Positions 1 to 63,633 are shown, numbered from the whole stretch's first letter. The stretch is 63,633 nt of DNA, filler included, from Pseudomonadota bacterium (GCA_043820105.1; 8 parts of 8 records of this genome joined end to end with filler, not necessarily neighbours in it), one strand, 5' to 3'. Notes: generated by a model not told the origin, from the letters alone. Made by a program: numbers and translations.

Positions 1-82
1 GAGGAATAGACAGATCTTGCTTTTCAATAGATAATATTGGATGGATTAAAATAAAATTAAAGGCTTTTCTCTTAGCTGTCAT
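1..82 (-). CDS. 5' part of an ORF running off the window; N-terminus resembles B12-binding radical SAM enzymes
   Basis: Manual translation MTAKRKAFNFILIHPILSIEKQDLSIP; hydrophobic strand-HP...P pattern; only 27 codons visible. Confidence 0.3.
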   Translation of the reverse strand, partial: MTAKRKAFNFILIHPILSIEKQDLSIP

Positions 83-103
83 ACTTTTATTTAATATATT
101 ATT

Positions 104-196
104 TTAACAAACTCGGGTAATCTTAAATGTCTTTTTCTTAATTGGTACTGAGGGCAGCTTATTAATATATATCTTTGCTTTAGATTTTTGTTTCAT
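104..196 (-). CDS. small basic 30-aa peptide
   Basis: MKQKSKAKIYINKLPSVPIKKKTFKITRVC*, preceded by GGGAGGA RBS (201-207). Confidence 0.5.
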   Translation of the reverse strand: MKQKSKAKIYINKLPSVPIKKKTFKITRVC

Positions 197-517
197 AAAT
201 TCCTCCCATTTTAATTAACAATTATATATTAATTTTCTTAAAACTAGAGGATTGTAATTTGAAGATAAAAGCGCAAGAGAAGTCCCATGAAATAATGTGA
301 TATGATTTGAATAAATTAAAAAAAGTTTCATAATAATTACTCCCAAGCAAATTATTTTTAATTTGTTAGCGCAAGAAATTAATGTTGTCAAACATATTGC
401 GCTGTGCCAAGATTGCCAAGATTAGAAAATCGCAAGGTATCCTTTCGGCATGCGTGTGTGATTTTGTTTTAGAATTGATGTAATAGCACCTCCAAATAAA
501 TAATAAAAAAAGATTAG

Positions 518-748
518 ATGAAAAACAGCAGAATTAGATTTCACGACCTACGACATACTTTTGCAAGCCACTACATGATGAATGGCGGCAATATTTATGA
601 TTTGCAGCTGATACTTGGTCACTCAGACTTAAAGTTAACCAAACGATATGCGCATCTTTCACCAGAGTGCATTGCAAGCAAAGCAGGCATTGTTAGTTTT
701 AATTTGGATTTATTTCAAAACGAAAGTGACAATGTTGTTCATCTTTAG
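518..748 (+). pseudogene. tyrosine recombinase/integrase C-terminal remnant
   Basis: HDLRHTFASH, LGH and catalytic Y (RYAHL) present; no N-terminal domains upstream. Confidence 0.85.
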
Positions 749-799
749 GAAATTCAAGGGTTATATAAAACTCACACCCCTAATACACCCCCAGAACGT

Positions 800-833
800 A
801 AAAAGGGCCTCAGCGAAAATGGCTGAGACCCTT
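800..833 (-). terminator. intrinsic terminator downstream of tRNA-fMet
   Basis: AAGGGTCTCAGC/GCTGAGGCCCTT stem followed by a T-run on the minus strand. Confidence 0.65.
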
Positions 834-845
834 GTAAATACTAAA

Positions 846-919
<74 letters not shown>

Positions 920-1003
920 TCGAAGTTTGAGCTAAAATAGAGATTATTTGTCTTAAGTCAAGTGAAATAATCTTTTCTATTTATTATTTTTCAATAGTTT
1001 CCT

Positions 1004-3853
1004 TTAATTCCCTGTTAAATTCCATAAAACACCAGTTGTAGTAGCTAGGTTAAATAGAATTGTGGTAACTTCAGATGTAATACCAAGCACATCAACAGCA
1101 GGACTAAGATCTTTAGGAACTAAAATTGTGTCACCAGGTTCAATCTTTGTTCCATAGAAGGATCCAAAGAAAATACCGTCATTGTTAAGCTGGCTGATTA
1201 CTGTTCCATCTGACTTAATTACAAACATGTTTTCACTATCAGCTTCTTTTGTTGAACCGCCAACCTTTCCCAGGTAATATTTTACTTTCTCACCCTTAAC
1301 CCAAACAACTGAATTAGGATTATAGACTTCTCCTAAAACGGCAACCGTTTCATTTATACGAGGAATATATAAAGAATCGCCATTATTTACTATTAGATCA
1401 AACTTAGATTCTTGAAAGTCCTCTATATCTGAGGAATCAATTTTAATAATAACTCTTCCTGTAACTTTTGTATCCTTTAATTTGCTAATTATTTCCTTTC
1501 TTAGAGCAACTGTTTGTAAAAGTTTACTTCCTCCTCCTCCCAAATCTTGCTCTGACATATATGCAGTTTCTTCTAAAAGTTGAATTTCTTGTTTTTTCAA
1601 AAGATCATTAAGTCTGGCAAGTTGTAAATCTTTAACAGCAGGTCTTGTAAAAAAAGCACCTTTTAAAAAAGCATAATCCGTATATCCTCCAGCTCTTTGT
1701 AAAATAGAGCTAAGCCTTTCTCCGCTTTTGAAAGCATAAGATCCAGGAAACTTAACTTCGCCCAATAAAGTAATCGTTTGAGATGAATACCAATCAGGAA
1801 TAGATCTAACTGATATATGATCATTAGGACTAATATCAATATTGTGTGCAGGGTCTTCATTCAAGGCTTTTTCCAGGTTTACTTCAATGATCTTTGAAAT
1901 TGTCCCCTCATTAGTATGCGTAATTCTAGTGATCTCAACCCTATCCAGATAAGCTTTCTGGGTCAGGTAGCCTGATAAAAACACAAGATCTTTGACCTTC
2001 ATGCCTTTCAAATAATCAAAGGTTCCTGGTCTTTTAACTTCTCCATCTATTACCACCTTCTTCAAATATCTGTAATCTTCTTCAGAAAAAATAATAATTT
2101 TATCAAGATTTTTAAGTTCAATATTTGAATCTGTTTTTTTTGCAAGGACATCTTTAATATCAAAAAGGATTAAAGTTTCCTCATACTTTGGTGGCAACTT
2201 TCTGTGAATCTCACCCCTACCCATATGTGTATCTCTTTTAAATTGCCCAGCCATGTAAAAAAGATCCAGAAGTTTCATGTTTTTATATAAGAAAAAGGTC
2301 CCTGGCTTTTTAACAGCCCCGTCAATGCTTACATAAGGTTTTTCTTCAACTTCATATTTAGAATAAATATTGATTTCATCAAATTCATTTAACTCTACAT
2401 CATCACTTAAATCGCCAAGAACTAGTTTTTCTAAATTAATCTTAATAAATTCTTTATGATTATCTGGCTGAACTGTTCTAATAATTGTTCCAAATCCCAA
2501 ATAAGGTTCAGGTAAAAGATCCTGATATCCTGTTATTAAATTTGAAAGCTTCATTCCATTGTAAAATTGAAATTTCCCTGGCATAACAACATGACCAGAT
2601 ATAGAAACCGTATTTTTTGTATCTTTTGAAATTGAATATACTTTTACAAGATCTCGATCTTGCAAAGCTATATCAAAGGTTTCAGAGGCATCTTTTTTAA
2701 TCAAACCATTTTTATCTAAGGATGCTTTAAATTCCTTTCGATCAAAGTCAAAATCAAGGACAACCTTTTTCTCATTCTTAACAATGCGTTCAACTTGTAT
2801 TCTTTTAAGAAATGCGTATGGATCAATTCCACCAGCCATGTTAATTGCTTTTCTTAAAGTGAGCTTATCATTTTTCTTGAATTCATATATAGCTGGCCTA
2901 TTAACATTTCCAGCAATTCCTATTACAGGACCAATTTTAGGAATAAAAATGGTATCTCCTGATAAAATTTTCACATCTTTTTTTCTAGTCCCATGCAGCA
3001 AAAACTCATACATATCAAAACTTGAAATAACGTTGCCATCTCGCATTAAACGAATATCTCTTAGAGATCCGGTTTTTGATGGGCCTCCTGTTGAAAAAAG
3101 GGAAGTAAAAAGTGTAGATAAAGAACTTATACTATAACTTCCAGGATTTCTTGATTCACCAACAAAAAACACATTAATAACTCTTAAGTTTTTAAAGGCT
3201 ATGGAGATATCAAAATCAGAATAATACTTAGAAAGAGTATCTCTTAATTTCTTTTCCAAATTCCCAACTGTAATTCCAGCAACTTCAATTGGACCAATGC
3301 GAGGAATAAATATTTTTCCAGTTTTATCAATGGTAACTGTAAGCTCAGTATTTAATTTACCATAAACATTAATTGTAAACATATCTCCAGGTCCAACAAT
3401 ATAATTGGAGCTAACAGGCACATCTGAAACCGGCGCAAATGTTGAAATTCCTCTATTCAATAAGGAATAACCGAATTGCTGGATATTGGCAGTAAGAGGA
3501 TCCATCCTATCCCCAGCAACATTTTTTTCAAGCTTTGAAAACTCTTCTTCTTTTTTTGGGTTAGATTTCCCATCATTGACACCATTGTCTGGGTCTAATA
3601 CTGTTTCAGGAAATTTGTTGTTAGCTGCCCTTTTTTCATATTCAGCTTTTAATTTTGATAAATTATCAGAATTAATATCTTTGCTATCAGCTGCGTCTAA
3701 GGTTAAACTGCTTGGAACTTCTCCAATATTTGATAAAATCGAAGCTGATTTACTTGAGCCTGTATTTTTATCTTGAGCATAAGAAGTAGTAAATGATCCC
3801 AATAAAACCAACACTTGTATTAAATATAATATTTTTGTAATTTGAAATTTCAT
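1004..3853 (-). CDS. polysaccharide export protein with Poly_export and multiple SLBB domains (Wza/KpsD-like)
   Basis: Signal peptide, YIVGPGD motif, repeated GxVxxPGxF/Y SLBB units, IEPGDTILVP near the C-terminus. Confidence 0.9.
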   Translation of the reverse strand: MKFQITKILYLIQVLVLLGSFTTSYAQDKNTGSSKSASILSNIGEVPSSLTLDAADSKDINSDNLSKLKAEYEKRAANNKFPETVLDPDNGVNDGKSNPKKEEEFSKLEKNVAGDRMDPLTANIQQFGYSLLNRGISTFAPVSDVPVSSNYIVGPGDMFTINVYGKLNTELTVTIDKTGKIFIPRIGPIEVAGITVGNLEKKLRDTLSKYYSDFDISIAFKNLRVINVFFVGESRNPGSYSISSLSTLFTSLFSTGGPSKTGSLRDIRLMRDGNVISSFDMYEFLLHGTRKKDVKILSGDTIFIPKIGPVIGIAGNVNRPAIYEFKKNDKLTLRKAINMAGGIDPYAFLKRIQVERIVKNEKKVVLDFDFDRKEFKASLDKNGLIKKDASETFDIALQDRDLVKVYSISKDTKNTVSISGHVVMPGKFQFYNGMKLSNLITGYQDLLPEPYLGFGTIIRTVQPDNHKEFIKINLEKLVLGDLSDDVELNEFDEINIYSKYEVEEKPYVSIDGAVKKPGTFFLYKNMKLLDLFYMAGQFKRDTHMGRGEIHRKLPPKYEETLILFDIKDVLAKKTDSNIELKNLDKIIIFSEEDYRYLKKVVIDGEVKRPGTFDYLKGMKVKDLVFLSGYLTQKAYLDRVEITRITHTNEGTISKIIEVNLEKALNEDPAHNIDISPNDHISVRSIPDWYSSQTITLLGEVKFPGSYAFKSGERLSSILQRAGGYTDYAFLKGAFFTRPAVKDLQLARLNDLLKKQEIQLLEETAYMSEQDLGGGGSKLLQTVALRKEIISKLKDTKVTGRVIIKIDSSDIEDFQESKFDLIVNNGDSLYIPRINETVAVLGEVYNPNSVVWVKGEKVKYYLGKVGGSTKEADSENMFVIKSDGTVISQLNNDGIFFGSFYGTKIEPGDTILVPKDLSPAVDVLGITSEVTTILFNLATTTGVLWNLTGN

Positions 3854-3937
3854 TAATTTAGACCTTAAATTTCTGTTAAAATTATTTTGCGATGGTGATA
3901 CCTACAAAAAAAAAAATTCTAAGTCAATTGCTTATAT

Positions 3938-3970
3938 TAAGTGGTAAGTAGTAAGTGGTAAGTGGTAAGT
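3938..3970 (+). repeat. (TAAGTGG)n heptamer array
   Basis: About 4.7 units in a divergent intergenic region. Confidence 0.9.
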
Positions 3971-4049
3971 TATACAAATTAAGTGAGTGTTTGACAAATT
4001 AATAGAAATAAAGGAAAGAAATTAAAATAATAATTTGTTTAGAATTTTT

Positions 4050-4532
4050 ATGGAAACAAAATTAAATTTTATTGAGAAAATTGTCTCTGGAGCTCAAACT
4101 GGAGTTGATAGGGCGGCATTAGATGTTGCAATGAAATTAGGCATAGCTCATGGTGGATGGGTACCAAAAAATCGATTAGCAGAAGATGGTGAAATAGATA
4201 ATAAATATAATGTTAAAGAAACAAACACCTCAGATTATGCACATAGAACAATACAAAATATAATTAACTCAGACGCTACTTTGATCCTATCTAAAGGGAA
4301 AATATCAGGAGGTTCAGCATATACACTTTTTAAAGCAAAGGAGCATAAAAAGCCAGTTTTATGGTTAAAAATCAATAAAAACCAAGACAGAGCAATTGTA
4401 AAAATCTGTCAATGGCTAAATGAAAATAAACCAAAGATTCTAAACTTAGCAGGACCAAGAGAATCAAAAGAACCTGGGATTTATGATGTTAGTTTTGATT
4501 TTTTAATTCGCTTATTTTCTAACAATTTTTGA
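4050..4532 (+). CDS. SLOG-family protein (putative molybdenum carrier / YpsA-like)
   Basis: KIVSGAQTGVDRAALD, RTIQNIINSDATL, LNLAGPRES; ATG 4050 preferred over TTG 4035. Confidence 0.85.
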   Translation: METKLNFIEKIVSGAQTGVDRAALDVAMKLGIAHGGWVPKNRLAEDGEIDNKYNVKETNTSDYAHRTIQNIINSDATLILSKGKISGGSAYTLFKAKEHKKPVLWLKINKNQDRAIVKICQWLNENKPKILNLAGPRESKEPGIYDVSFDFLIRLFSNNF

Positions 4533-4576
4533 TATTTTCCAATTTATTGGTTGACAGCATAGATGCAGTGTGTTAG

Positions 4577-5206
4577 ATGCACTGTATCAATAATTATACA
4601 AATCCGGATATTATGAAGAAACAAATCAAAGCCTTAAGCTATAATGTTGTAATGTTAATAATAATTACATCCACATGGGGATGCAAGCATATTGATTTAT
4701 CTAAAATTGATAAACTAGACAGTGAAACCTTGAATGAAACTTATTTGGGATCAATCCAAACCTACAAAGTAAGCGGTGATCAGGTCACAAAATTCAGTGA
4801 AACCACGCCTGTTTCCATGACCAGCACAGGAAATGAAGGAGAAGTATTAATTTCTGGTTTAACAGGAATTGGCTCAATACCTTTTAACTCTGGAACTATA
4901 TGGAAATGCTCTGAAGCAGGGGAGCCTAAAAAAGAAACAGCAGGAACAGTTTCAGGCCTAGTGGGAAAAGCCCTTGATAACTATACAATAGAAATACATT
5001 CCTTTGCATATAGAGATGAAAGAGCTGAATTACATGACCTGCAAGTAAGCGGAACAATTGTCTTTGAAGAAAAGAAATCTGTAATGAAAACCGTTGGCCC
5101 TGAACATGTAGTCATAACAGGAGAAGTACCAGATGAAAACTGCATTCCAAAAAGACAAGACCTATCAATCATTAGATTCATAGGCGAAATTTCAACCCCA
5201 ATGTAG
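4577..5206 (+). CDS. hypothetical lipoprotein
   Basis: Signal with TWGC lipobox-like motif; true start may be the downstream MKK. Confidence 0.65.
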   Translation: MHCINNYTNPDIMKKQIKALSYNVVMLIIITSTWGCKHIDLSKIDKLDSETLNETYLGSIQTYKVSGDQVTKFSETTPVSMTSTGNEGEVLISGLTGIGSIPFNSGTIWKCSEAGEPKKETAGTVSGLVGKALDNYTIEIHSFAYRDERAELHDLQVSGTIVFEEKKSVMKTVGPEHVVITGEVPDENCIPKRQDLSIIRFIGEISTPM

Positions 5207-5226
5207 AACTTAGTAAGGGAAAAAAT

Positions 5227-6720
5227 ATGCTCTATTTCAGAACTTATAATTTAATTGTAATAAAATCATTAATAATCATTATTTTACTTTTTTCTTTTTC
5301 CTTCGTATTTACTTCATGCAAAAATAAACTAGCAGACAATGCAAGTGTAAATGAACTAAAACCATTGAAGCTAATAAAATGCGAACCAGTAGCTCCAGGT
5401 GATGGAGACGGAGATGGCGATGGTGATGGTGGTGGAGACGGTGATGGAGATGGTGACGGTGATGGCGACGGTGATGGCGACGGAGCTGGAGAAGCTATCT
5501 TTACAGGAAAAAAGCTTACATATAGCTCTGGAAATGGAGAAATACAAATAAAGGCAAGTCTTCCCATTGATCCTGCTGATGTGTCAACTGACTTAATAAT
5601 CGATGTAGATGATGCTGACATTATTAAAAATATTAGTTTTGATAATTTTAAAATAAATGATGCTGCTATAAACGAAAATGCCATAACACTTCTTGAAAAA
5701 ACCCTAAAAGATCCTGGCATTGGAAACGAATTTAATGTTGATTTTGATATCGAGCTTACAAAAAATGAAATAGCTGGAATGCTAAAAAACCTTCCTGCTG
5801 GATCTTTGGATAATGTTGATGCTGATATTATTGAAGGAATATTAAAAACAAAATTTATTTTCTCCGAAGAAATAAATCGCTTAGCAATAAAATTTGATTT
5901 AATTATCACAACTGAAAGCATGCAAGCTCACATTAACGCAATCGCTCTTGAAATCACAGGAACCTTAAACATGAGCCTAACTAAAGAAGAAAAAATAGAA
6001 GCAAAAGATAAACCAAAGCAAGAAGAAGAACCTGAACCGCAGGAAGAACCTGAACCACAAGAAGACCCAGAACCACAGGATGACCCAGAACCACAGGATG
6101 ATCCAGCTCCACCTGATCCAACACCAGGGCAAGCTCAAGAGCCAAATTATTTAATTGAAACACCTTTCACAGAACAAAACCCTGATGAAGTGTTTAATTT
6201 TGATTGTTCAAATGGCTCATCAAATCCAAATGATTTTTTAAACCAACTAACAAAAAAAGATCAGGCAGGCATTGAGATGAGCTTTTTTATATCACTTGAA
6301 TCTTTAGGCTTTTCTGGAATGGGTATTACAATAAATGAAAAAGTCCTTTTTCCAACGGATGAAAATCCTAACTTTATTGTAACAGACCTTGAACCTGAGC
6401 TTCCTGAAGCGCTTCAAGCTTATGAGCCAGTTCCTAATGCTGACGAATTTCCATCATCTTGTTTTCTAGCAGGAAATGGTGAGGTCAGAGTTTCTTTTGA
6501 AAATATGATTGTTGATGTATTGGCAAGTGGCGCGTCATTTATGAAAGTAAAAATCAATGTAAAATTATTATTACTAATAGAAGATGGTAAAATTAAGGTA
6601 TTAGCTCCTGAAGATGATTATTACAATATCTTAGCATATATAGCCCTAAATAACATGGACTTGACAGAAGAAGAAATGACAAAAATTGCTGTGGAAGATA
6701 TTGAAATAAACGACTTGTAA
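5227..6720 (+). CDS. acidic lipoprotein with (GD)n and EPEPQ(E/D) repeats
   Basis: FTSC lipobox; GD tract about 5398-5484; Pro/acidic repeats about 6020-6110. Confidence 0.75.
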   Translation: MLYFRTYNLIVIKSLIIIILLFSFSFVFTSCKNKLADNASVNELKPLKLIKCEPVAPGDGDGDGDGDGGGDGDGDGDGDGDGDGDGAGEAIFTGKKLTYSSGNGEIQIKASLPIDPADVSTDLIIDVDDADIIKNISFDNFKINDAAINENAITLLEKTLKDPGIGNEFNVDFDIELTKNEIAGMLKNLPAGSLDNVDADIIEGILKTKFIFSEEINRLAIKFDLIITTESMQAHINAIALEITGTLNMSLTKEEKIEAKDKPKQEEEPEPQEEPEPQEDPEPQDDPEPQDDPAPPDPTPGQAQEPNYLIETPFTEQNPDEVFNFDCSNGSSNPNDFLNQLTKKDQAGIEMSFFISLESLGFSGMGITINEKVLFPTDENPNFIVTDLEPELPEALQAYEPVPNADEFPSSCFLAGNGEVRVSFENMIVDVLASGASFMKVKINVKLLLLIEDGKIKVLAPEDDYYNILAYIALNNMDLTEEEMTKIAVEDIEINDL

Positions 6721-6772
6721 GAAAAATATACAAACCCCTTTTTAAAAATTATCTATTGCAACTATTGCTACA

Positions 6773-6788
6773 TGGCACACAATTTGCT
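6773..6788 (+). promoter_or_regulatory. sigma-54 -24/-12 promoter
   Basis: TGGCAC-ACAAT-TTGCT. Confidence 0.75.
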
Positions 6789-6833
6789 ATAATATTAAAA
6801 TAATACTAATTTATTATTGATTTTGAGACAAAA

Positions 6834-7976
6834 GTGGGTCTAATGAAAAAGAAAACATGTTTTAACATACTATTATTATTAATATTTTCTCTAATTCTCT
6901 TTTCATGTCAAAAACCACTAAAAGTGCTTAAGGTTAGTCCCGATGATGAAACTAGTGATGTTGAAAAAAACCCAGAAATTATTATAGAATTCACAACTGC
7001 AGTAAATCCAGACACCTTAAATTCAGATACTATTTATTTACAGGCAGTTGATGGAGAAAACACAGAAGCTGCAAGTAAAAAAACTGAAGAACCAAGCACA
7101 AATGATGAAGCAGGCACTACAGAACAAAGCCCTGCCCAAAAAGGTAAATCAGAGCAATACAAGCTATCTTCTACTAAGGTTACAGGAACTTATGAGATCG
7201 TTGATGGAAAGCCAAATGTTGTTAGATTTATGCTAAACAGGCTTTTAGATGGTGGAACAACATATGTTTTAACAGTTGGACAAGATACAGCAAATTCAAA
7301 ATCAAAAGACAGAGAAAAATCAGATATTAAAACAGTTAGGTCAAAACCACTGAACCAGATCGAAAATGCTGATCAAAAGAGCAAAAAGGACAAAAAACTT
7401 GGCCTTCCTTTAATTAAACAACATCAATCTGAATTTACAACTGCCATCGCAGATGATGAAAAATTTACTAGCAAAGATGTAAACACCGTCTTATTGCTTG
7501 GCTTAAAGGATCAAGACAAAGCAATTCTTTTTAAAAATGGTGTGTTAAGAGTTGAATTTAATAAACCCATGGATCCTGAAACATTTTCATCTAGTTTTAA
7601 GATTACAAAATTAAGAGCAAGTGAAAATGAAGCTGATTCAGTGCTAAGTTTAAAATTTTATCTAATTGAGCCTGCTCCAAAAGAAGAAGGATCAGAAGAA
7701 GAAGCAAGTGCTCGTTTTACAATGTATCTCGTAACAAGCAAATCATTTGAGTTTTTAAAAGGAAATTATCAATATTCAATGTCAACTGAAGATGCTTTAA
7801 TAATACCCGCAACTAATTTTTCTTCAGTGGATGAAGCTGAATTAATAAAGAAAACTGAAGGAGAAGGCGAGGAAGCTAAAGAAACAGAAGTAAGAAAAGA
7901 ACCTGAAGATTATATTGATTTAGAAGCTGGTGAAAAGCTTACTCCGCTTGAAGACTTGGGGAAATCTGAGACATAG
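6834..7976 (+). CDS. lipoprotein with Ig-like (Big_5/SbsA-type) domains
   Basis: LFSC lipobox; VSPDD..DV...P.I.IEF..VNPDT and VEFNKPMDPET motifs. Confidence 0.75.
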   Translation: MGLMKKKTCFNILLLLIFSLILFSCQKPLKVLKVSPDDETSDVEKNPEIIIEFTTAVNPDTLNSDTIYLQAVDGENTEAASKKTEEPSTNDEAGTTEQSPAQKGKSEQYKLSSTKVTGTYEIVDGKPNVVRFMLNRLLDGGTTYVLTVGQDTANSKSKDREKSDIKTVRSKPLNQIENADQKSKKDKKLGLPLIKQHQSEFTTAIADDEKFTSKDVNTVLLLGLKDQDKAILFKNGVLRVEFNKPMDPETFSSSFKITKLRASENEADSVLSLKFYLIEPAPKEEGSEEEASARFTMYLVTSKSFEFLKGNYQYSMSTEDALIIPATNFSSVDEAELIKKTEGEGEEAKETEVRKEPEDYIDLEAGEKLTPLEDLGKSET

Positions 7977-8032
7977 GTTAGGCCCAAAATATATATTTTT
8001 TGAAAACAGTGTTTTTTTTTAAAAATAATTAA

Positions 8033-8275
8033 GGATCATCTCCAATTTGAATACCTAAACAATAGAGCAGCAGTTTTCAGTTAAAGCTGAGAAAAAGAGC
8101 GCAAAAAATCATTAGCCTTATCTTAATCCTAATCATAATCATAATCCTAAGATTAATCCAATGGTTTCATGTCTAGAAATATTTATTTCAATTTTAATAT
8201 CATGGAATAGATAGAACAGTGTTTTATATTTTCAGAATAATTATTCTTGGTGGGTACTCAAAATGGAGATGAGCC
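8033..8275. mobile_element. MITE (non-autonomous IS derivative), 243 bp
   Basis: 23-bp terminal inverted repeats (20/23 match) and ATAATTAA direct repeats at 8025-8032 and 8276-8283. Confidence 0.75.
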
Positions 8276-8376
8276 ATAATTAATAAGCAATAATTAACAA
8301 TTAATAATTAATGTAAGAGTTTAGTTCACTTGACATACCCGTGTAATTAATTAAATAGACCAATACACTAATTATT

Positions 8377-9426
8377 ATGGTCAAACAAATGGAAGTTATT
8401 ATTACAGGCGCGCCCTCAAGTGGCAAATCAACTTTTCTTAATGCTCTAACAGGCGAAAAAGGCCAGTTCACAGATAAAACAAATATTGGAAATGTTCTTA
8501 TTCCTGATGAAAGAATTGATTATTTAGTTACAATCTTTAAACCCAAAAAAACAAGCTATGCAAACCTTACCTTTTTTGATACTCCTGCTTCTATAAACAT
8601 AAAGAAAAAAGGCAGCTTTGCAATTGAACTAGCAAACTCAATAAAAACAAGTGATCTAATAACAACAATTATTTCAACTTATGACCTGGCTGATGAAAAC
8701 ACTTTAGATCTTGCTTTAGAAAAAATTGCCTCTAATGAGTCTGAATTAATTTTTTATGATCTTGCTATAATTGAAAAGAGATTAGAAGCTTTTAAAAAAG
8801 AGAAGGTTCATCCATCTGAAAAAGCTCTGCTTGAAAAATTCCATAACACCTTAGTTGAAGAGATTCCTCTTAGAACTCTTGTATTATCAGATGAAGATAA
8901 AGGTTTTATTAGCAAATACTCTTTTTTTTCCTTAAAACCCATTATCTATTTGGTTAATAGAAGTGAAAATTCTGAAGCAATTTTAAATAATGCAAAAATT
9001 ACTGCGTTTAGTAATAAAAACAAGGCCCCCATATATGATAGTCCTTTTAATATTGAAGAAGAAATCTGTGGTCTAGAAAAAAATGAAAAGCTAGACTTTT
9101 TAAAAGAATATGGAATGGAAAACTCAATAAAGGAAGCCTTCTTAAAAAAGGTATTTGAAACCCTTGATCTCATTTCTTTCTTAACAGTAGGAGAACAAGA
9201 AGTCAGAGCCTGGCCAGTAAAAAGAAATATTTCTGCCCACAAAGCAGCTGGCAAAATTCACTCTGATATTGAACGGGGCTTCATAAAAGCAGAAACAATA
9301 GCCTATGATGAATTTCTAAATCACAATGATTTGGTAAAAGCAAAAAATGCAGGCAAACTCCGTCTTGAGGGAAAAGAATATATTGTAAAAGATGGAGATA
9401 TTATTACTTTTATGTTTAATGTTTAA
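8377..9426 (+). CDS. ychF: YchF/Obg-family ATPase (divergent)
   Basis: GAPSSGKST P-loop; TGS-like C-terminus with AAGKIHSDIERGFIKAE and EGKEYIVKDGD. Confidence 0.85.
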   Translation: MVKQMEVIITGAPSSGKSTFLNALTGEKGQFTDKTNIGNVLIPDERIDYLVTIFKPKKTSYANLTFFDTPASINIKKKGSFAIELANSIKTSDLITTIISTYDLADENTLDLALEKIASNESELIFYDLAIIEKRLEAFKKEKVHPSEKALLEKFHNTLVEEIPLRTLVLSDEDKGFISKYSFFSLKPIIYLVNRSENSEAILNNAKITAFSNKNKAPIYDSPFNIEEEICGLEKNEKLDFLKEYGMENSIKEAFLKKVFETLDLISFLTVGEQEVRAWPVKRNISAHKAAGKIHSDIERGFIKAETIAYDEFLNHNDLVKAKNAGKLRLEGKEYIVKDGDIITFMFNV

Positions 9427-9458
9427 AGCGTACAGCGTACAGCGTGGATAATTAACTT

Positions 9459-10079
9459 ATGAAAATTTATTTCAATATTTTACTTCTGTTCTTTGTCTTT
9501 GCTCTTAATCTTCATCCTAATCCTAATCCTAATCCTCAAACCTGCCCATACGAAGAAGCTTACATTCTTAGCGACAAAACTGACCCTAACAATTTCCAAA
9601 ATACCCTTGAAGGAAACTGGGATGTTAAAATTGCTTTTTCAAAATTAAACTGGTTGGTCCGACTAATTATTGGTATATCAGAAGACATCCCAGCAAAAGT
9701 TAGAATCTTTAAAGATAAAGATAACAAAACAAAGGTTAAAGCCTGTATGTCTCGAGCAAAAGCAGCATTTATTTTAAAGTCTGACGAAAAAAAACTCAAA
9801 GACATAAATAAATTTTTGAATTTTTGTGACGAAGAAGTTCAGCATGAAAAATATATTTTTTATGACAAAGAAAATACTATTGATACCTTCTCCTTTTTTA
9901 AATTAGAAAATAGAGAGGATGATGAAAAAGACAGACTTTTTCAAGTTGCCTTTACTATAGAAGAAGATACGTTCAAGGGTAGAATTTTTAACTGTGATGG
10001 AAACCTTAAAAAATTTGGTATCCCATTAAAGGGTGTTACCCTAATCCAATTATTAGGACAAAAAGGCTTGCAGAAATGA
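9459..10079 (+). CDS. hypothetical secreted protein
   Basis: Signal peptide followed by PN repeats; overlaps the tilS start. Confidence 0.65.
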   Translation: MKIYFNILLLFFVFALNLHPNPNPNPQTCPYEEAYILSDKTDPNNFQNTLEGNWDVKIAFSKLNWLVRLIIGISEDIPAKVRIFKDKDNKTKVKACMSRAKAAFILKSDEKKLKDINKFLNFCDEEVQHEKYIFYDKENTIDTFSFFKLENREDDEKDRLFQVAFTIEEDTFKGRIFNCDGNLKKFGIPLKGVTLIQLLGQKGLQK

Positions 10080-11086
10080 AAGAAGCTGAAAAATTTTTCT
10101 TTGAAGTTAAAAACTTTATTAAGAAACATCATCTAATTTCAAAAGATGATAAAATTCTTTGCGCCCTTTCAGGTGGAATGGACTCTGTATGCCTGCTGCA
10201 CATACTTGCAAATTTAAAAAAGCCTCTGGGCTTTAATCTTGCATGCATTCACATTAATCATAATTTAAGAACCAAGGACTCAAACAAGGATGAAGCATTT
10301 GCAAAAGAAATGTCTAAAAGCTTGAATATTCCCTGTTATTCTAAATCAGTTGACGTAAAGGCCTTTGCAACAAACAATAAAATATCCAATGAAGAAGCAG
10401 CTCGAATCTTAAGGTATAAAGCTTTTGAACAGATTAAAACGGAATTTTTATTTGATAAAATTGCCTGCGCTCATCATGCAAATGACCAGGCCGAAACACT
10501 AATTATGAGATTTTGCAAAGGCTCCTTACTTGGCGGTCTAAGAGGCATGGATCCCCTTAGCAAGAACAGAGTAATTAGACCCTTACTACAAAGCACTAAA
10601 GAACAAATTTCAGCTTATTTAAAAGAAAATAATTTGAATTTTAGACAAGATAACAGCAATGAAAATATAGACATAATGAGAAATAATATTAGGCATAAAA
10701 TTATTCCACAATTAAAAGAAGCAATTAATAATAATATAATTAAAACTCTATCTGAAAAAGCTATTTATTTTTCTTATGCTAAACAGTACTTTGAGGATAA
10801 TATAGAAAAGCTAGCGCATGACCTTCAAGAAAGAGTAGATGACAAAACCTATTATCTGAAAAAAAACATAAGAGATGAATCTAAGTTTATTAGAATCTCC
10901 ATAGTGCATCAAATTTTACAAACCCTACTGAAAAGTCATGAAAACATTAGTTTAAAGCATCTGGAAGCTTGTGATGAAGAAATTTTAAAGAATAACACAG
11001 GTTCAAGCCTAAATCTTCCAAAGGGAATTGTCTTTGCAACACTCGACAATTACTATAGTTTTTCTATTTCAAATATTGCTTTATAA
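10076..11086 (+). CDS. tilS: tRNA(Ile)-lysidine synthase
   Basis: SGGMDS PP-loop, INHNLR, EEAARILRY, AHHANDQAET, IRPLL, RNNIR. Confidence 0.93.
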   Translation: MKEAEKFFFEVKNFIKKHHLISKDDKILCALSGGMDSVCLLHILANLKKPLGFNLACIHINHNLRTKDSNKDEAFAKEMSKSLNIPCYSKSVDVKAFATNNKISNEEAARILRYKAFEQIKTEFLFDKIACAHHANDQAETLIMRFCKGSLLGGLRGMDPLSKNRVIRPLLQSTKEQISAYLKENNLNFRQDNSNENIDIMRNNIRHKIIPQLKEAINNNIIKTLSEKAIYFSYAKQYFEDNIEKLAHDLQERVDDKTYYLKKNIRDESKFIRISIVHQILQTLLKSHENISLKHLEACDEEILKNNTGSSLNLPKGIVFATLDNYYSFSISNIAL

Positions 11087-11176
11087 AATTAGACCCTTAA
11101 TTATTAACAAAAAAAATATTGCTTATTGCTTTTAAATAATTACAATTAAATAAAAAATTTTCAAGGTGGTAAGAAA

Positions 11177-11422
11177 ATGGATGGATCTCTTTCATGGCAA
11201 GATATTTGCTATAAATATCCCAATCAATGGGTTATTCTAAATAGCTACAACTTAAACAAAGAAGAAGTGAATCCAGACAAAGCCTCAGTTATTGCAGCTT
11301 CTGGCAATAAAAGTTTAGTTGATAGAGTCCTAAGTGATTACAAATCAAATGAAATAATAGTTAGATATACTGGAAAATTTATAGATGAGTATCTATACTG
11401 CCCTTTAAACGAGTCTCCCTAG
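11177..11422 (+). CDS. small hypothetical protein (DUF5678-like)
   Basis: W..I..KYPNQWV...YTG pattern. Confidence 0.55.
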   Translation: MDGSLSWQDICYKYPNQWVILNSYNLNKEEVNPDKASVIAASGNKSLVDRVLSDYKSNEIIVRYTGKFIDEYLYCPLNESP

Positions 11423-11715
11423 CTCATCTTCTCATCAGGGTTCCAAGGCATTAAAATCCACAAAGAAATGTAAACAATAAGGCCCCAGCCACCAAGAAAA
11501 AAACCAATTACAAACAAAACTCTTAATAAGGAAGATGGGATTCCAAATTGATTGGAAAGACCAGCGCAAACTCCAGCTATTTTTCTGGCATTATAATCCC
11601 TGAACCACTCTTTAACAGGTCTTTTCTTTACAACAAATGATGTACAATGTTTGCATTTTACAGCATCATTATGAATATCTTCCAAACAAAAAGGACATTT
11701 TTTAGTTTCGCTCAT
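11419..11715 (-). CDS. zinc-ribbon plus PspC-domain protein
   Basis: CPFC..CKHC ribbon; KIAGVCAGL and YISLWILMP PspC motifs; GGAGG RBS. Confidence 0.85.
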   Translation of the reverse strand: MSETKKCPFCLEDIHNDAVKCKHCTSFVVKKRPVKEWFRDYNARKIAGVCAGLSNQFGIPSSLLRVLFVIGFFLGGWGLIVYISLWILMPWNPDEKMS

Positions 11716-11863
11716 GTTTCCTCCATCTGAGTATTACTTATTTCGTATTTCATATTTCGAAAAACCAAACAAAAATCAAGTATCAATTTTAAAAAGTTAA
11801 AAACATTTGCCATAAATGCTCATAATATGTTATTATAATTATTAAGAATATCAAGGAACACAT

Positions 11864-13027
11864 ATGGTGAAAAAAATCAAAAAGAAAACAGCTTTACTTC
11901 TTGGTGGTGGTGGAGTTACTGGGGGTGTATTTGAAATTGGATGCATTAAAGCAATCAATGATTTTATAACAAATAAATCCTTAAATGATTTTGATATTTT
12001 CATTGGAACAAGTGCTGGTTCTATTATAGCCACCTGCCTTGCCTTTAACATTAGTCCTGAAGAAATATATAAATCTTTAGAAGGAAAATCAAAGAAGCTT
12101 TCACCATTAAGGAGGAGAGATTTTTATAGGCCTAATATTGCTGAAGTCGCTTACAAATATATTACATTTCCAAACAGCTTTTATAACAATATAAAGAATG
12201 CGATTAACACTAAAAACTTAAATCCTATGGATTTTTTAGCAAGCTCTTTATATTCAATTCTTCCAAGTGGTCTTTTCACCACAAAAGGAGTAGTAGATTA
12301 TTTAAATAAGAATGTTATTAAAAATGATAAAAGAAATGATTTCAAAAATCTTGCAAAAGAACTTTACATACCATCCTGCAACCTAGACACAGGTGAAAGA
12401 GTTGTTTTTGGTGATAATGGATATAAAACCATAACAATAACAAAAGCAGTTGAAGCCTCCATTGCCTTTCCGTTTTTATATAAGCCTGTTAGATATAAAG
12501 AAAATGACTATGTAGACGGTGCAATAAAAAGAACCGTTCACCTGGATGTTGCAATAAAGAAAAAAGCAGAGCTTCTAATTTGTATAAATCCTATTGCACC
12601 TTTTAAAAATATTCAACAATCTGGAACCTCTCAAAATTCTTCTAAAGACAAAAAACACATTAGCCAAACAGGAATAATAAATATTGTTGATCAAGCATTC
12701 AGAGCAGTCATTCATTCAAGGACCCAAATGGGTATAGCAAAAGCAAAGCGTGAAAACCCAAATCTTAAAATATTAATGTTTGAGCCAAAACTTGATGATA
12801 TTACCATGTTTGCATATCACATGATGAGATATGATGCCAGAGAAAAGATCGCCAAATATAGCTATAACCTTACTGTCAGAGAGATAAATAATAATTTTCA
12901 AAAATATTATAATATTTTCAAAGAATTTGGGTTTATTTTAGATAATTCATTTATTAGTAGAAATAAAAATGCAAAAAACCAAGCAGGGGAGAACAAATCT
13001 AAAGGATCTCTTCTTTCAATTTTGTAA
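11864..13027 (+). CDS. patatin-like phospholipase
   Basis: GGGGVTG, GTSAG nucleophile motif, DGA. Confidence 0.9.
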   Translation: MVKKIKKKTALLLGGGGVTGGVFEIGCIKAINDFITNKSLNDFDIFIGTSAGSIIATCLAFNISPEEIYKSLEGKSKKLSPLRRRDFYRPNIAEVAYKYITFPNSFYNNIKNAINTKNLNPMDFLASSLYSILPSGLFTTKGVVDYLNKNVIKNDKRNDFKNLAKELYIPSCNLDTGERVVFGDNGYKTITITKAVEASIAFPFLYKPVRYKENDYVDGAIKRTVHLDVAIKKKAELLICINPIAPFKNIQQSGTSQNSSKDKKHISQTGIINIVDQAFRAVIHSRTQMGIAKAKRENPNLKILMFEPKLDDITMFAYHMMRYDAREKIAKYSYNLTVREINNNFQKYYNIFKEFGFILDNSFISRNKNAKNQAGENKSKGSLLSIL

Positions 13028-14099
13028 CAAATTCTCTTAAAGCAGAATCTAATAATTTAAAACTTTTTTCAAACCTAAGAGCAACAACATCTGAAAAAGT
13101 AGCGGTCTTAGTTTTAAAGACTTGAGCTGTAAATAAAAAATTATGTTCAGAATCCGGCACAATTTTGATTATTAAAAATGCCTCTCTTCCTGCTGCCATC
13201 GTTGAAAACTTGAAGTTTTCTTCTATTGTTCTTTCTTTAGTTGGGGTAAAAAAAGTATCTTTAGAGATTCTTCTGAGCTTAATATCAAAATTTGTAATGT
13301 TTTCATTTAAGGCTAGCATTTGCCTAAAAGCATAATATCCATCTTTATAAACAGCTATAGAAACCTTTTTCTGAGGCAAATTATTAATTATAAGCTTATC
13401 CACTGCACTTGTTTTTCCCCTGCTAATGCCATCAACAACAACACTGGCCCCATTAACATCAAAGGATAACTCAAGAGTTTTAATAAGCTTGGCTTCCATA
13501 TCTTCCCTAACCATATTATAGATCTTAAGTTGCTTTGGTGAAAAAATCTTGCCATCAATTTTCAGTTCTGCATCAAATAAAAAAAGACTTTCAAGCGCAA
13601 GTCGAGCATCATTATTATTTTCTAGATTCATATTAGCTTTAACATTTATTAAAGAAGCTTCAATAAACCTATCACGAATATCATAATACAAAGAATCCGC
13701 CTGCATTAAATCTAAAGCTTTTTGAGATTCTGAAATAGCCTTTGAAAAAAGAATATTTTTATCATATTTTTCAGCATTGGAAATTAATTTATCTACATTT
13801 GAAAAATTTTTGACATAAGGTAAAAAGGTATAATCTTCATTTGAAGGTTTAAATTCAAAAAAATTGTAATCATTTGCAACAGGCAGTTCCCTGAGGATAT
13901 ATTCTTTAATCTTTTTCAAATGATAATCTGATAGACCTTCATAGTTAAAATACACTGAAACATTTTTTGTTTTAATGCTTGCAGGTTCTTTTGTTTTTTC
14001 AATGATTGTCTGATTCTCATTTTCTGTGGCTAACAAAACATGGCACAACAAGAGCCAGAAAAAAAATAATCTAATAAAAATTTGAGTAAATCTATTCAT
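12999..14099 (-). CDS. secreted PEGA-domain protein
   Basis: Signal peptide; GASVVVDG..RGKT and KDGY motifs. Confidence 0.7.
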   Translation of the reverse strand: MNRFTQIFIRLFFFWLLLCHVLLATENENQTIIEKTKEPASIKTKNVSVYFNYEGLSDYHLKKIKEYILRELPVANDYNFFEFKPSNEDYTFLPYVKNFSNVDKLISNAEKYDKNILFSKAISESQKALDLMQADSLYYDIRDRFIEASLINVKANMNLENNNDARLALESLFLFDAELKIDGKIFSPKQLKIYNMVREDMEAKLIKTLELSFDVNGASVVVDGISRGKTSAVDKLIINNLPQKKVSIAVYKDGYYAFRQMLALNENITNFDIKLRRISKDTFFTPTKERTIEENFKFSTMAAGREAFLIIKIVPDSEHNFLFTAQVFKTKTATFSDVVALRFEKSFKLLDSALREFVTKLKEEIL

Positions 14100-14116
14100 A
14101 ATTCAATCCTTAGATG

Positions 14117-14620
14117 TTATTTTTTTGAAAGTTTAATAATTTTTTCATTCAACAAAAGCTCGCTAAGCATTAATAATCTTTTTTTCCAAAAATGTTTATC
14201 ATTCCTAACAACTTTATCAAATTTTTTCTGGGCTTCAAAATAGTTGCCCTTTAATAAATGGGCCAAACCAAGATTATATATGATTTTAACATTATCATAA
14301 TCAATTTTCTCGGCTTTTTTTAAAACCTCAATAGCATCGTCAAAGCGATCAAGATGTAGATAAAGCTCCCCCTTAAGTTCTAAAGCATAGGCATTGGGAT
14401 CTTCTTCTGAAATTAGAGGTTCTATTTCATTTAAACCCTTTTCATATTCTCCTAAACCTTGAAAGGCCATTGTCTTGAAATAGGTGATTGCTTCATCTTC
14501 AATGTTCTCATTAGACATTTCATTTAAAATATTAAGAGCTTGCTCATACTCGGTTTCATCAAGATGTTTTTGTATATTTTTTAAATTCTTCCTGGTTTTT
14601 AGATACGTTTTTATACTCAT
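14117..14620 (-). CDS. tetratricopeptide repeat protein
   Basis: TPR-like helices (YNLGLAH..GNYFEA). Confidence 0.8.
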   Translation of the reverse strand: MSIKTYLKTRKNLKNIQKHLDETEYEQALNILNEMSNENIEDEAITYFKTMAFQGLGEYEKGLNEIEPLISEEDPNAYALELKGELYLHLDRFDDAIEVLKKAEKIDYDNVKIIYNLGLAHLLKGNYFEAQKKFDKVVRNDKHFWKKRLLMLSELLLNEKIIKLSKK

Positions 14621-14628
14621 GCTAATTT

Positions 14629-14658
14629 AGTGGTAAGTGGTAAGTGGTAAGTGGTAAG
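14629..14658 (+). repeat. (TAAGTGG)n heptamer array
   Basis: About 4 units directly upstream of the TPR gene start. Confidence 0.9.
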
Positions 14659-14785
14659 GCTTATAGATAAAAACATTACAACTTAATACTTAACACGGGT
14701 TTCAAAATCAATTAATTTGACATATGTGAAAGTAAGTTGCAATTTATAATCAAAAAAATCAACTAATTAAAGGAGCAATATTTCA

Positions 14786-16285
14786 ATGAAATCAGTACCC
14801 AGGATTGCATTTGTTTTTTCGATTCTTATTAGCATCGCCTTATATGCTGACATTAGAAATATCAAAATATTACACTTTAATGACTTTCATGGTTACCTAA
14901 CACCTTTACAGCAAAAAGAAACTTCCCTTACAATCGGGGGAGCTGCATATCTTGCACATATGATATATAAGCATAGAGACAAAAATAGCATATTAGTATC
15001 AGCTGGAGACATGTATTTTGGCTCAACAGAATCAAACCTGAACAAAGGACAAGCAGTTAATGATATTATGAATTATTTAAAGCTTGATGCCTTTGGAATT
15101 GGCAACCATGCATTTGATTTTGGAGTAAATGCATTGAAAGATCTTTTTAATGGTGCCAACTTTGAATTTTTAGCCTGCAACCTATCTGGAATTAAATTCA
15201 TCACAACACATAAAATTATTGAGAAAAATGGACTAAAACTTCTTATCATTGGACTTTTAACAAACAAATCTTTTATGGAAACAGCTGTTGAACCGGAGTA
15301 TAAGCTAAAAGTAAGTGAGCCAATTAGTTCTCTAAAACAATTTTTAAATACATTAAATAACAAGTATGATGCTATTATTGTGCTATCTCACATTGGCTAT
15401 TCAGAAGATATAGAACTAGCTAAAGCAATAGATAAAGAATTAATTATAATCGGAGGGCATACTCATACACTGCTTAAAAGTGCTGAAAAAATCAATAAAA
15501 GTATTATTGTTCAGGCAGGAGAGCATGGAAAATACCTGGGAATACTAAATCTAAGCTTTGATAACAATAATAAAATAATAGCTCATTCAACTAGGGCAAT
15601 ACCAATAATAGCCAGTGGTTCTTTTGATAAAAAAGTCATGGAAATAGCCAGCAAGGCTGAAGCAGAAGTCACAAAGAAATTAGAAAAAGTAATTGCATAT
15701 GCAGAAACCACTCTTGATGGAGCCAGAGAAAATGTTAGAACAAAAGAAACAAACCTTGGCAATCTTGTTTCAGATTGCTTCCTGCAATGTTCAAAGGCTC
15801 AAATCGCAATAACCAATGGCGGAGCAATAAGGCAAACCATAGACCAAGGACCTGTTTCTTTAAAAAAAGTATATAATGTAATTCCTTTTCAAGATGCCCT
15901 TCAAATGACTTCAATAAAAGGATTCCAACTTAAATTAATGCTTGAGCACTTACTCCAATATGCTCCCTTGCAAAGCGGCACCTTTCCTCAGGTCTCTGGC
16001 CTTCAATTAGAATATGATAAAAATAAAGCTCCAAAAGAAAGAATTAAGTCCATAAAAATTACTGGTGAATTATTAAAAGATGACGCTACCTATTCAATGA
16101 CCACAACGGAATACATAGCCAAAACTATTGTTAAAAAACCACAATTAATTGACCTGGAATTTCAAGAAACTTGTAATGGGAATCTAATGTGGAATATCTT
16201 AACTTCCTGTTTTAAAGAAAAGAAAACATTAAACCAAAAATTAGAAGACCGAATTATAGAAATAATTGAAAAAGAAAAGAACTAG
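14786..16285 (+). CDS. 5'-nucleotidase / bifunctional metallophosphatase
   Basis: NDFHG, AGD, GNHAFD, SHIG, GGHTH, NGGAIR. Confidence 0.9.
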   Translation: MKSVPRIAFVFSILISIALYADIRNIKILHFNDFHGYLTPLQQKETSLTIGGAAYLAHMIYKHRDKNSILVSAGDMYFGSTESNLNKGQAVNDIMNYLKLDAFGIGNHAFDFGVNALKDLFNGANFEFLACNLSGIKFITTHKIIEKNGLKLLIIGLLTNKSFMETAVEPEYKLKVSEPISSLKQFLNTLNNKYDAIIVLSHIGYSEDIELAKAIDKELIIIGGHTHTLLKSAEKINKSIIVQAGEHGKYLGILNLSFDNNNKIIAHSTRAIPIIASGSFDKKVMEIASKAEAEVTKKLEKVIAYAETTLDGARENVRTKETNLGNLVSDCFLQCSKAQIAITNGGAIRQTIDQGPVSLKKVYNVIPFQDALQMTSIKGFQLKLMLEHLLQYAPLQSGTFPQVSGLQLEYDKNKAPKERIKSIKITGELLKDDATYSMTTTEYIAKTIVKKPQLIDLEFQETCNGNLMWNILTSCFKEKKTLNQKLEDRIIEIIEKEKN

Positions 16286-16291
16286 CTAATT

Positions 16292-17176
16292 TTAATAAAT
16301 ACTGTTCTGGACAAGATCCATAAATTGCTCAATTGCTTTGGTCATTACTTTACCTTCCTTAACAATAAAATAAATATCTCTTTCAAGCTTCATGCCAGTA
16401 ACTTCTAGTTTTTTTAAAGATCCGTTCTTTAATTCCTCTTTTATAGTATGATCAGGCAATAATGACACACCTAAAGAAGCTTGAACCATTTTTTTCATAG
16501 TATCAATATTATCAGATTCAACAATATATTTTAATTTTATCTGTTTTTCTTTTAGAAAATTATTAATAACACCATAAGTAGGAGTCTCTTGACCAAAGCC
16601 AATAAAATCTATGTCATTGAGGTCTTTTAAGGAAACCTTATCTAGGGAGGCAAGATAATGATCTTTACTACAAACAAAAACCATAGAATTTTTAATAGTG
16701 TGGATTGTATTTATCCCTGATAAATTTGTAGCTCCAGCTATTATTCCAAGATCAACTTCATTTGCTTTCACCATATCAACAACTTGATCTGAAAGTTTAT
16801 AATAAACCTTGAAGCCAACCTTTGGATTAGATTTTTTAAAACGACTCACATAAGCTGGAAGCATGTGAATTCCTATTGAATTAACAGCTGCTATTACAAA
16901 CTCCCCTGCATAACCCTCTTTAGCATCGTGAATTAATTCTTCCAAATCTGAAACTGATTGAAAAATTTCACTACAATGTTTATGTAGAATCTTTCCTGTT
17001 GTTGTTAAGTATATTCTTTTATCAATTCTATCAAAAAGTTGAGTATCAAGTTCCTTTTCAAGAATTTTTATTTGTGTTGATAAGGCGGGCTGAGAAATGT
17101 TAACCAGTTTTGCTGCTTTGCTAAAATTCAAAACCTTGGCTAAAACAGCAAAGTTCTTTAGTCTTGTTAAATCCAT
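16292..17176 (-). CDS. LysR-family transcriptional regulator
   Basis: FSKAA..ISQPALSTQIKILEKEL HTH. Confidence 0.93.
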   Translation of the reverse strand: MDLTRLKNFAVLAKVLNFSKAAKLVNISQPALSTQIKILEKELDTQLFDRIDKRIYLTTTGKILHKHCSEIFQSVSDLEELIHDAKEGYAGEFVIAAVNSIGIHMLPAYVSRFKKSNPKVGFKVYYKLSDQVVDMVKANEVDLGIIAGATNLSGINTIHTIKNSMVFVCSKDHYLASLDKVSLKDLNDIDFIGFGQETPTYGVINNFLKEKQIKLKYIVESDNIDTMKKMVQASLGVSLLPDHTIKEELKNGSLKKLEVTGMKLERDIYFIVKEGKVMTKAIEQFMDLVQNSIY

Positions 17177-17263
17177 TTTTTGACCGGAAAATAAATTTAT
17201 AAACTTAATGAGTTTTATAATGGATCTGGCTCAAATGCAAGCTAAAATTGATATTGAGTTTCA

Positions 17264-17911
17264 TTATCGGCCAAGCAGCAAGCATGTATCAAATGAACAA
17301 AGTTTTTCAAACTCCATAGCATCTTCGTAAGAACCAATAATATCAGCATAATGCATGGGAATTGCCAACCTTGGTTTGATAATTTTTGCAGCTTCAGCTG
17401 CTTCAGGTGCATTCATAACATAGGTTCCACTAACAGGCAAAAATGCAATATCGCAACATACAGCTTTCATTTCAGGAATAAGATCAGTATCGCCAGCAAA
17501 ATAAATGCTCGCGTGTTCAAATGCAACAACATAACCAAGTCCTTCATAATTATATGGATGAAAAGATTTGTTCGTATTATAAGCTCGTATTGCTTTGATA
17601 GAAATAATTCCATCAGAATAATTATCGCCTGGGCTAAGAATCTTCACATCGTGATCAAGCTTACCCTGCAGCATTTTAGGCATGAATACCCTGGAGGAAG
17701 GTTTTAATATCTTTTTGATATCATCTAGAGAAAAATGATCATAATGATGATCATGACTAATAAAAATATAATCAGCTGGAGCATTTCCCTTAAGTTTCCA
17801 AGGATCAAAATAACAAACCAAATTATCAGACAAAGACCCAGTCAATTTAATACTCGAATGTCCTAAGAGCTTTATATCTTTAATATAAGCTCTGATATTT
17901 TCCATAAACAA
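17264..17911 (-). CDS. MBL-fold metallohydrolase
   Basis: SHDHHYDH, FAGDT, IPMHY. Confidence 0.88.
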   Translation of the reverse strand: MFMENIRAYIKDIKLLGHSSIKLTGSLSDNLVCYFDPWKLKGNAPADYIFISHDHHYDHFSLDDIKKILKPSSRVFMPKMLQGKLDHDVKILSPGDNYSDGIISIKAIRAYNTNKSFHPYNYEGLGYVVAFEHASIYFAGDTDLIPEMKAVCCDIAFLPVSGTYVMNAPEAAEAAKIIKPRLAIPMHYADIIGSYEDAMEFEKLCSFDTCLLLGR

Positions 17912-17924
17912 TTACCTAGCCTCT

Positions 17925-18611
17925 CTAGATCTTCTCTTTCTTAATATCCTCTTTCAGCTGATTAAAATCTTCATAAATATAATCTGGATTTTCTTTTAAA
18001 AGTTCTTTTTTAGTAAAACTACCAGTTGTAACAGCAATTGATTTAAAACCGGCTTTTTTGGCAGATTGTATATCATAAGGAGTATCTCCAATTACATAAA
18101 TAGAATCATTAGCTATAATTTCTTTAGCCTCATGAATTCCTCGAGTTGCTGCAATTTTTAATATTTCAGTCCTGTCTTCTGCATCTGACCCAAAACCACC
18201 AAAAGTAAAAAAGCGGTTTAAATTTGCTCTTTCAAGTTTTATTCTCGCTCCTTCTTCAATGTTTCCTGTTGCTAAGCCAATAACGACATTTTTACTATCT
18301 TTTAGCTCATTCAAAGTGCTAATAACACCGGACATAATTTTAAACTGAGGAGATAGAGGCACTTCTGTTTTTAAATAAGCAATATAATTTTCTAAAATTG
18401 AATCAGCTATTTTTTTGGTTAATTCTTTTTTAGGAAACTTCTTTTTAAATATTTCTTTTATTATTAAATAATCTGTTTTTCCATCAGGTAAGATATCTTC
18501 AGTAGTTTCTTCACAATTCAAGCATTTTTTAAATGATTTGGCTAAAGATCTATCTCCAGCGCCCCCAGACAATAGTAAGGTTCCATCAATGTCGAATAAA
18601 AATAATTTCAC
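17925..18611 (-). CDS. HAD-family phosphatase
   Basis: FDIDGTL, ATGN, IGDTPYD. Confidence 0.9.
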   Translation of the reverse strand: MKLFLFDIDGTLLLSGGAGDRSLAKSFKKCLNCEETTEDILPDGKTDYLIIKEIFKKKFPKKELTKKIADSILENYIAYLKTEVPLSPQFKIMSGVISTLNELKDSKNVVIGLATGNIEEGARIKLERANLNRFFTFGGFGSDAEDRTEILKIAATRGIHEAKEIIANDSIYVIGDTPYDIQSAKKAGFKSIAVTTGSFTKKELLKENPDYIYEDFNQLKEDIKKEKI

Positions 18612-18628
18612 TTTTTTCCTCCTGCTTT

Positions 18629-20128
18629 TTAACTAAGCTCAATAACTTCAAACTGCTCAAGGTGATAATTTTGACTTGAAGTAATATCAACCTCAATCCC
18701 GTATCTTTCTTTTATTTGATCGCAATTAACCCTACCATTACTCAGCATATCTTGTACTTGCCAGTGTGCTGTTACTTTAAATCGCTTAACAGTAGGATTA
18801 CGCTTTGACTTTTTTCTTAAAAGTCGAAGAATTTCAATACAAGTAGATCTCTTAGATTTCAAATAACCTCGACCTTCACAGTAATAACAAGGTTCTGTGA
18901 GCACGTCTGATAAGTTGGCTCTGGTCCTTTTTCTGGTCATTTGCATAATACCAAATTCTGAAATTTTTGAAATATTGGTTTTTGCTTTATCTTTTTTAAG
19001 CATTTCTTCAAATGATTTTTCAATTTTTTCGCGATTTAATTCCTTTAACATATCAATAAAATCAATTATTACTATTCCACCTATATTTCTTAACCTTAAT
19101 TGATAGGCTATTTCTTGGGCTGCTTCAAGATTGGTCTTTACAATTGTGTCTTCAAGGTTACCCTTCCCAACATATTTTCCAGTATTAACATCAATGGCTA
19201 CCAAGGCCTCTGTTTGCTCAATAACAATATAACCACCTGATTTTAACCAAACTTTTCTGCTTAAGGCTTGTTCTATTTCTTTATCAATTCCATAGGCATC
19301 AAAAAGGGTATCTGCACCAGAATAATGCTCAACCTTAACATCTTGAGATTGAATAAATCTTCGTGCAAACTCTTCAATTCTATTTTTATGAAATTCAGTG
19401 TCTATTACAATTCTTTTTGTTTCTTCAGTAGTCAAATCTCTTGCTGCCTTTAAGGGAAGATCAAGATCCTGATGAATTAATTTTGATGCTTTACTTTCTT
19501 TAGATTTTGTAAAAATATCCTGCCAAAGATTTTGTAAGTATTTCATGTCAGCTAAAATTTCTTCTTTAGTCTTTCCTTCGCAAACAGTTCGAATAATATA
19601 ACCGCCAGAATCAGCTCTCAGTTCCTGAACAATCTCTTTTAACCTTTGTCTTTCATCTTCATCTTCAATTCTTTTGGAAACACCTATATGCTCCATGGTT
19701 GGCATGTATACAAGATGTCTTCCAGGCAGAGAAACATGCGAGGTAATTCGGGCACCCTTTGTGCCGATGGGATCTTTGGCAATTTGAACTAAAACCTCTT
19801 CACCTTCTTTTAGCATGTTTTGAATTGAAAGCTCTTTAGGAGCCTTATTTTCAGAATTATTCTTGTTTTTTTTATCTTCTAATAAATCTAAACCAGCATA
19901 CTCTTCTTTCACTTCACTAACATATAAAAAGGCAGCCCTATCAATACCAATATCAACAAAGGCTGCTTGCATACCAGGCAGCACTCTAACAACTTTACCT
20001 AAATAAATATTGCCAACATAACCTCTATCCTGCTCGCGCTCAATATAAAGCTCAACTACTTCACTGTTTTCACGAAGAGCAACTCTGGTTTCATTATCAA
20101 GCACGCTTATAAGTATTTCATTTTCCAT
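18629..20128 (-). CDS. rng: ribonuclease G / Rne-Rng family
   Basis: GNIYLGKV..VLPGMQAAFVDIG, IDVNTG, GGIVIIDFIDM, CYYCEGRG. Confidence 0.9.
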   Translation of the reverse strand: MENEILISVLDNETRVALRENSEVVELYIEREQDRGYVGNIYLGKVVRVLPGMQAAFVDIGIDRAAFLYVSEVKEEYAGLDLLEDKKNKNNSENKAPKELSIQNMLKEGEEVLVQIAKDPIGTKGARITSHVSLPGRHLVYMPTMEHIGVSKRIEDEDERQRLKEIVQELRADSGGYIIRTVCEGKTKEEILADMKYLQNLWQDIFTKSKESKASKLIHQDLDLPLKAARDLTTEETKRIVIDTEFHKNRIEEFARRFIQSQDVKVEHYSGADTLFDAYGIDKEIEQALSRKVWLKSGGYIVIEQTEALVAIDVNTGKYVGKGNLEDTIVKTNLEAAQEIAYQLRLRNIGGIVIIDFIDMLKELNREKIEKSFEEMLKKDKAKTNISKISEFGIMQMTRKRTRANLSDVLTEPCYYCEGRGYLKSKRSTCIEILRLLRKKSKRNPTVKRFKVTAHWQVQDMLSNGRVNCDQIKERYGIEVDITSSQNYHLEQFEVIELS

Positions 20129-20214
20129 ATAGGTTACTTATTCCATATTAATTTTAGATTCTTAAAAAACCGGGAAAATAACATAGTAAATAAAAATTTA
20201 GATGGCAAGATTAA

Positions 20215-20312
20215 TAAGTGGTAAGTGGTAAGTCGTAAGTGGTAAGTGGTAAGTGGTAAGTCGTAAGTGGTAAGTGGTAAGTGGTAAGTGGTAAGTCGTA
20301 AGTGGTAAGTGG
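20215..20312 (+). repeat. 14-unit TAAGT(G/C)G heptamer array
   Basis: 11 TAAGTGG and 3 TAAGTCG units. Confidence 0.95.
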
Positions 20313-20420
20313 TGAGATTTTTGATTAAATTTTATAATGCAAGTGAAAAAAAATTTTATTGCATCTTATTTGATTAAAATTTAGAAGAAAACTAACTTTT
20401 ATTTTTAAAAAGGATTTATA

Positions 20421-20765
20421 ATGTCTGATTGTCTTTTTTGTAAAATAGTAAACAAAGAAATTCCAGCAAAAATTGTTTATGAAGATGATTTGTGCCTTGT
20501 TTTTGAGGACATACATCCACAGGCCCCAATTCATTTTTTAGCGATTCCAAAAAAGCATATTAAAACATTCATGGATTTAGGGGATGAAGACTCGGAGTTC
20601 ATTGCTTCAATGATTAAAGGTTTACAAGTCTGTGCTGAAGATAATGGCCTTAACAAAGATGGCTTTAGGACAGTCATCAATAATGGCAAACATGGGGGAC
20701 AAGAGGTTTATCATGTTCACATGCATTTGCTTGGTGGAAGGCAGATGGACTGGCCTCCAGGCTAA
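20421..20765 (+). CDS. histidine triad (HIT/HINT) protein
   Basis: CLFCKI, HVHMHLLGG. Confidence 0.93.
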   Translation: MSDCLFCKIVNKEIPAKIVYEDDLCLVFEDIHPQAPIHFLAIPKKHIKTFMDLGDEDSEFIASMIKGLQVCAEDNGLNKDGFRTVINNGKHGGQEVYHVHMHLLGGRQMDWPPG

Positions 20766-20907
20766 CAAGCGTATTACGTATTTCGTATTACGTATTTCGT
20801 TAAGAACATGCTGATTTTTAGGCGAAAGAGCTGATTTTAATGCTTTTTTTTATGCTGCTCCGAATCACACCTGCCTGTAAACTCCTGATTTTATTAAAAT
20901 TTGACTT

Positions 20908-20923
20908 TGGCATCAATATTGCT
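20908..20923 (+). promoter_or_regulatory. sigma-54 -24/-12 promoter
   Basis: TGGCAT-CAATA-TTGCT. Confidence 0.72.
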
Positions 20924-20992
20924 TATAATAGTATAGTAAAGCAAAAAATATGAAAAAGCTAGAAACCGTTTTAATTAAATAAACAAGAGGTT

Positions 20993-21502
20993 ATGATGAA
21001 TAAGCTAGAAAAAATCATGTTAATCACAATCTTAGCATCTAGTTTTATTTTCATTGGTTGTGGAAATAATGCAAAAAGAAGATCAGCTGCGGGTTTATAT
21101 GGTGCTGGAGCTCAATCAAAATATGCTAAATATAGAGATATGAGATCTCTTGATAGATACAGAAGAAGAAATCAACCAGGTTCATACATGATGCCAGGGG
21201 CAATGGAAGCAAAAATGATGCAAGACATTTTTAAAATGCAAGTTAAAGCACAACAAGAACAGCAAAAAGCGATGCTAGCTGTTGGAGTTGGTGGAGCAGT
21301 AGCAACAGGAGTTGCTGGAATAATTACAGGGGTAGCAGCTGCTGCAAAAAACAAAAAAGCAGCACAAGCAGCTCAAGCTCAAGCAGCAGCAGGAGCAGGT
21401 CATGATTTAGCGATGGCCCAATTAATGGCTGATCGAGATGTTACGCTTGCTTATATACAGGCAGGAGGCGGCGGAAGAGTAGGCGCGCCAGCTGAGAAAA
21501 AG
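20993..21502 (+). CDS. hypothetical lipoprotein with Gly/Ala-rich hydrophobic segment, 3'-truncated
   Basis: FIGC lipobox; AVGVGGAVATGVAGIITGVAAAA; ends at the contig break. Confidence 0.7.
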
Positions 21503-21602
21503 NNNNNNNNNNNNNNNNNNNNNNNNNNNNNNNNNNNNNNNNNNNNTTAATTAATTAANNNNNNNNNNNNNNNNNNNNNNNNNNNNNNNNNNNNNNNNNN
21601 NN
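21503..21602. other. artificial contig linker (also 40194-40293, 42575-42674, 46146-46245, 48447-48546, 54671-54770, 60585-60684)
   Basis: Identical N44-TTAATTAATTAA-N44 spacers with stops in all frames. Confidence 0.99.
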
Positions 21603-22005
21603 ACAGGACCTACTGCTATTTTTATTAAATATTATTTTTAAAAAAGATTATGCATATGGTTTTTAAAGCAAATTAAAATGCTTTTTTCTTCTCTTAATAA
21701 AAAATATTTTAGTAGCAGGTCCTGTGGTATTGTGGGTAACTGTCGTAAAAATAGAGGCTGCCCACAGCCGGACAATTGACAGTTATCCATAATTCCATCA
21801 GGACTCTTTTATCCATGTTTAATGATTATCTTACTTTTTATTGAATATTGGAGTGTGCACCCATTGGGTTATTTATGAAAATATTAATCTTTTGCTTAAT
21901 ATCCCGTTCTTATCTTGGCTTGCTCTGTTTTCTATTCTTCTCTTTTATTAAGAATCGCCTTGTTTAGATATAAACAACTTTAGCGATCACTAATTCCCTT
22001 TTGTC

Positions 22006-22752
22006 TTAAATTTTATCCTTTGTCTTTTTTGATTTAGATTCGAATATTTTTGAAAGAGTATTTAATTTCAATTTATTTCTCTTTTCGATAGCATCTAGAA
22101 CCCATTTAAATTGAAAATAACCATATTTATTTGGGTCTTCACCTAATTTGCCATAGTGTTTGTTGAAATATTCTCTTTCATTTTCATTTTTAGGAAAAGC
22201 GTCTTTAAGTTTTTTAAAAATAGGTTGCAGAATTGTTTTAATTTTTAAAAGTTTTTTCTCTCCACCTTTTATTTCCATCCAAAAAGCAACTGCGTAATCA
22301 TTCGCCAATTTTTCAGAATCAAAATGATCCGATTTGAAATCGTATTCCGTTTGCAAAAAATGGGTCAATTCATGAGGTATAAAAAACCAATTGAATAAAG
22401 CTGTAAAAAGAGTTTGAGCTGTTTTAATATTTCCAGTCCAATCTAAAAAAATCTCTTTCTGATTTTTTTTAAGATCGATCCAAAATGGTATTCTAACTTT
22501 TTTTAATTTTTCTCTCCAGGAAATTAATGATGGTGTGGTTTTTATTTCAATTGTTGGAGTATAGCGGGGATTGCAATTATGCTCTTTGATTTTATATATA
22601 AAATCAATAATAATGTCTTGTGCATTCTTTTCTAGAATAATTTTATCTGTATAAGGTGGAAAAAGGTTTGATTCTGAATATCCTAAAAAAGGGGCTATTA
22701 GAATAATTGTTAAAAAAAACAGAGAATACTTTTTTAATAATTCCATAAACAA
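22006..22752 (-). CDS. secreted protein with HExxH (zincin-like) motif
   Basis: Signal peptide; PHELTHF followed by E..AND. Confidence 0.6.
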   Translation of the reverse strand: MFMELLKKYSLFFLTIILIAPFLGYSESNLFPPYTDKIILEKNAQDIIIDFIYKIKEHNCNPRYTPTIEIKTTPSLISWREKLKKVRIPFWIDLKKNQKEIFLDWTGNIKTAQTLFTALFNWFFIPHELTHFLQTEYDFKSDHFDSEKLANDYAVAFWMEIKGGEKKLLKIKTILQPIFKKLKDAFPKNENEREYFNKHYGKLGEDPNKYGYFQFKWVLDAIEKRNKLKLNTLSKIFESKSKKTKDKI

Positions 22753-23101
22753 ATTTTTATAAAAATATCTTGAAAAGTCACGAAATTAGAGAATACACTG
22801 ATCTACTTCTGGTTCATTGTTTTTAATATTTCTTCAATTGTCATACTATCTGAATAACTTACTCGATACCCATGTCCCCAAAACTTCCCCTTACATTTTG
22901 GACATTCTCTTTTTATTTTCCACTTGAATTTTTTTTTTAATTCTGATACTTCTTTCAAACAGATATTAAAATATAATATCATAATAGAGCCTTTTTTTTG
23001 TTTGTAATACTTTTGGCTCTATTTTTTTGCCTAAAAAACCAAGTAAATTCTTATATATTGTTCAATTTATTCTATTAATATCGTCGCTGTATTGTTTGTT
23101 A

Positions 23102-25753
23102 TTATTTGCTAGGGGACACCACATTTAGTGGGATTGACGATTTTAAAACACCACCACTACTTAAAATTGCTCCTCCCCAGCATTTTACAGAAGTATCTTC
23201 CAGAATAGAACAAGTGTGATAACTGCCAACCGCTATATCAATAATTCCGCCTACTGGAGTTGAATCACTTTCATTAGTTTGAACATAAACGGGATAAGCT
23301 GAATCTTCTGAATCATTATTTCCAAGTTGTCCACTTGTATTGTGTCCCCAACACATTTGTGTATTATCTTCCATTAATATACAATTATGATAGCTACCAA
23401 CAGCGAGCTTTACGGCGCCTGTTAAATTGGTAGTGCTTGTAAATTTGACACCAGATGGAACATAATATGATCCTCCACTACTACTGAATTTCCCGTTTCC
23501 TAATTGGCCATAATTTTTCCAACCCCAGCATTTAACGCTCGTATCATCCATTAAAGCACACGAGTGTGACCTGCCAACTCCAAGGTCTGCTATTTCGCTT
23601 AATGGTGTTGAATCAGAACTGCTTGTTACAACGCTAACTGGAACTAAAGAACTTGTTGTACTATTATTCCCAAGTTTTCCATAACTATTTCTTCCCCAAC
23701 ATTTTGCTGTTGTATCAGATAATAACACACAAGTGTGTTCATAATTAGTAGCAATTTTTACCACATTTTGCAATGGAGTTGAATCAGTGCTGCTTGTTAT
23801 AACGTCAACAGGAACAAGAGAAGTAGATGTATCATTATTTCCCAATTGTCCATATTTATTGTAACCCCAGCATTTTACTGTTGAATCGCTCATCAATACA
23901 CATGAATAGTAATTTCCAATAGCTAAGTCCTGCACGCCTGATAATGGACTTGAATCAGTACTGCTTGTTACAACACTAACAGGAATTTTCGATGTATCGC
24001 TTGAATTATTTCCAAGCACTCCATTACTATTACTACCCCAACATTTAACTGTTGAATCATTCATCAAGGCACAGGAAAAACCGTTGCCTAATCCAACTTT
24101 TTCAACTCCAGTTAAAATATTAGCTTCAGCATCCTGAATTACACTTTCGGCGATATAAACATCATCTGTTGTATTATTACCAACTTGTCCATTGGAATTA
24201 TATCCCCAACATTTCAAAGAAGTATCATTTAACAGAGCACAACTGTGGCTGTTTCCCAATGAAATTCCAATCACCTCCAGTAAGAGTTCTTTTGTTTCAT
24301 TATCAGCAACTACAGCTATTGGAGTTTCTGAGCTAACTAGTGGATAGGCATTTCCTAATTGACCACTATCATTATTTCCCCAACACTTAACGCTGTTATC
24401 CTCTAATAAGGCACAAACGTGAGATAATCCGGCTGCAATATTATTTACTCCAGTCAAAACTCCAAGTTCAGTGCTTTCATCAATAACATCAAGGGGCAGT
24501 GTTGAATCCTCGCCTAATCCATCTCCAAGTTGTCCATATTCATTATTTCCCCAGCATTTTACAGTTGAATCTGACATTAATGAACAGGTGAAGGCTTCAC
24601 CTGTTGAAATTTCAACAACATTGGACATTACTGTTGCTACATCATCAACATTTTCAATAACATCAACCGGGAAAGATGAATTATTAGTTGAATTGTCTCC
24701 CAATTGACCATAATTATTATAGCCCCAGCATTTGATACTTGTATCTTCCATTAAAGCACATACATGATTAGAATTTATTGAAATTTTTTCAACTGCAGTT
24801 AATGGATTTAAATCTGTTGCGCTAGATATAACATCGAGCGGAACTAGCGAATTTTCAGTGCTTCCATTTCCTAATTGACCTCTTCTATTATTCCCCCAGC
24901 ATTTGACACTTGTATCATCCATCAAAGCACAGACAGAGTATGCACCAACTTGTATATCTATAGCACCAGTTAATGGCTTGGAATCAGATTCACTGGTAAC
25001 AACAAAAACAGGAGTCAATGTGCTTTCTGTGCTATTATTTCCTAATTGTCCGGCTCCATTATCACCCCAACATTTCACACTTGTATCATTTAGTAAAGCA
25101 CAGGTAAAACTTTCACCTGCTGAAATTTTTTCCACATTTTCAAGATAGCTCAAGGCACTTTCATCATTGAATACAGCCACTGGCGTATTTGAATCAACTT
25201 CAAGTTCGTTATTTCCTAATTGGCCAAATTCATTACTTCCCCAGCATTTCACGCCTGTATCATTGCTTAAAGCACAAACATGACTATTTCCGGCATCAAC
25301 TTGTATTATCCCTGATAACTCATTACTATCTAAGCTACTGGTCACAACATTTACTGGAAAATAAGAATCATCATTTGTATTGTTACCTAATTGCCCACTA
25401 TAATTATTACCCCAACATTGAACTGTTGAATCTTCTAATAAAATACAAGAACTACCTGCTCCTAAACTAAGTTTTATTTCTTGTGTAAATGTTTCAGTTT
25501 CTGTGGCAAAAGCTTCTTCATCTTCTGTTATCTCAACAGTTTCTGCAACCTCAGCTAATGCACTTTCGTCTTCTACAGCAGCATCTGTGAATTCATCATT
25601 TATTTGTGTTTCTTCAGATATTCCCTGATCTTGCTGAGCATTTTCTTCAACAACTGCAACATCGCTACTGGTTGTATTTTCCTCAGAATTACATGAATTT
25701 ATTATTAATAAAATAGAAATTGTAAAAATCATTGCTACGAATTTTTTTAACAT
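23102..25753 (-). CDS. RCC1/BLIP-II repeat lipoprotein
   Basis: INSC lipobox, acidic linker, about 14 repeats of H.CAL..D.SVKCWG.N..GQLG. Confidence 0.92.
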   Translation of the reverse strand: MLKKFVAMIFTISILLIINSCNSEENTTSSDVAVVEENAQQDQGISEETQINDEFTDAAVEDESALAEVAETVEITEDEEAFATETETFTQEIKLSLGAGSSCILLEDSTVQCWGNNYSGQLGNNTNDDSYFPVNVVTSSLDSNELSGIIQVDAGNSHVCALSNDTGVKCWGSNEFGQLGNNELEVDSNTPVAVFNDESALSYLENVEKISAGESFTCALLNDTSVKCWGDNGAGQLGNNSTESTLTPVFVVTSESDSKPLTGAIDIQVGAYSVCALMDDTSVKCWGNNRRGQLGNGSTENSLVPLDVISSATDLNPLTAVEKISINSNHVCALMEDTSIKCWGYNNYGQLGDNSTNNSSFPVDVIENVDDVATVMSNVVEISTGEAFTCSLMSDSTVKCWGNNEYGQLGDGLGEDSTLPLDVIDESTELGVLTGVNNIAAGLSHVCALLEDNSVKCWGNNDSGQLGNAYPLVSSETPIAVVADNETKELLLEVIGISLGNSHSCALLNDTSLKCWGYNSNGQVGNNTTDDVYIAESVIQDAEANILTGVEKVGLGNGFSCALMNDSTVKCWGSNSNGVLGNNSSDTSKIPVSVVTSSTDSSPLSGVQDLAIGNYYSCVLMSDSTVKCWGYNKYGQLGNNDTSTSLVPVDVITSSTDSTPLQNVVKIATNYEHTCVLLSDTTAKCWGRNSYGKLGNNSTTSSLVPVSVVTSSSDSTPLSEIADLGVGRSHSCALMDDTSVKCWGWKNYGQLGNGKFSSSGGSYYVPSGVKFTSTTNLTGAVKLAVGSYHNCILMEDNTQMCWGHNTSGQLGNNDSEDSAYPVYVQTNESDSTPVGGIIDIAVGSYHTCSILEDTSVKCWGGAILSSGGVLKSSIPLNVVSPSK

Positions 25754-25793
25754 AATAAATTTTCCTTTTTTATCAGTATAATATCACATTATT

Positions 25794-25809
25794 TGCAATG
25801 ATGATGCCA
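25794..25809 (-). promoter_or_regulatory. sigma-54 -24/-12 promoter
   Basis: TGGCAT-CATCA-TTGCA on the minus strand. Confidence 0.72.
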
Positions 25810-25994
25810 TGAAGCAAATTGTTTTTATTGCTGTATTTTCATTAAGTTATAACTACAATGAGATATTTTTATATTAAACCAGTAAGCTTTTTAACATTAT
25901 TTTACACATTATAAAAAATGTAAAAATCTCAATCTTTTACGTTAGTTAAATATTATTTTATTTGGATAATAAATTGCTTTGGCACTATAATCTG

Positions 25995-28007
25995 TTATAA
26001 TCCACTTGGACAATTGCTTGTTAAAAGACTTACATCGATCTCAATTGGAGTCTCATTATTTTGATTAGTATACATATATTCCAAAGCTGCTGTTTTAGTA
26101 GAAACTCCAAGTAACCTTGCAAAGCCACTTGAACAAAAATTTTGACTCCCGTTATTATAAACAAAATATAATGTAAAATTTGAAGTTACAAGAAAGTTGC
26201 TTGATAAATCTTCTTGAATATTAAAAGTAACTTCTTTTTCACTAGACATATCTGTTTTATAAGCTCCAATTGTAGAAGTAATCCTAGACAATGAATTATA
26301 TGCAACTAAACTAACATCCTGCGAATAACCAAGAGCTGTACCAGTTTTTGTAAACCCAAAATTAAAAGTTATTTCTGGATTTAAAATTAGAGTTGAAAAA
26401 CTTCCAATAAGTCCTTCAACTTCATTCTCTGCATCATTTTCAAGATAAGAAGCTACTGCAACACGAGAATCCCCAGTAACAAGGCCTGTTATTGCAGTGT
26501 TATCATCATTTTTAAGTAGGTTGTATAAAGCTTTTGAATAATCAACTGAATCAAATGTATAATAAAATTTTAAGCTACAGCTTGAATCAGCCATACAGTC
26601 AACCACTTCATTTAAGTCAGCTGAAATTTCGCATATCGATGAGCTAACTTCGCAAGAACCTAAAGTGCTGTCGCTAGTATCTGATTTAACAAGCGTAATT
26701 ACTTCACCTTCTTCAATGACTTCATCTGCTGAATCAGTAAAAGAAACACTAAATGTTATTGATTCAGAACTTTCAATCACAATAGAATGATTTTCATTAA
26801 CTGTTGCTGCTAAGTCACTTGATCCTTCAACTGGTGTTGCTGAAGCTGTTAAAACTAAAGTAAAACTTTCAACATTATCACTTAGCTCATATTCAATAGA
26901 ATATAGGTTTGGTGTGTCTGCATCTGAACTTTGTCTAAAATGACTTAATGTGACATCTCCAGCAGTGATTGCATCTGTTAAAGTAATTGGTTCTGATGAT
27001 AAGGAAGTTAATACCAAAGAATTGTCCAAGCTTTGAGTTAAAAGATAATCAAATCTAGCAACACTAAAGTCGTCCATAACTGATATTGAGCTTCCTTCAG
27101 AATCTTCAGCACCTATTTCTACAACATAACTTGCTATACCTTCTGAAACAGAGCTTGTAATATCCATATCAATAGAAAAAACTGTAATTTCACCATTTAC
27201 TGTTACAGTTGCTTCTTTAGAATAATTTTCTGAAGTAGTAAAACTAACAGACGAACATTCATTTTCAATAGCAATTGAATGTGTATAAGCTGTTTCATCA
27301 TTTTCAGTAATTTCAAAAACGTGTTCAATACTGTTACCATCAATTGTTGGAGTAACAGAAGAAGCAGCAGCTTCCCCAACAGCATAAGTCATTGTTACAT
27401 CATAATCAGCTGGATTCAAAGCTTCAGCTGTCTGAACATTTTGAATAATAACAGATAGAGTTTTTTCATTTGCAGCAGAATCTGCATAATTTGCAAAAAC
27501 TTCGGCCACAACAACATCACTACATTCATCACCTGTTGTACCAATATACATTTCAAAATCAATAGTAGTATCTTCTGTAACTTCAACTTCTCTAACTGAA
27601 GTATAAGGACCACCAAAAATACCAGCTGCATCAATTGTTAAAGTTGCGGTAATAGCACCTTTAGTAACAGATAAAGCACTTGCACTGAAAACTCCATTAT
27701 CAACATAAGCTAAATCAGCTGTTTCAGTTGAATCATTGTCTACGATAGAAACAGAAACACCCAGTTCACTAGGATCAGATTCAGCGGCCATTGAAAGTTT
27801 TGCGCTAATTCCGATATTAACCAAATTTTCACCTGACAAAGAATCAATACCCAAACCATCTGACAAAGTTGAATTGTTCATTGATGTTTCATCCTTATTA
27901 TTAGATGCAGTACATCCAATCAAAAGGATCATAATTTGTAAGGTGACTGAAAAGAACAGAAAAATAGACCTTGTTTTGATTTGCTTACTCATACCCATTT
28001 CCTCCAA
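25995..28007 (-). CDS. large acidic beta-rich lipoprotein
   Basis: LIGC lipobox; Ser/Thr/Asp/Glu-rich beta-sandwich-like sequence. Confidence 0.75.
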   Translation of the reverse strand: MEEMGMSKQIKTRSIFLFFSVTLQIMILLIGCTASNNKDETSMNNSTLSDGLGIDSLSGENLVNIGISAKLSMAAESDPSELGVSVSIVDNDSTETADLAYVDNGVFSASALSVTKGAITATLTIDAAGIFGGPYTSVREVEVTEDTTIDFEMYIGTTGDECSDVVVAEVFANYADSAANEKTLSVIIQNVQTAEALNPADYDVTMTYAVGEAAASSVTPTIDGNSIEHVFEITENDETAYTHSIAIENECSSVSFTTSENYSKEATVTVNGEITVFSIDMDITSSVSEGIASYVVEIGAEDSEGSSISVMDDFSVARFDYLLTQSLDNSLVLTSLSSEPITLTDAITAGDVTLSHFRQSSDADTPNLYSIEYELSDNVESFTLVLTASATPVEGSSDLAATVNENHSIVIESSESITFSVSFTDSADEVIEEGEVITLVKSDTSDSTLGSCEVSSSICEISADLNEVVDCMADSSCSLKFYYTFDSVDYSKALYNLLKNDDNTAITGLVTGDSRVAVASYLENDAENEVEGLIGSFSTLILNPEITFNFGFTKTGTALGYSQDVSLVAYNSLSRITSTIGAYKTDMSSEKEVTFNIQEDLSSNFLVTSNFTLYFVYNNGSQNFCSSGFARLLGVSTKTAALEYMYTNQNNETPIEIDVSLLTSNCPSGL

Positions 28008-28131
28008 AGTAAAATTGCTTGTTTGCTATCAATAAATTATTTTTCATTTTTTCTTCCTAAAAAGAATAAATTATCCATAATAATTTAAAGATAAAAAAAT
28101 ACTCGCATCTTTAAATGCAAAGAAATTTAAT

Positions 28132-28147
28132 TGCAAAACAAGTGCCA
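28132..28147 (-). promoter_or_regulatory. sigma-54 -24/-12 promoter
   Basis: TGGCAC-TTGTT-TTGCA on the minus strand. Confidence 0.75.
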
Positions 28148-28230
28148 CAGGTCACACAAATATATAACCCTTTCATTACAGGATGTTATGTTGTTTTATT
28201 TTTTATTTTTATGTTTAAACCGGAAGATTT

Positions 28231-29085
28231 TTAAGCGAAATGTAAAGGATCCAGGTCCAAGCTAGAATTTACGATAGAAATAGCTTCAAAGATATTTTGA
28301 AATATTTTAAGACCCTGACCTGCTTCGGAAATATTTGGATTGTTTCTTTTGATTTGCCCCCAATTGGGATGATTATAAAGAGAAAGAAAGGCTTCAGGAT
28401 GAGGCATCATTCCTAGAACGTGACCAGTTTCATTAATCAAGGCCGCACAATTTAAGGCAGCGCCATTGGGATTTTGTGGAAACATTGAGCTTTCATTTAA
28501 ATCTTCATCACAATAGGTGAGGCAATTTAGTTTCTTTTCAATAATTAGTTTTTTAATAGTTCCATCTTTTATAATAAGCTTACCCTCCCCGTGTCTTACA
28601 GGAAGATCCATGCTTTTAATGTTTGTTAAAAATGGAGAATTATTTTCATTGATTTTGCATTTAACCCAGCGGTTTTCAAATTTTCCAGAATCATTTGTTG
28701 CAAGAGTAACTTCAGCCTCAAAATTACCTCCAATATTTGGAAGCAAACCCATTTTCACAAGAGCTTGAAAACCATTACAGATTCCTAGGATAAACTTTTT
28801 ATCATTAATAAATATTTTTAGTTCATCCATTAAAGTTGTTTCTTTGTTTCCAATTTTTTTATAGCGAATCTTGTTTGCTAAAACCTTTCCTGATCCTAAG
28901 TCATCACCAAAGGAAAACCCCCCTGGAAAGCCGATTATATCAAATTCATGAATATTTACTTTGTCATTTAAAATTTCATTTAAGAAAACTATTTTTGAGT
29001 TAAAACCGCTTAAGGAAAAAGCAGCATTTAACTCTTCTTCACAATTAATTCCAAAACCTGTAATTACAAGTGCTTTTGCCTTCAT
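28231..29085 (-). CDS. purQ: FGAM synthase glutaminase subunit
   Basis: PGGFSFGD, GICNGFQ, MMPHPE. Confidence 0.93.
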   Translation of the reverse strand: MKAKALVITGFGINCEEELNAAFSLSGFNSKIVFLNEILNDKVNIHEFDIIGFPGGFSFGDDLGSGKVLANKIRYKKIGNKETTLMDELKIFINDKKFILGICNGFQALVKMGLLPNIGGNFEAEVTLATNDSGKFENRWVKCKINENNSPFLTNIKSMDLPVRHGEGKLIIKDGTIKKLIIEKKLNCLTYCDEDLNESSMFPQNPNGAALNCAALINETGHVLGMMPHPEAFLSLYNHPNWGQIKRNNPNISEAGQGLKIFQNIFEAISIVNSSLDLDPLHFA

Positions 29086-32000
29086 AAGCCAAGCCCTCCT
29101 TCACAGGCTCGCAAGAGATCATCGAGACTTAAATTTATCAAAACAGCACCATATTCAATTATACTCGCCATATTATCATCAGTAACTCTACCAAGGTAAA
29201 AACAATGTTTGCTAAATATTTCTTCAAAAGCTTCTTTATTCTCAGGTTTGATACTTACCACAAATCTCGATTGGCTTTCTGAAAATAAAAATTTATTTTT
29301 CAAATCTCCATCCTCTTCAAAAAGTGCTTGTTCATTTAAACTCACTTCAAAACCAAAACCAGTTCCAAAAGCTGACTCACAAAGAGCTACAGCCAAGCCA
29401 CCATCAGACAGGTCATGACTTGATTCAATTAAGGATTTGCTATTTGCTTTTTCAAGATTTTTATAAAGCCTTAGCGCTTCATCTTTCCTAACTTTTGGCA
29501 CATTAGCACCAAGCATATTAAATAGTTTATAAAATTCAGAAGCTCCAAGTTCATTATATGTTAATCCCAATTGGTATATTAAATCACCTTTTGCCTTGAA
29601 ATCAGAACTTATAGTTTTTCTAACATCACTAATCTTTGCTACCATTGAATATAAAATTGTTGGGGGAACAGATATTTTAACGCCCTCAATTTTAAAATCA
29701 TTTTTCATTGAATCTTTACCACTTGTCATTGGAATATTGTAAAAGGTAGACATGTCATAAAGGCCTTTGCACATCCTAACAAGTTGAGCTAATTTATATT
29801 TTCCATCTGGATTTTTATTTTCATGATAAAGAGAATCAGGTACACAAAAATTATCATTAACTGACCAAAAAATTTCTTTGTTATTTTCAAAATCTGGTAA
29901 AACACCACCAACTGAAATTATTTGTCTAATCCCTTCATCAAATGCAGCACATGACATTTCATAAGCATCAATGTCTCCATACTTTGGACAAATTCCATTT
30001 GAAATTGCAAGACCTTCATATGAGTTATGATTAACTCTAATCACAGCTGCATCTTGTGGAGCCTTACCCTTTTTTCCCATAAGAGGCTTTATAACTGATT
30101 TTCCCTTTACCTCATGATCATACTGACGAATAACATCTTCACGTGAACAAATATTTTCAGAAGCAATAAGGCAAAGCAATATTTGATTATAATCAATATT
30201 TTTTTCAATTTCTGGTTCTTTGACAATTGGCTTTTTCCAGGAAGCATTCATCTTTTTTCTTGGAACTGCGTTATGCAAGAAATCAAGGTCAAGCAAAGCA
30301 ACCTGATTATTTTCATATTTAATATCAAGATATCCTGAATCATTAAATTCACCAATAACAGAAATTTCAACCTCCATTTCAGAAGCCAAGGCTTGCATAT
30401 CATCAAGTTTTTCAGGAACGCAAGTAAAGGTCATTCTTTCCTGAGATTCAGAAACAAATATTTCCCAGGGTTTTAAGCCAGAATATTTTAAAGGAACTTT
30501 TTCTAAGTTTACAATTGCTCCATTTGTAATTTCAGCAAGTTCACCAATTGATGAAGATAGGCCACCTGCTCCATCATCAGTTGAACATTTAATTAAGGAT
30601 TTTGCACAGGCCTTTTCCATAAAATCACAAAGTAGTTTTTGAGTAATTGGCGAACCGATTTGAACAGCAGACTGAGGAGAATTTTCATCAATTTCTACTG
30701 AGGAAAAAGTTGCTCCGTGAATGCCGTCTTTTCCAACCCTTCCACCTGCCATAATTATCAAATCACCCACATCAATTCTTTTGTCCCAGGTATTCAAATC
30801 GCCATAAGCTGATGGCAGAATGGATCCGGTTCCACAGTAAACAAGAGGCTTTCCTGCATATCTATCGTCAAAAATAATACTTCCATTTACAGTTGGAACA
30901 CCTGATTTGTTTCCACCAGCTTCTATTCCTTCTCTTACACCAGCAAAGATTCGCTTAGGATGAAGCTGACCAGGCAGCAGCTTTTTATTGTATGAAGGAA
31001 AGCCAAAACATAATACATTTGTATTAAATAAAAGCCTGCCACCCCCAACCCCTGTTCCAAAAGCATCTCTATTAACCCCTAAAATCCCTGTTAAAGCTCC
31101 ACCATATGGATCAAGAGCAGAAGGTGTATTATGAGTTTCAACTTTCCAAATAAAAAGGTCATTAGCATTTATCCTAACAACACCTGCATTATCAGAAAAA
31201 ACCTTTATGAGCCATTCTACATTCGCTTCTTTCATACGACTCTGAATAACATCTGTTGAGCCTTTGATATAAGTCTTAAAAAGAGAATCTATTTTTTCCG
31301 TTTTACCACTTTCACTATCTTCATATTCTATCAAGGCATTAAACTCTTTATGCTTGCAATGTTCAGACCAGGTTTGAGCAAGAACTTCAATTTCACAATC
31401 AGTTGGCTTTGCTGAAAGCCCCAGCTCTTTTCTTTTTAAAATGACTTCTTTTGTTGCAAAATATTCTTTTATTACTTTCATTTCTTCTAAATTAAGGGAA
31501 AGAATCATCTGCTCTGAAAGTCTTAGCAATTCTTCATTTGACAAGTCTAAGTTAATTTCATCAACAGAAGAATCAGACTCTATTTTAACTTTAGGAACAT
31601 AGTTATTAATATCTGGTAGTTTGCCATATTCAAATTTATTGATAAGCTTATTTCCAAGGAGTTTATGACTAATTTCAAATAAATTTTTTTCACTTAAAGC
31701 ATTTTCAAAATAATACAACTTTGAGGTGAAAATATTTTGAAGATTTGTATCAAAGCTGGTATTAAAAATATCACACATTGTTTTTTGAGCTGAGATTCCT
31801 TCATCATCTGTAACACCAGGAAGTTTTGAAACTAAGATATAGGTTTTAAATTCCTCATTTAAATAAAATGAATTTATAGATACTTCGTTTAAAATATTAT
31901 CTTTTAGACCTAGTTGTGCAAAGGTTTGTAAGTCTTCTATTGATAAATCTGAGCCCATATTAAAAAGCTTACTTGCTTTAACTTTACCAGTTTCAATTCC

Positions 32001-32111
32001 ATAGTATTTCATGCAATTTTTTTTTACACTTTCAGCTTCTGAGTCAAAGAGATGGTCCTTGAAGGTTATCTGAATAAAAGATTGAGCTTTTTGCATTATT
32101 GCCTTCTCCAT
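29082..32111 (-). CDS. purL: FGAM synthase subunit PurL (with PurS-like N-terminus)
   Basis: WSEHCKHK, KVETHNTPS, DGIHGATFSS, SESQERM, HDLSDGG. Confidence 0.95.
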   Translation of the reverse strand: MEKAIMQKAQSFIQITFKDHLFDSEAESVKKNCMKYYGIETGKVKASKLFNMGSDLSIEDLQTFAQLGLKDNILNEVSINSFYLNEEFKTYILVSKLPGVTDDEGISAQKTMCDIFNTSFDTNLQNIFTSKLYYFENALSEKNLFEISHKLLGNKLINKFEYGKLPDINNYVPKVKIESDSSVDEINLDLSNEELLRLSEQMILSLNLEEMKVIKEYFATKEVILKRKELGLSAKPTDCEIEVLAQTWSEHCKHKEFNALIEYEDSESGKTEKIDSLFKTYIKGSTDVIQSRMKEANVEWLIKVFSDNAGVVRINANDLFIWKVETHNTPSALDPYGGALTGILGVNRDAFGTGVGGGRLLFNTNVLCFGFPSYNKKLLPGQLHPKRIFAGVREGIEAGGNKSGVPTVNGSIIFDDRYAGKPLVYCGTGSILPSAYGDLNTWDKRIDVGDLIIMAGGRVGKDGIHGATFSSVEIDENSPQSAVQIGSPITQKLLCDFMEKACAKSLIKCSTDDGAGGLSSSIGELAEITNGAIVNLEKVPLKYSGLKPWEIFVSESQERMTFTCVPEKLDDMQALASEMEVEISVIGEFNDSGYLDIKYENNQVALLDLDFLHNAVPRKKMNASWKKPIVKEPEIEKNIDYNQILLCLIASENICSREDVIRQYDHEVKGKSVIKPLMGKKGKAPQDAAVIRVNHNSYEGLAISNGICPKYGDIDAYEMSCAAFDEGIRQIISVGGVLPDFENNKEIFWSVNDNFCVPDSLYHENKNPDGKYKLAQLVRMCKGLYDMSTFYNIPMTSGKDSMKNDFKIEGVKISVPPTILYSMVAKISDVRKTISSDFKAKGDLIYQLGLTYNELGASEFYKLFNMLGANVPKVRKDEALRLYKNLEKANSKSLIESSHDLSDGGLAVALCESAFGTGFGFEVSLNEQALFEEDGDLKNKFLFSESQSRFVVSIKPENKEAFEEIFSKHCFYLGRVTDDNMASIIEYGAVLINLSLDDLLRACEGGLGL

Positions 32112-32125
32112 TATTGTATTTTGAT

Positions 32126-33250
32126 TTATAACTTACAAATGATTGAATCTGGATCCAGGCCACTTGTTTCGAGTTTAACAAAGTTATCAGAGATAACTTG
32201 TCCAGCAACCTGAGCAAAGTAGCCATATTTATGAAAGGTATCAATAATATCATTTTTATTCTTTGCAGGAACTATTACTAGCATACCATTTCCCATATTC
32301 CAAAGCCTATAAGCAATTTTATCTGGGACTTCACCAAGTTTTTGCATCTGTATCATGAAGTCTTGCGGTTTAAAAACATTATATATGTCCGCTCCAAAGC
32401 CAGATTTTTCGAGGACTCTTGATAGATTATCAATGATCCCTCCACCTGTTATATGGGCAATTCCATGAATGGGGATTTTTTTGTTTAAGGTTTTTGTGAT
32501 CACAGGTGAATAAATCAGAGAAGGAGAAAGGAGAATTTGACCCCATGAGGAATTGGTATCCGGTTTTTCCTGTTTAATACTTTTAGCTTCATATGTTTTT
32601 TCATGCCAGTTTTCTCCAAAGCTTGCTTCCATTATTGATCTTATTTTAGAGAAACCATTGCTTCGGAAACCCTTGCTTTTTAGGGCAATAATACAATCAC
32701 CTTTAGATATTTTTGAACCATCTATAAGATCCTGATCTTTTGGCAAGTAGCCTAGGGCAGTAGAACACCAGTTAAAATGCATGTTTTTCCCAAAGCCTGA
32801 GATTCTAGATCCCAGTTCAGCGATTTCACCACCTGTTACAGTTATTTTTGCAAACCTTGCAGCATTATATAAACCTTCCATCAAAGAATTAACGATCTTA
32901 TGATCCAGATAATCTACATCTAAAATATTTGAAATACTGGTAGGTTCAACACCATTTGCAATTAAATCATCGCAAACCATAGCTACCAAATCATATCCAA
33001 GGGTATTATAAACTCCACATCTTTCTGCTAATTCAATTTTAGTACCTATGCCATCAGATGCTATGGCTATCTTTTCCTGCCCAAAATGAATAATATTAGA
33101 AAAAGAGCCATCAAGCTGTTCTGAAACCATACCCGGTAATTTTTTTCTAAATATAAAAGTACGTTTTGCCCAACTAAACGCTGTTTTTGAACATTTATTA
33201 CCCAAATCTATATCTGTTCCTGAATTTTTTGAATCCTTAAAACTAATCAT
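32126..33250 (-). CDS. purM: AIR synthase
   Basis: DGIGTK, DLVAMVCDDL, GGEIAEL, SNGFS, AHITGGG, NMGNG. Confidence 0.92.
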   Translation of the reverse strand: MISFKDSKNSGTDIDLGNKCSKTAFSWAKRTFIFRKKLPGMVSEQLDGSFSNIIHFGQEKIAIASDGIGTKIELAERCGVYNTLGYDLVAMVCDDLIANGVEPTSISNILDVDYLDHKIVNSLMEGLYNAARFAKITVTGGEIAELGSRISGFGKNMHFNWCSTALGYLPKDQDLIDGSKISKGDCIIALKSKGFRSNGFSKIRSIMEASFGENWHEKTYEAKSIKQEKPDTNSSWGQILLSPSLIYSPVITKTLNKKIPIHGIAHITGGGIIDNLSRVLEKSGFGADIYNVFKPQDFMIQMQKLGEVPDKIAYRLWNMGNGMLVIVPAKNKNDIIDTFHKYGYFAQVAGQVISDNFVKLETSGLDPDSIICKL

Positions 33251-33271
33251 ATTACCTGCCTATAATTGTTT

Positions 33272-34762
33272 TCAATTTCCCCAGCTTTTGCTGCTATACT
33301 GACCATCAGCTCCAGGCATATAAATATCGTGAACCTTTCCTTCTCGAATAGATAGTGCTGAAACAAGCTCAAGCTCTGCTTTTTCATGAAGTTCTTGAAT
33401 ATCTTTAACACCTGCTGATGACATGGAGGCTTTAATTTTTGAAATTGTTTCAGGAAGATTGTCCCTCAGCTTTCCTGAATATTCAACAAAGCCTTCAACA
33501 CCTTCAACGAATTTTGCCTGATGGTATCTAACCTCTTTCCAGTCTCTGGCTCTTGCTGAGCCTTCACCCCAATAAGGTTTCATAACTCTATTATTAATAG
33601 TAAGTTTTTCTGTTGGTGATTCATCCAATCTTGCAAAATATCTTCCCATCATTACATAGTCAGCTCCCATAGCTAAAGCAATGACAATATCTTTGGCGTT
33701 TACTATCCCACCATCTGCTATAACTGGAATATAGTTACCTGTTTTTTTAAAATACTTATCTCTTGCTTCTGCCACCTTAATAACAGATGTCGCCAACCCG
33801 CGACCAGTCCCCTTTTGCTCTTGAGTTATACAAATAGATCCCCCACCCATTCCTACCTTAACTGCATCAGCTCCCCAGGAAGCTAAAGCATCAAAAGCCT
33901 CAGCAGTTATAATATTTCCTCCAATTACTGGTATGTTAGGATATTCTTTTTTAATATAGGAAATTGTTTTTTCCTGAAAAGCAGAAAAACCGTCCGAAGA
34001 ATCAATTGCCAAAGCATCAACATTTGCTTTAACTAGCTCAGAAATACGCTCAGCATAATCATAAGTATTTATTGCAGCCACAGAAACTAGCCGTTTTGCT
34101 TCATCCACAACTGCAAGAGGATTATGCAAATGATCTTCAATATCTTTTCTAAATATTATATTTAATACCTTGCCCTTATTATTAAGAATAGGCAGGACAG
34201 ATTGGTGAGATTCCATTAAAAGAGTATTAGCTTTTTTCAAATCACTGATATCAACCCCAACTTCAAGTTTATCTTTGCTAATCATGCGAGCAGAAACTTT
34301 CTGTAAACCATGTCTTTTTACATCATAATCCCTTTTAGTAATTAAACCTAGAAACATTTGCTCATCATCAATAACAGGAAAAGTTGAAAAATTAAGACTC
34401 ATTCCTAGCTCATAAACATCCTTTATTAAAATATCTTTATGAATAGTCCTTGGTTCAACAAAACCAGCTTTGTGATTTTTTATGCGAGATACTTCCCTTG
34501 CTTGTGATTCAATGGTTTGAGAACAACAGATAAAAGCAGTGCCCCCAAGCTTAGAAAGCTCAATTCCCATTTCTGAACCAGAAACAGATTGCATAGCAGC
34601 AGATACTATTGGAACATTCAAAAACAAATTGGAGTTTTTTGAATTTACCAGAGGAGTTGTCAATGAAATCTGATCCATCGAGGTTTCATTGGATGATAAA
34701 CCCGGAAGCAAACGAAATTCCATCAAGGTCCTAGAAGGTTCATAGATAATTTTCTTCGCCAT
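33272..34762 (-). CDS. guaB: IMP dehydrogenase
   Basis: SAAMQSV, CBS region, GMGGGSICIT catalytic Cys, ADGG, YWGEGS, EGVEG. Confidence 0.93.
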   Translation of the reverse strand: MAKKIIYEPSRTLMEFRLLPGLSSNETSMDQISLTTPLVNSKNSNLFLNVPIVSAAMQSVSGSEMGIELSKLGGTAFICCSQTIESQAREVSRIKNHKAGFVEPRTIHKDILIKDVYELGMSLNFSTFPVIDDEQMFLGLITKRDYDVKRHGLQKVSARMISKDKLEVGVDISDLKKANTLLMESHQSVLPILNNKGKVLNIIFRKDIEDHLHNPLAVVDEAKRLVSVAAINTYDYAERISELVKANVDALAIDSSDGFSAFQEKTISYIKKEYPNIPVIGGNIITAEAFDALASWGADAVKVGMGGGSICITQEQKGTGRGLATSVIKVAEARDKYFKKTGNYIPVIADGGIVNAKDIVIALAMGADYVMMGRYFARLDESPTEKLTINNRVMKPYWGEGSARARDWKEVRYHQAKFVEGVEGFVEYSGKLRDNLPETISKIKASMSSAGVKDIQELHEKAELELVSALSIREGKVHDIYMPGADGQYSSKSWGN

Positions 34763-34809
34763 AAATTCCTCTAAAAAAATTTATTAAGTAACATGAACTA
34801 AGCATTAAT

Positions 34810-34848
34810 CACTTACCACTTACCACTTCCTCCTTACCACTTACCACT

Positions 34849-34849
<1 letters not shown>
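34810..34849 (-). repeat. degenerate (TAAGTGG)n array between purA and guaB
   Basis: CCACTTA units on the plus strand. Confidence 0.85.
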
Positions 34850-36189
<1,340 letters not shown>

Positions 36190-36254
36190 TCAAGGTAAAT
36201 GTCAATTGTGTAAAAGATAAAGCAAGCGGTTTCTGGATAAAGATGCCACTATCC

Positions 36255-36359
36255 TTACAAAACAAACTTGATTCTTCTAAGCAGTATTTTAAAATAGTAA
36301 ATAATGTCAATGTCTTCAATTACTTCAAAGTTTGAAACTGTTCCCTTAGTGTTTTTCAT
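36255..36359 (-). CDS. possible 34-aa small protein
   Basis: AGGAG RBS at 36366-36370; MKNTKGTVSNFEVIEDIDIIYYFKILLRRIKFVL*. Confidence 0.4.
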   Translation of the reverse strand: MKNTKGTVSNFEVIEDIDIIYYFKILLRRIKFVL

Positions 36360-36417
36360 GTTTTTCTCCTCGTTGAAAAAAATAAATAATTAATTTCGAT
36401 ATAATCCCCTATTTATT

Positions 36418-39400
36418 TTATAATTCCATTTCATTAATTTGTGTAATAACTTCAGCAAGATCAGCTTGAGCATTGCTAAGTTCTGTTTCTTTTTGTGCTA
36501 AACTATCATTATATGAACCTATAGAGGCTTCAAGTGATGCTACTGAATCAAGATAAGAAAGAAGCTGAGCATTCTTATCTGTTAAACCAGTGTTAGCTGT
36601 ATTAAGTAAAGCATTCTTTGAAGCAAGTGTTGTATTATAAGCACCGATTTCTGCGTTTTTCCCTTCAATTTCAGCCTCAGAAAGCCCCTGAGAAGCAAGC
36701 ACTGCATTGTAGGAAAGTACCGCTGCATTATAATCAGCTTGAACTTGTAATTTTGAAGCATTAGCAGAAGCAAGATCTGCCTCTGCTTGATTTTTTAAAA
36801 TGTCCAATGAAGCAATATTTGCCTGAATTGAAGTCTTTTCAGCCAATGTAACATTATATAATGCTTCTGCTGTTGCCAAAGAAGCCTGTGCATTTGCCAG
36901 ATTACTTTCAGCATCTGTCTTTAATAATTCAGCAGCAACATATGCATTTTGAGCGCTTATTTTTTCTGCAAGAGTATTAGCGACTAAAGCCTCTGAACTT
37001 GTTTCAGCTGCCTGAGCAAGTAACAAAGATGCTTCAGCACTAGCTAAAGAAACATTAGCATTATCAAGACTTGATTGTACTGAGTTTACCAATACTTGAG
37101 CTTGAGTAACTAATAAAGATGCAGCTTCTAAATCAGCTAATGCAGTATCAAACTCAGCTTGCTTTGTAACAAGATTAGTATCTGCTAAATTGAAAGCCTG
37201 CAAAGCAACATTTAGTTCGACTGTTCTTTGATTTAATACTTCTTGAGGATCACGACCAGGGCCACCTACCATAGGTAAAACCAGAGCTTGAGCCTGGTCA
37301 AATAAATTCAAAGCCTGTGTATAATTTGTATTAGCTAGGTCATATTCATTTTGAGCTTCACTTAAGCTACTTTCTGCTGCAAGATAAGTCGAATTAACTG
37401 AATCGTATGAACTTTGGACAGTTTCTAAATCAGTATTGGCTAAACTAAGTTCATTTGAGTATTGAGTAACAAGTGTACTTGCATCAATAATTGCCTCATT
37501 TGCTGTATCAATGGCAGCCCTTGCTGCACTTAATTCACTGTTATATTGGCCAAGTAAAGTATTAGCTGCATTTTTCAGCTCAAAAGCTTCATTCATATCT
37601 GTAGTTGCATTTGTTATATCAGCTTCAAATTGCCTAATATCTGAATTTGCCAAAGTCATATCTTGATTAGCTTGAGATAAAATTCCGTCTTTTACAAGAA
37701 TATCACTTTCAAAAGAATCAATATCTATTACATATTCAGCGATTTCAATTCCTTTTAATAAAATCAGCTCATTGTAGGTCGATAAATCAGCCAGTAATGA
37801 TTCCTGCAGTGAAGCTAAAATATTCAATTCAGCTTCAAACTCTTCATTTGAAAGGCTTGCTGCGCTCAATTCTGCATTTAATAAATCAATTGATGAAGTA
37901 ATTATATTGATTTCTCCCTGAATAATTGAAATTTCTGCTTCAAATCCTGCGATTTCAGCTCTTACATTCACAATTGGTCCTGCATAGCCACCAATTTGGA
38001 TTTCCAAATCAGCCATGGATGATCGAATAATTTCGATTTCAAGCCCAAGATTAGAAATTAATGTTTCCAGAGAATCTTTTTGAAGATAAAGACTTGCTAA
38101 TAAGTCTCTATCATAAAATCTTGCGATCACATCAAAGGAAGACTCAGACTCAATTATTGGACTGGCATTTGCTATTCCACTTATATCATAAGCATCTTCT
38201 ATAATATTAAGGATAGAAATTGATTTTTCTTCGCCATCAATTGTTGTTACAAAAACAAGCTCAAAACCATCATTTGCCCAAGTATCAGTAATTGTACTTT
38301 TTGCAAGTGTTAGCTCAAACATACCCTGAGAATCTGTTATCAAAGTGTCATCTAGAATAATTTCTTCTTGAGCATCACCTGGTGTTAGTTTTTTAAAGCT
38401 TAGCGCCTGATCTTGTAAAAGCTCTCCATTTTCATCTTGAACTGTAAAGGTAAAAGCAATATTTAAGGAATCATTGCCATCAATAGGAATAGATCTTTGG
38501 ATACAAGTCTGAGCACTTGAAGCATTATCCCCTGTTACAGTAACCTGAATTTCAATTGTTACAGTTGAAATAGAATCAGAAAGCACATTTTGGCTGGTTA
38601 TAATAAAATTGCTTTGTGCCTGACTCACTTCTGAGGATTCAAACTCAACTAATGAAGCTCCATCATCACTTGGAACATAGATTGTATATATTAAGGTATA
38701 GATCAAAGTATCAACTAAAGATGCATAATCTGCATTATTAGCTAAATCAGAAACAGCATCAAGATTAACTTCAATTAAGCCAGTAGATTCATTAATTGAT
38801 ATAACTTCATTACTAATACTAACTGCATGATCAACAAAATCCACTGTTGCAGCAACATCATCATAATCAACATCAGTATATACAACGCTTACTGTTTCTG
38901 AAAAACTAATAGACTTGCATGAATCAATATTTGAATTTAAAATAACATCATATCTAAAATCACCAGTTTTACTTGTAACAAAATCATGAGAAACAACAGA
39001 TGGTTTAATTGTATCAATAATTTCATTATTTGATAAATCAACTAGTTCAATTGCAATTGTATATTTTGAATAATCGATTTCAAAACCGCTGATAGCATCA
39101 AATATTGTAGCTTGAAATGAATAATTATTTGTTTCTATCATCTCAAAACTCAAATCAACATTAAATAGACTTGGATCTGTACATGCTTCTGAAACACCTA
39201 AATAAAAACAAAATTCCACAATTTGTGAATCTGCATCATTTATTGCTCTTTCTTCAGAAATGCTATAGGTTTGACCATCAACTTCAATATTAAGAGTAAA
39301 AATAAATGAATTTGATTTTGCTAAGCTAACTGTTCCCTCAAAAGTAGATTCAGTTTCATTATTGTATTTAAGCGACATGCTACTATGTATAATTTCACCA

Positions 39401-39618
39401 TCAATATTTTTAATCTCTAAATCAACAGCTTCAGGTAAATCCGCTAAGGCTGTGGCTTTAATGGAAATATTTGCTGTTTCAACATCTTGCCCAAGCTGTT
39501 CTGCTCTAACTTGACCAAAATCAGTATCATTATTAACTAAACATGAAATAAAGAACAAAGATAGAATTGGTATTAACACCATTATTGAAAATTGTTTCTT
39601 TAAAATACGCTTTTTCAT
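36418..39618 (-). CDS. large lipoprotein with beta-rich N-half and about 560-aa coiled-coil C-half
   Basis: FISC lipobox; Ala/Leu/Ser heptad-rich region from about aa 500. Confidence 0.8.
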   Translation of the reverse strand: MKKRILKKQFSIMVLIPILSLFFISCLVNNDTDFGQVRAEQLGQDVETANISIKATALADLPEAVDLEIKNIDGEIIHSSMSLKYNNETESTFEGTVSLAKSNSFIFTLNIEVDGQTYSISEERAINDADSQIVEFCFYLGVSEACTDPSLFNVDLSFEMIETNNYSFQATIFDAISGFEIDYSKYTIAIELVDLSNNEIIDTIKPSVVSHDFVTSKTGDFRYDVILNSNIDSCKSISFSETVSVVYTDVDYDDVAATVDFVDHAVSISNEVISINESTGLIEVNLDAVSDLANNADYASLVDTLIYTLIYTIYVPSDDGASLVEFESSEVSQAQSNFIITSQNVLSDSISTVTIEIQVTVTGDNASSAQTCIQRSIPIDGNDSLNIAFTFTVQDENGELLQDQALSFKKLTPGDAQEEIILDDTLITDSQGMFELTLAKSTITDTWANDGFELVFVTTIDGEEKSISILNIIEDAYDISGIANASPIIESESSFDVIARFYDRDLLASLYLQKDSLETLISNLGLEIEIIRSSMADLEIQIGGYAGPIVNVRAEIAGFEAEISIIQGEINIITSSIDLLNAELSAASLSNEEFEAELNILASLQESLLADLSTYNELILLKGIEIAEYVIDIDSFESDILVKDGILSQANQDMTLANSDIRQFEADITNATTDMNEAFELKNAANTLLGQYNSELSAARAAIDTANEAIIDASTLVTQYSNELSLANTDLETVQSSYDSVNSTYLAAESSLSEAQNEYDLANTNYTQALNLFDQAQALVLPMVGGPGRDPQEVLNQRTVELNVALQAFNLADTNLVTKQAEFDTALADLEAASLLVTQAQVLVNSVQSSLDNANVSLASAEASLLLAQAAETSSEALVANTLAEKISAQNAYVAAELLKTDAESNLANAQASLATAEALYNVTLAEKTSIQANIASLDILKNQAEADLASANASKLQVQADYNAAVLSYNAVLASQGLSEAEIEGKNAEIGAYNTTLASKNALLNTANTGLTDKNAQLLSYLDSVASLEASIGSYNDSLAQKETELSNAQADLAEVITQINEMEL

Positions 39619-39674
39619 TATTCCCCCTTAAAAATTTTTTAACGATAACTCCTGCCTTGATAAAGATATTGTAA

Positions 39675-39690
39675 TGCAAGTTAAATACCA
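39675..39690 (-). promoter_or_regulatory. sigma-54 -24/-12 promoter
   Basis: TGGTAT-TTAAC-TTGCA on the minus strand. Confidence 0.65.
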
Positions 39691-40056
39691 AGTTACTAAT
39701 ATGTAATAAAAAATATACTTAAGAATTTAATACTGTACCCATTTTTGACTCTAGGTGAAAGCAAGGCATTAATATCACATATCACATTCTGCGCCAAAAC
39801 ATGCTCAACTTTTATTTCAAACAAAAGCTCCGAAGGAAGGCATGTGTCTTTTAGTCCATTTTTTCATATGGTTACATGCTGTTTTAATAAAATATTGCTT
39901 TAGACGTTTGTTATTTTTTGAGCATATAAAAAGCAAATATAGTGATCAGGCTCACACAGATCCATATTCTTCAAAATCTAATAGATTATAAAGATGTTCT
40001 TTAGTGCTTAAAAAAGAGCGCACTTTTTTTTATTTAATAATATTATAGACATAAAA

Positions 40057-40193
40057 TGCAAATCGGACGATAAACTGGTCCAGTAATCGGACGCAAAAGT
40101 GGTCCACCTACCAAAGTAAAAATAATAAAATATTGAAGGAAGCCAAAATTAAGTATTTATAAAAGGGATATTTGGGAAGTAAATTTATAATAA
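40057..40193 (+). mobile_element. IS21-family-like terminus at the contig end
   Basis: TG start then two tandem 22-bp units, AATCGGACGATAAACTGGTCCA (40061-40082) and AATCGGACGCAAAAGTGGTCCA (40085-40106). Confidence 0.6.
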
Positions 40194-40293
40194 NNNNNNN
40201 NNNNNNNNNNNNNNNNNNNNNNNNNNNNNNNNNNNNNTTAATTAATTAANNNNNNNNNNNNNNNNNNNNNNNNNNNNNNNNNNNNNNNNNNNN

Positions 40294-40923
40294 GTCAATA
40301 CCTTCAAGAGCTTTCTCTATTTCTAATTCCTGTTGAACTCTTGTTTGGATTCTTTCTCTTACCTCTTGTGGAATCTGAGCTGGTAAAGTGGCTTCTTCCG
40401 GAACATCGCCCAAAGCATTTTGCGCTTTTAATGCCTCAACTGCTCTTTCGTGTCCTTTTAAAGAAGCTTTCATTGCATTTTCAATGGCTGGTTTTGCTTG
40501 TTCCGGAACCTTCTCATAAATTTCAACTAAAACCTCCAAATGTTTAGAGGTTGCCTGGCCAACTCTAGTCATAACTTTTTCAGTATTTTCGCCTTTAGCT
40601 TGTGCTTTTTCTGCCCTGGCCATACTATTTTGTAATTGCATTTCGTATCTTTCCAGAGTTTTTTCTGTTAATTCTGGTTTACCTTTTCCTGCGATAGCTT
40701 GAGTTTCAGCTAGTCTTTCGGTCGCTAAAGCAACATGTCTTTCAGCTTTTTTAAGGTCACCAAAGGTAAAGAAAGTACCAATTTCTTCAGTAATTGTTTC
40801 TAAAAAGTAAAATGGGCTGTCAGGAGTAAGACCTGGGTCTGGCAACTCTGTTTCTTGGGCTAGAACTACTGGTCCGAGAGAGAGTAAAAGTGTTAAAGTT
40901 ATTAATAAAGATATTGTTTTCAT
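40294..40923 (-). CDS. DUF5667-type secreted helical protein, 3'-truncated
   Basis: Signal peptide; LPDPGLTPDSPFYFL, ERLAE. Confidence 0.8.
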
Positions 40924-41000
40924 ATATTTAATTCATTACACTTTATGTTTTTACCAACCTTTCGTTTTTATTCTACCAAAAAACCGCCTTAAAGGCGATT

Positions 41001-42002
41001 TTAGTCCAAAATTTCTGTGAACTCCTCTTTTATCTTTTCTAATAAGTTAGGGCTCTGCTTTAATGACCAACCTTGATCAGAAGGAGGGTCAAATACTATA
41101 AATCCTTTTAATTTTCCTTGGCCTTGTTCAAATATGATTTTATGTGCAGTGATTTTTGTGTTTTCATCAAACTTTGAGGCCCCACCCCAAACACCAAACT
41201 CTGTAGCTATTACTTCTGGCACATCATCCCTTTCTGCCCAGCCAAGTATTTTTTGTATTACACCTACAGCCCTTTGTTCATAACCTTCTATATTTTCTTC
41301 AGGTGAGATAGAAAACCCAATAGCATCGTATCCTTTAAAATTAATATCATCATCTAAATCATGAGCTAATGAGCCTTTAAATACAATTTTGCCATTGTAA
41401 TTTTTTCTGACTATTGGCAATATTTTTTGCCCCCATTCAGAAGAAGTTTTAGCACCTAGTTTATAATCGGGTTCGTTCATTGGTGAAAACATTTCAACTT
41501 GATACTTTTCTGCTAACAGAGCCATATCTTCAACAATTAAATTATACTTATCCAAAAACCCTTCTTTTGTTGCAACTGTTATAGGAATTGGTTTAGGTTC
41601 ACCACCCCCTCTTGTAAACTCTTCTTCATAAAATAATTCTATAACTAAGTGTATTCTAATACCTGCTTCATAATATTTTTTAACTAATATAGCTAATTGT
41701 TGTTCAACATTATCAGAAGAAAAAGGTTCGGCATATTTTACTTCACCATTAATATTTATTTTAACTGTTGGTCCTAAACCCACAATATTTGCTCCAACAT
41801 CTTCTACTAATTTTTCATCTGTCATTGAGTGATTATCATGAGGATAGTAAAAAGCAACAGGCATCCAAAAACCTTTGTATACAGAAACCGTACCCGAAGG
41901 CGGCTGAGGAATAGTTTCTTTAAGGATATTTTGATAAATAAAAAATCCTCCCACGCCCAAAGCAATCAGAATAATTGGAATAATTAAAATTTTGCTTTTC
42001 AT
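41001..42002 (-). CDS. membrane-anchored glycoside hydrolase-like TIM barrel (GH113/clan-A-like)
   Basis: N-terminal TM; MFSPMNEP and IATEFGV acid/base and nucleophile-like motifs. Confidence 0.6.
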   Translation of the reverse strand: MKSKILIIPIILIALGVGGFFIYQNILKETIPQPPSGTVSVYKGFWMPVAFYYPHDNHSMTDEKLVEDVGANIVGLGPTVKININGEVKYAEPFSSDNVEQQLAILVKKYYEAGIRIHLVIELFYEEEFTRGGGEPKPIPITVATKEGFLDKYNLIVEDMALLAEKYQVEMFSPMNEPDYKLGAKTSSEWGQKILPIVRKNYNGKIVFKGSLAHDLDDDINFKGYDAIGFSISPEENIEGYEQRAVGVIQKILGWAERDDVPEVIATEFGVWGGASKFDENTKITAHKIIFEQGQGKLKGFIVFDPPSDQGWSLKQSPNLLEKIKEEFTEILD

Positions 42003-42574
42003 AAAGAGTTCCTAGCTTCTTCTTCTTTATCAGCTATTAAAGATAGTTCGTCTATCGTGGGTCTTTTCAAATATAAATTACCAGCTTCTCTATAGAGATT
42101 AGCAGCATTTTGATAGCCATTCCTTTCCAAAAATTTTGCAAATTCCAAACGGCCGACCGCCATCTCCCCGATCATTTCGTAATTCATTTCGTAATTCAGA
42201 GCTTCTCCTATTTCGAAGGCGGTGTTTTCGGATATCTCTCTGTTCCAGGCCATTATCTCTTTTATTGACTTTCTTTTAGCTTTATCTTAAAGATAAAGCA
42301 TCCAATAAGGACCAAGCTTGTGGCCCCTTACCTGAGGATTAGCACCATTTTCCCAAGCTTCTAAAAAGTTTTCGTATGAAGCTGGCATATTTTTTATGGC
42401 TAAATTAGAGTCGGTAGGATCATTAATATAAATATAATTCTCATCATAACCAGTAACGGTCATAAAGTGAGAGCCATGAAATTTTTCCCATGCCCAGCTA
42501 GGAGAAATTTTGGCAAAATCATCGGTAACATAATAAAGATCTAAATGAACCAAAACTGGTTTGTCAGAGGAGAT
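41999..42574 (-). pseudogene. C39/BtrH-like papain-fold peptidase C-terminal part, interrupted by one in-frame TAA
   Basis: HFMTVTGYDENYIYINDP; ORFs 42287-42553 and 41999-42253 share a frame across the stop at 42287-42289. Confidence 0.7.
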
Positions 42575-42675
42575 NNNNNNNNNNNNNNNNNNNNNNNNNN
42601 NNNNNNNNNNNNNNNNNNTTAATTAATTAANNNNNNNNNNNNNNNNNNNNNNNNNNNNNNNNNNNNNNNNNNNNA

Positions 42676-44628
42676 GAAATTAAAGTTGATAATAATATTG
42701 CAGAAGTAAACATAATCAATAATCCAGATTTATTAATAATTACAGACTCTGAAAAACTTTACCAAGAATATAACCAAGAACAAAACGCAGTAAAAGCAGT
42801 CTTAAAGCAAACATACGCAAATGCAGAAGATGATGGTGTTGTTTATGATTTAAGCTGGTATAAAACTGATTTAGGAGTTAATAATCCATTTGCATCATTT
42901 ATCAACTATTTTGAAAAAATAATAAAGCCAAACATGGTTGATAATTCTTATTCAATAGCAGTATCCAGCTTCATAAAAGAAAGATGCGAAGATTGTGAAG
43001 ATGTAATGATTGTTGGGGATGATTATGTTGTGCCTGGGTATAGGAATGAAGTTCCCATGACAAAAGGGTTTTCAGCTTTAGGTATAGTCGACTGGTTTGA
43101 AGATAAGATTACCGTGCCTCTATATACAGATACTGGACTTATACAAAGAAAATTTGACTTTAAAATTTCGGATTTGAAGGAATTAGAAAACAGAGTCTAT
43201 TTCGTATTGCCTAATAATATGGATTCTGAATTAAAGGATGCAATAAATGCACTTGAATTAACTATACAGAACAAATTTGATGTCACAGTTAATGAAAAGC
43301 AAGGCAGTGAAATAAATTGTAATGATGTCCAGTATTTTGATAGTTTTAATGGCGCATCTCTTTTCATTATTGGAGACAGGGGAAATAATCCCTCTCTCAA
43401 ATGTTATCCTTTTATTGACTTAGAAGAAAATATGATGACAGTCCAGCCAAATATCTGGGACAGCGCATATTTATTTGATGATAGCAAATCATTTACTGTG
43501 ATTATCTATAGTATAGAAGCTAACATGACTAAAAGAGTAAACTATCTTTTTGAAAACAATATCTACTTGGATGTCCATCATAGAAGTGCAATTTTAGATT
43601 ATGCTGTAATAGGCGTAGGAACAGTTGGTGCAGGAGTTTTGGTAATAGGTGCGGTAGCAGGAGCTCCTGCAATAGTGACTGCCGCTGCTGTTGTTGGAGG
43701 AATTACTGCAGCTGCCAGCATAACTAACGAGTGCGTAATTAAGAATGAAGGAGGAGATAATTGGGGGATGTGCACTGTTGATGGTGTGTTGACTGCAGCT
43801 GGTGGTGTCATAGGTAAAGGAATTACAATGAGTGGCAGATTTGCCAAATGGATATTTGAGATAGCTGTGCCAAATAATGTTTATAAAGTTTTTATTGGAT
43901 ACGGAGATGATTTTACAAAATTTGTTAAAGAATTAATTGAAACTAATTTATTCAAAAAATTTGTTCATGGGGTAAAATCGGCTGATAATTATCTCTCAGC
44001 CATAGGAAAAACGCACTATGCAAATAATCTTGCTGAACTTAATATAAAAAATGCTGGAAAAGTTGTTCCAATAGAATTTAATAAACATATCCCATCAACT
44101 ACCGGTGATGATGTAATTCTTGTTAGAAATGCTGTTGACGATGGAATAGTAGCTATTAGAACATCTGATGGTGCTATTTTGCCTAGCAATGCACAAAAAG
44201 GTAGATTGTTTGGTGAATTTCTTGATGATGTTTCAGATGTTAGTCATGAATCAGTTATGGGGTTCAAACTCACTAAAAAATATAGCAACTATAATTTGAA
44301 GTTTTTGCATAATATTGAACCACAATATGCAGATATTGCAATGTATGATGGAGATGTAATAAAGGCATTAGGAAATACGGGAGAGGATTCTTGGAACAAG
44401 CTAGGGGGAAAAGTTAATAAGATGTTATCTAACGGATTAGATATTGATTCAGAAATTCCTTTTTATCTGGAAAAATCAGGGATTGAAATTACAGATGAAG
44501 CATTTAAGGGATTTGAAACAGCATTAACAAATGTTAAAGCTCTCAGTCATACAAAAGATACTATAACTGTTTCCTTCAATGATAAGATTACTATTTTTAA
44601 TTTCAAAAAATGGGGTGATTTAACATGA
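42676..44628 (+). CDS. 5'-truncated large protein: C25/gingipain-like subdomain, hydrophobic hairpin and orphan C-terminal domain (putative polymorphic toxin)
   Basis: Frame is open from 42676; DLLIITD and VMIVGDDYVVP motifs; Gly/Ala/Val-rich stretch; SD-like GGGGTGAT at the 3' end serves the next gene. Confidence 0.6.
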   Translation, partial: EIKVDNNIAEVNIINNPDLLIITDSEKLYQEYNQEQNAVKAVLKQTYANAEDDGVVYDLSWYKTDLGVNNPFASFINYFEKIIKPNMVDNSYSIAVSSFIKERCEDCEDVMIVGDDYVVPGYRNEVPMTKGFSALGIVDWFEDKITVPLYTDTGLIQRKFDFKISDLKELENRVYFVLPNNMDSELKDAINALELTIQNKFDVTVNEKQGSEINCNDVQYFDSFNGASLFIIGDRGNNPSLKCYPFIDLEENMMTVQPNIWDSAYLFDDSKSFTVIIYSIEANMTKRVNYLFENNIYLDVHHRSAILDYAVIGVGTVGAGVLVIGAVAGAPAIVTAAAVVGGITAAASITNECVIKNEGGDNWGMCTVDGVLTAAGGVIGKGITMSGRFAKWIFEIAVPNNVYKVFIGYGDDFTKFVKELIETNLFKKFVHGVKSADNYLSAIGKTHYANNLAELNIKNAGKVVPIEFNKHIPSTTGDDVILVRNAVDDGIVAIRTSDGAILPSNAQKGRLFGEFLDDVSDVSHESVMGFKLTKKYSNYNLKFLHNIEPQYADIAMYDGDVIKALGNTGEDSWNKLGGKVNKMLSNGLDIDSEIPFYLEKSGIEITDEAFKGFETALTNVKALSHTKDTITVSFNDKITIFNFKKWGDLT

Positions 44629-45263
44629 GTGACTTTGGTTTTAAGATTGTAGTTGAAGAAAGTGAATTTAAAGACAAATACATGAAAGTTCAGGAAATTA
44701 TTACAAAGATATTTGATGAAGCAACTAAAAAATATAAGGATGTTAGTTATGAAGATTCTTATGATGGTACAACTCCTTTAAAGTTTGATTTCTCTAAACT
44801 TAATGACCGAGGAGTTTTGCTAGACTATGAACTGCCATCATTATACAAAAACAAGATCATTATAATTTTTTATTATGAAAAATCTGATTTAGCTACCATA
44901 TCTAAAAAAGGAATCCTTAAACAATGGTTTTTGGAATTAACTAAACTAAAACCTATTGAAATTTTTGGAGGCATGGTACCTATATTTAGCAGAGAAGAAC
45001 ACTTCTATTATGTAAAAGATTTTGAAACATTTCTCCATGGAACAATTATTGAAAGATGGAGAATAGATGTATTTGGGAAACTTATTGAGAAATGGAAAGA
45101 GAATATAATTGGTAACCAAAAACTCATAAAAAAAATAAAAGATTTTCTAATTGAGGAAAATGTGATTCAGCCTGATGGTTCTTTGATTTTTATTGTCAGT
45201 GATGTGTACAATACAAAATGGAAGAAAATCTCAAAAATGATAGAAGAAGAGATAAAAAAATGA
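44625..45263 (+). CDS. hypothetical soluble protein, candidate immunity protein
   Basis: ATGA overlap with the upstream stop; no signal peptide. Confidence 0.55.
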   Translation: MSDFGFKIVVEESEFKDKYMKVQEIITKIFDEATKKYKDVSYEDSYDGTTPLKFDFSKLNDRGVLLDYELPSLYKNKIIIIFYYEKSDLATISKKGILKQWFLELTKLKPIEIFGGMVPIFSREEHFYYVKDFETFLHGTIIERWRIDVFGKLIEKWKENIIGNQKLIKKIKDFLIEENVIQPDGSLIFIVSDVYNTKWKKISKMIEEEIKK

Positions 45264-45601
45264 AAAATAAAAAAACAATTTACACAATAGCAGCAGTATT
45301 GTTATCGGCTTTTGCCATATTTTTCAGAACTATAATCTCAAGCCAAAAAATGCTTGCATTAATAGACGTCATTTTCTTGTTTGGATTATTTACACGATGG
45401 ACAGATTCAGATAAAAAAAGGAAGTACTACAAAATTATTTTTGTAATATTTGCTCTTGTAAGCCTTTTTAATGAAGGCATACTAAAAAATGAGGGTGGTG
45501 GCAATTGGGGTAATTTTGGACTTGATTTATTAGTTAAAATACTATCTGGAATAGTAATATTTAGTTACATGAGCTATATAAAAAATGCATCCAAAAAATA
45601 A
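45260..45601 (+). CDS. small multi-TM membrane protein with KNEGGGNWG loop
   Basis: ATGA overlap at 45260-45263; four hydrophobic segments. Confidence 0.7.
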   Translation: MKNKKTIYTIAAVLLSAFAIFFRTIISSQKMLALIDVIFLFGLFTRWTDSDKKRKYYKIIFVIFALVSLFNEGILKNEGGGNWGNFGLDLLVKILSGIVIFSYMSYIKNASKK

Positions 45602-46145
45602 ATTATTAATCGGAATAATTGTACTATTGATTTTATCTATTAATCTAGCCTCAGCAATAACAACTACGGAAGAAACATCTTCAGTCTCCCGTATAGTTGG
45701 TGAAAGCCCAACAGAAATGTTAAGGCAGATGCAGAGGAATGAAATAGATTTAGAACATGCAACATACTATTCTCATGACCAAGTTAATAATAAAAAAGAT
45801 AATATCTTAGCAGAGCAGTTTGGAAGTGATCTTGATAAAGACTTATTGAATTGGGATTTTGATGATGTTAAAAACTCTGTAAATGGTTTTGGAGAAAATG
45901 AATTGTTTGTATTGGAAACAGAAGGAGATGTTGATCCTTTGCATGCAAAAGCAGGAAGTGATAAGCTCTATACTAAAGACCTAAAAGACTGGCAGCTCTC
46001 CTTCGAAACAAACAACCCATTAATGTTATGGGACAGCCCTTATGCAGGCTCTTATTTGCCTAAAGAAGATACTTTTGTGTCAAGATTAGTTAGGGATTCA
46101 ACAATAATTGCTCCAACTTCATTTAGCTCTCCGCAGTTTACAAAA
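45585..46145 (+). CDS. secreted protein, possibly an inactive C25/caspase-fold subdomain, 3'-truncated
   Basis: Signal peptide (LASA); H...LYTKDL...NPLMLWDSPYAG pattern. Confidence 0.55.
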
Positions 46146-46317
46146 NNNNNNNNNNNNNNNNNNNNNNNNNNNNNNNNNNNNNNNNNNNNTTAATTAATTA
46201 ANNNNNNNNNNNNNNNNNNNNNNNNNNNNNNNNNNNNNNNNNNNNGGCATAACTGAACTTTGAAAAGTGGTGTATGAAATGCTTAATTATTCCTATCTTC
46301 CTCTAAAAGATATTTAA

Positions 46318-46854
46318 TCACTTTAATTCTTTTAAATTTTTATAAAGTTTTTCTATACTCCTTTTTACATCTGCAATATTTTTAGCTCCTGTACAAATAA
46401 CACTGCCACCGCCGAACAACAAAAATGTAACCTTGGGGTCTCTCATTCTATAAACCAAACCTGGGAATTGATTAGGTTCGTATTCCGTATTCTCTAAATT
46501 AAATGATATTTCATTCAAATTTATTTTCAAATCAAGCTTTGTTGAAACAACCATATTTACTATATTGACTTTATATTTTTCAGGAGCTTTGAATCCTATT
46601 TTTCTAATCTTTTTAACAACATTTGCTATAGCTATTTTTGCCTCTTTTGGAGTTTTAGTTCCTGTGCAAACTATTTTACCTGAAGAAAAAATCAAAGCAG
46701 CTGCCTTTGGTTGTTTTAATCTCATGACCAAACCAGGAAACTGGTTTGGTTCATACTCTGTATTATCAATATGAGACGCAACTTTGTCAAGATTTATCTT
46801 AATATCTAAAGAAGCACATGCAACAATATTCTGTATTTTTATTTTAAAAGCCAT
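46318..46854 (-). CDS. tbp: archaeal TATA-box-binding protein
   Basis: Two TBP repeats: NIVA/NMVV, TEYEPNQFPGLV, IFSSGKIVCTG / LFGGGSVICTG. Confidence 0.97.
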   Translation of the reverse strand: MAFKIKIQNIVACASLDIKINLDKVASHIDNTEYEPNQFPGLVMRLKQPKAAALIFSSGKIVCTGTKTPKEAKIAIANVVKKIRKIGFKAPEKYKVNIVNMVVSTKLDLKINLNEISFNLENTEYEPNQFPGLVYRMRDPKVTFLLFGGGSVICTGAKNIADVKRSIEKLYKNLKELK

Positions 46855-46972
46855 TCTCTATTACCTAAAATAATATATTTTGCTTGATTAATTGAATCAT
46901 ATAACATACTTTAAATGTTATAATAATCTTACCATTAGTTAAAAACGTCTACATATAGAACAAAAAGTATTT

Positions 46973-47243
46973 GTGGCCTGGGCATATCCCATCTTCTGTA
47001 AACAGGTCCTGCAGGCGCGTTCACCCCTGTATTGCGACAACATTCGTCTATGCGACCTACCCGCTCCTCTTTCGTCATCAGAGCTGTCTGGTCTTGCACC
47101 TTGCCGGCATTATCCAAATCGAACATTTTGGCCCTATTGAACTACCTAAACCTTTCGGCTTAATCCCGAAGGACGGCAAACCCGTAGGTTGATGGTGGAT
47201 GGAAATTCCTCCCCTTTCGGGGGCAGTTGTCTACCCAGCCCAC
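46973..47243 (-). ncRNA. rnpB: archaeal RNase P RNA (compact, about 271 nt)
   Basis: P1 GTGGGCTGGGTA/TGCCCAGGCCAC, P2 GACAAC/GTTGTC, P3 CCCC-GAAA-GGGG, GAGGAATTTCCATC...ACAGAAGATGGGATA (P4), GGTGCAAG, AGACGAATG; TATA-like TTTTAAA about 25 nt upstream. Confidence 0.85.
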
Positions 47244-47312
47244 TCTAAAGAATTAGACGCAAGCTTTTAAAAAGATATTTTCTTTGTTTTTCTCATCTTC
47301 TTTTCTCATATG

Positions 47313-47663
47313 TTATGACTTGTCAGCAACCATACAATGGATTGAAAATAATTTCTTATTAGCTACAGCTGTCTCATAAACAAGCGCCAACATCTTAAGG
47401 TCGTCTAAATTAGCATCATGTTCTTCTATCCCTTCAGTGATAGAAGATTTTTTATCATTTATCAAAATACCTTCTCTAGTTGCTATATACTCATTATCAC
47501 CATGGGTAAGAGTGTACTTGTAAACCAAAGTAAGGTCCACACCAATCACAGTGGTTGTTAGAATTATAGGCGGGTCCAGTTTTGTGTATTTAGCCTCTTT
47601 CATTGGTACAAAACTGTTTAAATAAGAGTTATATGCTGTTTTTCCTGTTTTTAGTATTGCCAT
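47313..47663 (-). CDS. hypothetical protein
   Basis: 116-aa ORF, no recognised motif. Confidence 0.55.
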   Translation of the reverse strand: MAILKTGKTAYNSYLNSFVPMKEAKYTKLDPPIILTTTVIGVDLTLVYKYTLTHGDNEYIATREGILINDKKSSITEGIEEHDANLDDLKMLALVYETAVANKKLFSIHCMVADKS

Positions 47664-47708
47664 TAAACCACTAGACAGAATTAAGAAAGAAAATTATTTA
47701 AGTTTGAA

Positions 47709-47768
47709 TTATTTCTTCTTTGGCTTCTTTTTCGTCTTCTTGTCCTTGCAACCGCAGCAGCAACACAT
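47709..47768 (-). CDS. 19-aa Cys-rich/Lys-rich micropeptide
   Basis: MCCCCGCKDKKTKKKPKKK*; TTTATAAA box at about 47791-47800. Confidence 0.55.
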   Translation of the reverse strand: MCCCCGCKDKKTKKKPKKK

Positions 47769-47832
47769 AAAACTAATTGTAGTTGGGTAGTTTATAAAAA
47801 AATCTAAAAAAGAAAAATAATAGATGATAATA

Positions 47833-48084
47833 TCAATCAGTTGGATAATTCAATAAAATAGCTTCTCTTGTTTCACGATGCTTTCCTGCTTTTAAACCGT
47901 CTAAAACACTTTCAGCGATTTGTCTTTTGATATTTCTTTTATTATGATCATTATCCAAAGATTTTTTCACTAAAGAATACTGTTTCTCAACAATGTAGCT
48001 TACTGATTCGCTCAATTGAGAATAGAGGCTAGCTGCCACAAAAGCTTCCTTTCCTGTCATTTTTTCATCATTCATATTTATCAC
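47833..48084 (-). CDS. hypothetical protein
   Basis: 83-aa ORF with a TATA-like element upstream. Confidence 0.5.
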   Translation of the reverse strand: MINMNDEKMTGKEAFVAASLYSQLSESVSYIVEKQYSLVKKSLDNDHNKRNIKRQIAESVLDGLKAGKHRETREAILLNYPTD

Positions 48085-48239
48085 TTCATAATAGTTAATC
48101 CCTAAGCTTTAAATAGCTAACGCTAGAAAGTAAAAATACAAAATTTAATTCTCATTAAAAACATCTTAATTCCAAAGAAAATAGCTAACGCTAGTTCATT
48201 GAAAACCAATGAGAATTTACCGGCAGAGGTAATTGAAGG

Positions 48240-48446
48240 GGTCTGAACAAAAAGGCTGTTGGGAGCAGTGAACTGAACACGTCGCCGAAGCTTCGTGCTT
48301 ACATTCCTGCCCCATCAAACAGATAGTCTATCTGTGCCAGTTACCTATTTTTCCCCGCAATTTCCAGCTTAGATGCTTTCAGCTGTTAAATGTTACGGCG
48401 TGGCTACCCAGCGTTACCTTTCGATAACTGGTTAACTAGAGGCCGC
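48240..48446 (-). rRNA. archaeal 23S rRNA, 3' end fragment
   Basis: GCTGAAAGCATCTAAGC and TTGATGGGGCAGGAATGTAAGC on the minus strand; 3' boundary approximate. Confidence 0.9.
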
Positions 48447-48546
48447 NNNNNNNNNNNNNNNNNNNNNNNNNNNNNNNNNNNNNNNNNNNNTTAATTAATT
48501 AANNNNNNNNNNNNNNNNNNNNNNNNNNNNNNNNNNNNNNNNNNNN

Positions 48547-48729
48547 CTTGATCAAAACCTCTAAAAGCTTAACCATAGCCAAAGTCTCCAGTCCACAGTA
48601 TATAAGCAGATCCTTAAATATTTTTTCTTTTTCTTTATTGGTCAGATTATTTTTAATAGTCCTTAAATAATCGAGCATAGCTTTACCACCCTCTCCAATA
48701 TCAAGGTCAGCATAAGACAGCTCTGCTGT
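48547..48729 (-). pseudogene. C-terminal fragment of a DUF2779-type protein
   Basis: LSYADLDIGEG..AM..Y and LLIYCGLETLAM; 5' part missing. Confidence 0.55.
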
Positions 48730-48753
48730 TTTTGAAAACAAGAAACTAAGAAT

Positions 48754-49333
48754 TATGGAAGAAGACGGGTTGGAAAAACACGTTTAATTGAAGAATTTCA
48801 TAAAAAAGCCACCCTCTGGAAATTTGAAGGACTTGAAAAACAAGCGAAATCAAAGCAGATCCGACATTTTCTAGCAACTTTAAGCCAGCATAGTAAAAAT
48901 CCATTATACGAAACAGCGAACTGTAAAAATTGGATTGATGTGTTTAAACTTTTAGATGCTGCGATCCTTGAAAATAACAAAACCAAATATTAATTTTATT
49001 CTTTGCGTATCAATTGCTTCATTCATGGTTGACTCTGTGATAAATTCTTCAGCATTATATGGCAGAATAACCCTTGAAATATGCCTAAAACCACTATCAC
49101 TAAAAGATTGTTATGATTTTTTCAACAGAAAAAAATCATTTAGGGAAATAATAAATCTATATATGGCCATCGGCGGAATTCCTGCCTACCTTTTACAAAT
49201 TGATCACAATACTTCAATCGCAAATAATCTAAACAAATTAGCTTTTTGCAAAGATGGATACTTTGTTAATGAATTTTCCAGAATTTTCAAGGATGTATTT
49301 TATGAAGATAAAATTTACAATCCATCCTCTTAA
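48754..49333 (+). pseudogene. degraded AAA ATPase of the same family as 51196-52602
   Basis: Fragments YGRRRVGKT, FEGLE, SIASFM, SALYGR, GGIPAYL spread over several frames. Confidence 0.8.
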
Positions 49334-49406
49334 TTTTAAATCAGTTTAAACAAAAGTTCAACCCACATATAACAAAATTAAATCAATGAATTTTATATGT
49401 AAATTC

Positions 49407-50741
49407 TCAAAAATTAATTTTATAGTTCGTTGTTTTTCCAGTTCCAATTCTTATTATTAACTTCAGTTTTATCAGTTCCTTTAAATCTCTTAAAATAGTA
49501 TCATTACTTTTCTTAAAATGAAAAACAAGGTCTGAAACTTTAAACAAACCTTTTGCCTTAACATAATTTAGTATTTCCCGTTGGCGAATACTTAATTCTT
49601 CAAGCCCATCAAATAGTCTTGGGAAAAATCTTATGGAAAAAAAGTTTGAAGCTGAAATTTCAAATTCAGGATTTCCATTTTTCTCTAAAGCTTTTCTCAT
49701 TCTTGTAATTCCACTTCCAATCATTTCAATATAGTTAGCTCTATACAACAAGTCTGAAACAAGCAAATTTCGCCTGACACTTCTTTTTCCCAGATCCTCT
49801 ATCTGCAAACCCTTAAAAAGACCGCCTGGATTTTCAATTTCTAATTTATCTTGAAAAAAGTGCATATAAATTCTTGAACTATCATAAAAATAATCTCTAT
49901 GCATTACCGCGTTAATTATTGCCTCTCTCACTGCTTTTATTGGATATTCCCAAGCTTCCTTATGTCTGGCTTCACTGCTTATTAATATTTCTGTTTTCAC
50001 ATGATTCTTGAAAAAATGAATGGCGGCTTCAATCTGATCAATTGGATTGCCCGCGAGATCTTTTTTATCAATGATTTCGTACCTGTCATTTCCTCTATAT
50101 TTTATACATGTAATACAAGCTTCTTTAAAAAACTTCTGTGGATTTTTGCTAAAAAATAAAACACCTGCGTTATTAAATAATAACTCACCTGATTGAACTT
50201 CTGCTACATTAAGATTTAATAACAAATCCTTTGTATCTGTAGGTATTAATGAAATATTTGATAGAGTTCTAAATTTGTCAAATTTCTCTTGATCAAAATC
50301 ATCCTTATATTTAAATTTATCATTTATAATTTCATCAAATCTAACCTTACCTTCGTTTTTCACAAATCCAATTATTTCATCTCTTGAAAGTTTTTGACTG
50401 TTTGGCCCAATCCTAAGAAAAAAACCATCCTTACAACAATATGGCTTATTTTGGCCTTCTTTAACAGTAATTTTTATGATTTGATCCATTTTTTCTACAA
50501 TAATTGAAATTTTTGGTTCACAATTATTCGCCAGATCCTGCATTTGACTGATTAGTGAATTTGTGAAGTTTAAAGGTGTTATTTTTTTATCATCCGATAT
50601 GCCAATAAATATGGCTCCTCCTGAGCTATTAGCAAAAGCTACCATATCTTTAGCAATATTGTTATTAAAGGATTGTTTAAATTCTATTTTTTGCCCCTCA
50701 CCCTCTTCTATAAGCAATTTAATGACATTCGATGTATTCAC
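49407..50741 (-). CDS. Schlafen/AlbA_2 + HATPase_c_4 + winged-HTH protein
   Basis: GEGQKIEFK, AFANSSGG.IFIG, REAIINAVMHRDY, NPGGL, GSGITRM, TILRDLKEL. Confidence 0.9.
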   Translation of the reverse strand: MNTSNVIKLLIEEGEGQKIEFKQSFNNNIAKDMVAFANSSGGAIFIGISDDKKITPLNFTNSLISQMQDLANNCEPKISIIVEKMDQIIKITVKEGQNKPYCCKDGFFLRIGPNSQKLSRDEIIGFVKNEGKVRFDEIINDKFKYKDDFDQEKFDKFRTLSNISLIPTDTKDLLLNLNVAEVQSGELLFNNAGVLFFSKNPQKFFKEACITCIKYRGNDRYEIIDKKDLAGNPIDQIEAAIHFFKNHVKTEILISSEARHKEAWEYPIKAVREAIINAVMHRDYFYDSSRIYMHFFQDKLEIENPGGLFKGLQIEDLGKRSVRRNLLVSDLLYRANYIEMIGSGITRMRKALEKNGNPEFEISASNFFSIRFFPRLFDGLEELSIRQREILNYVKAKGLFKVSDLVFHFKKSNDTILRDLKELIKLKLIIRIGTGKTTNYKINF

Positions 50742-51195
50742 ACATATATCCTATTAATATTATTAACCTTCTGTTAGCATACTCATTTCATATACATTGT
50801 CAACATATTTTGCGCCGCATTTGCGGCGCAAATGCGGCGCATTTACAAGGGGAAGCGCCTCTAATCGTACTGGGTTATCCAATTTTTACTTTCCTCCAGA
50901 AGCTGGATTAAATCATTTGTTGTAATTATTAATTTATAAACAAGCCCTCCTATGTGTATTTCAACTATTTATGCTCAATAATTGAGCGCCAGGGCACCAG
51001 TCTCCAGTTAAGATGGAGAACAAGAGCGCAAGAGAACAAGGGAACAAGAAAAAACACATTTCTTTATTCCCTGAAAACTGATAGCTGATTGCTGAAAGCT
51101 TGCTTGAATAAATCTAGAGTTTTGTTAACCCATTTTCTTCTTTTGAAAACAAGAAACTAAGAATTAATGATATAATAAATCGTTTTTATAAAATT

Positions 51196-52602
51196 TTATA
51201 AAAACAATTCATCAGATGTAATTATTCTTGAAAAGTAATGACTCTTTTGTAGTGCTTCTGAAATATTTGCATTTGTTATTAGAACTCTTTGTACACTACG
51301 TTTAAATTTGTTTTCAATTACTTCTGCTTTTTGATCTACTTCTTGAATGATTTCTTTTCCAATAGGCTTTGTTGTATATTTCATTTCACAAAGAGTAAAT
51401 ATTCTATCAGCTCTATCAAAAAGCAAATCAATTTGCACTCCTTTCTTGTTTATTATTTTAGAATCAAAGTATGGGCCAACCGAATAATCTATCCCTGAAA
51501 AGCCTAGAATTTTACTAATTAAATGAGCATGATAAGTTACGAGATATTCAAAAGATCTACCCAACCACGAATACCATTTTTGTGAATTCCAAATATTTAC
51601 CAATATATTTTCTTTTCTGCTTTTAATTTTTATTAAGTTTTCTTCAATAAAGGCAAAATAAAACCGCAAATAGGAATCAAATAAATAATATTTCTTTAGT
51701 TTTGACTTATGATTTTTATCAATAGAAATCACTGATTGAATGAATCCAGCAGATTCCAAGTTATCTAAAAACTTGGTCAATGTACCACCTGCCTTTATTT
51801 TAAGTTTTTCTGCAATTTTCCCTCGTATTAGACCATAAGGATAATTAGATAAAACTCTGATTATTCGCTCGTAATCTTCATTAGAACCAAAATGTGAAAT
51901 AAAGATTCTATTATATTCATCAACAAAGTAGGAATCTTTTGAAAATGCCAATTTTTCCAATGCAATATAGTTTGAAAAATGAGTTGATAAAAGTTCTAAA
52001 TATTTTGGAACACCTCCAACACAAAGACAAGCTTCCAGCACATCAGCATTAGTACGAGAATTAAACATTTGCTGTGCCTCTCCTAAGGAAAACTGGTCTA
52101 AATGAATAATCCTATCACAGCGCCCATATAATGCATTAGATTTAAACACTTTATCAAGCATAAAGGATGCTATGGATCCACACAATATAAGAGAAATGTC
52201 ACCAGCGTCTTTTAAATATTGATCCCACACCATTTTAAGTTCAGATACAATTTCAGATCGATAATTTGCCATCCATTGAAATTCATCAAAAATAATTACA
52301 TATTTTTTCTTTTTTACTATTGGAATAAGTAATTTGAAGGCATCAGACCAGTTTTTTACTCTAGTAATTTGTTCATCACTAAGCTGAAAATTAAGCTGTG
52401 AAATAAAATTACTTATTTGTTTTTCTTTACTTTGATTTTCTAATCCTTCAAACATAAGGTAACTACATTTTTCAACTGCTTTATTAATAAGAAGACTTTT
52501 TCCGATTCTTCGCCTTCCATAGATGATTGTAATATTAGACTTTAGTAACTCAGTTGCTTCTTTCAATATTTTAAGTTCATTGTTTCTTCCAAAGAATTTC
52601 AT
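51196..52602 (-). CDS. AAA/P-loop ATPase with C-terminal PD-(D/E)XK-like domain (DUF234-type)
   Basis: FFGR..EL, YGRRRIGKS, IFDEFQW, GGVPKYL, QIDLL...CEMK. Confidence 0.88.
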   Translation of the reverse strand: MKFFGRNNELKILKEATELLKSNITIIYGRRRIGKSLLINKAVEKCSYLMFEGLENQSKEKQISNFISQLNFQLSDEQITRVKNWSDAFKLLIPIVKKKKYVIIFDEFQWMANYRSEIVSELKMVWDQYLKDAGDISLILCGSIASFMLDKVFKSNALYGRCDRIIHLDQFSLGEAQQMFNSRTNADVLEACLCVGGVPKYLELLSTHFSNYIALEKLAFSKDSYFVDEYNRIFISHFGSNEDYERIIRVLSNYPYGLIRGKIAEKLKIKAGGTLTKFLDNLESAGFIQSVISIDKNHKSKLKKYYLFDSYLRFYFAFIEENLIKIKSRKENILVNIWNSQKWYSWLGRSFEYLVTYHAHLISKILGFSGIDYSVGPYFDSKIINKKGVQIDLLFDRADRIFTLCEMKYTTKPIGKEIIQEVDQKAEVIENKFKRSVQRVLITNANISEALQKSHYFSRIITSDELFL

Positions 52603-52736
52603 AAATTTCCTTTATCTTTTTAATCTTAAACAGAATAGTCTGTTTTTCAGCCTAAATCAATGTTTTTCTTGAATCATAGGCTGATTTTGTAGTATATTTT
52701 CAGCCTTTATGGCTAATTCCATACAACATGGGCTGA

Positions 52737-53116
52737 TTAAAAGGCGAATAATAAAAGAAAAAAAAAAGACCCCTGATCATAGCCAACCTTATCAATAACA
52801 GGAAAGCCCTCTGAAATGCACGCCTGCTTTAATAGGCCTCTATATTGAGCATTTATCAGCAAAGGCTCTTTCTCATTAGCTTCCTGGAAAAATATATTTA
52901 TTTTATTATTATGTTTTATTCTCGTTATCAATGCGGCATTCTTGGACTGCAACAACAAATAAGGATCCTGGTGTTTGGACAAGGTGAGCATACCATACCT
53001 ATTATATATTTCTTTTAGTTGCTTAAAAATTCCTGGATTAATTTCATATTTCGAATATTTTTTAAGCACCTTTTCTATCTCCTGGAAAGGGTACCCAGAC
53101 GAAGCTGCATTCCATA
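52737..53116 (-). pseudogene. internal fragment of a bacterial XPB-type helicase N-terminus
   Basis: Frame extends upstream to LWNAASSG; RYG, RGLLKQ, GFPVID..GY; no helicase core. Confidence 0.7.
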
Positions 53117-54270
53117 ATGTGTTTGCAAAAAATTCAAAATATCCTCAATCAAAACACCCTTATTAAGTGCCTTTATTAAAACATCTTTATCCATATTAAA
53201 ATGCAGCATTTTGTCTATTTTGCTTAGAGTAGAAAATTTAACAAGTTTAGATATCACCTCAAGCTCAGCAGTGTTATTAAGTAAAATTTCAAAATTGGGC
53301 TGAACAATTAAGGGCTTTTTCAAAGCTTTTTCTTTTGTTTTGCTTTCTTTTACTAATTTCCCATTTAGAATATTGCCTAAAAGGCCTGTTCCTTTTATAC
53401 TAGAATAATCTCCGGCGAATTCCAACAATCCAAAATCTAAACCCAGCTGAAGATAGCTCAAAACAAGCTCGTCATCTTCAAGATACTTTGTAAAAGATAA
53501 TCCGTCACAAAATGAAATATACTTTTTAAAATTTTCAAGCGAAATAAAGAAATCAAAGGAAGCAATGTGTTTTAGTAAGGTCGCAAAAAAGAACTTCTTA
53601 TTAATAAAGGATAGTATAAATTTAGAATAATTGTAATCAATCCCTTTTTCAAAATCAAGTTTATCCTGGAAACTATCCTTGCTTCGATATTTTACATCAA
53701 TAATAAGGTTCATTAAACTATCAATGTGTCCAAAATCTGCGTTCAAAAGTTTTGAAAATGCTTTTAGTGATTTTACTTTAGGCTCATTTTTTTGAGTGAA
53801 CTCCAAATACCTGCTTACACAGGCGATTTGACATGCTATGTATTCATCTTGTACTATATGTTCATAATTAATTGTTTTGTCGGGTTTGCTGGCTTTCAAC
53901 AAGGCTTCATGTTTCTTCCTTGGAAGCTTATATTTATCATCAATAATTTTACTTAGATAGAATTGTGCTTCTCTTGAAATAGTAAATCTTCCTGAATCAC
54001 GAAAATGGTAATCACTGCCCAAAGAAATAATACCTTTTGCTATAAGTTGTATTAGCTGCAAATTAAATGGACTTATGTCATAAAAATTCGGACCATAGCC
54101 TTCAAACAAGGCATTAAACTCAGACATTTCCCGATAGTGCTTGTAAGAATTTTCATCTTCTTCAATATTGATTCTTTTTTCTTTGATATTAAAATATGAA
54201 ACTGGTTTTTTAAATGAATAAATAAACTCAACAAGCTCAAACTCAGCTGCTGTTAAATTTTGGCCTGATC
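53075..54270 (-). pseudogene. helicase-associated (Helicase_C_3) XPB partner protein, disrupted
   Basis: PLIVQPNFEILL...AL.KG...EDILNFL..H; ends abruptly; upstream frame is broken. Confidence 0.65.
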
Positions 54271-54770
54271 ATCAAGCTCTTGACAATATTGACTTGTTAA
54301 GGATATTTTTGAAAAAACATTTTGGTAATATTCCTGCTTACCTTTATAAAATGTTTTTGAAAGCCCCAATGATAGATTTTCAAAATCAAAACAGTTTACA
54401 TCATCTCCTGAAACATCAATAGATATCTTGGAGGATAAAAAAGCCCTAATTATTTTTCAAGAATATTGTATTTTATGCTTGATAATTCTGCGATTCAGAA
54501 TTTTGGGATGGGAACTAATTAATTACAAACTGCCAACCTTATGAAACTGACTATTTCTGTACCGAAAATAAGCCATATTCAAGTTACATAGTTGATTTCT
54601 AGGCTTTTGAGCCTTTAAGACAAACAGATTTAAACATGATTAGGAAAAACATTATGCATCGTGTGTTATTNNNNNNNNNNNNNNNNNNNNNNNNNNNNNN
54701 NNNNNNNNNNNNNNTTAATTAATTAANNNNNNNNNNNNNNNNNNNNNNNNNNNNNNNNNNNNNNNNNNNN

Positions 54771-54958
54771 CTCTTCCTGAATTTTTCTACCCGGCCCAAA
54801 GCATCAACCATCTTTTCTTTGCCTGTGTAGAATGGATGGCACTTGGAACAGATTTCAACTTCAATAGATTCTTTAGTTGAACCAACGATAAAAGTATTGC
54901 CGCAGGCGCAGCGCACTTGTGCGCGAGGATAATATTTTGGATGGATATCTTTTTTCAT
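54771..54958 (-). CDS. rpmE: 50S ribosomal protein L31, 3'-truncated
   Basis: [23 protein letters not shown]. Confidence 0.96.
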
Positions 54959-55647
54959 GAAATGATTGTACCTTTAAACTTCTTATTTGTCAAAACATTT
55001 TCCAGGTTTTTTAAATCTGTTCCTTTGGCCACAACTACTGTAAGACCTATTTCCTGGGCTTTTTTAGCTGCTATGGGGTCAAAAGGCGCTGACATGCCGG
55101 GGATCCATTTGGAGCCGATAAGTTTGCGGTAGTCATGCCACTTTATTTCTTTGATTGCCTTAGCCGTTGGATTCAAAGCAATGTCTTTCTCGTGGACATA
55201 AGCAATATTCGAAGCATTGATAACCATTTTTGTTTTAAACCTTTCTGCCAGTAAAACAGCGATATAGTCTGTTGACCATCCAGGCCGCCAGCCAGAGGCT
55301 ATAAAAAGCTTGTATTTGTCTCCTTCCATTTCTTTGTATGGGCTATCCAGAACAATCGGATAAGCTTGTTTTTTAAAGATTGTCCTTAAGAGGTGGGCGT
55401 TGAAGCGGGTAGCGTGTATTCCTAGCCAGTCCTTGTCTTCGTCAGAAACCTGGGCGATTTCGCCGGCTGCTTTTTGATAGTTGCGGGCAACAGCTCCGCC
55501 GCCGGCCACCACGATGAATTTGTAGTTTTTTTCAAGAAACTTCAAAATAAATTCCTTAAACTGCTTAAGGAAATCAACTTGGATTTTACCCGGAACGATT
55601 ATTGAACCCCCCAGGGAAATAACAATCGTTTTATTTTTGTTTTCCAT
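54955..55647 (-). CDS. pyrH: UMP kinase (archaeal-like type)
   Basis: [39 protein letters not shown] 55647 preferred. Confidence 0.9.
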
Positions 55648-55695
55648 CTCTTTTATCTTATCATGTCTTGTGGTCTTTTTGAAGACATGAGACAA

Positions 55696-55720
55696 ATGTT
55701 AGACGTCCGACGTCTAACAT
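55696..55720. repeat. REP-like palindrome flanking the transposase
   Basis: ATGTTAGACGTC-C-GACGTCTAACAT. Confidence 0.9.
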
Positions 55721-56408
55721 TTACTCTATAAGAAGATCTTGAATTAACGATTCTTTTAACTGAAGTTTTGCAGTGCTAGTTTTTATAAATTTATAATACT
55801 CATTAATACCGGAAAATTGATCAAGAATGATGTCCGGTTTTAAAAGTTTTCCCCAGCGATTATTTTTAGCAAAATCTTGATAGCTTGACCAAGGATAATT
55901 TATTTCTTTATTTTCCCATTGTTTTAATTCTCTTGGGTTGCGATGAATGTATGCTGAAAGATAAAGAAGTTGTTCGTTTGTTTCTACGCGTATCGCTCGA
56001 AAAGAACCTTGAAAAAGATGTCCCCTTTTTTTATATTTTGCGTTAAAGTATTTTGCATAGCCAGTTTGTATCCGCTGAAGATAACGGGAAATACCATTGC
56101 CGTCATCAGTTTTTTCTTGAGTTAAAAGATGAAAATGGTTTGGCATAATAGTAAACGAATTTAATTCTGTAATTCTTTTGGCGATAATTTGGCGTACTAT
56201 CTCTTCTGGCATATTAAATCGCGAATGCTTGAGAAAATAGGAACTCTGGCGGCTAATATTATAAAAAGACAATGGAGCTTGGTATACAAGGATAAAAAAA
56301 AAGAAAACGGCTATAATCTCTTTCATCAAGAAAGATTGGAGTTTCGTTGTTGCTACGATTACAGATATGATAATAATTATTTTGCGCAAACTTAAATTTC
56401 CTTATCAT
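55721..56408 (-). mobile_element. Y1/RAYT HUH transposase with a frameshift in an A9 run (56294-56302)
   Basis: True N-terminus MIRKFKFAQNNYYHICNRS lies in another frame; MPNHFHLL, GHLFQG, YIHRNP, YPWSSY. Confidence 0.88.
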
Positions 56409-56422
56409 AATTATAACCTAAC

Positions 56423-56447
56423 ATGTTAGACGTCGGACGTCTAACAT
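56423..56447. repeat. REP-like palindrome, inverted copy
   Basis: ATGTTAGACGTC-G-GACGTCTAACAT. Confidence 0.9.
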
Positions 56448-56457
56448 CGTCAATAGT

Positions 56458-56495
56458 TTATCCACACTTGACAATGTTTTGTATTTCATTATGAT
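56458..56495 (+). promoter_or_regulatory. sigma-70 promoter of greA with adjacent DnaA-box match
   Basis: TTATCCACA (56458-56466), TTGACA (56468-56473), 16 nt, TATGAT (56490-56495). Confidence 0.55.
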
Positions 56496-56503
56496 GGCTT
56501 AAT

Positions 56504-56956
56504 ATGGAAAAATATTTAACCCCCGAAGGGTTAGAAAAATTAAAAAAAGAATTAAACGATTTAAAAACAGTTAAACGGCAAGAGATTGCTGAAAAACTAG
56601 AGAAAGCTATTGCTTACGGTGATTTAACTGAAAACGCTGAATACCACGAAACAAAAGAAGCTCAAGGTTTTTTAGAAGGCCGCATTTTGGAATTAGAAAA
56701 TTTACTTAACAACGCTGTAGTAGTTGAATCACAACAAAAGGGTGTAGCCCAGGTTGGTTCAACTATTTTAGTTCAAGCAGGAGCCAGCAAAGAAAAATTT
56801 AAGATTGTGGGTGCCCAAGAAGCCGATCCTTTAACTGGCAAGATTTCCGTTGATTCTCCTTTAGGTCAAGCTGTTTTTAACAAGAGTAAAGGCGCAGTTG
56901 TTCAAGTAATAACACCCGAAGGTAAGACTCAATATAAGATTATTAATATTGAATAA
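56504..56956 (+). CDS. greA: transcription elongation factor GreA
   Basis: YLTPEG, GDLTENAEYH, IS.DSPLG. Confidence 0.95.
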   Translation: MEKYLTPEGLEKLKKELNDLKTVKRQEIAEKLEKAIAYGDLTENAEYHETKEAQGFLEGRILELENLLNNAVVVESQQKGVAQVGSTILVQAGASKEKFKIVGAQEADPLTGKISVDSPLGQAVFNKSKGAVVQVITPEGKTQYKIINIE

Positions 56957-57038
56957 ATAGAGCTAAAACATTGTTTAATTTGAGCCTATGGACGGGCTCT
57001 TTTCATTTCGTTTAAAATCAAGTAATATTAAATTAGTT

Positions 57039-58385
57039 ATGCCAATATCCAATATTAGAAAAAGCAGGGTAAAAAAGCTCGAAGCGATTAGAGAGGCAGG
57101 GATTAATCCTTATCCCATTAAGGTTAATAGAACTCATTTAATTGAGGAGGTTTTAATAGGTTTTGAAAAACTCTTTCAAGCTGGAACTAAAGTAAGTTTG
57201 GTTGGTCGGATTATGTCGATTAGAGAACATGGCGGTTCAACTTTCATTCATTTTGTAGACGGTACTGGTAAGATCCAAGCTTATTTTAAACAAGATAAAC
57301 TTGGTCAGAAAGATTATAAGTTCTTCTTGGATAATTTTGATATTGGTGACTTCATCGAGATCGTCGGTGTTTTGTTTGAAACAAAAAAGGGAGAGAAAAC
57401 TTTAGAAGTTGATACTTTTAAAATATTAACCAAATCTCTTTTGCCTTTACCCGAGAAATGGCATGGCTTGAAAGACGTTGAAGAAAGATTTAGAAAAAGA
57501 TATTTAGATTTAATTATGAATCCTGAAGTGAAAGATAAGGTTAAAATGCGCAGTAAAGTGGTTCAAGAATTGCGTACTATTTTAGCTAATCAAGGATTTT
57601 TAGAAGTAGAAACACCTATTTTACAACCTATTCCAGGGGGCGCCTTATCAAAACCATTTAAAACACACTTAAATGCTTTAAAGCTTGATTTGTATTTAAG
57701 AGTAGCGCCTGAACTTTATTTGAAGCGGCTACTTGTTGGTGGTTTCGAAAAGATTTATGAGATTGGTCGTTGTTTTCGCAATGAAGGCATGGATGCTTAT
57801 CATAATCCTGATTTTACAATGATTGAGCTTTACTGGGCTTATCAGGATAGAGATAGCTTAATGAAGTTTATCGAAAACCTTATCATTGATTTGGTGGAAA
57901 AAACCAAAGGTACTGACCAAATTACTTATCAAGGACAGCAGATTAATTTTAGAACGCCTTGGCAGAGAGTTAAATTTAAAGATTTAGTTAAAAAAACTAA
58001 AGGCAAAGATTTAGACGAATTATTTAAAGAAGCTGTTAAGAAAATTGTTCAACCAACTTTTATAATTGATTACCCAATTGAAATGGCGTCTTTAGCTAAG
58101 GCCAAAGAAGAGAATCTTCAATATGCTGACAGATTTCAATTAATAATTGGGGGAATTGAATTAATGAACGGCTTTTCTGAATTAAATGATCCAATTGAGC
58201 AGTTAAAGCGCTTTAAGTCTAAATTAAGTCAGGATAGAATGGACAAAGACTTTATTGAAGCCTTAGAATATGGCATGCCGCCAACCGCGGGCTTGGGCAT
58301 GGGCATTGATAGATTAGTTATTCTTTTAACTGATTCGCACAGTTTAAGAGAAGCTATTATATTTCCGACAATGCGACCTAAGTAA
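57039..58385 (+). CDS. lysS: lysyl-tRNA synthetase (class II)
   Basis: PLPEKWHGL, RKRYLDL, FRNEG, YGMPPTAGLGMGIDR; ATG 57039 preferred. Confidence 0.95.
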   Translation: MPISNIRKSRVKKLEAIREAGINPYPIKVNRTHLIEEVLIGFEKLFQAGTKVSLVGRIMSIREHGGSTFIHFVDGTGKIQAYFKQDKLGQKDYKFFLDNFDIGDFIEIVGVLFETKKGEKTLEVDTFKILTKSLLPLPEKWHGLKDVEERFRKRYLDLIMNPEVKDKVKMRSKVVQELRTILANQGFLEVETPILQPIPGGALSKPFKTHLNALKLDLYLRVAPELYLKRLLVGGFEKIYEIGRCFRNEGMDAYHNPDFTMIELYWAYQDRDSLMKFIENLIIDLVEKTKGTDQITYQGQQINFRTPWQRVKFKDLVKKTKGKDLDELFKEAVKKIVQPTFIIDYPIEMASLAKAKEENLQYADRFQLIIGGIELMNGFSELNDPIEQLKRFKSKLSQDRMDKDFIEALEYGMPPTAGLGMGIDRLVILLTDSHSLREAIIFPTMRPK

Positions 58386-58444
58386 TTTAAATACTATGCT
58401 CGATATAAGAACCTTGCTTTTCAGCAAGAACCTTGAATCTCACT

Positions 58445-59743
58445 ATGCTCGATATTAAATTCATTAGAGAAAATTTAGAGAAGGTAAAGGATGCTTGTAA
58501 AAAGAAACAGGTTGATCTTGATATTGATAAATTATTGAATGTAGATAAAAAAAGACTAGGGCTGTTGCAAGCCCTTGAAGACATGAGAGCTCAAAAAAAC
58601 AAAGCTAGTAAAGAAATTCAAAAGGCTAAAGATAAAGAAGAAAAAGAGATGATAATTTTAAAAATGCGGGAATTAGATACAAATTCAGATAGGGTCGCCG
58701 GTGATTTCAAAAAAATAGATGCAGAATTTAAAGAATTAATGTTGCAGGTTCCAAATATTATTTCTAAAGATGTGCCAGTTGGTCCTGATTCAAAATCGAA
58801 TAAAGAGATTAATAAATGGGGGAATATCCCAAAGTTTAATTTTAAAATTAAAGATCATATTAAATTAGGGAAAGAGTTAAATATTATTGATACTGAAGCT
58901 GGTGCGAAGACCGGAGGCTTTAGAGGATATTATCTTAAAAATGAGGCTGTTTTTTTACACTTAGCTTTGATGTGGTACACCATAAATAAAATGAGGGAAA
59001 GAGAATTCGAACTATTTGTGCCGCCTACCCTTATTCGCGAATTTACCTTAATTGGCAGTGGTCATTTTCCAGCTGGCCGGGAAGAGGTATTCCATATAGG
59101 AAACCAAGGAAAGATTGAAAGCGAGGAAACAGCCAAAGAGCCTCTTTTTCTGGCTGGCACTGCTGAGCCGTCTTTATTGGCCTATTATGCTGATAAAATT
59201 TTAGATGAAAATGAATTGCCAATTAAAGCTTGTGGCATCTCTCAATGTTACAGATCAGAAATTGGCAGTTACGGCAAAGATACTAAAGGATTGTATCGTG
59301 TTCACGAATTTATGAAAGTTGAACAAATAGTAATTTGCAAGGCTGATTTAAAGGAAGCAGAAAAATGGCACGAAGAAATGCTGAAGATTGCCCGAGAAAT
59401 ATTGAAAGATTTAAAGTTGCCTCATCGGGTGGTGATTAATTCTAGTGGTGATATGGGTGTTGGTAAGTATAAAATGTATGATATTGAAACCTGGATGCCA
59501 TCTAGGAATGACTATGGTGAAACCCATTCTGATTCTAATATGACAGATTGGCAAACAAGAAGATTGAATATTCGCTATCGTGAAAATGGCAGTAAAACTA
59601 AGTTTGCTTACGCTTTGAATAATACCGTTATTGCCAGCCCGAGAATTTTAATTGCAGTTTTAGAGAACTATCAACAGAAAGACGGCAGTATTAAGGTTCC
59701 TAAAGTTTTGCAAAAATATACAGGATTTAAAAAGATAGGTTAA
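58445..59743 (+). CDS. serS: seryl-tRNA synthetase
   Basis: MLDIKFIREN, GTAE, GLYRVHEF.KVE, LNNT. Confidence 0.95.
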   Translation: MLDIKFIRENLEKVKDACKKKQVDLDIDKLLNVDKKRLGLLQALEDMRAQKNKASKEIQKAKDKEEKEMIILKMRELDTNSDRVAGDFKKIDAEFKELMLQVPNIISKDVPVGPDSKSNKEINKWGNIPKFNFKIKDHIKLGKELNIIDTEAGAKTGGFRGYYLKNEAVFLHLALMWYTINKMREREFELFVPPTLIREFTLIGSGHFPAGREEVFHIGNQGKIESEETAKEPLFLAGTAEPSLLAYYADKILDENELPIKACGISQCYRSEIGSYGKDTKGLYRVHEFMKVEQIVICKADLKEAEKWHEEMLKIAREILKDLKLPHRVVINSSGDMGVGKYKMYDIETWMPSRNDYGETHSDSNMTDWQTRRLNIRYRENGSKTKFAYALNNTVIASPRILIAVLENYQQKDGSIKVPKVLQKYTGFKKIG

Positions 59744-59745
59744 AT

Positions 59746-60447
59746 ATGGATACTATATTAATTCTTCATGGTTGGGGGTCTTGCGCCAAAAACTGGCAGA
59801 GGGTGAAAGAGGGTTTAGAAAATGGGGGATGCAAGGTTTTTTTACCAGATTTACCTGGTTTTGGAGAGAGTCCACCATTAGAAAAAGCTTGGTCAATTGA
59901 TGATTATGTAGTTTGGGTCAAAGATTTTGTTGAGAAAAATAATTTTGACCAGTTTTTTTTGACGGGTCATTCCTTTGGTGGTAGTATTGCTACCAAATAC
60001 GCTTTAAAATTTCCTAAAGAGGTTAAAAAATTAATTCTAATTGATCCAGCTGTCGTTAGGGTAAAAGATATCAGAAAAAAGATAATAGCGAAAATATCAA
60101 AATTTTTTAAGATATTCTCTTGCTTGCCATTTTACTCCTTAATGAGAAGAGCTTTTTATAAATTTATTGTGAAAAGCGACTATTTAAGCACTGAAGGTCC
60201 TATGCGAGAAACTAGGGAAACATATCTAAGGGTAATTAAAGGAGACCTTTCTAATAGTTTATCTGATATTTCTGTACCAACAGTATTAATTTGGGGGAAA
60301 AAAGATAAGTTTACTCCTCTGAAAGACGCTTATTTTATTAAAGGGAAGATTGTTGAAGCAAGATTAGAAATACTGCTTAATATTAAACATAATCCTCAAA
60401 CAGAAAACCCAGAGTTATTAGTTGAAACAATTTTAAAAAATCTATGA
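59746..60447 (+). CDS. alpha/beta hydrolase
   Basis: LHGWG, DLPGFG, GHSFGG, WGKKD, H. Confidence 0.9.
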   Translation: MDTILILHGWGSCAKNWQRVKEGLENGGCKVFLPDLPGFGESPPLEKAWSIDDYVVWVKDFVEKNNFDQFFLTGHSFGGSIATKYALKFPKEVKKLILIDPAVVRVKDIRKKIIAKISKFFKIFSCLPFYSLMRRAFYKFIVKSDYLSTEGPMRETRETYLRVIKGDLSNSLSDISVPTVLIWGKKDKFTPLKDAYFIKGKIVEARLEILLNIKHNPQTENPELLVETILKNL

Positions 60448-60584
60448 TATTTTTAATCTTAATTTCTATTTTCTGGTCCATTGTTTTTACAAAGAAACTT
60501 TTGTTTTGGGTTTATCTTTGGCAGCTTAAAGCATATCATATTGGCAGATTTCAAGATCATTTCCGCACTCATAAAGGCAAGGCG
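60444..60584 (+). CDS. membrane-anchored N-terminus, probably a CPR-type MurF; truncated
   Basis: TM helix then YLWQLK.Y..GRF; only 47 codons visible. Confidence 0.45.
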
Positions 60585-60684
60585 NNNNNNNNNNNNNNNN
60601 NNNNNNNNNNNNNNNNNNNNNNNNNNNNTTAATTAATTAANNNNNNNNNNNNNNNNNNNNNNNNNNNNNNNNNNNNNNNNNNNN

Positions 60685-60810
60685 GGCAATGGCATGCGTG
60701 CGTTCAAAAGGCAGATTACGCGACACATCCACGCTCATGTCCACGAAGAAGCCCGGACCCGCGCGCCGCACCCGCACCTGGCTGGCGCTTAAAACCCCCT
60801 CAACATTCAA
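60685..60810 (-). other. GC-rich fragment of a cation-diffusion-facilitator C-terminal domain
   Basis: VEGVLSASQVRVRRAGPGFFVDMSVDVSRNLPFERTHAIA. Confidence 0.6.
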
Positions 60811-61492
60811 ATGCCACAAAGCAAAATTAGAAATCCTAATATCACAGAAATCAAAGATTTCTGGGAACTTAGAAAATTCAAAGAATTTTCAAAGTAAAGA
60901 AAATCCAAAATTTGCAGCAATAAAAGATTACATTGAAAAAATTGACTCAAAAGAATTTCCCCATCATATTTTCACTTATATCAATGAAGATGAAAGTACT
61001 AAACAAAGAGCATCGCAAATTAAATTCAAGCACTTAAAAATAGAAACTAAAAGTAAAAACAATTTTGCATGCAAATTAGCAAATTTAGCATTAAACCTAG
61101 CAGCCACAAACAAAGAACGCCACCAAAAAATCCAGGACTTCTTCCTAATCAACGACAGCACAACAATTGCAGCAGAAATTCCAGTTTACTTGACAAACTG
61201 GGATGCTGGCTATTATAGAAATCAAAAAGGCTTTATTTTCCCATTAAATAACTGCACAACCCCCATTACAGGGCATATTGACATTCTGCAAATAAGAAAT
61301 GGATTAATCCATATTTTAGACTACAAACCAGAGGCAGAAAAAACAAATGCAATAGAACAATTGACAATCTACGCATTAGCGCTAAGCAGAAAATTAAACC
61401 TGCCATTATATTGCTTCAAAGCTGCATGGTTTGATGAAAATAATTATTTTGAGTTTTTTCCGCTGCATGCTGTTTACGAAAAAATAAAATAA
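60806..61492 (+). CDS. PD-(D/E)XK nuclease-domain protein, 5'-truncated
   Basis: AEIPVY, TGHIDILQ, ILDYKP, QLTIYALAL. Confidence 0.8.
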   Translation, partial: FKCHKAKLEILISQKSKISGNLENSKNFQSKENPKFAAIKDYIEKIDSKEFPHHIFTYINEDESTKQRASQIKFKHLKIETKSKNNFACKLANLALNLAATNKERHQKIQDFFLINDSTTIAAEIPVYLTNWDAGYYRNQKGFIFPLNNCTTPITGHIDILQIRNGLIHILDYKPEAEKTNAIEQLTIYALALSRKLNLPLYCFKAAWFDENNYFEFFPLHAVYEKIK

Positions 61493-61537
61493 ACATTTAA
61501 ATACTTAATTGAATTAATAGCTTATGGTGATTGAAAG

Positions 61538-61735
61538 ATGAAGACTTTCACAGCAGTTATTCAAAAGGATGAGGATATGTATGTAGCCAAATGCTCTGAA
61601 GTAGGCACTGTGAGCCAGGGCTCTACAATAGATGAAGCAATCGCTAATCTAAAGGAAGCTACAGAACTTTATTTAGAAGAATTTCCATTAAAAGATTCGA
61701 AGCATCCTATCCTTACAACTTTTGAGGTTTCTTAA
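61538..61735 (+). CDS. hicB: HicB-like antitoxin
   Basis: SQGSTIDEAIANLKEATELYLE; GGTGA SD. Confidence 0.9.
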   Translation: MKTFTAVIQKDEDMYVAKCSEVGTVSQGSTIDEAIANLKEATELYLEEFPLKDSKHPILTTFEVS

Positions 61736-61961
61736 ATTGCTTAGGAAAATCTCTGGCAAGGATTGTGTTAAAATTCTGTGCAACAAGTTTGGTTTTAAGA
61801 TTAAAAGACAGAGGGGAAGCCATATTGTTTTGCGCAAAGAGGCAAAAGAAGGTGCAATAGGCACCGTTGTCCCAAACCATAAAGAGCTTAAAACAGGCAC
61901 TCTTAAAGGGATACTTGAGCTTGCAAAAATAAATGAGGCAGATTTTGAAAAATATCAATGA
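61722..61961 (+). CDS. hicA: HicA-like mRNA interferase toxin
   Basis: GF...RQRGSH, VVPNHKELKTGTLKGIL. Confidence 0.9.
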   Translation: MRFLKLLRKISGKDCVKILCNKFGFKIKRQRGSHIVLRKEAKEGAIGTVVPNHKELKTGTLKGILELAKINEADFEKYQ

Positions 61962-62190
61962 TAAGAATAATAAAACAATAAGTCCAACATTAAACGTCGC
62001 TGGAAATTTAACTGTTTCTGGAAAAACAAACGAAAAGCAACAGATTATTTGTATCGCTTTTTTGGGTTTGCTGGCGCAAACAAACTCAACAATAGGCAAC
62101 TTTACTATAGGGCAGTACAATGCAAGTTGCGCTGGTTTCAGGTTTGGCCAGAGTGGTGGGTGGCTATTGAGCTGCACATAAGAACAAGTT

Positions 62191-62751
62191 TCATTGTTTT
62201 TTTACCAAATAAAAAGTAGTGTTATATCCCTTATTTGTAGGTAAATTGTCTTCAATAACTTTTAATTGATAAATTTTAGCACTTGCTTTTGGAAAAATTA
62301 TTAATGTTTTACAACCATATTTACCTTCTTTTAATCTTCTTGCAGCTAAAGCTGTATCTTTTGCTTCAATAAGTTTAGCATTTGGATATTGTTTCTGGAT
62401 ATACTCTTTATGCTCCTTTAATGCCTGAGGATGGGAAATTATCCTAGAATATTGTCCTTTATTTAATTTCTTGACACCAAGAAAAGCATGATCTATTTTT
62501 AAATCAATCTCATCGATTTTTTTAAAAGGATATTTTTTAATTGCTTCCTGTGTTTCCTTAACTAAACCCATTCTCGAAGATTTTACGGCAAAAGTACCTA
62601 AATCTATTTTGCCTTGGTCTAATTCCTTTAAAACATTTTCAGTTGAAATTAAATATTTGATTTGATAATTATGAATGTTTAGTTTTCTACAAAATTCATT
62701 GCATGCTTTTTCATTGCTACTGCCCTTACCACCCTGTATGCCTATAATCAT
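62191..62751 (-). CDS. stand-alone prephenate dehydratase domain (no ACT)
   Basis: QGGKGS, SHPQAL, DTALAA, NTTF. Confidence 0.8.
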   Translation of the reverse strand: MIIGIQGGKGSSNEKACNEFCRKLNIHNYQIKYLISTENVLKELDQGKIDLGTFAVKSSRMGLVKETQEAIKKYPFKKIDEIDLKIDHAFLGVKKLNKGQYSRIISHPQALKEHKEYIQKQYPNAKLIEAKDTALAARRLKEGKYGCKTLIIFPKASAKIYQLKVIEDNLPTNKGYNTTFYLVKKQ

Positions 62752-62880
62752 ATTATACTGAATGATATTTCTCTTTATTAATTTTACGAGAAAATTTTTG
62801 TTGTATGATGATAGATTAAAAACATTTGATTTGTTCTATAAACAACAAGATTTTTATAAAGAAAAAGATTCTAAGCATAC

Positions 62881-63633
62881 ATGAATATTGCTATTGTGGG
62901 GGTTGGTGAATGGGGTAAAAATCATTTAAGGGTATTTACTGAATTAAATCAAATTGATAAAATTAAGCTGTGGGATCCAAATAAAAATCATTTGGATATC
63001 CAAACACATAAATCTGAATTTGCCAAGAATTATGATGAAATCTTGAATGATAAAGAGATTAAAGCAGTCAGTATTTGTTCTCCGGCATCAACACATTATA
63101 GCTTAGCAAAAGCAGCCTTAGAAGCAGATAAACATGTTTTTGTTGAAAAGCCAATGGTTTTATCTTTAAAAAACGCAGAAGAGCTTATAGCCCTAGCAAA
63201 AAAACACAAAAGAGTGCTTATGCCCGGGCATATATTCAGGTTTGATCCTACAGTAGAAAAACTCAAAGAGATATGGGACAGCTTGGGCAACATTAGGTTT
63301 TTGGCATCTTCAAGAATTGGTTTAATAACGCCAAGAAAAGATTGCGGTGTTATTTTTGACTTTGCTACTCATGATATAGATTTAGCCTGTTATTTATTGA
63401 ATCAGATGCCTTTAGAAGTATCTGCAATTTGTAATAATCCAAGCAAAAATAATACTTTTGAAGATGTTGCTTTTGTTAATCTTTACTTTAAGAGCGGAAT
63501 AACGGCCAATATTGCTGTAAGCTGGCTAAGCCCAAAAAAAATCAGGGAGATGTTAGTTGTTGGAGATAAAAAAAGCGCAAAAATAGATTATATGCAGCAG
63601 GAGTTAACAGTATTCAATAAAACAATTACGCCT
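62881..63633 (+). CDS. Gfo/Idh/MocA oxidoreductase, 3'-truncated
   Basis: Manual translation MNIAIVGVGEWGKNH...HVFVEKP...GHIFRF...DFATHDID. Confidence 0.9.
   Translation, partial: MNIAIVGVGEWGKNHLRVFTELNQIDKIKLWDPNKNHLDIQTHKSEFAKNYDEILNDKEIKAVSICSPASTHYSLAKAALEADKHVFVEKPMVLSLKNAEELIALAKKHKRVLMPGHIFRFDPTVEKLKEIWDSLGNIRFLASSRIGLITPRKDCGVIFDFATHDIDLACYLLNQMPLEVSAICNNPSKNNTFEDVAFVNLYFKSGITANIAVSWLSPKKIREMLVVGDKKSAKIDYMQQELTVFNKTITP

Follow-up and report, generated by a model that had tools for sequence, protein, structure and literature searches.

The window, a 63,633-nt stretch of DNA in which contigs are chained by N44-TTAATTAATTAA-N44 spacers, includes at positions 42675-46145 exactly one whole 3.47-kb contig (G000:C14), which is the feature analyzed here. 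Direct reading of this contig bore out the four same-strand (+) ORFs of an earlier, sequence-only reading. ORF1 (42676-44628, 650 aa) is, as claimed there, open at its 5′ end from the contig edge, and it overlaps ORF2 (44625-45263, 212 aa) in an ATGA; a second ATGA, equally real, joins ORF2 to ORF3 (45260-45601, 113 aa, or 127 aa with the alternative ATG at 45218). ORF3 and ORF4 (45585-46145, 187 aa) overlap by 17 nt, and ORF4 is open at its 3′ end, at contig end 46145, a truncation absent from the earlier reading. A Shine-Dalgarno-like GGTGA motif (44614-44618, + strand) lies 6 nt upstream of the ORF2 ATG; no GGTGA is seen in the sequence before the ORF3 and ORF4 starts. Comparison with related loci gave dN/dS values of 0.09 for the ORF1 core against its L008 homologue (285 codons), 0.13 for ORF3 against its L008 homologue (109 codons), and 0.19 for ORF4 against L002 (184 codons); given these low values, none of the three is a chance frame.

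The first 305 residues of ORF1 (42676..43590, + strand, cut at the 5′ end by the contig edge) comprise a conserved extracellular core, for which 8 protein homologues and 22 related loci were found. ORF1 corresponds to the 3′ part of a giant secreted protein whose family is known from assemblies of Woesearchaeota and Nanoarchaeota. Where complete, its relatives span 2069-2477 aa and carry an S8 subtilisin domain at the start; Peptidase_S8 was found in all three complete full-length forms that were scanned, and the full-length and several short relatives begin, as judged by eye, with a hydrophobic leader. The motifs DLLIITD and VMIVGDDYVVP, both picked out previously, are located at aa 18-24 and 110-120, respectively. 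The block MIVGDD.VVP (aa 111-120) is invariant, and a CxxC at aa 104-107 is nearly so. The AF2 model of ORF1 contains a flavodoxin-like α/β domain at aa 160-312, with pLDDT values of 85-97 for aa 161-310 but only 38-58 for aa 1-160, the region with DLLIITD and VMIVGDDYVVP. In this model, the well-predicted domain resembles the flavodoxin-like BcsB and S-layer anchoring domains. Its identity to BcsB and the cell-anchoring domain of the Methanococcus voltae S-layer (PDB 6yg8, 9fsa) is 5-9%; there is no sequence-level relation, and a common fold shows no function.

The core ends in a Gly/Ala/Val-rich hydrophobic block (aa 306-350, 43591..43725, + strand) that is kept in all aligned relatives. The Kyte-Doolittle 19-residue mean exceeds 1.6 across aa 304-350 (for windows starting at aa 304 to 332), and the proposed hydrophobic hairpin is real; the 45-residue length is sufficient for a membrane hairpin of two helices that turns at a GAP near aa 328-331. 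It is followed by a Cys-x12-Cys loop, NECVIKNEGGDNWGMC (aa 351-366, 43726..43773, + strand), in which N362 and C366 are invariant among 8 sequences, and variants of this two-Cys loop are carried by divergent family members. The loop marks the boundary between the conserved and variable parts of the protein and acts as a putative pre-toxin demarcation motif. The contig DNA ceases to resemble that of L006, L007, and L008 at one shared position, nt 1132 of the contig (codon 377), 11 codons past the Cys loop; resemblance to L008 is not regained until ORF3. These stop and resume points indicate that ∼1.45 kb carrying the tip and ORF2 was swapped for unrelated DNA between conserved flanks. Between the loop and the tip lie a weakly hydrophobic segment and a basic linker (pI 9.35; aa 367-440, 43774..43995, + strand), with a maximum hydropathy of 1.05, under the transmembrane threshold. 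The linker is common to the nearest subfamily only, showing 27-32% identity to L008 and 28% to L006/L007.

The variable C-terminal tip (aa 441-650 plus the stop codon, 43996..44628, + strand) is the candidate toxin domain. In line with the claim that the last ∼200 aa of ORF1 have no recognized match, none was found in Pfam, NCBIfam, or PDB sequences. A search of 1.84 billion representatives retrieved 5 proteins at E ≤0.001, 4 of which were taken as true homologues; two of these 4 (P0012 and P0015) are C termini of distant members of the ORF1 family. The SpaA repeat protein P0013 was judged to be a spurious match. The 5-row alignment of the tip has invariant residues F72, E85, M88, H105, D113, D118, N127, G129, W133, G137, and K139. 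The AF2 model of the tip (pLDDT 75, pTM 0.73) has YaeQ as its best Foldseek match (E 5.7e-3), and the fold searches were dominated by PD-(D/E)xK nucleases, including the CdiA-CT toxin 4g6u, with support under the noise bar. In the model, E85 is on a long helix and the Y-(P/A)-D113 motif is at a strand start. The Lys expected for PD-(D/E)xK enzymes at tip position 123 is represented by K, K, T, K, and Q across the 5 sequences, and the invariant K139 is on the next helix. A metal-dependent nuclease of the PD-(D/E)xK type is the leading guess for the tip, albeit a tentative one. Of the earlier proposal of a restriction endonuclease fold based on the HE..G...ADIAMYD motif, what stands is the invariance of E85, D113, and D118 in all 5 rows; the fold itself is only weakly favored. 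The tip has a pI of 5.4, and 12 of 16 tips in the family are likewise acidic (pI 4.9-6.4). An acidic pI is unusual for a nuclease and counts against the toxin reading.

ORF2 (+ strand) matches its previous description as a soluble orphan gene: its product has no hydrophobic segment (maximum hydropathy, 0.97) and no match in Pfam, NCBIfam, or PDB. It has one close homologue, P0017 (58% identity). P0017 and the tip homologue P0011 (64% identity to the tip) are each recorded on a single contig, 2855 bp in both cases. A sample of 401 genomes from the phylum to which L002 belongs yielded the tip in one genome and ORF2 in one genome, and this is the same one (G393), where they are encoded side by side. 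In G393, the tip is borne by an ORF of 2102 aa, an orphan fragment of 126 aa, and an ORF of 851 aa, each directly 5′ of ORF2-like genes, which are present in seven copies (5 + 1 + 1); an intervening family member has a different tip, followed by three copies of a different, 196-aa family. Such co-variation of the C-terminal tip and the downstream gene is also seen in L002/L018 and L007/L008. Among 27 ORFs with MIVGDD, 16 had a complete 3′ end and a downstream ORF; pairwise comparison of these 16 relatives found the cores alike in 120 of 120 pairs and the last 200 aa alike in only 8 of 120. The pairing of tip and ORF2 in G393 agrees with the expectation that the C termini and the next gene vary jointly among homologues. 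An exception is the set of L009, L010, L013, and L021, in which the C-terminal 200-aa segments are 49-80% identical and the immediate downstream ORFs are similar in none of the 6 pairs (Z of −0.5 to 3.2, like controls); a common 127-aa membrane protein is encoded by the second downstream gene. Orphan-type short copies and tandem arrays are found in L006/L007, L008, L009, L012, L013, and G393, with the short copies in L009, L012, and L013 sitting 3′ of full-length genes. None of the 16 downstream ORFs reached a hydropathy of 1.6, and, lacking a signal peptide or membrane segment in all 16 cases, these partners would be cytoplasmic. By these comparisons, ORF2 is a candidate cognate partner of the tip and a candidate immunity protein.

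ORF3 (+ strand) is the membrane protein noted earlier after the soluble gene and has four membrane segments. It is 83-85% identical to L008:2241-2570, found in the same position, and is similar to the hairpin-loop regions of ORF1, L006, L007, and L008 (E values of 1e-5 to 1e-4 in a small local database). Its aa 76-115 copy the helix-loop-helix of the toxin (NEGILKNEGGGNWGNFG), and the DNA of ORF3 and of the ORF1 loop has no similarity past 8-mers. ORF3 is a small membrane protein under selection that mimics the hairpin-loop of the putative toxin. ORF4 (+ strand) starts with a signal-peptide-like leader containing SRIVGESPTEMLRQMQRN, followed by an N-domain. Its description as a secreted protein is consistent with this leader but proved too generic, as ORF4 is the N terminus of a conserved partner family. 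It aligns at 63% identity with the beginning of the 1029-aa protein L002:13698-16787 and has 26 homologues, the named ones labeled Woesearchaeota or Nanoarchaeota. The ORF4 family is encoded in 23 of the 401 genomes, 22 of which also encode the toxin core, and the two co-occur in 22 of the 24 genomes with either; in 18 of these 22, the ORF4 family lies 2-10 kb downstream of the core on the same contig and strand. ORF4 is thus the beginning of a member of a second family of giant secreted proteins, encoded as conserved partners downstream of the putative toxin gene. The nearest language-model neighbors of the ORF4 family are Peptidase_C25 clusters (0.88-0.89, below the 0.9 bar), a lead that concerns this family and not ORF1.

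The contig sits in a 3.8-Mb bin, leaving its host uncertain, and the ORF1 family is absent from 40 relatives of that bin. Genomes bearing the family are 0.8-1.7 Mb in size, which is typical of host-dependent archaea. A DPANN-like origin, as suggested previously, fits the relatives, which are of the Woesearchaeota/Nanoarchaeota type; the Shine-Dalgarno motif, cited at the time in its favor, lends it no support. Many of the related loci stem from few metagenomes and from kin genomes, so their sampling is not independent.

Given the conserved cores, divergent tips, and an adjacent, co-occurring ORF2, the polymorphic toxin-immunity layout that had been proposed agrees with the architecture of the locus, with the toxin itself being putative. 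The contig probably comes from a polymorphic toxin locus, of which it holds the variable end, in an archaeon of the Woesearchaeota/Nanoarchaeota type with a small genome. ORF1 would then be the last 650 aa of a giant surface protein exported by the Sec route, and this copy would presumably be secreted as well. The final 51 nt of L008, part of a short copy, match the start of the contig at 49 of 51 nt; the N terminus of that short copy has, as judged by eye, no signal peptide, so this copy of ORF1 may be an unexpressed orphan. The Gly/Ala/Val hairpin at the end of the core may hold the protein in the membrane or insert into one, and the disulfide-type Cys loop could be the point of recombination at which a downstream cassette consisting of the linker, the tip, and ORF2 is swapped. 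The tip would be the toxic payload; we infer both its toxicity and its route of delivery. ORF2 would serve as a cytoplasmic immunity protein that neutralizes, presumably by binding, the same type of tip coming from neighboring cells. ORF3 may have an accessory role, perhaps to dock the hairpin or to block its entry into the membrane, and the ORF4 product, an obligate partner, may help to display, process, or deliver the toxin. No curated toxin or immunity family was recognized by Pfam in the 4 ORFs of the contig, 8 + 5 database homologues, 13 related-locus proteins, and 7 ORF2-family members, and NCBIfam gave nothing above the cut-off for tips or downstream ORFs.

This lack of any tip in a known toxin family, the acidic tip, and the sub-noise support for an enzyme fold would also suit a variable recognition or adhesion module with which an episymbiotic archaeon would, at its surface, recognize the host or tell self from non-self, as would the genome sizes of 0.8-1.7 Mb. 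The VARTIG proteins (PMC8416519) provide an archaeal precedent for a hypervariable C-terminal layout with no known toxin, and by this analogy, an unlikely one to apply here, the downstream ORFs might be chaperones or cognate ligands. Such a function is itself improbable: cytoplasmic partners, none of the 16 reaching the hydropathy bar, fit immunity better than they fit surface ligands; partner paralogues in arrays of 3 and 5, along with orphan fragments of the tip, are hallmarks of toxin-immunity systems; and the invariant charged residues E85, H105, D113, D118, and K139 are typical of an active site. Still less plausible is a three-pass surface protein with its variable C-terminal domain in the cytoplasm of the producer, where it would form a signaling or regulatory pair with the cytoplasmic ORF2. 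The third Gly-rich segment (aa 366-384) after the Cys loop, followed by the basic linker, would accord with such a topology by the positive-inside rule, but its hydropathy peaks at 1.05, compared to 1.6-2.3 for the hairpin, which makes a two-pass hairpin with the tip outside more likely. Furthermore, the two conserved Cys residues of the loop suggest an extracellular disulfide, and hypervariability, orphan fragments, and partner arrays would not be expected for a signaling tail.

The idea of a split gingipain/C25-like cysteine peptidase as the scaffold by which ORF1 delivers its tip is the least tenable of all. The order hydrophobic-IIT ... MIVGDD..VP ... YTD in ORF1 is reminiscent of the pattern in the C25 N-terminal subdomain. 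Yet the short motif pattern and the sub-threshold language-model lead for the neighboring ORF4 family are the only likeness to peptidase C25, and the N-domain profile of ORF4 is unrelated to the ORF1 core profile (hhalign probability, 0.13%). PF01364 matched neither the whole ORF1 (E up to 1) nor its aa 1-320 (E up to 10); it was also silent in 5 family-bearing genomes at E up to 10, a weak run, as the control genomes were silent too. A PDB search with a profile of 25 family members returned no peptidase. In the 25-sequence alignment, no His column is invariant or even 90% conserved and the sole conserved Cys residues are the C104/C107 pair of the CxxC motif, so that ORF1 has no conserved catalytic His/Cys pair. 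For aa 1-320, the Atlas feature search gave no usable match and the Atlas structure search led to BcsB and S_layer_C clusters; the best-modeled domain is nearest to folds other than that of C25.

The polymorphic toxin reading could be extended to a self-contained, machine-free contact weapon of DPANN-type archaea, a doubtful proposition at this point. A giant S8-bearing surface protein would be held by its glycine-zipper hairpin and would use this hairpin, together with the disulfide loop, to drive a swappable enzymatic tip through the single membrane of a neighbor, either the host or a rival archaeon. Protection would be two-layered, with ORF2 neutralizing the tip in the cytoplasm and the hairpin-mimicking ORF3 blocking membrane entry, and the obligate partner of the ORF4 family, which might be a degenerate C25-like peptidase, would mature or present the toxin. 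If true, the principle of delivery would be new and would give a starting point for understanding how tiny symbiotic archaea fight their hosts or control them.

According to Zhang et al. 2012 (PMC3482391), bacterial polymorphic toxins include CdiA-CT/CdiI, Rhs-CT/RhsI, and the Sec-dependent ones with processing proteases. They share with this locus a large protein, predicted here to be exported, that has a conserved body and hypervariable tips. A small cytoplasmic gene that co-varies with the tip lies directly downstream in both, and both have orphan toxin fragments as well as immunity paralogues (candidate ones here) in arrays. The Cys loop stands in the role of their short boundary motifs, VENN or PxxxxDPxGL, and subtilisin, here in the same polypeptide, is one of the proteases listed in that paper (PMC3482391) as processing Sec-dependent polymorphic toxins. 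VENN itself is not the boundary motif of the ORF1 family, where the Cys loop is found in its place. Unlike the bacterial systems, no TPS, FHA, RHS, PAAR, LXG, HINT, or known pre-toxin domain was detected, and Pfam found no CdiA/CdiB features (TPS secretion domain, FHA repeats, CdiB transporter) in ORF1 or its full-length relatives. The body family has no Pfam model and features a Gly/Ala hairpin and a Cys loop just before the tip; no tip or partner belongs to the described Tox, Ntox, or Imm families; a giant secreted protein of the ORF4 family is almost obligatory downstream; and the hosts are archaea that have small genomes and only one membrane.

Makarova et al. 2019 (mBio 10:e00715-19), as cited in PMC8416519 and PMC6393860, reportedly predicted contact-dependent polymorphic toxins with adjacent immunity genes in archaea, and, as far as those accounts go, the layout of a toxin with an adjacent immunity gene is the same. 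A full-text literature search that did not extend to the contents of that paper found no description of a system like this one in Woesearchaeota or Nanoarchaeota. The ABP systems of Gram-positive bacteria, according to PMC12582261, consist of the serine protease AbpP, the toxin AbpT, and the immunity protein AbpI. Like the layout predicted here, they combine a Sec-exported toxin carrying a C-terminal enzymatic domain, an activating serine protease, and a downstream immunity gene, and have a hydrophobic or amphipathic element beside the toxin domain, which in ABP is needed to cross the single membrane. In contrast to ABP as portrayed there, the S8 domain is within the same giant protein, a 45-residue Gly/Ala hairpin replaces the single amphipathic helix, and the tips are mostly acidic rather than cationic. 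The VARTIG proteins of Thermococcales (PMC8416519) are likewise large archaeal surface proteins whose hypervariable C-terminal domain recombines and whose downstream genes vary. Their variable part is an Ig domain, whereas unrelated α/β domains follow a membrane hairpin here, and partner arrays and orphan fragments set this locus apart from VARTIG as described there. In its overall layout, the locus would represent a weapon of the bacterial style, here in archaea with tiny genomes.

The candidate toxin genes all lie on a single contig (window 42675-46145; contig C14 of the bin G000) and on the same strand. They comprise ORF1 (42676-44628, +), which encodes 650 aa and is open at the 5′ edge; ORF2 (44625-45263, +; 212 aa); ORF3 (45260-45601, +; 113 aa); and ORF4 (45585-46145, +; 187 aa), which is open at the 3′ edge. 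The eight contigs of the window are joined by spacers of the form N44-TTAATTAATTAA-N44 at seven junctions (21503-21602, 40194-40293, 42575-42674, 46146-46245, 48447-48546, 54671-54770, and 60585-60684), so genes that flank a spacer are not genomic neighbors. The sequence-only reading had described this contig as a candidate archaeal toxin-immunity operon on a split gingipain/C25-like scaffold, and the features that it listed (the ATGA overlaps, the two motifs that it quoted, a block rich in Gly, Ala, and Val, and GGTGA ahead of ORF2) can all be seen in the sequence. Searches of Pfam and NCBIfam yielded no matches for any of the four ORFs. Sequence comparisons provide good support for the contig being a real polymorphic toxin-type cassette, a candidate toxin with its partner, built on a novel archaeal scaffold and accompanied by a conserved partner gene. 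The neighboring contigs contribute two unrelated observations. A Peptidase_C39-like fragment (Pfam E value, 2.5e-5; 42287-42553, −) is cut by the end of its contig and, being on a separate contig, implies no linkage to these genes, and on the next contig, an ORF of 178 aa (46318-46854, −), which contains two internal repeats, resembles by eye an archaeal TATA-box binding protein.

Relatives of ORF1 include 8 protein homologues, 4 loci in reference genomes labeled Woesearchaeota, Nanoarchaeota, Nanoarchaeia, and Methanosarcinales (the last being a 1.6-kb contig), and 18 metagenomic loci. The three complete giant members, encoded in the loci L002 (2236 aa), L009 (2069 aa), and L012 (2477 aa), all start with a Peptidase_S8 domain; shorter copies of 557 to 777 aa with leaders of their own are found downstream of giant members. 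All members share the same order of parts: a core with the invariant MIVGDD.VVP motif, a Gly/Ala-rich hydrophobic stretch, a two-Cys loop (NEC[VI]IKNxGGDNWGxC in the near subfamily), and then divergent sequence. The proposed division into a conserved delivery region and a variable tip was borne out by pairwise comparison of 16 of the 27 ORFs with the core motif, namely those whose 3′ end is intact and which are followed by another ORF (of the other 11, 5 were 3′ truncated, 3 were duplicate loci, 2 were short tipless ORFs, and 1 had no downstream ORF). At a BLASTP E value below 1e-3, the cores were alike in all 120 pairs and the last 200 aa in only 8 of 120. At the DNA level, the match of the contig to the related loci L006, L007, and L008 stops at one shared nucleotide, contig nt 1132, which falls in codon 377, eleven codons past the second Cys, and in L008 similarity resumes only at ORF3 (86% identity). 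Thus, a segment of ∼1.45 kb comprising the linker, the tip, and ORF2 has been swapped between conserved flanks. Motifs seen by eye in other tips (HEHxH in L019 and L020, R-S-ExE in L013:10238, and D...EAK in L009, L010, and L013) had no support from Pfam or NCBIfam and count as leads at most.

Given that the hydrophobic block of ORF1 (aa 304 to 350) could accommodate a pair of membrane helices and that the segment after the Cys loop reaches a hydropathy maximum of only 1.05, the favored topology is a predicted hairpin that would place the tip on the same side of the membrane as the core. Such a hairpin and loop preceding the tip suggest a route by which a toxin might cross the one membrane of an archaeal cell with no specialized secretion apparatus.

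In four related loci, separate leader ORFs of 52 to 63 aa, consisting only of a signal-peptide leader and IVGESPTEMLRQMQRN, are found at L009:9177-9335, L012:9736-9927, L022:1992-2165, and L002:12632-12802. They stop at a conserved A-rich junction of the AAAAATGACC type, where their TGA shares bases with the start codon (ATG) of a long ORF that follows in the −1 frame. That next ORF is a toxin copy in L009 and reads on into the toxin core in L012; in L002 and L022 it is an open frame, which in L002 is antisense to a PIN gene. In L006 and L007, the leader is fused in frame. The junction could reflect translational coupling, programmed frameshifting, or a recombination scar. The PIN_2 gene (Pfam E value, 1.7e-21; L002:12954-13364, −) lies within L002:12799-13701 (+), a 300-aa open frame that continues the reading frame of the toxin gene. 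The proteins P0008 and P0010 read through the same PIN-bearing insert, and in P0008 the sense frame stays open over about 270 aa of it and onward into the toxin core; so long an open antisense frame would not be expected at roughly 31% GC.

Relatives of the tip or of ORF2 were not found in any of the 22 related loci. In a full HMMER search, the tip matched five of 1.84 billion representatives: a 140-aa fragment with 64% identity (P0011), a protein of 173 aa (P0014), two remote members of the giant family that carry the tip domain at their C termini (P0012, 1698 aa, and P0015, 851 aa), and the repeat protein P0013, regarded as spurious. The single close homologue of ORF2 is P0017 (58% identity). 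P0011 and P0017 each come from one recorded contig, of 2855 bp in both cases, which is suggestive of tip-ORF2 adjacency. In a sample of 401 genomes from the phylum of the L002 genome, ORF2 and the tip each matched a single genome, and it was the same one, G393. Its locus (L032; G393:C1:908000-927900, −) encodes, in order and all on one strand, a 2102-aa family member with a homologous tip, a 233-aa ORF2-like protein, a 126-aa orphan fragment of the same tip, a 235-aa ORF2-like protein, a 504-aa member with a different tip, an unrelated 196-aa gene in three copies, an 851-aa member with a homologous tip (99% identical to P0015), five ORF2-like genes (232 to 249 aa), a 301-aa multipass membrane protein, and a 1359-aa protein of the ORF4 family. 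The leaders of the 504-aa and 851-aa short toxins are identical. Here, as anticipated, the gene next to the toxin varies together with its C terminus: both families are confined to this one genome of the sample, and they are adjacent. The cores of the G393 members are only 30 to 31% identical to that of ORF1, so tip and partner travel as a pair between widely differing scaffolds.

This pattern did not hold for all tips. The similar-ended toxins of L009, L010, L013, and L021 (C-terminal ends 49 to 80% identical) are followed by unrelated first downstream ORFs in 6 of 6 pairs, which speaks against a simple tip-partner pairing. The second gene in all four loci codes for another, unrelated membrane protein of 127 aa with four segments (L009:12066-12449, L010:2399-2782, L013:8456-8839, identical to L014:1273-1656, and L021:2184-2567), and this protein may be what truly tracks that tip type. 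There are also hints of charge matching between toxins and partners: of the 16 pairs from the related loci and the window, 11 combine an acidic toxin end (pI under 6.5 over the final 200 aa) with a downstream ORF whose pI is at least 6.8, and in L018 and L008 the charges are reversed, with a basic tip and a less basic partner.

The AlphaFold2 model of the tip, built from five sequences (pLDDT, 75; pTM, 0.73), consists of a small β unit, a long helix, three strands, another helix, and further strands. Its lists of fold matches are crowded with PD-(D/E)xK nucleases (N.BspD6I, LlaBIII, SdaI, EcoT38I, HindIII, Card1, Can2, NucS, and a CdiA-CT toxin), and the invariant residues Glu85 in the helix, Asp113 and Asp118 in the next strand, and Lys139 (tip numbering) loosely fit this fold. 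The canonical Lys position is variable in the alignment and the tip is acidic (pI 5.4). The restriction endonuclease fold proposed for the tip is a weak idea, and a PD-(D/E)xK nuclease is a tentative candidate, less likely than not. At this pI, the tip does not qualify as an ABP-like cationic toxin either.

The C25 scaffold proposed for ORF1 found no backing. PF01364 did not match ORF1 at E values up to 10, the family profile identified no peptidase in the PDB, and the family has no conserved His. In the ESM Atlas, the ORF1 core fell among BcsB and S_layer_C clusters and not C25, and the 50 fold matches listed for the core model do not include a gingipain chain; the region with the motifs that prompted the proposal (aa 1 to 160) is poorly modeled and could still have such a fold. 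PF01364 likewise had no match across five family-bearing genomes, with the control genomes silent too. A link to C25 was hinted at only for ORF4, in that the language-model neighbors closest to aa 1 to 300 of its L002 homologue are Peptidase_C25 clusters, at 0.88 to 0.89, which is under the bar of 0.9. For ORF4, too, C25 had no support from Pfam, from PDB sequences (its N-terminal domain matched none), or from the five-genome PF01364 run. The ORF1 core and the N-terminal domain of ORF4 are unrelated according to hhalign.

ORF4 shares 63% identity with the beginning of a secreted protein of 1029 aa encoded downstream of the toxin-partner pair in L002. Its family has 26 database members of 612 to 1764 aa, from Woesearchaeota or Nanoarchaeota wherever the source is named, in which the shared N-terminal domain is followed by varying Ig-like, CARDB, or β-helix domains. 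In the 401-genome sample, the toxin core was found in 23 genomes, the ORF4 family in 23, and both in 22; these counts include the unpublished genomes G285 (both) and G286 (ORF4 only). In 18 of the 22 genomes with both, the ORF4 gene shares the contig and strand of the core and lies 2 to 10 kb downstream of it, and the matches are on different short contigs in the other 4. This linkage is striking, with related genomes in the sample not being independent. The ORF4 leader SRIVGESPTEML is also found at the head of some short toxin copies. In another locus, the partner ORF and the gene of the ORF4 family are separated by one for a secreted protein of 577 aa that matches S_layer_C (L003:4240-5973; Pfam E value, 3.4e-6), echoing the S-layer-anchoring-like fold of the toxin core.

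ORF3 is 83 to 85% identical to the gene at the same place in L008, and its aa 76 to 115 resemble the helix-loop-helix of the toxin, including KNEGGxNWG. Because the DNA of this loop copy has no similarity to the ORF1 loop beyond two 8-mers and the dN/dS ratio is 0.13, ORF3 is a maintained gene and not a recent fragment, and the notion of a recombination scar was rejected. Its product might serve as an accessory at the membrane, e.g., by blocking entry or acting as a docking partner.

The contig comes from a 3.8-Mb bin (113 contigs; 92.9% complete, 2.2% contamination), whereas genomes with the family have sizes of 0.8 to 1.7 Mb. No second copy of the ORF1 or ORF4 family was detected in this bin, and the toxin family was absent from all 40 of its relatives; the contig resembles the rest of the bin in tetranucleotide distance (60th percentile of 223 pieces) and GC content (31.7% versus 32.0%), so composition argues neither for nor against mis-binning. 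Its presence there could stem either from gene transfer or from a co-occurring small archaeon whose contig was mis-binned. ORF1 itself could be either a main gene or an orphan. The terminal 51 nt of L008, located after its ORF3 homologue, correspond to nt 1 to 51 of the contig (49/51); in L008 they are part of a short copy in which no signal peptide is obvious. By contrast, the full-length form in L016 is 86% identical to ORF1 over aa 1 to 128.

The family occurs in about 6% of the sampled genomes of this phylum of small-genome archaea, whose cell-cell interactions are, to our knowledge, largely unknown. It offers a compact and testable archaeal case, with a clear boundary between conserved and variable parts, a tip and partner that co-vary even between highly divergent scaffolds, and a conserved second partner gene. 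As its parts have no Pfam models, it would contribute new domains of three kinds (toxin, immunity, and delivery).

In bacteria, polymorphic toxins have been studied extensively. Full-text searches of the literature gave no description of the present family; the survey by Makarova et al. (2019), outside that scope, may list it. Zhang et al. (2012) defined this type of system, included subtilisin and caspase-like enzymes among the processing proteases, and reported few archaeal cases (PMC3482391). According to a passage in PMC8416519, which also describes VARTIG, archaeal polymorphic toxin systems had been predicted without experimental characterization by 2021, and archaeal polymorphic toxin islands are mentioned in PMC6393860. 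A mechanistic analogue is the ABP-type system of Gram-positive bacteria, as outlined in PMC12582261.
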